DNA of 24,000 nucleotides from positions 142,110 to 166,109 of the forward strand of contig NZ_BDAI01000005.1 of NCBI RefSeq assembly GCF_002091755.1, given 5' to 3'. Origin of the DNA: Pseudomonas nitroreducens NBRC 12694 (GTDB lineage Bacteria; Pseudomonadota; Gammaproteobacteria; Pseudomonadales; Pseudomonadaceae). The position numbers and the translations under genes were made by a program. The notes under the pieces are model-generated. The model made no database searches. It worked only from the letters and a program-made list of their open reading frames with translations, and was not told the origin of the DNA. This document shows, piece after piece, positions 1 to 24,000 of this stretch (position 1 is the stretch's first letter; each line of letters begins with the position of its first letter).

Positions 1-2
1 CG

Positions 3-146
3 TTCGGCGGCAACGACGCGAAGCTGGAGCTGTTCGGCCTGGCGACCGGCGCGAAAGAGGATTACAGCCATAACCGACTGCTGCTGTCGCGCAATGCCAG
101 CCAGGAAATCTGGCCGCGTATCGCGCAGTGGCTGGAACAGCGCTGA
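3..146 (+). CDS. 3' end (47 codons) of an unidentified protein-coding gene whose start lies upstream of the window
   Basis: Frame 3 is open from the window edge to TGA at 144-146. Translation is FGGNDAKLELFGLATGAKEDYSHNRLLLSRNASQEIWPRIAQWLEQR. Third codon positions are almost all G/C, as in the confident genes here. The fragment is too short to assign a family. Confidence 0.55.
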   Translation, partial: FGGNDAKLELFGLATGAKEDYSHNRLLLSRNASQEIWPRIAQWLEQR

Positions 147-173
147 AACAGTGAGATTCGGGGCTGCCGGGAC

Positions 174-196
174 TCGCGAGCAAGCTCGCTCCTACA
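174..196 (+). repeat. REP-type intergenic repeat, single copy (core TCGCGAGCAAGCTCGCTCCTACA with internal GCGAGC/GCTCGC hairpin)
   Basis: The same 23-nt core occurs at 19584-19606 and, reverse-complemented, at 19528-19550. It lies between two convergent gene ends (146 and 259). Confidence 0.8.
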
Positions 197-258
197 GGAG
201 AACTCCAGCGCCACCTTGCAGGAACGAGGGGGACGCCCAGTCCTTGTTCGCGAACCCT

Positions 259-825
259 TCAGGAGCGCAGGACTTCCGGCGTGTCTACGTCTCGCAAGAC
301 ACCCGCGTCTTTCACTTCGACGACGACGCAACTGTCACGATGCGCCTGCACCACCGCGCGGGCGCCTTCATCGCCAGTGAGCTGCGTCAGTTCCGGCCAG
401 AAGTCACGACCGAACAGCACGGGGTGGCCACGCTGGCCATCGTGAAGCGGAAAGAGAATGGTCGAGGCACCGGCCGCATCGGCCAGCGCACGCAGGGTTT
501 CCGGTGCGATCCACGGCATGTCGCCAAGCAGGATGGCCACGGCCTGGGCGTCGGAGTCCAGCAATGAGGCTGCACCCGCGGCGAGGCTGTGCCCCATGCC
601 AAGCGCTGCGTCCGGGCTGTGGATGACGCGGCAGCCGGCTGGCAGGCCGAAGGCATCCGCCTGCTCGCCAGCACGCAGCACCACCCGCACGTCGTCGAAC
701 ACAGCCTGGGCCCGCTCGACGCTATGCGCGAGCAGGCTGCGCCCATCCGGAAGAACCGCGCGGCGCTTGTCCGCGCCGAAGCGCGAGCCCTGGCCGGCGG
801 CCAGGACCAGCGCCACCACCGTCAC
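259..825 (-). CDS. MobA/MocA-like nucleotidyltransferase (probable molybdenum cofactor cytidylyl/guanylyl-transferase)
   Basis: 188-aa ORF. The N-terminal VALVLAAGQGSRFG matches the LAGGxGxRxG nucleotide-binding signature of the MobA/MocA family. The GTG start at 825 overlaps the XdhC stop (GTGA, 822-825). It is the last gene of the Mo-enzyme operon. Confidence 0.8.
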   Translation of the reverse strand: MTVVALVLAAGQGSRFGADKRRAVLPDGRSLLAHSVERAQAVFDDVRVVLRAGEQADAFGLPAGCRVIHSPDAALGMGHSLAAGAASLLDSDAQAVAILLGDMPWIAPETLRALADAAGASTILFPLHDGQRGHPVLFGRDFWPELTQLTGDEGARAVVQAHRDSCVVVEVKDAGVLRDVDTPEVLRS

Positions 826-1793
826 AGCGCCTCGCGGGCAATGCCGCTGCGCGTGCGCAGGATGTCGGCGAGCACGGCCAGGGCGATTTCCGCCGGGGTC
901 TTGCTACCCAGATTGAGGCCGATGGGCGCGTGCACGCGCGCCAGCTCCGTCTCGTTCAGGCCACCGATGCGGTGCAGGCGTTCGCGGCGTTTGTCGGAAG
1001 TGGTGCGCGAACCCATGACGCCAATGTAGAACGCTTCGGTGCGCACCGCCTCGAGCATCGCCAGGTCGTCGATCTTCGGATCGTGGGTCAGCGCCACCAC
1101 GGCGGTGTCCACGTGGCAGCCGCCGTTGGCGATGAAGATCGACGGCAGCTCGCGGCGGATTTCGATGCCGTCCAGCACCACGCCATCGAGCGCCTCTTCG
1201 CGGGGATCACAGAGGATCACTTCGAAGCCCAGGCCCTTGCCGAACTCCGCGCAGAAATGCGCGACGCTGGAATAACCGGCCAGCAGCAGACGCTGTGCCG
1301 CACCCACGCGCAAGCGAACACTGGCTTCGTCCCGCTCCACGCGCGGGCCGTGCTCATGGTCGTCACTCAGACGGCGGCTGCCGTCCTGCAGGTTCACTTC
1401 GCGCAGCAGGCGACGCTGGCCGAGCAGCGCCGACTCCAGCTCGCGCAGGTGGGCCTGCACGTCGCAATCGGGCGCGAGGTTTTCCACCAGGACGTCGAGG
1501 ATGCCGCCGCAGGGCAGGCGGATATTCGTGCGGGTATCGGTGCCGTCACCATAGCGCACGACGACTACCGGCTCGCTGAACTCGCCTTCGGCGACGCGTT
1601 CGAGAAAGTTATCCTCGACGCAGCCGCCGGACAGCGAACCCACCCACTGGCCGCTGGCGTTGACCGCCAGCAACGAGCCCGGCGCGCGGGGCGCCGAGCC
1701 ATAGGTGAAGAGCACGCTGCACAGCCACACGCGCTGGCCGGCGTTGGACCACTGGAGCGCCTGCCGGACTACTTGCAGATCGAGATGCTGCAC
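822..1793 (-). CDS. XdhC/CoxI-family molybdoenzyme maturation (cofactor insertion) protein
   Basis: 323-aa ORF. The N terminus MQHLDLQVVRQALQWSNAGQRVWLCSVLFTYGSAPRAPGS is typical of the XdhC N-domain, and a C-terminal Rossmann-like part follows. The GTG start is 3 nt after the cytochrome c stop, with GGAG 7 nt upstream. Confidence 0.85.
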   Translation of the reverse strand: MQHLDLQVVRQALQWSNAGQRVWLCSVLFTYGSAPRAPGSLLAVNASGQWVGSLSGGCVEDNFLERVAEGEFSEPVVVVRYGDGTDTRTNIRLPCGGILDVLVENLAPDCDVQAHLRELESALLGQRRLLREVNLQDGSRRLSDDHEHGPRVERDEASVRLRVGAAQRLLLAGYSSVAHFCAEFGKGLGFEVILCDPREEALDGVVLDGIEIRRELPSIFIANGGCHVDTAVVALTHDPKIDDLAMLEAVRTEAFYIGVMGSRTTSDKRRERLHRIGGLNETELARVHAPIGLNLGSKTPAEIALAVLADILRTRSGIAREAL

Positions 1794-1796
1794 GAC

Positions 1797-3008
1797 TCAC
1801 TCCGCTTTGAGTTGAGCGATCTGTTGTACGCCCATGTCGCCCGGCAGGCCACCCCAGGCCTGGCGCAGGTAGTTGATCAGGTCCGTGAGTTGCTCGTCAC
1901 TGAGCTTGTCGGCAAAGCCCGGCATCGGCTGCATGCGCTCGAAACCGGTGAACTGCTGCTCGCGGATGCCTTCGACGATGACCTTGGCCAGGTTGCGCGA
2001 ATCGGCCAGGCGCAGGGTGGTGTTGCCCTGCATGGCCACGGCGATGTGCGGCTTGCCCTCGCCATCGTTGCCGTGACAGCCGGCGCAGACGTTGAGGTAC
2101 TGCTGGCGGCCGCGCTTGGCGCTGTCGCTGAGCTGATCCTCGGCCACCGCCTGGATCACCTTGGCCTGCGGCGGCTGTTCGCCGAGCAGGTAGGTCGACA
2201 TGGCGGCGAGGTCCTCGTCACCCAGGTGCTGGGTGCTCAGGTGCATCACCGGGAACATCTCGTTGAACATGCTGCCTTGCGGGCTCATGCCGTGCTTGAG
2301 GAAGCCGGTCAGGTCGGCGCTGGTCCAGCCGCGCTCGGCCAGGTCCTGGGCCAGCAGGCTCGGGGCGCTGTAGCCGTTGAGCAGGCCGCCGGTCAGGCGC
2401 TTGTCCTGCTTCAGGGCGCCGATCTGGTTGCGCGGGGTGTGGCACTCGCCGCAGTGGCCGAGCACTTCCACCAGGTACTGGCCGCGCTTGTAGGGCTCGC
2501 TCTTGCCCTCGGTGTTTTCCAGCTGGACGCTCTTGCCGTAGAGCATGTTCCAGCCACTCAGGCCCATCCGTACGTTGAACGGGAAGCTCAGGCTGGTTTG
2601 CGGCGCGGCACGGTGCACCGGCGTCTGGCTCATCAGGTAGGCGTAGAGGGCATCGCTGTCCTCGCGCTTGATGAGGTGGTACGAGGTGTAGGGCATGGCC
2701 GGATAGAGGTTGGCGCCGTCCTTGCGCTTGCCCTCGGTGAGGGCGGCGAAGAAGTCGTCGGCGCTGTAGTTGCCGATGCCGAAGTCCTTGTCCGGGGTGA
2801 TGTTGCTGCCGTAGATGGTGCCGAACGGCGAGTGGATCGGCAGGCCGCCGGCGAACGGCGCGCCGCCCTCGGCGGTGTGGCAGGCCATGCAGTCGGCAGC
2901 GCGGGAGACGTACTCGCCGCGCTTGATCAGCTCCTGGTCAGCGGCTTGTACACTGACCGCCAGGCCGAGGCCGACAGCCAGCGCGAGGCCGGAAAGAATG
3001 CGCTGCAT
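1797..3008 (-). CDS. Triheme cytochrome c subunit of a molybdo-dehydrogenase (AdhB/aldehyde-dehydrogenase cytochrome-subunit type)
   Basis: There are three CxxCH motifs (CMACH, CGECH, CAGCH). The Sec-type signal is MQRILSGLALAVGLGLAVSVQA/ADQ. I chose the start at ATG 3006-3008 (residue 70 of the 472-aa track ORF) because GGAGGG lies just upstream and it sits 2 nt after the FeS-subunit stop. The longer ORF's N-terminal extension is Arg/Pro-rich and overlaps the upstream gene. Confidence 0.85.
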   Translation of the reverse strand: MQRILSGLALAVGLGLAVSVQAADQELIKRGEYVSRAADCMACHTAEGGAPFAGGLPIHSPFGTIYGSNITPDKDFGIGNYSADDFFAALTEGKRKDGANLYPAMPYTSYHLIKREDSDALYAYLMSQTPVHRAAPQTSLSFPFNVRMGLSGWNMLYGKSVQLENTEGKSEPYKRGQYLVEVLGHCGECHTPRNQIGALKQDKRLTGGLLNGYSAPSLLAQDLAERGWTSADLTGFLKHGMSPQGSMFNEMFPVMHLSTQHLGDEDLAAMSTYLLGEQPPQAKVIQAVAEDQLSDSAKRGRQQYLNVCAGCHGNDGEGKPHIAVAMQGNTTLRLADSRNLAKVIVEGIREQQFTGFERMQPMPGFADKLSDEQLTDLINYLRQAWGGLPGDMGVQQIAQLKAE

Positions 3009-3010
3009 GC

Positions 3011-3550
3011 TCAACCCTCCTTGACCAGGCCGAGATCGGTCAGCACTTCGCGGGTGGCGTCGTAGTAACGCACGTACCCGGTGCAGCGACAGATGTGGTG
3101 GCCGAGGCTCGCCTCGATGGTCGATTCCAGTTCGCTCTTCTTCAACGGCTGGCGCTGGGCCTTCTCCACCAGCACGGTGGCGGCGTTGACGAAGCCCGGT
3201 GCGCAGTAGCTGCACTGGAAGGCGAAGCGGTCGACGAACTTCTGCTGGATCGGGTTCAGTTCCTTCACCGAACCGTCTTCCTCGCGCTTGGCGTGGCCCT
3301 CGATGGTGCGCACCTTCTTGCCTTCGAAGTAGTGCGCGCCGGTGATGCAGGTGCGCACTTCCTCGCTGGTGCCGTCGGGGTTGTCGACGATCACCACGCA
3401 GGCATGGCAGATGCCCTGGCCGCAGCCCAGGCGCGAACCGGTGAGGTTCTGGTATTCGTGCAGGTAGTCGATCATCGGCAGGTCCTCGGGAACCTCGACC
3501 GGACCGACGGTTTGACCATTCAAGGTCAGGTTGAGCGGACGCTTAGCCAT
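3011..3550 (-). CDS. [2Fe-2S]-binding small subunit of a xanthine-oxidase-family molybdoenzyme
   Basis: 179 aa. The first cluster motif is GCGQGICHACVV...C. The second is QCSYCAPGF...CRCTGY. There is no signal peptide. The ATG overlaps the large-subunit stop by 8 nt (caATGGCTAAg). Confidence 0.9.
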   Translation of the reverse strand: MAKRPLNLTLNGQTVGPVEVPEDLPMIDYLHEYQNLTGSRLGCGQGICHACVVIVDNPDGTSEEVRTCITGAHYFEGKKVRTIEGHAKREEDGSVKELNPIQQKFVDRFAFQCSYCAPGFVNAATVLVEKAQRQPLKKSELESTIEASLGHHICRCTGYVRYYDATREVLTDLGLVKEG

Positions 3551-6374
3551 TGAGGGCCTCCTTGATGCGAGCGGGGGTGATGGGCAGGTCGCGGACGCGC
3601 TTGCCGATGGCGTGGGCCACGGCGTTGCCGATGGCGCCGACCACCGGGATCATCACCACTTCGGCGATGCCCTTGGACGGATCGCTGGGCGAGAGCGGCG
3701 GAAGGATTTCCGAGCTCTGCTGCCAGACGGCCACGTCCTTCGCCTTCGGGAGACGGTAGCGGTTGAAGTTCCAGTCGCCCTCGCCCGGGCCACCCTCGTA
3801 CAGCGGCATGTCTTCCAGCAATGCGTGGCCGATGCCCATGGCGGTGCCGCCTTCGATCTGGCCTTTCACCAGTTCCGGCACCAGCACGCGGCCACACTCG
3901 ATCCAGCTGTGATGGTTGAGCACACTGACTTCGCCGTTGCCCTTGTTCACCTTCAGCTCGACGATGGTCGCCACCGGGCTGTAGTAGGTCACGGCGGCGT
4001 TGTTCAGCTGCACCGGCGGATAGGCCACGTTCTGGCGATCCAGCAGGTGGAAGCCGGCGCTGTTCATCTGCGCCTTCTTCACACCCGGCGCGCCGTCGCC
4101 GTACTTCACGGCCAGGGCGTCCAACGGCAGGCGGTCGCGCACGCCATCGATGACGTAGTCGCACTCCGCCCAGCTCCAGCGGTTGAAGCCGTGGACGGTG
4201 GCGCCGGTGACCAGGCCCTTTTCGTGGGCGACCTGCGCCAGCTCGGCGAACGACAGCGGCTGCAGGCCGTTGGCGGTGAGCTTGCCGTCGACCCAGTGGG
4301 CGTCCTCGCGGCGCACCACCAGCGGGTTGGCGGCGCCGTTGAACGGGCCGCGACGCCAGATTTCCAGGGCCGCCGGCCACAGGCCGTGGTTGAACAGCAC
4401 GCGTGCCGCTTCGCGGGTGGCGTGGCTGAAGTAGTAGGCCGAGTTGGTCGCCGACGACGCCGAGGCGTACTTGCCGACCCAGCGCGGATTGCGCAGCTTC
4501 TCGTCCTGGGTCGGCTGGCTCATGGTGTAGGGGTCTTCGCCGCTGATCAGCTGCAGCTCCGGCCACTCGGTTTCGGCGGTCTTCATCTCGTCCGCCGGCT
4601 TGCCGAGGAAGTCAGCCACCACCAGCGCCTGGGAAGTGGACATACCGGTACCGATCTCGATGCCGATGTGGCGCATGTGCACCTTGCCGGTGGCATCGAA
4701 CTCAATGCTCGCCATGGGCGCTTCCGAGCCGGTGCCGAAGTCCTTCTGGCAGATGGCGAAGCCGACGCCGTACCAGTGGTCCGGGTCCTTGGCGTCCATC
4801 GACTGCTTGCGTGCGTCGCGGGTCTTCCACCACTCGTGGGCAGCGGCCTTGTCGAGGATTTCGTGCAGGCGCAGCGCACCGGCAGGGATCGCGCCCTGGG
4901 TGTTCTTCATGCCCGACTTCAGCGCGTTGACGCGGCGCAGTTCGATGGCGTCCACGCCCAGGCGACCGGCGATCTCGTCCACCATCATCTCGGTGGCGGC
5001 CATGCTCTGCAGGGTGCCGTAGCCACGCATGGAGCCGGCCTCGACGGCGCGGGAATGGTAGGCGGTCACCTGCAGGTCGTTCTGCGGCATGTAGTAGATC
5101 GACTGCGCGGCGGTGGCGCCCACGGCGGCCACGGACGGGCTGTAGTTGATGCGGCCGCCGCCGTCCACGCTCATCTCGGTGCGGAAGATCTTGAAGGTCA
5201 TGTCCTTCTTGTCCACCGCGAGCTGGTAGCGAATGTCGAACGGGTGGCGCTTGATGCCGCTCTGGAACTGCTCGTAGCGGTCATTGGCCAGGCGCACCGG
5301 TACACCGTTGCCGTACAGCGCAGCGAGGGCCGCGTAGTAGACGAAGATGTTGTGGTCCTTGGAGCCGTAACCCACGGTGTAGCCGGGGTGCATGTTCAGT
5401 TTGGCCAGGCCGAAGCGCGACGGGGCGATCATGTGCGCCGTCTCGTAGGCCGCCTCGAACGGGCACTGGGTGGCGACCACGAAGTGCAGGGTCTTGCTCG
5501 CCGGGTCGTACCAGCCGTTGCCGTTGTCCGGCTCCATGGCGGCCGGCTCGATGGACGGGGTCTTGTAGCGTTCGTCGAAGACCAGCCAGTTCTCCGGCGG
5601 GTTTTCGATCTGGTCCTTGATCTTCTGCGCGTAGAACAGGCCCTGCTCGGTGAGGTCACCGTGCTGGTTGGGCTGCTGGTTCCACACCGGTTTGCGCTCG
5701 CGGATCATCGGGAACAGGATCGAGTCCTTGAGGCTGGAAAACTCGTCCGGATCGGCCGAAGTCGCCCCGCCCACACGCACGTAGCGGAAGCTGCCGTAGG
5801 GGTCGCCCTGGTACAGCGGCGCCTGCGCACCGTAGCGGATCGCCTTGTCGTTGAACTTCATCTTCAGCTTGGCCTGACGGAAGCGCTCGAAGTCGTTCCA
5901 GATCAGGATCGCCACCGGGTGGCCGATGAACATCGGTACCTTGCCGCGCGGCAGCAGCGGGTCCGGGGCATGGGCTTCGGGGAAGACGATGCCGTCCTTG
6001 TCCAGGTCCTCGGCGGTGACGATGCGGTCCGGTTGCAGCTCGGCGCCCAGCCAGGCGAGGTCGATACCGTCGAAGATGCGGTCGGCCTTGATGGTCTTGA
6101 GCAGCATGGCGTGGCCCTGCTGCTGCGGCCAGCCGGGCATGTCCTTGGAGCGGATGTCGCGGGCGAACACCTTGTTGCCGCAGACCTTGGACAGCGCGTC
6201 GTTACGGAAACGCGCCTTGCCGTCGTGGCCCATCCACTGCTGCGGGGAGACGGTGACGGAGTTTTCCATCAGGGCAGCGAAGGCCCGGCTGCCGAGCGGC
6301 GCCATGGTCACGCTGACACCGGCAATCAGCCCGCCCTGCAGGAAGGCGCGCCGGGAAATATCACGGTTGGACAT
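3543..6374 (-). CDS. Molybdopterin-binding large subunit of a xanthine-oxidase/aldehyde-oxidoreductase-family dehydrogenase, Tat-exported
   Basis: 943-aa ORF. The twin-arginine signal is MSNRDISRRAFLQGGLIAGVSVTMAPLGSRAFA. GAGGA lies 7 nt upstream of the ATG. It is followed in the operon by FeS, cytochrome c, XdhC and MocA genes. Substrate cannot be inferred from the sequence. Confidence 0.85.
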   Translation of the reverse strand: MSNRDISRRAFLQGGLIAGVSVTMAPLGSRAFAALMENSVTVSPQQWMGHDGKARFRNDALSKVCGNKVFARDIRSKDMPGWPQQQGHAMLLKTIKADRIFDGIDLAWLGAELQPDRIVTAEDLDKDGIVFPEAHAPDPLLPRGKVPMFIGHPVAILIWNDFERFRQAKLKMKFNDKAIRYGAQAPLYQGDPYGSFRYVRVGGATSADPDEFSSLKDSILFPMIRERKPVWNQQPNQHGDLTEQGLFYAQKIKDQIENPPENWLVFDERYKTPSIEPAAMEPDNGNGWYDPASKTLHFVVATQCPFEAAYETAHMIAPSRFGLAKLNMHPGYTVGYGSKDHNIFVYYAALAALYGNGVPVRLANDRYEQFQSGIKRHPFDIRYQLAVDKKDMTFKIFRTEMSVDGGGRINYSPSVAAVGATAAQSIYYMPQNDLQVTAYHSRAVEAGSMRGYGTLQSMAATEMMVDEIAGRLGVDAIELRRVNALKSGMKNTQGAIPAGALRLHEILDKAAAHEWWKTRDARKQSMDAKDPDHWYGVGFAICQKDFGTGSEAPMASIEFDATGKVHMRHIGIEIGTGMSTSQALVVADFLGKPADEMKTAETEWPELQLISGEDPYTMSQPTQDEKLRNPRWVGKYASASSATNSAYYFSHATREAARVLFNHGLWPAALEIWRRGPFNGAANPLVVRREDAHWVDGKLTANGLQPLSFAELAQVAHEKGLVTGATVHGFNRWSWAECDYVIDGVRDRLPLDALAVKYGDGAPGVKKAQMNSAGFHLLDRQNVAYPPVQLNNAAVTYYSPVATIVELKVNKGNGEVSVLNHHSWIECGRVLVPELVKGQIEGGTAMGIGHALLEDMPLYEGGPGEGDWNFNRYRLPKAKDVAVWQQSSEILPPLSPSDPSKGIAEVVMIPVVGAIGNAVAHAIGKRVRDLPITPARIKEALNG

Positions 6375-6706
6375 GGTTCATCCTCTGGACGGTGAAGGCC
6401 CGCCCATGTCGTTTTTTCGGTGCTGGAGAGAGTTCGGAGGCCGCGGAATCGCGGGCGTCTCGGGGATGGCGCCGGAGGAAAGATCCTGCAGGAAAACCTG
6501 ACTCTTCTGTCAACTTTAACGCACCTCAATAGTGCGAAGCAAAGTCAATCGGACAGCTTGTCGCGGAGATGAAAATTTTAGTCGACGGGTCGAGACTATT
6601 CGCCAATAGCAAAAACCCTCGGCGACAAGCGGGAAAGTGTTACGCCGTGCTACGCTGCATGGCCCTTGCTTAGCCTCCTAACGAACCTTCCAGATAAGCC
6701 TCCAAG

Positions 6707-7918
6707 ATGACCGCCGAAGCCACGTCCCTGCTGCGTCACCGCCCTTTTCTCGCCTTCTGGCTGGCCCGCGTCTGCACCGCCAGCGCCTTCCAGATGATCA
6801 CCGTGGCCATTGGCTGGCATATCTACGAACTGACCCACAACGTGCTCGACCTGGGCCTGGTCGGGTTGGTGGAATTCACCCCGCGCGTGCTCTTCATGCT
6901 GCACACCGGTCACGTCGCCGATCGCTACGACCGCCGCCGCATCGCTTCGCTCTGCCAGGTCGGCCAGGGCCTGATCGCCGTGGCGCTGGTGGTGGGCGCC
7001 AGCACCGACAACGTGACCCGCGAGATGATCTTCGTGATGGCCTTCCTGCTGGGCACCGCGCGGGCGTTCGAGATGCCGACCACCCAGGCGCTGCTGCCGA
7101 ACATCGTGCCCACGGCACTGTTCCCCCGTGCCGTCGCCGCGTCCGCCTCGGCCATGCAGGCGGCGACCATCGCTGCGCCGGCCTTCGGCGGCTTCCTCTA
7201 TGCCTTCGGCGCCTTCTGGGTCTACACGCCCACCGCAGTGCTGTACTTCATCGCCTGCACCCTGGTGCTCACCCTGCCCTCGCGCCAGGCGCCGGCCGCC
7301 CAGGGCAAGGCCACGCTGGAGTCGCTGCTGGCGGGCATCCGCTTCATCCGCAGCCGCCCGGACATCTTCGGCGCCATCTCGCTGGACCTGTTCGCCGTGC
7401 TGCTGGGCGGCGCCACCGCACTGCTGCCGGTGTTCGCCAAGGACATCCTGCTGACCGGCCCCTGGGGCCTGGGCCTGCTGCGCTCGGCCCCGGCGGTGGG
7501 CGCACTGCTGATGTCGTTCTGGCTGGCGCGCTTCCCCATCGAGCGCAACGTCGGGCGGATCATGTTCGCCGCCGTGGGCGTGTTCGGGGTCACCACCATC
7601 GCCTTCGGCCTGTCGACGTCCTTCTGGTTCTCCCTGGCGGTGCTGGTAGTGCTGGGCGCGGCGGACATGATCAGCATGGTCATCCGCGGCGCCTTCGTGC
7701 AGTTGGAAACCCCGGACGAGATGCGCGGCCGGGTCAGCGCGGTGAACGGCCTGTTCATCGGTGCCTCGAACCAGTTGGGCGAATTCGAATCCGGCGTTAC
7801 CGCCCACTGGCTCGGCACGGTGCCGGCGGTTGTACTCGGCGGCGTCGGCACACTGGTCGTCACCGGTGCTTGGATGAAGCTGTTCCCCACCCTGGCCAAG
7901 CGCGACAAGCTGCACTGA
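6707..7918 (+). CDS. MFS transporter (MFS_3 / EntS-like type)
   Basis: 403 aa, hydrophobic throughout with about 12 predicted helices. The N terminus LLRHRPFLAFWLARVCTASAFQMITVAIGW and the motif HTGHVADRYDRRRI are typical of this MFS subfamily. It is divergent from the Mo operon. Confidence 0.8.
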   Translation: MTAEATSLLRHRPFLAFWLARVCTASAFQMITVAIGWHIYELTHNVLDLGLVGLVEFTPRVLFMLHTGHVADRYDRRRIASLCQVGQGLIAVALVVGASTDNVTREMIFVMAFLLGTARAFEMPTTQALLPNIVPTALFPRAVAASASAMQAATIAAPAFGGFLYAFGAFWVYTPTAVLYFIACTLVLTLPSRQAPAAQGKATLESLLAGIRFIRSRPDIFGAISLDLFAVLLGGATALLPVFAKDILLTGPWGLGLLRSAPAVGALLMSFWLARFPIERNVGRIMFAAVGVFGVTTIAFGLSTSFWFSLAVLVVLGAADMISMVIRGAFVQLETPDEMRGRVSAVNGLFIGASNQLGEFESGVTAHWLGTVPAVVLGGVGTLVVTGAWMKLFPTLAKRDKLH

Positions 7919-7951
7919 AAAAAATCCCCCGCTGGAAGCACCGGCGAGGGA
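7918..7951 (-). terminator. Rho-independent terminator for the minus-strand cio operon
   Basis: Hairpin 7925-7951: 11 paired positions with 1 mismatch and 1 G-U, and loop AAGCA. On the minus strand it is followed immediately by T7 (the complement of the A-run at 7918-7924). A second GC hairpin, GGGCGCC/GGCGCCC, lies at 7961-7981. The site sits between convergent gene ends. Confidence 0.55.
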
Positions 7952-8001
7952 TGTGGGAACGGGCGCCGGGGGACGGCGCCCGGATGGGATCGATTGCGCG
8001 G

Positions 8002-8151
8002 CTAGTGCGGCGTGCCCAGCCCCGCCGCGCTCATGAACAGGCGCATCAGCCAGGCTGCGACGCCCAGGCCGGCGACGCTCAGCGCCCAGATCAGTACCAG
8101 CCAGCCGAGCCGCTTGCGCAGCGGCGCCTTCTCCTGCTCTTCATGGGTCAT
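8002..8151 (-). CDS. Small single-helix membrane protein downstream of cioB (DUF2474-like)
   Basis: 49 aa: MTHEEQEKAPLRKRLGWLVLIWALSVAGLGVAAWLMRLFMSAAGLGTPH. The ATG at 8149-8151 is preceded by AGAGGTG, 11 nt after the cioB stop. There is one clear TM helix and G/C-rich third positions. The 111-aa track ORF extension overlaps cioB and is implausible. Confidence 0.65.
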   Translation of the reverse strand: MTHEEQEKAPLRKRLGWLVLIWALSVAGLGVAAWLMRLFMSAAGLGTPH

Positions 8152-8162
8152 CACGCGCACCT

Positions 8163-9170
8163 CTAGTGGTAGCCGTCGCCGTGCTTCACCTTGCCGCGGA
8201 ACACGTAGTAGCTCCACGCGGTGTAGACGAGGATGAAGGGAATGATGAACAGCGCGCCCACCAGCATGAAGCCCAGGCTCTGCGGCGGCGCCGCGGCGTC
8301 CCAGATCGACATCGACGGCGGGATGATGTTCGGCCACAGGCTGATGCCCAGCCCGCTGTAGCCCAGGAAGATCAGCGCCAGGGTGAGCAGGAACGGCTTC
8401 ACATGGTCATTGCGCGCCACCGAGCGCAGCAGGCTGTAGAAGGTCAGCAGCACCAGCAGCGGCACCGGCAGGAACCAGAACAGGTTCGGCAGGCTGAACC
8501 AGCGCTGGGCGATGTCCTCGTGGGCCAGCGGCGTCCACAGGCTGACGATGCCGATCACTGCCAGCAGCACCAACGCCAGGGGCTTCGCCAGGTCATGCAT
8601 GCGCTGCTGCAGCGGGCCCTCGGTTTTCATGATCAGCCAGGTGCAGCCCAGCAGGGTGTATGCCACCACCAGGCCCAGGCCGCAGAACAGCGGGAACGGT
8701 GCCAGCCAGTCCAGCGCGCCGCCGGCGAAGGCGCGGTTTTCCACCGGGATGCCCTCGATGAAGGCCCCCAGCGCCACGCCCTGGAAGAAGGTCGCCACCA
8801 GCGAACCGACGATGAACGATTTGTCCCAGATGTGCCGTTTCGCCGGCCGGGCCTTGAAGCGGAACTCGAAGGCCACGCCGCGGAAGATCAGCCCCATCAG
8901 CATCAGGATCAGCGGCAGGTACAGCGCCGAGAGTACCGCCGAATAGGCCACCGGGAAGGCGCCGAACAACGCCGCGCCGCCCAATACCAGCCAGGTCTCG
9001 TTGCCGTCCCAGACCGGCGCCACGGTGTTCATCATGACGTCACGGTCGCCCTCGTCCTGGCAGAACGGATAGAGCATGCCGATCCCCAGGTCGAAGCCGT
9101 CCATCACCACATACATCATCACGCCGAAGATGATGATGATCGCCCAGATCAGCGGAAGGTCGATGCCCAT
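8163..9170 (-). CDS. cioB: Cytochrome bd-type (cyanide-insensitive) quinol oxidase subunit II
   Basis: 335 aa. MGIDLPLIWAIIIIFGVMMYVVMDGFDLGIGMLYPF is the canonical CydB/CioB N terminus. The start is 2 nt after the subunit I stop (TGAGCATG). Confidence 0.9.
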   Translation of the reverse strand: MGIDLPLIWAIIIIFGVMMYVVMDGFDLGIGMLYPFCQDEGDRDVMMNTVAPVWDGNETWLVLGGAALFGAFPVAYSAVLSALYLPLILMLMGLIFRGVAFEFRFKARPAKRHIWDKSFIVGSLVATFFQGVALGAFIEGIPVENRAFAGGALDWLAPFPLFCGLGLVVAYTLLGCTWLIMKTEGPLQQRMHDLAKPLALVLLAVIGIVSLWTPLAHEDIAQRWFSLPNLFWFLPVPLLVLLTFYSLLRSVARNDHVKPFLLTLALIFLGYSGLGISLWPNIIPPSMSIWDAAAPPQSLGFMLVGALFIIPFILVYTAWSYYVFRGKVKHGDGYH

Positions 9171-9172
9171 GC

Positions 9173-10612
9173 TCAGTTCCTCCCTGCCGGACTGTCGGTT
9201 TCATCGTCGTCGAGGCCCTCGGCGGTCGCCGACAGCGGCCGCGCCGGAGTGCGTTGCTGGCCGGCGCCACCCTGGCTGGTTTCGCGCCCCTCATGGGTGA
9301 TCGGGCCCTTGCGCACCAGGCGCATCATGTAGCCGATGCCCACGCCGAACAGCGAGAAGTACACCACCACGAACATCACCAGGGTGATGCTCATCTGCGT
9401 CACGCTGTGGTTGGACACCGCATCGCTGGTACGCATCAGCCCGTAGACCACCCACGGCTGGCGACCGATCTCGGTGGTGAACCAGCCGGCGAGGATCGCG
9501 ATCAGGCCGGACGGCCCCATCCACAGCACCAGCTTGAGGAAGGCGCGACTCTCGAACAGCCGCTTGCGCCAGCGCAGCCAGGCGCTCCACAGGCCGACGA
9601 AGATCATCAGCATCCCCAGGCCGGCCATGATGCGGAACGACCAGAACACGATGGTGGAATTGGGCCGGTCGGCCTTCGGGAAATCCTTCAGCGCCGGGAT
9701 CGGCTCGGTCAGGCTGTGATTCAGGATCAGGCTGCCGAGTACCGGAATCTCGACCTTGAAGCGGGTTTCCTCGCGCTCCATGTCCGGCCAGCCGAACAGG
9801 ATCAACGGGGTCGGTTCGCCGCTGCTGTTATCCCAGTGGCCTTCCATCGCGGCGATCTTCGCCGGCTGGTGCTTCAGCGTGTTGAGGCCGTGGGCGTCAC
9901 CGACCATGGCCTGGATCGGCGCGACGATCAGCGCCATCCACATCGCCATCGAGAGCATCTTGCGGATCGCCGGGTTGTCACGGCCACGCAGCAGGTGCCA
10001 GGCCGCCGAGGCGCCAACGAAGAAGGCGGTGGCAACGAACGAGGCGATCGCCATGTGCAGCAGGCGATAGGGGAAGGACGGGTTGAAGATGATCGCCACC
10101 CAGTCCACCGGCACCACCACGCCATTGACGATCTCGTGGCCCTGCGGGGTCTGCATCCAGCTGTTGGAAGCGAGGATCCAGAAGGTCGAGATCAGCGTGC
10201 CGATCGCCACCATCACCGTGGCGAAGAAGTGCAGGCCGGGGCCGACGCGGTGCCAGCCAAAAAGCATGACGCCGAGGAAGCCGGCCTCGAGGAAGAAGGC
10301 GGTCAGCACTTCGTAGGTCAGCAGCGGGCCGGTGACGCTCCCGGCGAACGCCGAGAAGGCGCTCCAGTTGGTGCCGAACTGATAGGCCATGACGAGGCCG
10401 GAGACCACGCCCATGCCGAAGTTGACGGCGAATATCTTCGACCAGAAGTGATAGAGGTCGCGGTAGACCTCCTCCTGGGTCTTCAGCCACAGCCCTTCGA
10501 GCACTGCCAGGTAGCTGGCGAGGCCGATGGTGATGGCAGGGAAGATGATGTGGAAGGACACGGTAAAGGCGAACTGGATCCGGGCCAGGTCGAGCGCCTC
10601 TAATCCGAACAT
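9173..10612 (-). CDS. cioA: Cytochrome bd-type (cyanide-insensitive) quinol oxidase subunit I
   Basis: 479 aa. MFGLEALDLARIQFAFTVSFHIIFPAITIGLASYLAVLEG is the canonical CydA/CioA N terminus. GAGGAA lies upstream of the ATG. The length is consistent with a short-Q-loop CIO type. The symbol rests on family and synteny recall. Confidence 0.9.
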   Translation of the reverse strand: MFGLEALDLARIQFAFTVSFHIIFPAITIGLASYLAVLEGLWLKTQEEVYRDLYHFWSKIFAVNFGMGVVSGLVMAYQFGTNWSAFSAFAGSVTGPLLTYEVLTAFFLEAGFLGVMLFGWHRVGPGLHFFATVMVAIGTLISTFWILASNSWMQTPQGHEIVNGVVVPVDWVAIIFNPSFPYRLLHMAIASFVATAFFVGASAAWHLLRGRDNPAIRKMLSMAMWMALIVAPIQAMVGDAHGLNTLKHQPAKIAAMEGHWDNSSGEPTPLILFGWPDMEREETRFKVEIPVLGSLILNHSLTEPIPALKDFPKADRPNSTIVFWSFRIMAGLGMLMIFVGLWSAWLRWRKRLFESRAFLKLVLWMGPSGLIAILAGWFTTEIGRQPWVVYGLMRTSDAVSNHSVTQMSITLVMFVVVYFSLFGVGIGYMMRLVRKGPITHEGRETSQGGAGQQRTPARPLSATAEGLDDDETDSPAGRN

Positions 10613-10665
10613 GACGATTCCTCTTCAGGCTGACGCCCACCCCACGGAGGGTCGGCACCGTACCT

Positions 10666-10677
10666 TGCGCATGCGCA
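10666..10677. promoter_or_regulatory. Perfect 12-bp palindrome TGCGCATGCGCA in the cioA leader/promoter region
   Basis: The sequence is self-complementary and lies 54-65 bp upstream of the cioA ATG. The binding factor is unknown. Confidence 0.3.
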
Positions 10678-10787
10678 GGGCGTTCTTGCGTGATGTCTGT
10701 GTTGCTTGATGGATCTTTTTCGAGCCGCCGATCTCCTGTCAGTTCGGGTTTCTTTTGCCGCCCAATCAGAATGGACCGCCATCCGCA

Positions 10788-10801
10788 TTGACGCCGCTCA
10801 A
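10788..10801. promoter_or_regulatory. Candidate Anr/FNR-type box (TTGACgccgCTCAA)
   Basis: It matches 8 of 10 positions of TTGAT-N4-ATCAA and is itself an inverted repeat. It lies about 180 bp upstream of cioA. By established knowledge, cioAB in P. aeruginosa is Anr-influenced. Confidence 0.3.
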
Positions 10802-10855
10802 GAAAACGACTCGATTTTACGCGTGCCCGCGGTGCGGGCTGGAGTGGTGGGTTGC

Positions 10856-10876
10856 CGCGCGACGGGGTGTCGCGCG
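10856..10876. promoter_or_regulatory. 8-bp perfect inverted repeat CGCGCGAC-N5-GTCGCGCG containing a PrrA/RegA/RoxR-type GCGAC-N5-GTCGC core
   Basis: The repeat is seen directly in the sequence. The core fits the GCGNC-N5-GNCGC pattern I recall for PrrA/RegA-family regulators. RoxR, a PrrA homologue, is the known activator of cioAB in Pseudomonas. It lies about 250 bp upstream of cioA. Confidence 0.3.
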
Positions 10877-11086
10877 ACAGGATGTCTCATCCGATCAGCC
10901 CGTTCGATATGAACAAAATCGAATATGAAAATGAAAAATTAATATTTTATTGGAATAAAAAAGCCGGGTAACTTTCGTCTCAACCGCTGCCAAGTGAGCT
11001 GCGGAACTAGAATCCACCGCCCGTACGAAGGCCCCATCCCGGCCGGCCCGGACGCCAGCGGTCATCTGCCCCACAAGGACATCGCA

Positions 11087-11866
11087 ATGAAAAAGCTGCT
11101 GCTTCTGACCGCCCTCGCCGCTGCCTTCAGCACCTCTGCCTTCGCCAATGAGAAGCTCGTTGTCGCTGCCACCCCGATCCCCCACGCCGAGATCCTCGAG
11201 CTGATCAAGCCGACCCTGGCCAAGGAAGGCGTGGACCTGGAGATCAAGGTCTTCACCGACTACGTGCAGCCCAACGTGCAGGTCGCCGAAAAGCGCCTGG
11301 ATGCCAACTACTTCCAGACCAAGCCGTACCTGGATAACTTCAACAAGGGCAAGGGCACCAACCTGGTCACCGTGACCGGCGTGCACGTCGAGCCCTTCGG
11401 CGGCTACTCGAAGAAATACAAGTCCATCGACCAATTGCCGGACGGCGCCACCGTCGCCCTGCCCAACGAAGGCAGCAACAGCGGCCGCGCCCTGCTCCTG
11501 CTACAGAAGGCCGGCGTGATCAAGCTCAAGGACCCGAGCAACGCCCTGGCCACCCCGAAAGACATCGCCGAGAACCCCAAGCACCTGAAGTTCAAGGAGC
11601 TGGAATCGGCCCTGCTGCCGCGCGTGCTGGACCAGGTCGACCTGGACCTGATCAACACCAACTACGCGCTGGAAGCCAAGCTCAACCCGGTGAAGGACGC
11701 GCTGATCCTCGAAGACCGCAACTCGCCCTACGTGAACTACCTGGTGGCGCGACCGGACAACAAGGACAGCGATGCGCTGAAGAAGCTCTCCGCCGCCCTG
11801 ACCAGCCCGGAAGTCAAAGCCTTCATCGAGAAGAAGTACAACGGCGCCGTGGTGCCCGCCTTCTGA
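11087..11866 (+). CDS. MetQ/NlpA-family periplasmic substrate-binding protein (methionine/organosulfur type), orphan
   Basis: 259 aa from ATG 11087, with AAGGA 8 nt upstream. The signal peptide MKKLLLLTALAAAFSTSAFA/NEK has no lipobox Cys. The body (VAATPIPHAEILE..., NSGRALLLLQKAGVIKLKD, NTNYALEA) is typical of the NlpA/MetQ family. No cognate permease or ATPase gene is adjacent. Confidence 0.85.
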   Translation: MKKLLLLTALAAAFSTSAFANEKLVVAATPIPHAEILELIKPTLAKEGVDLEIKVFTDYVQPNVQVAEKRLDANYFQTKPYLDNFNKGKGTNLVTVTGVHVEPFGGYSKKYKSIDQLPDGATVALPNEGSNSGRALLLLQKAGVIKLKDPSNALATPKDIAENPKHLKFKELESALLPRVLDQVDLDLINTNYALEAKLNPVKDALILEDRNSPYVNYLVARPDNKDSDALKKLSAALTSPEVKAFIEKKYNGAVVPAF

Positions 11867-11934
11867 TCCGTCGCCCGGCCATCCGCCGGGCGCAACGACT
11901 CCCACGCTGGGCGCGCCCTTGGCGCACCCGCTTC

Positions 11935-11970
11935 AACGCCGGTGGGCAGGTTCCACCGGCGTTTTTCTTT
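11935..11970 (+). terminator. Strong Rho-independent terminator
   Basis: A 9-bp GC-rich stem, CGCCGGTGG/CCACCGGCG (11937-11945 / 11953-11961), has a 7-nt loop and is extended by A-T pairs. It is followed by TTTTTCTTT. It ends only 15 nt before the next ATG. Confidence 0.8.
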
Positions 11971-11984
11971 CCCAAGGACTTGCC

Positions 11985-13175
11985 ATGAGCGACCACGCCA
12001 AAGGCCCTTCCACCCGCGCCGTACAAAGCGGCCACGACGCCGACCGGCGCATGGTCACCCGTGCCAAGAGCCAGCCGATCTACCAGAGCTCGGTGTTCGT
12101 CTACGACTCCCTGGAGCAGGTCGACGACTTTCTCGCCGGCAACCCCGACAACTACATGTACACGCGCATCGGCAACCCCAACCACCGCGCCGTGGAGGAA
12201 TTGCTGCGCGACCTGGAAGGCGGCGAGGACGCGCTGTTCTCCGCCTCCGGCATGGCGGCCATTTCCGCCGCGCTGCTCGGCGTGCTCGGCGCCGGTGATC
12301 ACCTGATCGCCAGCCGCGAGCTGTACGGCACCACCCAGAGCCTGATCGAGAAGGAGCTGACACGCTTCGGCATCGCGGCCACCCTGCTCGACCTCAACGA
12401 CCTGGCCGCGGTGAAAGCGGCGATCACCCCGACCACGAAACTGATCTACACCGAGACCGCCTCCAACCCGCTGGTGCGCGTGAGCAATGTCCCGGCGCTG
12501 GCCGATCTCGCCCATCGCCAGGGCCTCAAGCTGCTGGTGGACAACACCTTCCTCTCGCCGGTGCTCTACCAGCCGCTGCGCGATGGTGCCGACCTGGTGA
12601 TCCACAGCACGACCAAATACCTGAACGGCCACAGCGACGCCATGGGTGGCGCACTGGTCGGCGACGCACAATGGATCGCCGCGGCGCGGCGTTTCCAGAT
12701 CAACGCCGGCGGCAGCGCCAGTCCCTTCGAGAGCTGGCTGAACTTCCGTGGCGCGAAAACCCTCGCACTGCGCATGCGCGCGCATTCGCAGAACGCCCAG
12801 GCACTGGCCGAGGCCCTCGAGGCGCACCCGCAGGTGGAGCGCGTCTACTATCCCGGCCTGCCCTCGCACCCGGACCATGCACTGGCGCAACGCCTGTTCC
12901 GCAAAGGCCACTCGGGCATGCTCAGCTTCACCCTGAAGGGCGGCCTGGACCAGGTCGACACGCTGATCGGCGCGCTGCAACTGGCCGCCTTCGCCCCGTC
13001 GCTGGCCGGTGTCGCCAGCAGCATCACCCACCCCGGCAAGACCTCGCACCGTGCGCTGTCCGCCGAGGCGCTGACCGCGCTGGATATCCACGACGGCACC
13101 ATCCGAGTCTCGGTGGGCATCGAGGACAGCCAGGACATCGTCAGTGACTTCCTGCAGGCGCTGGACGCGCTGTAA
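11985..13175 (+). CDS. Cys/Met-metabolism PLP-dependent enzyme (cystathionine gamma-synthase / beta-lyase / methionine gamma-lyase family)
   Basis: 396 aa from ATG 11985, with AAGGA upstream. The PLP-lysine signature is DLVIHSTTKYLNGHSDAMGG. The N-terminal region (SQPIYQSSVFVYDS..., YTRIGNPN) is typical of the family. The reaction specificity cannot be called from the sequence alone. Confidence 0.85.
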   Translation: MSDHAKGPSTRAVQSGHDADRRMVTRAKSQPIYQSSVFVYDSLEQVDDFLAGNPDNYMYTRIGNPNHRAVEELLRDLEGGEDALFSASGMAAISAALLGVLGAGDHLIASRELYGTTQSLIEKELTRFGIAATLLDLNDLAAVKAAITPTTKLIYTETASNPLVRVSNVPALADLAHRQGLKLLVDNTFLSPVLYQPLRDGADLVIHSTTKYLNGHSDAMGGALVGDAQWIAAARRFQINAGGSASPFESWLNFRGAKTLALRMRAHSQNAQALAEALEAHPQVERVYYPGLPSHPDHALAQRLFRKGHSGMLSFTLKGGLDQVDTLIGALQLAAFAPSLAGVASSITHPGKTSHRALSAEALTALDIHDGTIRVSVGIEDSQDIVSDFLQALDAL

Positions 13176-13194
13176 GAGCAGAAGGAGATTTTCC

Positions 13195-14154
13195 ATGAAC
13201 GCCCCCCACGCACCGCTACCGCTGCTGACCTTCCCCGACGCCGACAAGAGCCCGCTGAGCATCCGCGCCAAGGCGCTGGTGTTCTTCGACCCTCGCTCCC
13301 ACGAAGTGCGCGACGAGGTAGAGCGCCTGGCGCCATTGCCGCAACCGGTGCTGATCCATGGCGAGACCGGCACCGGCAAGGAGCTGCTGGCCCGTCACAT
13401 CCACCGCGCCAGCGAGCGCCCCGGCCTGTTCGTCGCGGTGAGCTGCAGCGCGCTGAGCCGCAACTACGCCGACGCCGAGCTGTTCGGCTACGCGCCAGGC
13501 GCGCACAACGGCCCGGTGGGCAGCCGCGCCGGCTGGTTCGGCTCGGCCAATGGCGGCACCCTCTATCTCGACGAGATCGCCGACCTGCCGCTGTCGCTGC
13601 AACAGAAGCTGCTGCGCGTGCTGCAGGAACGTGAAGTGCTGCGCGTCGGCGCGCGCGAGCCGGTGCCGGTGGACGTGCGTCTGGTCGCCGCCACCAGTAT
13701 CGACCTGGGGCAGGCGGTGAAGGCGGGGAAATTCCTCGAAGGACTGCAGCAATACCTGCACGACGGCAACCTGACCTTGCCGCCGCTGCGCGAGCGCAGC
13801 GGCGATATCCAGCCGCTGGCCGAGTACTTCCTAGGCGTGCACGCGCAACGCCTGGAACTGCCGGTGCCACAGATCGCCAGCGACACCCAGCGCGCGCTGG
13901 AAAGCTATTCGTGGCCGGGCAATATCCGCGAGCTGGAAAACGTCATCCACTTCGCCTTGCTGGTCAGCCCGGACGAAGAGATTCGCCCGGAGCACCTGAA
14001 TTTTTCGGGCGGCGCGGCCGGGTCAGGCGGCGTAGCGGGGCCAGGCGGGAAAACGGAAGTGAACGAAGCGGCACTGGAACGCCTGGTGCGCCAGCCCGGC
14101 GTCGAGGCGCAGTTGCGTGCGCTGCTGCAACGCCTGGAGCGCGAGCGCGGCTGA
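13195..14154 (+). CDS. Sigma-54-interaction-domain (bEBP-type) AAA+ protein consisting of the AAA+ core only, with degenerate GAFTGA and arginine-finger positions
   Basis: 319 aa from ATG 13195, with GAAGGAGA upstream, 19 nt after the PLP-gene stop. Walker A is GETGTGKE, Walker B is GGTLYLDEI, and the motif WPGNIRELENVI is present. The GAFTGA position reads GAHNGP. The FRxDLYYRL position reads FLEGLQQYL. I cannot recognise an N-terminal sensor domain or a C-terminal Fis-type HTH. Confidence 0.8.
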   Translation: MNAPHAPLPLLTFPDADKSPLSIRAKALVFFDPRSHEVRDEVERLAPLPQPVLIHGETGTGKELLARHIHRASERPGLFVAVSCSALSRNYADAELFGYAPGAHNGPVGSRAGWFGSANGGTLYLDEIADLPLSLQQKLLRVLQEREVLRVGAREPVPVDVRLVAATSIDLGQAVKAGKFLEGLQQYLHDGNLTLPPLRERSGDIQPLAEYFLGVHAQRLELPVPQIASDTQRALESYSWPGNIRELENVIHFALLVSPDEEIRPEHLNFSGGAAGSGGVAGPGGKTEVNEAALERLVRQPGVEAQLRALLQRLERERG

Positions 14155-14212
14155 TGCCGCGCTGTAGTCGCCAGCGCGACCCGAAGGGCCGCGCACGGGC
14201 GACGGGGCAGTC

Positions 14213-14548
14213 TTACTTGGTGGCGGTGTTGGAGTGCGCGACCACTGGAGTGCACGACGGGTTGGTCAGCTTGGCCGGATCGGTCAGCAGGCCCGGCATC
14301 ATGCGCGAGGTGCAGTTGAACACGCGGCCTTTGGTGGTGGTGGCGACGTAGGAGAGTTCCTGGCCACCCAGGGCGTCCGGCTGACCGGCTTTGACGTCGC
14401 TGACGACCAACTCGTCGGAGGAAGCCAGACCGATCATCTGGGCGGTGGCGGCCTGCAGCGGAACGATGGCCTGGTTGGTGGTCATGGTCTGGCAGCCAGC
14501 CAGCGAAGCGAAGAGTGCAGTGGCAAGGGCGATGCGTTTGAAGTCCAT
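14213..14548 (-). CDS. Small hypothetical lipoprotein
   Basis: 111 aa. The signal with lipobox is MDFKRIALATALFASLAGC. There are two further Cys residues (FNCTS, PSCTP). GGGAG lies upstream of the ATG. No family is recognised. Confidence 0.7.
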   Translation of the reverse strand: MDFKRIALATALFASLAGCQTMTTNQAIVPLQAATAQMIGLASSDELVVSDVKAGQPDALGGQELSYVATTTKGRVFNCTSRMMPGLLTDPAKLTNPSCTPVVAHSNTATK

Positions 14549-14634
14549 CTCGATGATGCTCCCTGTTGGTGGTTTTTTGTCCTGCCGGGGGAGACTAACG
14601 GAATCAACAAGTCAATCGCCATAGCCGATTCACA

Positions 14635-14652
14635 AGTTTTTCACGAAAAACT
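14635..14652. promoter_or_regulatory. Perfect 18-bp palindrome AGTTTTTC-AC-GAAAAACT (candidate dimeric-regulator operator)
   Basis: It has 8-bp perfect arms and a 2-bp centre, too tight for an RNA hairpin. It lies 87-104 bp upstream of the lipoprotein ATG, in the long intergenic region. Confidence 0.35.
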
Positions 14653-15015
14653 GCACACTCGTTCAAGCTTCCAGACTTGAACCCGCTCTATTTCGGCGAT
14701 TGTGCTAAGGGAATACCTGTTTCTCGCCGTTGACAGCCGTCTATCGCGTAAAAGCCAGAGCCTGCGCTGAACCGTTTCACCTTTGGCGACGAATGGTCGC
14801 AGTGAAAGGCCGGGCCGACCCGCAGGTCGGCAGGAGGGAATCCTGAGCAAACAGTCAAAAACATGACTATTACTCGCAAATATCGTAAAAATCAGTCTCA
14901 TCGACCATATCAATACCTGCCATCGAGATCATTCACTTCTTTTTGTCACAATCTTCAGGGAAAATGGCTAACAGGCGGTCGGGACCCATTTTCCCCGGCG
15001 CCATTGGAGACTATC

Positions 15016-15135
15016 GTGACCAGCTTTGCCGCTCTTGCTAACTTCTTCGCCGCCACCGCTTTCCTGACTGCGCCCGCGAAGGCCGACCCGGAACGCCGTG
15101 AGATCCGTGAGGCGAAAAAGAACCGCCGCAAGTAA
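15016..15135 (+). CDS. Candidate 39-aa small membrane protein/peptide upstream of the BCCT transporter
   Basis: The GTG start at 15016 is preceded by GGAGA with a 5-nt spacer. Translation is MTSFAALANFFAATAFLTAPAKADPERREIREAKKNRRK: a hydrophobic helix followed by a strongly basic tail. By my count, about three quarters of the codons end in G/C. Two hairpins follow the stop. No homology is recognised. Confidence 0.4.
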   Translation: MTSFAALANFFAATAFLTAPAKADPERREIREAKKNRRK

Positions 15136-15152
15136 GCAGTACCCGCTCCGCT

Positions 15153-15207
15153 CGGCCCTTTTGACAGGGCCGGCGGCGGGACCATCGGTCCCGCCGATTG
15201 GCTTTCC
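15153..15207 (+). terminator. Tandem hairpins after the small ORF (candidate weak terminator/attenuator)
   Basis: Hairpin A is CGGCCC-N8-GGGCCG (15153-15172). Hairpin B is GGCGGGAC-N5-GTCCCGCC (15175-15195). They are followed by GATTGGCTTTCC, which is only a weak U-tract. Confidence 0.3.
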
Positions 15208-15227
15208 AGGGCCATCCCGTGTTTTCA

Positions 15228-15243
15228 TTGAATGCTTGTTCAA
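15228..15243. promoter_or_regulatory. Candidate BetI-type operator TTGAATGCTTGTTCAA
   Basis: It is the inverted repeat TTGAA-N6-TTCAA, about 75-90 bp upstream of the BCCT start. It resembles the E. coli betT/betI operator core as I recall it (TTGATTGGACGTTCAA), with about 12 of 16 positions identical. This comparison is from memory and unverified. Confidence 0.3.
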
Positions 15244-15315
15244 GGAAAAGTCAGAGGGACCCCGCCCGTTTTGTCCGTTGCACAATCGCCCCCGTCCGTA
15301 ACACCCTCACCCTCC

Positions 15316-17280
15316 ATGCGCATGAACCCACCGGTCTTCTACGGTGCGGCCGCGCTGATCCTTCTCTTCGCCCTGATCGTCATCAGCCTGCCCCAACGGG
15401 CCGGTGAATGGCTGCTCGCCGCACAGTCCTGGGCCGCCGATACCGTCGGCTGGTACTACCTGCTGGCGATGACGCTGTACCTGATCTTCGTGGTGGTCAC
15501 CGCGCTTTCCGGCTACGGAAAGATCAAGCTCGGTGCCGACCACGACGAGCCGGAATTCAGCTATCTGTCCTGGGCCGGCATGCTCTTCGCCGCCGGCATC
15601 AGCATCACTTTGTTCTTCTTCTGCGTCTCCGAGCCGCTGACCCACTTCGCCCAGCCACCGCAAGGCGAAGCCGGCACGCCGGAAGCGGCGCGGCAGGCGA
15701 TGCAGCTGCTGTTCCTGCACTGGGGCCTGCATGGCTGGGGCGTGTTCGCCCTGGTGGCGATGGCCCTGGCCTACTTCGCCTACCGGCACAACCTGCCGCT
15801 GGCGCTGCGCTCGGCGCTCTACCCGCTGATCGGCAAGCGCATCAACGGCCCCATCGGCTACACCGTGGACTGCTTCGGCATCATCGCCACGGTGTTCGGC
15901 CTGGGCGCGGACATGGGCTTCGGCGTGCTGCAACTCAACGCCGGGCTGGACTTCCTGTTCGGCATCGCCCACAGCCATCCGGTGCAGATGACGTTGATCG
16001 CGCTGATGATGGGCGCGGCGATTCTGGTCGCTGTATCAGGCGTGGACAAGGGCATCCGCCTGCTCTCTGACATCAACATGCTGCTGGCCTGCGCGCTGCT
16101 GCTCTTCGTGCTGTTCGCCGGCCCCACCCAGCACCTGCTCAACACCCTGGTGCAGAATATCGGCGACTACCTGGGCAGCCTGCCGACCAAGAGCTTCGAC
16201 CTTTACGCCTACGGCAAGGACGGCAGCGACTGGCTGGGTGGCTGGACGGTGTTCTACTGGGCCTGGTGGATCGCCTGGGCGCCTTTCGTCGGGCTGTTCA
16301 TCGCGCGCATCTCGCGCGGGCGGACGATCCGCGAGTTCGTCTTCGGCGTGCTCTTCATCCCGCTGGGCTTCACCCTGGCGTGGATGTCGATCTTCGGCAA
16401 CAGCGCACTGGATCAGGTACTCAACCATGGCTTCAGCGAACTGGGCCGCGTGGCCATTGCCGATCCGTCCATGGCGCTGTACCAGATGCTGCAGAACTAC
16501 CCCGCGAGCCGTGTAGTGATCGCGGTGACGGTGCTGGTCAGCTTCGTCTTCTTCGTCACCTCGGCGGACTCCGGCACCGTGGTGCTCTCCACGCTCTCCG
16601 CCCACGGCGGCAACGCCGACGATGACGGCCCGAAGTGGCTGCGGGTGTTCTGGGGCGTGGCCACCGCGCTGGTCACCGGCGGCCTGCTGTTCGCCGGCAG
16701 CATCGATGCGCTGAAGTCCGCAGTGGTGCTGACCTCGCTGCCCTTCTCGCTGATCCTGCTGCTGATGATGTGGGGCCTGCACAAGGCGTTCTACCTCGAA
16801 TCCCAGCGCCAGCGCGCGCGCACCCACTCCCTGGCGCCACCGCCCTCGGCCAAGCCCGGCGGCTGGAAGCGGCGTATCTCCCAGGCCGTGCACTTTCCCA
16901 CGCGCGACGAGGTGTACCGCTTCATGGTCGATGTGGTCAGCCCGGCGATCGCCGAGGTCTCCGAGGTCTTCCGCGAGAAGGGCCTGCAGGTGGATTCGGA
17001 CCTGGACCTGAGCAACCTGGAGCTGGTGCTGGAAATCGGCCACGGCGAGCAGCACACGTTCCTCTACCAAGTGTCGATGCGCGGCTACTTCACCCCGTCC
17101 TTCGCCCGCGCCGGCATGGGCGGCCTGCACCTGAAGAACCGCCGCTACTTCCGCGCCGAGGTGCACCTCTCCGAAGGCAGCCAGGACTATGACCTGATGG
17201 GCTACAGCAAGGAGCAGATCATCAACGACATGCTCGACCAGTACGAGCGGCACCTGCAGTTCCTGCACTTGGTGCGTTGA
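15316..17280 (+). CDS. BCCT-family transporter (BetT-like choline/betaine/carnitine transporter with a long cytoplasmic C-terminal domain)
   Basis: 654 aa from ATG 15316 (an alternative ATG is at 15322). It has multiple TM helices. BCCT hallmark stretches include WTVFYWAWWIAWAPFVGLFIARISRGRTIREF. A soluble tail of about 150 aa resembles BetT-type proteins. The upstream part of the track ORF has no coding character. Confidence 0.85.
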   Translation: MRMNPPVFYGAAALILLFALIVISLPQRAGEWLLAAQSWAADTVGWYYLLAMTLYLIFVVVTALSGYGKIKLGADHDEPEFSYLSWAGMLFAAGISITLFFFCVSEPLTHFAQPPQGEAGTPEAARQAMQLLFLHWGLHGWGVFALVAMALAYFAYRHNLPLALRSALYPLIGKRINGPIGYTVDCFGIIATVFGLGADMGFGVLQLNAGLDFLFGIAHSHPVQMTLIALMMGAAILVAVSGVDKGIRLLSDINMLLACALLLFVLFAGPTQHLLNTLVQNIGDYLGSLPTKSFDLYAYGKDGSDWLGGWTVFYWAWWIAWAPFVGLFIARISRGRTIREFVFGVLFIPLGFTLAWMSIFGNSALDQVLNHGFSELGRVAIADPSMALYQMLQNYPASRVVIAVTVLVSFVFFVTSADSGTVVLSTLSAHGGNADDDGPKWLRVFWGVATALVTGGLLFAGSIDALKSAVVLTSLPFSLILLLMMWGLHKAFYLESQRQRARTHSLAPPPSAKPGGWKRRISQAVHFPTRDEVYRFMVDVVSPAIAEVSEVFREKGLQVDSDLDLSNLELVLEIGHGEQHTFLYQVSMRGYFTPSFARAGMGGLHLKNRRYFRAEVHLSEGSQDYDLMGYSKEQIINDMLDQYERHLQFLHLVR

Positions 17281-17296
17281 ACCAGGCTGAAACGAG

Positions 17297-17320
17297 AAAG
17301 GCGCCCACAGGCGCCTTTTT
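17297..17320. terminator. Bidirectional Rho-independent terminator between the convergent BCCT and OPT genes
   Basis: AAAGGCGCC-CACA-GGCGCCTTT forms a 6-bp GC stem extended by 3 A-T pairs. T5 follows on the plus strand and TTTCTCGTTT on the minus strand. Confidence 0.8.
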
Positions 17321-17337
17321 CACATCACGGCGATGGA

Positions 17338-19377
17338 TCAGCCGCGTGTGCCGCCCAGCACCTTGCGGTAGAACAGCACGCAGATCGCCACGAAGACCAC
17401 CAAGCCAAGCCACTGCGCGGTGTCCTCGAAGCCGCCGCCGACCAGCGCCAGCGGTGCGTCCGTGCCAGTGGTGCCGATCACGGCCGCCAGCAGGATACCC
17501 ATCAGGCTCTCGCCCACGATCAGGCCCGAAGCCAGCAGCACGCCACGGCGCTTGGGCTCGTCGGAGTACTTCTCCACATCCTTGCCGGCGGCTGCCGCGC
17601 GCTTGGCCAGCGCCGTTTCCAGCAGCCAGGCGATCACCGCGCCGACCACCAGGGTCATGCCGATGGTGGGCGGCAGGTAGATGCCCAGGCCGACGGCGAG
17701 CACCGGCAGGCTGGCCTTGCCGGTGCGACGCAGCAGCACATCCACCAGGATCAGCGCGATGCCCAGCGCCACGCCGATGAGGATCATGTTCCAGTTCAGC
17801 GCGTTGTGGAAAATCCCGCTGGCGATGGCGGTCATCAGCGTTGCCTGCGGTGCAGCCAGGGCGGCGTTCGGGTCCATGCCCTCGCGCGGCAATGCGCCGG
17901 TGAAGCCATAGGCGTTGAACAGTAGCTCCAGCACCGGCGGGATCACCAGCGCGCCGACCAGGCAGCCGACGATCAGCGCCACCTGCTGGCGCCACGGCGT
18001 GGCGCCGACCAGATAACCGGTCTTCAGGTCCTGCAGGTTGTCGTTGGAAATCGCCGCGATGGCGATCACCACCGAGGTGGTGAACAGCGCCAGGGCAATG
18101 GCGAGCTTGCCGCCCTGCTGGTCGAGGAAACCGGTCTCCAGCGATCCGACGCCGAGAATCAGCAGCGACACCAGGATCACCGCGATGATGCCGATGCCGG
18201 AGATCGGGCTGCTCGACGAGCCGACCAGGCCCGCCATGTAGCCGCAGGCGGCGGCGATCAGGAAGCCGAAGAAGAAGGCGAAGATCACGCAGACCGCCAC
18301 CAGTCCCCAGAAGCCGACGCCCTTCAGGTCCGGCGCCGCGTCGCTGAGGAAGTAGGAGAAGACCACGAACAGCGCTACCAGCAGGAAGCCGGCGATGGCG
18401 ACTATCCATTTGGCGGAGAGGTCCTGCTCGGTGCGCAGGTCGCTGGCTTCGCCGCGGCCGCGCACGGCACTGAGCGACGACCAGACGCCCTGCACCATGG
18501 GTTTGAACAGCGTCGCCAGGGTCCACAGTGCGGCGATGCCGATGGTGCCGGCGCCGAGGAAGCGCACCTGGCTGCTCCACAGTTTGGTGGCCAGCTCCGG
18601 CAGCGTTTGCCCCGCCGCCAGCACGCTGTTCACCGAGAGCAGCGGCACGGCCACGCCCCAGGCGATGACCACGCCGATCAGGATGGCGATGCCGGCGGTG
18701 ATGCCCATCAGGTAGCCGGCGCCGACCAGCGCCAGGGAGAAGCCGGTGGACAGGCGGAACGCCGCCTGCCCGGCGGTGATCCAGAAGCTGAAGCCTTCGG
18801 CGAGCACCTTGAAGCCACTGCTGAACAGGCTGAAGGCCGCCGCGACCACGCCGCCGGCAAGGATGTCGCGCAGGCCCGGGCCGCCGGCTTTCGCAGGCTT
18901 GCCGGCCTTCTCCTCTTCCTCGTCCTGGCTGCCGACACGGAGGATCTCCGCCGCCGCCACGCCCTCGGGGTAGGGCAGGCTGCTCTGCACCACCATGACC
19001 CGACGCAGCGGGATGGTGTAGAGCACGCCGAGGATGCCGCCGATGGAGCAGATGGCCGCCGTCTGCCAGAACGGGAAGCCGCTCCAGTAGCCGATCATCA
19101 AGAGGCCCGGAAGGATGAAGATGATCGAGGACAGGGTGCCGGCCGCCGAGGCCTGGGTCTGCACCATGTTGTTCTCGAGGATGTTGGAGCCGGAGAAGTA
19201 GCGCAGCACGGCCATGGAAATGACTGCCGCGGGAATCGACGAGGCGAAGGTCAGGCCGACCTTGAGGCCGAGGTAGACGTTGGAAGCGGTGAACACCACG
19301 GTGATCAGCGCGCCGAGGATCAGGCCGCGAACCGTCAGCTCGGCGAGGTTGGACTCGTCGGGAATCCGTTCTTGCAT
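17338..19377 (-). CDS. OPT-family oligopeptide transporter
   Basis: The 679-690 aa polytopic membrane protein has the region LTVRGLILGALITVVFTASNVYLGLKVGLTFASSIPAAVISMAVL, typical of OPT-family proteins. I prefer ATG 19375-19377 (MQERIPDES, GAAGAGA upstream) over the TTG at 19410 that opens the track ORF. The start is uncertain by 11 codons. Confidence 0.8.
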   Translation of the reverse strand: MQERIPDESNLAELTVRGLILGALITVVFTASNVYLGLKVGLTFASSIPAAVISMAVLRYFSGSNILENNMVQTQASAAGTLSSIIFILPGLLMIGYWSGFPFWQTAAICSIGGILGVLYTIPLRRVMVVQSSLPYPEGVAAAEILRVGSQDEEEEKAGKPAKAGGPGLRDILAGGVVAAAFSLFSSGFKVLAEGFSFWITAGQAAFRLSTGFSLALVGAGYLMGITAGIAILIGVVIAWGVAVPLLSVNSVLAAGQTLPELATKLWSSQVRFLGAGTIGIAALWTLATLFKPMVQGVWSSLSAVRGRGEASDLRTEQDLSAKWIVAIAGFLLVALFVVFSYFLSDAAPDLKGVGFWGLVAVCVIFAFFFGFLIAAACGYMAGLVGSSSSPISGIGIIAVILVSLLILGVGSLETGFLDQQGGKLAIALALFTTSVVIAIAAISNDNLQDLKTGYLVGATPWRQQVALIVGCLVGALVIPPVLELLFNAYGFTGALPREGMDPNAALAAPQATLMTAIASGIFHNALNWNMILIGVALGIALILVDVLLRRTGKASLPVLAVGLGIYLPPTIGMTLVVGAVIAWLLETALAKRAAAAGKDVEKYSDEPKRRGVLLASGLIVGESLMGILLAAVIGTTGTDAPLALVGGGFEDTAQWLGLVVFVAICVLFYRKVLGGTRG

Positions 19378-19527
19378 GTAGGCAGTCTCTTCATAAAGCG
19401 CAACTGCCAAAGCGTAGGACAGTGCGCCAGCCGCCGCGACCCAGAATGGCGACGAATGCGGTCTGCCGTGCGGCTTTGTTGCCTTAAGTCACGGGGATGA
19501 CGGTAATTTCCGAGTCGCCGCGCCGCC

Positions 19528-19606
19528 TGTAGGAGCGAGCTTGCTCGCGAACGGATTCCAGGATGACTCCGGAGTTATGCGGTTCGCGAGCAAGCTCGCT
19601 CCTACA
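19528..19606. repeat. Inverted pair of REP elements forming a long hairpin
   Basis: TGTAGGAGCGAGCTTGCTCGCGA (19528-19550) and its exact reverse complement (19584-19606) are separated by 33 nt. The pair lies just downstream of the tauD stop and is the likely operon end. Confidence 0.85.
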
Positions 19607-19635
19607 AATCAAACCGCCAATTCCGTGTGGCGAAC

Positions 19636-20472
19636 TCAGAACGGCTTGTCGCCGAGGATGGTCGCCCGGTGCATCACCCGCCGCTGCGGGCGGTAATCGT
19701 CCACCGCGTAGTGCTGGGTCACGCGGTTGTCCCAGAAGGCCACGTCGTTTTCCTTCCAGCGCCAGCGCACGGTGAACTCAGGACGCGCGAAGTGGGCGAA
19801 CAGCAGGTCGAGAATGGCGCGGCTTTCCGCCGGCTCCAGCTCGTTGATGCGGGTGGTGAAGCCGTCGCTGACGAACAGCGCCTTGCGCCCGGTGACCGGG
19901 TGCGTACGGATCACCGGGTGGCTGCGCGGCGGGTTCTTCCTCCGCGCCTCTTCCAGCCGCGCGCGATCCGCGTCGGTGGCACCGAAGCGCTCCTGCGGGA
20001 AGGACTTGCTGATGTCGTGGGTCGCGGTAAGGCCGTCGAGGAGTTGCTGCAGTGGCTTCGACAGCGCCTCGAACGCCGCGATGCCGCTGGCCCACAGGGT
20101 ATCGCCACCGTAGGGCGGCAGCTGCTTGGCGGCGAGCACGGCGCCCAGGGCCGGGGTTTCCAGGAAGGTCACGTCGGTGTGCCAGATGGCGTTGTCGCGC
20201 ACATCGGTGACGGCGGTATCGAGGACGATGACTTCGCGCTGTTCCGGCGAGCTGGGGTAGATCGGGTGGATGTGCAGGTCACCGAAGCGCGCGGCGAAGT
20301 TCGCCTGCTGGCTCGGCGTCAGCGGCTGATCGCGGAAAAACAGCACGTGGTGATCGAGCAGGGCCTGCTCGATCTGGCGCTGCGCCGCGTCGTCCAGCGG
20401 ATCGGCCAGGCGCACGCCGGAAACGACGGCGCCCAGGGCCGGACTGATGGGTTCGATGCTCAGGGTGGTCAT
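19636..20472 (-). CDS. tauD: Taurine dioxygenase (Fe(II)/2-oxoglutarate-dependent)
   Basis: 278 aa. The sequence [22 protein letters not shown]...[11 protein letters not shown]...[17 protein letters not shown]...LWASG...H carries the TauD family HxD...H pattern. It is the last gene after tauABC. Confidence 0.9.
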
Positions 20473-20521
20473 GTTCGTGTTCTCTCGTGAGGTTCACGGG
20501 AAGAGGCGTGCTCTGCCCTGT

Positions 20522-20542
20522 CCCTCACCTGCGTGGTGAGGG
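20522..20542. repeat. Intercistronic hairpin between tauC and tauD
   Basis: CCCTCACC-N5-GGTGAGGG is an 8-bp perfect stem in the 102-bp tauC-tauD gap. Confidence 0.5.
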
Positions 20543-20574
20543 CGTCGGATCAGTGTTCTTGAAGAAGGAAGCGG

Positions 20575-21393
20575 TTATTCCCAGGACGCAAACCGTTTCT
20601 GCAGCCAGCGCAGCCCCAGCTCGAAGCTCAGCGCGATGGCGGCGATCAGCAGGATGCCCAGCACCACCACGTCGGTGGCGAGGAACTGCGCGGCGGACTG
20701 CACCATGAAGCCCAGGCCGCGGTTGGCGGCGATCAGCTCGGCGGCGACCAGGGTCGACCAGCCCACGCCCAGGGCGATGCGCAGGCCGGTCAGGACTTCC
20801 GGCAGCGCGCTGGGGAGGATGACGTGACGCACCACCTGCAGGCGGCTCGCGCCCAGGCAGCGCAAGGCCTGGATGCGCGACTTGTCCACGCGGCGGACAC
20901 CGGCGGCAGTAGCGATCAGCAGCGGCGCGAACAGGGCAAGGTAGATGAGCAGCACCTTGGACAGCTCGCCGATGCCGAACCAGATGACGATCAGCGGCAG
21001 GTAGGCCAGCGGCGGCACCGGGCGATAGAACTCCACCAGCGGATCGAACGCCGCGCTGACCAGCGGATTGAGGCCCATCAGGATGCCCAGCGGAATTGCC
21101 GTCAGCACCGCCGCGCCCAGCGCCAGCAGCACACGCATCAGGCTGGTGCCGACGTGTTGCCACAGCGAGGCGTCGACGTAACCTTCGGCCAGCACACGCT
21201 GGAAGGCCTCCACCAGTTGCTCCGGGGCCGGCAGGAACAGGGTGTCGACCCAGCCCAGATGCGTGGCCAGCCACCAGAGCGCGAAGACGCCGACGATGCT
21301 GCCGGCGGCGGCCCAGCGGCGGTAATCACCCGGTACGCTGCGGGGTTTCGGCGCGGCGGCGGGGAGTTTGGCGGCGAGGGTTTCAGTGGGCAT
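20575..21393 (-). CDS. tauC: Taurine ABC transporter permease
   Basis: 272 aa from ATG 21391-21393 (MPTETLAAKLP...), preceded by GGAGG with a 6-nt spacer and overlapping the tauB stop by 11 nt. It has the BPD-type permease body. The track ORF's earlier ATG (21423) lacks an SD sequence. Confidence 0.85.
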   Translation of the reverse strand: MPTETLAAKLPAAAPKPRSVPGDYRRWAAAGSIVGVFALWWLATHLGWVDTLFLPAPEQLVEAFQRVLAEGYVDASLWQHVGTSLMRVLLALGAAVLTAIPLGILMGLNPLVSAAFDPLVEFYRPVPPLAYLPLIVIWFGIGELSKVLLIYLALFAPLLIATAAGVRRVDKSRIQALRCLGASRLQVVRHVILPSALPEVLTGLRIALGVGWSTLVAAELIAANRGLGFMVQSAAQFLATDVVVLGILLIAAIALSFELGLRWLQKRFASWE

Positions 21394-22174
21394 GCTCGGC
21401 CTCCGGTTCTTCGAGGAACTCATCGAGAAGCAGTTGGCGCAGACGCGCGAATTCCGGGTCGGACTTGATGCTGCGCACCGGCTCGCCGGCGGCGTAGCGG
21501 CGGGCGAAGTCCAGCGACAGGCGCTTGACGATGCGCGCCGGTGGCCCGTCCATCACCACCAGGTCAGTGGCGAGGAACAGCGCTTCGTCGACGCTGTGGG
21601 TAATCAGGAACAGGCCCTTGCCGGTCTTGCGCCACAAGTCGAGGGTCAGCACCTGCATGCGTTCGCGGGTCAGAGCATCGAGCGCGCCGAAGGGTTCGTC
21701 GAGCAGGAGGAAATCCGGTTCCACCGCCAGTGCGCGGGCGAGGCCCAGGCGCTGCCGCTGGCCGCCGGAAAGTTGCGAGATGCGGTAGTCCGCGTGCTCA
21801 CCCAGGCCCACCAGCTTCAATACTTCGTGGGCACGGGCATTGCGCTCGGCAGCGCCGACGCCGCGAATGCGCAAGCCCAGGGCCACGTTGTCCAGGGCGT
21901 TGAGCCAGGGCATCAGGGCGTCATCCTGGAACACCACGCCGCGTTCGCCGCCAGGACCTTCGAGGGTCCGGCCATCGATCTGCACGCGACCGCTGTCAGG
22001 CGCCTGGAAGCCCGCCAGCACGTTGAGCAGGCTGGACTTGCCGCAGCCGGACGGGCCGAGCACCACCAGGGATTCGCCCTTGGCCAGGCTGAGAGTGAGG
22101 TCCTGCAGCACGACGCGCTCGCGTCCGCGCTGCTGGAAAGTGAGGCTGACCGCCTCGGCCGTCAGACGGCTCAT
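21383..22174 (-). CDS. tauB: Taurine ABC transporter ATP-binding protein
   Basis: 263 aa. Walker A is GPSGCGKSS, the ABC signature is LSGGQRQR, and Walker B is FLLLDEP. Confidence 0.9.
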   Translation of the reverse strand: MSRLTAEAVSLTFQQRGRERVVLQDLTLSLAKGESLVVLGPSGCGKSSLLNVLAGFQAPDSGRVQIDGRTLEGPGGERGVVFQDDALMPWLNALDNVALGLRIRGVGAAERNARAHEVLKLVGLGEHADYRISQLSGGQRQRLGLARALAVEPDFLLLDEPFGALDALTRERMQVLTLDLWRKTGKGLFLITHSVDEALFLATDLVVMDGPPARIVKRLSLDFARRYAAGEPVRSIKSDPEFARLRQLLLDEFLEEPEAEHAH

Positions 22175-22216
22175 GTTCTGCCCTCCGTAGGGTGAGAAAG
22201 GGATGCTGCGGTGCCA

Positions 22217-22265
22217 ACCCTCCGCCCAACCCTCTTCCTGGAAGGGAGAGGGTTGGGGAGAGGGT
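22217..22265. repeat. Long imperfect palindromic (REP-like) element in the tauA-tauB gap
   Basis: An 11-bp perfect stem, CCCAACCCTCT/AGAGGGTTGGG (22225-22235 / 22247-22257), is extended by 6 more bp (22217-22222 / 22260-22265) across a 2-nt mismatch. The arms contain the internal direct repeats CAACCCTC x2 and GAGGGT x2. Confidence 0.7.
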
Positions 22266-22282
22266 GCCCCGCTGCAGGTCGA

Positions 22283-23293
22283 TCAGCGCTGCCCCACCTG
22301 CACGCTCTCCGCCTGGCGCACGTATTCCGCGCTGACGTAGGGCGAGTAGTCCTTGAGTACCGAAGGCACGCGCTTCTGCTCTTTCAGGAAGGCAGCGGTG
22401 CCAGCGATGTCCTTGGCGGTGCCACCACCCAGCAGCGCGGAAGACAGCTGCGCCTGGGACTCGGGGAAGGCCGAACCGGCCAGCAACTCGGGCACGTCCT
22501 TCGGATCGGCGCCGGTCAGCTTGGCGATCTTCTTCACCTGTTCGGAATCGGCGGTCCACTCGGCCTTGTGGGCGTTGTAGTCGGCGAAGGAGTCCAGGCT
22601 GACCTTGGCGAACTTGGCGATGACTTCCGGGTGCTTCTCGGCGAAGTCCTTGCGAGCGACCCAGACCTCGAAGGTCGGTGCGCCCCACTGGCCGACTTCG
22701 GCGGCGTCGGTCAGTACCTTGCCGGATTTCTTGATCTCGCCCAGGGCGGGCGACCAGACGAAGGCGCCATCGATGTCGCCACGGCGCCAGGCGGCGGCGA
22801 TCTCGGTGGGGTTGAGGTTGACGATCTTCACTTTGCCGGGGTCGATGTTCCAGTGCTTGAGCGCGCCCAGCAGGCTGTAGTGCGAGGTCGACACGAAGGG
22901 CGTGGCGATGGTCTTGCCGACCAGGTCCTCGGGCTTCTCGATCTTGCTGCCGTTGCGCACCACCAGGGCCTCGGCGGCGTTGATCTGCGCGGAGACGATG
23001 AAGGCGACGATCGGCAGGCCACGGGAAGTCGCGGCGGCCAGCGGGCTGGAGCCGAGGTTGCCCAGTTGCACGTCGCCCGAGGCAATGGCGGCGACCACTT
23101 CCGGGCCGCTGTTGAAGCGGCGCCAGTCGAGCTTCTCGCCGATGACTTTCTCGTAGGTACCGTCGGCCTGGGGCACCTTGGTCGGGTCGATGCCGGTCTG
23201 GTAGCCGAGGGTGATATCGGCCTGGGCGGCGCCAGCGACGCCGACCAGGGCAAGCGCGGCCAGCAGGCGGCGCGGGGCACTGATGTGTTTCAT
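22283..23293 (-). CDS. tauA: Taurine ABC transporter periplasmic substrate-binding protein
   Basis: 336 aa from ATG 23291-23293, with AGGAG upstream. The signal peptide is MKHISAPRRLLAALALVGVAGAAQA/DITLGYQ. It has the NMT1/SsuA/TauA-type body and is the first gene of the tauABCD order. Confidence 0.85.
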   Translation of the reverse strand: MKHISAPRRLLAALALVGVAGAAQADITLGYQTGIDPTKVPQADGTYEKVIGEKLDWRRFNSGPEVVAAIASGDVQLGNLGSSPLAAATSRGLPIVAFIVSAQINAAEALVVRNGSKIEKPEDLVGKTIATPFVSTSHYSLLGALKHWNIDPGKVKIVNLNPTEIAAAWRRGDIDGAFVWSPALGEIKKSGKVLTDAAEVGQWGAPTFEVWVARKDFAEKHPEVIAKFAKVSLDSFADYNAHKAEWTADSEQVKKIAKLTGADPKDVPELLAGSAFPESQAQLSSALLGGGTAKDIAGTAAFLKEQKRVPSVLKDYSPYVSAEYVRQAESVQVGQR

Positions 23294-23373
23294 GTGGAGC
23301 TCCTGGAAATGCGTACAAAGGCGGCCGGCCGGGCCGTGACGGGCCGCTCGGGAGAGCAGCGGGAAATAGGGGA

Positions 23374-24000
23374 TCAGTTGCTCGCCACGTCCGGCTGCCA
23401 CACCGGCACCGCGCGGGCATCGACAGGCTTGGGCAGCAGGCCTTCGGCGTAGAAGGCGTCGGCAATGCGTTGCTGCTCGTCGAGGCCGTCCTTGCGCACC
23501 GGCTGAACGTCATAGCTGCGGCGGGCATTGGCCTGTTCGACGGTGGCGACATCGAGGTTGCCCCACAGCGGGCCGAGCACCTTGGCGGCGTCGCTGGGGT
23601 GTTCCTTCACCCAGCGGCCGGTCTTCTGCAGTTCGGCGAAGACCTGCTTGAGCACTTCCGGGTGAGCCTTGGCGTACTCGGTGGACGCCAGGTAGTAGCG
23701 CTGGTAGCTGGCCAGGCCCTTGCCATCGACCAGCACGCGGGCGTTCTGCTGACGCTGGGCGCTGGCCACGTACGGGTCCCAGGTCACCCAGGCATCGACC
23801 TTGTGGTTCTCGAAGGCGGCACGGCCATCGGCGGGAGTGAGGTACGCCGGCTGGATGTCGGAGAACTTCAGCCCGGCCTTCTGCAGGGCGGCGATCAGCA
23901 GGTAGTGGCTGCCGGCGGCCTTGGTCACGGCCACACGCTTGCCTTTGAGATCGGCCAGGGAGTTGAGCGGCGAATCGTGCGGCACCAGGATCGACTGCGC
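23374..24000 (-). CDS. 3' part of a sulfonate/nitrate/taurine-type (SsuA/NMT1-like) ABC substrate-binding protein; the start is beyond the window
   Basis: The frame is open from the window edge to the stop at 23374. The sequence ...LADLKGKRVAVTKAAGSHYLLIAALQKAGLKFSDIQPAYLTPADGRAAFENHKVDAWVTWDPY... is typical of the SsuA-like family. Confidence 0.75.
   Translation of the reverse strand, partial: AQSILVPHDSPLNSLADLKGKRVAVTKAAGSHYLLIAALQKAGLKFSDIQPAYLTPADGRAAFENHKVDAWVTWDPYVASAQRQQNARVLVDGKGLASYQRYYLASTEYAKAHPEVLKQVFAELQKTGRWVKEHPSDAAKVLGPLWGNLDVATVEQANARRSYDVQPVRKDGLDEQQRIADAFYAEGLLPKPVDARAVPVWQPDVASN

Follow-up and report, generated by a model that had tools for sequence, protein, structure and literature searches.

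The window analyzed here, a stretch of 24,000 nucleotides from Pseudomonas nitroreducens NBRC 12694, carries several sulfur genes, namely tauABCD, a MetQ-like gene and a gene for a PLP-type Cys/Met enzyme, and immediately after the last of these a gene for an AAA+-only protein, which is the subject of this analysis. The features of this locus are as follows:

10952 to 10975, forward strand: GGAATAAAAAA-N-GGTAAC element 5' of the MetQ-like gene, matching a promoter-like block that is conserved ahead of this gene across Pseudomonas
11087 to 11866, forward strand: gene for an orphan lipoprotein of the MetQ/NlpA family, the PA3931 orthologue (Pfam Lipoprotein_9, NCBIfam MetQ/NlpA)
11935 to 11963, forward strand: terminator-like hairpin with a T-run, separating the PLP/AAA+ pair from the MetQ-like gene
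11985 to 13175, forward strand: gene for a Cys/Met-metabolism PLP enzyme (Pfam Cys_Met_Meta_PP, E 2e-127)
13182 to 13187, forward strand: Shine-Dalgarno sequence AAGGAG of the AAA+ gene, read 7 nt 5' of its ATG
13195 to 14154, forward strand: coding sequence of a 319-aa AAA+-only, SfnR-like protein (ORF listing, Pfam)

The ORF of the AAA+ gene extends on the forward strand from the ATG at 13195 to the TGA at 14152-14154, and a protein 95% identical to its product (P0001) starts at the same Met. A second protein, 74% identical (P0010), is P. aeruginosa PA3932 by gene context, and the 319-aa protein is, judged by identity and context, the orthologue of PA3932. The PLP gene ends 19 bp ahead of the AAA+ gene, and the two are probably co-transcribed; a convergent gene lies 58 bp past the AAA+ stop codon. 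The PLP enzyme scores under every NCBIfam equivalog cut-off, and its start was placed at the ATG at 11985, preceded by AAGGAC; a TTG at 11919 was rejected as the start, as the extension would contain the terminator-like hairpin, while the ATG has a ribosome-binding site.

The question, raised with the original prediction, of whether orthologues keep the same neighbors has a divided answer. The MetQ-like gene directly adjoins the AAA+ gene in 65 of the 82 loci compared (L001-L082), preceding it in the aeruginosa group and following it outside that group, and was kept, while the PLP gene was not, being found in the nitroreducens clade only (loci L003-L006). At all of the 73 other loci, a Ser_hydrolase gene is immediately upstream of the AAA+ gene, and the sulfur genes at other loci of the family also include cysTWA along with the MetQ-like gene; in the loci examined the AAA+ gene is always found amid sulfur-scavenging genes. 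In a published transcriptome, PA3931 and PA3932 group with the ssu and cys genes (PMC8466066). Neither sfnR nor msu/sfn genes adjoin the AAA+ gene in the loci examined. Rfam gave no match in the window or in 10 related loci, and RNAalifold, run on a rough alignment of the MetQ-like leaders, gave no consensus structure.

The lack of a convincing sigma-54 promoter, as originally predicted, was upheld by the searches. The pattern TGGCAC-N5-TTGC, with up to 2 mismatches, occurs 27 times window-wide, fewer than the 34 occurrences that chance would give. The regions upstream of the MetQ-like gene, of the PLP gene and of the AAA+ ORF contain no such match; the one near the AAA+ ORF, at 14521, is inside a lipoprotein ORF on the opposite strand. 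No conserved GG-N10-GC was found in the 400 bp 5' of the MetQ-like gene in more than 60 loci, sporadic weak matches only, and the msuE positive control in the sigma-54 scoring stood at 10 of 11. The TGGCAC strings in the leaders of the fluorescens type were rejected as a sigma-54 promoter: they form part of a hairpin, and no GC at -12 is conserved with them. The GGAATAAAAAA-N-GGTAAC element is, by its sequence, sigma-70-like and not of the sigma-54 type. Matches to the HT-SELEX motifs of SfnR1 and SfnR2 across the window are at or below chance, with none near the operon.

Within the AAA+ protein, the following features are recognized, with residues mapped through alignments to FlrC, PspF and SfnR-type proteins and given in PspF numbering where so stated:

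13219 to 13299, forward strand: N-terminal extension, residues 9-35 (PLLTFPDADKSPLSIRAKALVFFDPRS), near-invariant in the family by column counts
13360 to 13383, forward strand: Walker A GETGTGKE, residues 56-63, intact (K62 = PspF K42, alignments)
13498 to 13515, forward strand: L1-loop tip GAHNGP replacing GAFTGA (H104 = PspF F85, N105 = T86)
13552 to 13578, forward strand: Walker B GGTLYLDEI, residues 120-128, intact (D126/E127 = PspF D107/E108, alignments)
13693 to 13698, forward strand: sensor I T167-S168 replacing T-N (PspF T148-N149, alignment)
13726 to 13758, forward strand: GKFLEGLQQYL (178-188) replacing GxFRxDLYYRL (alignments to FlrC, PspF and SfnR-type proteins)
13912 to 13947, forward strand: WPGNIRELENVI, residues 240-251, with sensor II R245 intact (R245 = PspF R227, alignment)
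14005 to 14058, forward strand: Gly-rich, variable, disordered linker, residues 271-288 (pLDDT, poorly conserved columns)
14065 to 14148, forward strand: two C-terminal helices, 291-298 and 303-318 (alignment, AF2 model)

All of the strings quoted in the original prediction are present in the protein (GETGTGKE, ELFGYAPGAHNGPVGSRAGWF at 95-115, GGTLYLDEI, GKFLEGLQQYL and WPGNIRELENVI, and, in the tail, SGGAAGSGGVAGPGGK at 271-286 and EAQLRALLQRLERERG at 304-319), and its description of a minimal AAA+ core with neither a sensor module nor a Fis-type HTH is also confirmed. Pfam recognizes only Sigma54_activat (residues 32-189, E 4e-51) and AAA_lid_14 (residues 199-269, E 6e-22), with no match to HTH_8, receiver, GAF, PAS or V4R in the 319 aa, and the protein has a bEBP-fold AAA+ domain (PF00158) according to both Pfam and Foldseek. 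The last 52 aa, scanned alone, gave no profile match at E<=10 and no HTH, while the SfnR-type relatives gave weak HTH_8/HTH_30 matches in the same scan. The alignment of the AAA+ protein stops before the HTH of these relatives, its C-terminal helices aligning with the segment ahead of the HTH, and the AF2 model ends in these two helices only. This model, of a single chain as are all the AF2 models here, has a pLDDT of 84 with an input alignment that included SfnR1-type sequences; with a family-only input of 46 sequences, none below 63% identity, the pLDDT was 63 and the model unusable. Residues 1-23 are modeled as disordered (pLDDT <50), and linker residues 273-288 also have pLDDT <50. The best Foldseek matches of the model, TM 0.8-0.92, are the AAA+ domains of FlrC and NtrC1 (0.88-0.92), FleQ and PspF (0.8).

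As to the motifs, two groups of residues need to be distinguished. One group is maintained: none of the 86 family sequences departs from K42, D107, E108, R131 (R150 of the AAA+ protein) or R227. The other is replaced; of this group, the L1 tip and the finger region were noticed from the sequence alone, and the comparison now extends to the family. Both arginine-finger positions are lost, L181 corresponding to PspF R162 and Y187 to R168, and no Arg is present in the AAA+ protein between residues 163 and 198. The R168 position is Tyr, the N149 position Ser and the E97 position Gly in 86/86 family sequences, the N149 position being Asn in 119 of the 150 nearest cluster representatives. Among the residues coupling L1 to the ATP site, E81 and E97 are replaced (A100 and G116), and so is N64 in this clade (S83). 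Other positions vary. At the sigma-54-contacting L1 tip, where 127 of the 150 nearest cluster representatives have F-T, the F85 position is H in 57 of the 86 family sequences, Y in 24, F in three and Q in two, and the T86 position is S (50), N (12), T (10), Q (7), G (5) or A (2), with a few family members reading G[ST]F[ST]GS; the R162 position is H in 49, N in 25 and L in 10. Two residues past the R162 position, 76 sequences have R (FxER) and 8 have G, the G being found in the clade of the window protein. As most members outside this clade carry the +2 Arg, and as the Phe position is His, Tyr or, occasionally, Phe, some residual ATPase activity or sigma-54 contact is possible family-wide, and functional loss may be less absolute in other lineages.

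These data allow for evaluating one alternative, that the protein is a genuine sigma-54 activator working from solution, enhancer-free, with an atypical L1 tip and with catalysis by other residues. Activators acting without an enhancer have parallels in FlgR and CtcC, which are devoid of a DNA-binding domain, and in PspF without its HTH, and the intact Walker A, Walker B, sensor II and R131 are compatible with such a role, as are the Phe in three of the family members and the Arg at +2 in most. The functional activator MphR carries a Tyr at the Phe position, GAYTGA (PMC3063778), and binding to sigma-54 fragments survives the F85Y substitution in PspF (PMC3467059). However, the tip of the window protein is GAHNGP and its finger region is devoid of Arg, Tyr and Ser occupy the R168 and sensor I positions without exception, E81 and E97 are gone, no sigma-54 promoter is seen near the gene in any lineage, with the msuE control recovered, and the Sigma54_activat score is 173 bits, versus 228-243 in SfnR-type proteins. 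We thus consider a solution activator quite improbable.

The distribution of these proteins is wide but bounded. At least 443 family matches are found at the species level, all but two labeled Pseudomonas, Azotobacter or allied genera, and the whole AAA+-only family makes one cluster at 50% identity. Across more than 440 species, and across 1263 members of the P. aeruginosa cluster, the reading frame is unbroken and codes for about 300-325 aa. Over residues 1-270, dN/dS is 0.01-0.04, versus 0.2-0.5 in the tail; with the core under such constraint the AAA+ gene is not a pseudogene, and the substitutions in the motifs, being fixed across the whole, strongly constrained family, are not a one-off. 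A decaying, functionless remnant of an SfnR-like gene might be suspected from the loss of several hallmark motifs and the HTH and from the variable tail, but the selection analysis, the intact ORFs, the strong ribosome-binding site and the fact that the replaced motifs are themselves invariant effectively refute such a scenario. In the literature, PA3932 was found in tables only. A putative P. putida counterpart, for which the locus tag PP_5166 was guessed, is entered as a ‘Fis family transcriptional regulator’ in a transposon table.

As to the origin of the protein, the use of dimethyl-sulfone and methanesulfonate in Pseudomonas is activated by SfnR, SfnR1 (PA2359) and SfnR2 (PA2354), which depend on sigma-54 and are controlled by CysB. 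The closest relatives of the AAA+ protein are activators of this SfnR type without an N-terminal domain, at 49-59% identity, and the identity to the PA2359-type SfnR1 of an msuEDC locus, a locus with a strong sigma-54 promoter, is 55% over 264 aa. The closest out-group proteins are 370-400 aa long and possess an LSIRAKALVF N-terminus, GAFTGA, FRxDLYYRL, ATN, and an HTH of the type NQVxTAxLLGISRN. Like these, the AAA+ protein has no N-terminal sensor domain, and it shares with them the N-terminal extension, of which LSIRAKALVF is the common core, the AAA+ core and the context of sulfur starvation. Unlike the AAA+ protein, the SfnR-type proteins have GAFTGA, FRxDLYYRL, an Asn at sensor I and the HTH, adjoin a sigma-54 promoter and yielded motifs in HT-SELEX. 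The SfnR1-type proteins and the AAA+-only family share 11 species or strain labels, and in Marinomonas the same chromosomal position (sbp-cysTWA, then Ser_hydrolase and AhpC) is occupied by a full-length bEBP with GAFTGA and HTH_8. At the level of sequence, these comparisons establish that the AAA+ gene encodes a degenerate paralogue of the SfnR-type sigma-54 activators.

The suggestion that the protein differs from conventional enhancer-binding activators is therefore supported, by the motif losses fixed in the family and by the missing HTH, a usual though not universal part of bEBPs. In an HT-SELEX screen, no DNA motif was obtained for PA3932, while motifs were obtained for PA2354 and PA2359 (PMC8041468, supplementary files 1 and 2); as about half of all proteins tested in this screen gave no motif, the negative result is weak evidence. 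PA3932 and hundreds of its orthologues are labeled as ‘sigma-54-dependent transcriptional regulator’ or even ‘SfnR’, and proteins of this type are counted among the Pseudomonas enhancer-binding proteins. From the motifs, we infer that PA3932-type proteins are unable to act as enhancer-binding proteins.

With no HTH, no sigma-54 contact and no arginine fingers, the AAA+ protein probably works through protein partners, and the question is which ones. One possibility is a repurposed AAA+ nucleotide switch, independent of sigma-54, with a non-bEBP partner, such as an organosulfur/methionine uptake component of the MetQ-like route, CysB, or the Ser_hydrolase, and with new binding surfaces provided by the remodeled L1 base SRAGWFGSA and the disordered N-terminal motif. 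Both of these segments are invariant in the family and not decayed, 32 fixed family-specific differences set the AAA+-only family apart from the SfnR1-type proteins, the Ser_hydrolase gene is a constant upstream neighbor at the other 73 loci, and the MetQ-like gene still adjoins the AAA+ gene after the pair moved and was reordered in the aeruginosa group. However, as a periplasmic lipoprotein the MetQ-like protein cannot directly touch a cytoplasmic AAA+ protein, the adjacency may reflect only co-regulation in a sulfur-starvation regulon, and SfnR-type relatives contain RAGWF too. We also know of no bEBP-derived AAA+ domain that acts outside transcription, which counts against such a switch, and overall we regard it as rather unlikely.

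The reading that we tentatively favor, with somewhat less than even confidence, is of an ATP-binding, hydrolysis-impaired subunit acting through contacts with other proteins, of which SfnR is the most plausible. Such a protein would bind ATP and, as a homo-oligomer, hydrolyze it poorly or not at all; it would be unable to bind an enhancer and, alone, unable to remodel the sigma-54 holoenzyme. Its AAA+ interface may allow co-assembly with the SfnR1/SfnR2-type activators resident in the same species, which share about 55% core identity with it, and the mixed assembly would tune sigma-54-dependent msu/sfn expression in sulfur limitation. Damping of activity, resulting in feedback or a threshold, would be the simplest effect, as the subunit donates neither an arginine finger nor an L1 contact; alternatively, the sign may be the opposite, with the protein serving as an obligate co-activator, like FleT or HrpS. 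Counting against this reading, the neighbors conserved with the AAA+ gene are the MetQ-like and Ser_hydrolase genes and not a gene for a bEBP, and sfnR and the msu/sfn genes do not adjoin it in the loci examined.

Partial precedents for this SfnR-partner reading exist. One example is FleT of Rhodobacter (Cereibacter) sphaeroides, an AAA+ domain only, which is reported to hetero-oligomerize with FleQ, a full-length bEBP (PMC10084136, PMC7277832). Compared by description only, FleT resembles the AAA+ protein in consisting of a central AAA+ domain with no N-terminal domain and no HTH, but it is described as a second sigma-54 activator, needed for activation, in a flagellar and not a sulfur circuit, whereas the AAA+ protein is missing the sigma-54 contact and the arginine fingers. 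Another example is HrpR/HrpS of Pseudomonas syringae, paralogous bEBPs without N-terminal domains that diverged after duplication and of which only the hetero-hexamer works (PMC10084136). In the case of the AAA+ protein, unlike HrpR/HrpS, the genes for the putative partners are elsewhere in the genome. The hrpR and hrpS genes are adjacent, and both proteins keep the DNA-binding domain and the catalytic motifs. PspF of E. coli is also devoid of an N-terminal regulatory domain, but, unlike the AAA+ protein, it possesses GAFTGA, R162/R168, N149 and an HTH and is controlled by PspA. A degenerate L1 in a bEBP-type AAA+ domain is also found in TyrR, Rhodobacter capsulatus NtrC, VpsR and NtrX, which act with sigma-70, NtrX being among the structural matches of the AAA+ model in Foldseek. 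These are DNA-binding proteins with sensor domains, whereas the AAA+ protein has neither a DNA-binding nor a sensor domain. Helicobacter FlgR and Chlamydia CtcC are similar to the AAA+ protein in the absence of a C-terminal DNA-binding domain; unlike it, both have a receiver domain and GAFTGA and are active ATPases. MphX was considered as an anti-activator precedent and rejected as an unrelated, probably periplasmic protein.

A further proposal, that a genus-wide, hydrolysis-dead pseudo-activator enters SfnR hexamers and sets the gain of the msu/sfn response, is doubtful on the present evidence. If it is true, no natural subunit with a dominant-negative or templating effect would have been described among bEBPs before this one, and activators devoid of a sensor domain would gain a means of post-translational control. 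To our knowledge, control of the SfnR-type activators has so far been explained only by CysB-dependent expression, and biochemical work on mixed bEBP rings has been limited to engineered variants of PspF. A paralogue that is conserved, co-induced and catalytically stripped is an obvious candidate for the missing post-translational control of the SfnR-type activators, and the AAA+ protein would be a natural example of a mixed bEBP ring.

The AAA+ ORF (13195-14154, plus strand) has AAGGAG 7 nt 5' of its ATG, shares its start methionine with its closest orthologue, and contains in its translation every peptide string cited in the original prediction. In Pfam, Sigma54_activat (residues 32-189, E 4e-51) and its lid (199-269) are the sole matches, receiver, GAF, PAS and V4R modules being unmatched; many NCBIfam activator models match by their own central portion alone, well under all cut-offs. 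The Fis-type HTH, already reported missing, is not recognized either, as HTH_8 is unmatched in Pfam and Foldseek is silent on the tail. In the AlphaFold model (mean pLDDT 84), a canonical AAA+ alpha/beta domain and lid are followed by two C-terminal helices, with residues 1-23 and a Gly-rich linker (273-288) disordered, and about 245 residues match the AAA+ domains of FlrC, NtrC1, FleQ, and PspF (TM 0.8-0.92). Residues were mapped by alignment to FlrC, whose structure is solved, then to PspF and SfnR-type proteins, the PspF numbering being consistent with residues in PMC3063778 and with PDB titles.

Residues of the AAA+ protein at functional positions of PspF
K62: PspF K42 (Walker A), kept
D126/E127: PspF D107/E108 (Walker B), kept
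R150: PspF R131, kept
R245: PspF R227 (sensor II), kept
H104/N105: PspF F85/T86 (GAFTGA), replaced
A100: PspF E81, replaced
G116: PspF E97, replaced
S83: PspF N64, replaced
S168: PspF N149 (sensor I), replaced
L181: PspF R162, replaced
Y187: PspF R168, replaced

The nucleotide pocket is intact, whereas the protein has lost the arginines that act in trans, the Asn of sensor I, the tip of L1 with its coupling residues, and the HTH; the alignment bears out both the degenerate GAFTGA and the Arg-less finger positions that had been proposed. As the motifs that functionally define enhancer-binding activators (bEBPs) fail, the protein is, judging by its sequence, not to be filed as one.

A multispecies entry of the "Pseudomonas aeruginosa group" (P. 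nitroreducens and allies) matches the protein at 95% identity, and a 324-aa P. aeruginosa protein (P0010) does so at 74%; we take P0010 to be PA3932 from its gene order (cioAB, MetQ-like, the PA3932-type gene, BCCT, OPT, tauD) compared with the PAO1 map. The genome scan found relatives in at least 443 species, all matches listed being about 280-325 aa long and devoid of an HTH. Across 86 sequences from the scanned loci, the nucleotide-binding residues are unchanged, and replacements are fixed as well (R168 is Y, N149 is S, and E97 is G in 86/86). The GAFTGA Phe position is H in 57, Y in 24, F in three, and Q in two; H, N, or L stands in place of R162, with Arg two residues further (FxER) in 76/86 and Gly there in the window's clade. 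Between the closest pairs, residues 1-270 have a dN/dS of 0.01-0.04 and the tail one of 0.2-0.5: the core is strongly constrained, and the tail looks vestigial. With the losses fixed and core dN/dS low, this is a family and not an accident, and a dead gene, which so many losses might suggest, is effectively excluded by the selection data. Two database entries are unusual. P0054 (504 aa, on one 3.3-kb NCBI contig) joins a PhhR/TyrR-like ACT-PAS N-terminus to a PA3932-type C-terminus at the Walker A region, and is either a natural recombinant of two P. aeruginosa bEBP-family genes or an assembly chimera. The 90%-identity cluster of P0010 includes 259-aa MetQ/NlpA proteins, the product of the adjacent gene, a clustering oddity perhaps due to fused gene calls.

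As to the origin of the family, HMMER, run exhaustively against 1.8 billion cluster representatives, gathers it into one 50% cluster (P0121) and some fragments; behind it, the best single-domain matches are proteins of 370-400 aa, 49-59% identical to the AAA+ protein. These have no sensor domain, share the N-terminal extension LSIRAKALVF with the family, keep ELFGHEAGAFTGA, FRxDLYYRL, and ATN, and end in NQVxTAxLLGISRNxLRTLLKRHGLL; the AAA+ protein tail aligns with the helices N-terminal to their HTH. One is encoded 3' of msuE-msuD-msuC-type genes, and upstream, beside type VI secretion genes, lies a second copy; this is presumably the sfnR2/sfnR1 arrangement of P. aeruginosa. The SfnR1-type copy is 55% identical to the AAA+ protein over 264 aa. 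The sigma-54 promoter 5' of msuE at this locus (L087) scored 10/11 as a positive control. Within L087:4917-5076 (a P. aeruginosa-type locus), the strong -24/-12 element, TGGTACGGCCCTTGCT, is preceded by a palindromic repeat, CTGTTGCCCGGGCAACAG, and an extra CAACAG copy, candidate SfnR sites. In Marinomonas, a full-length GAFTGA/HTH_8 protein is encoded 3' of sbp-cysTWA and Ser_hydrolase, with an AhpC gene between hydrolase and bEBP, essentially the position of the DBD-less gene in non-aeruginosa Pseudomonas (directly 3' of Ser_hydrolase in 73/73 loci). The simplest history would be that an SfnR-like activator in this place downstream of Ser_hydrolase was stripped of its HTH, and that its residues for sigma-54 engagement and catalysis were remodelled.

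Neighbours are conserved too: besides the upstream Ser_hydrolase of the non-aeruginosa loci, the MetQ-like gene, the most constant neighbour, directly adjoins the AAA+ gene in 65/82 loci. Since the MetQ-like gene is upstream of the AAA+ gene in the aeruginosa group but downstream of it in other lineages, the two have been kept together through a relocation. The MetQ-like, PLP, and AAA+ genes of the window are flanked by tauDCBA and OPT and BetT-type transporter genes downstream and cioBA upstream.

Features of the window near the AAA+ gene and beyond
1797-6374, minus strand: cytochrome c subunit (1797-3215) adjoining a molybdopterin-cofactor oxidoreductase large subunit (3543-6374)
11087-11866, plus strand: orphan MetQ-like gene (MetQ/NlpA lipoprotein), orthologue of PA3931
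11935-11963, plus strand: terminator-like 12-bp GC-rich hairpin with T-run
11985-13175, plus strand: PLP enzyme gene, Cys/Met family
14213-14548, minus strand: 111-aa predicted lipoprotein, convergent with the AAA+ gene

The PLP gene, ending 19 bp 5' of the AAA+ gene, is interposed in the nitroreducens clade alone (L003-L006). Its product scores about equally with methionine gamma-lyase, O-succinylhomoserine sulfhydrylase, and cystathionine gamma-synthase models, under every equivalog cut-off. Since the hairpin separates the MetQ-like stop (11866) from the PLP ATG (11985), the PLP/AAA+ pair would be expressed via read-through or an unrecognised promoter; the hairpin also shows that a mechanically called TTG start at 11919 is wrong. 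The predicted 111-aa lipoprotein, matching no Pfam family, occurs in the nitroreducens clade and P. delhiensis (L008) and is absent from P. aeruginosa. The 1797-6374 pair looks like an aldehyde/isoquinoline-oxidoreductase-type membrane dehydrogenase, unrelated to the AAA+ finding.

The conserved block 5' of the MetQ-like gene (TTGTTC...GGAATAAAAAA...GGTATTGT) is sigma-70-like, not -24/-12, and the locus shows no sigma-54 promoter, in agreement with the earlier failure to find one. In fluorescens-, putida-, and syringae-type Pseudomonas it is highly conserved as ATTGTTC-GGAATAAAAAA-N4-GGTATTGTCC and is followed by a leader, an arrangement seen in about 40 loci (L034:6916-7043, L020:6902-7029, L061:6952-7079, L043:6856-6983, and L048:12178-12305, for example). 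Two hairpins persist in these leaders while their sequences vary by lineage, with a T-rich run after the second; an attenuator or a cis-regulatory RNA of unknown kind is conceivable here. Rfam has no match to the leaders, and a rough alignment of them gave nothing in RNAalifold. A published mutant transcriptome groups PA3931 and PA3932 with ssu and cys genes (PMC8466066), and the genomic setting of the family is likewise tied to sulfur.

In the P. aeruginosa HT-SELEX atlas, PA3932 was cloned, its DNA-binding family was "Undetectable," and no matrix resulted, while PA2354 and PA2359 (SfnR2 and SfnR1), also classed "Undetectable," yielded dimeric palindromic motifs (PMC8041468, supplementary files 1, 2). 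This null agrees with a lack of DNA binding, and is supportive rather than decisive because about half of all screened proteins lacked a motif (PMC8041468). In the literature that could be searched, PA3932 is found in tables only, and we found no description of a family uniting loss of the sigma-54 contact, the arginine finger, and the HTH. SfnR is closest by descent and FleT by architecture. The relatives TyrR, R. capsulatus NtrC, VpsR, and NtrX likewise lack GAFTGA, but all bind DNA; FlgR, CtcC, and FleT likewise lack a DBD, but are known as active ATPases. A residual activator function exerted from solution, for which the latter and the intact pocket offer some analogy, is improbable given the replaced residues.

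An AAA+ homo-oligomer without an arginine finger cannot hydrolyze ATP efficiently, and a bEBP without the F/T tip or the HTH cannot, respectively, engage sigma-54 region I normally or be recruited to an enhancer. A homo-oligomer of this protein would be expected to share all three limits and, lacking these elements, the protein would act via protein contacts. Co-assembly with SfnR-type activators is, tentatively, the most likely route, because the cores are about 55% identical with a common N-terminal extension, both proteins occur in the same species, SfnR-type activators have no sensor domain of their own, and bEBP hetero-oligomers are known (FleQ/FleT and HrpR/HrpS; PMC10084136). A sigma-54-independent partner is a somewhat less likely option. 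Co-assembly with SfnR would also have a metabolic logic, since Pseudomonas recovers methionine sulfur via methanethiol and methanesulfonate by SfnR-controlled msu/sfn enzymes, a route that suits the linkage of the AAA+ gene with a binding protein of methionine type and, in the window, with a methionine-gamma-lyase-like PLP enzyme. The question of PA3932-type function is readily testable.
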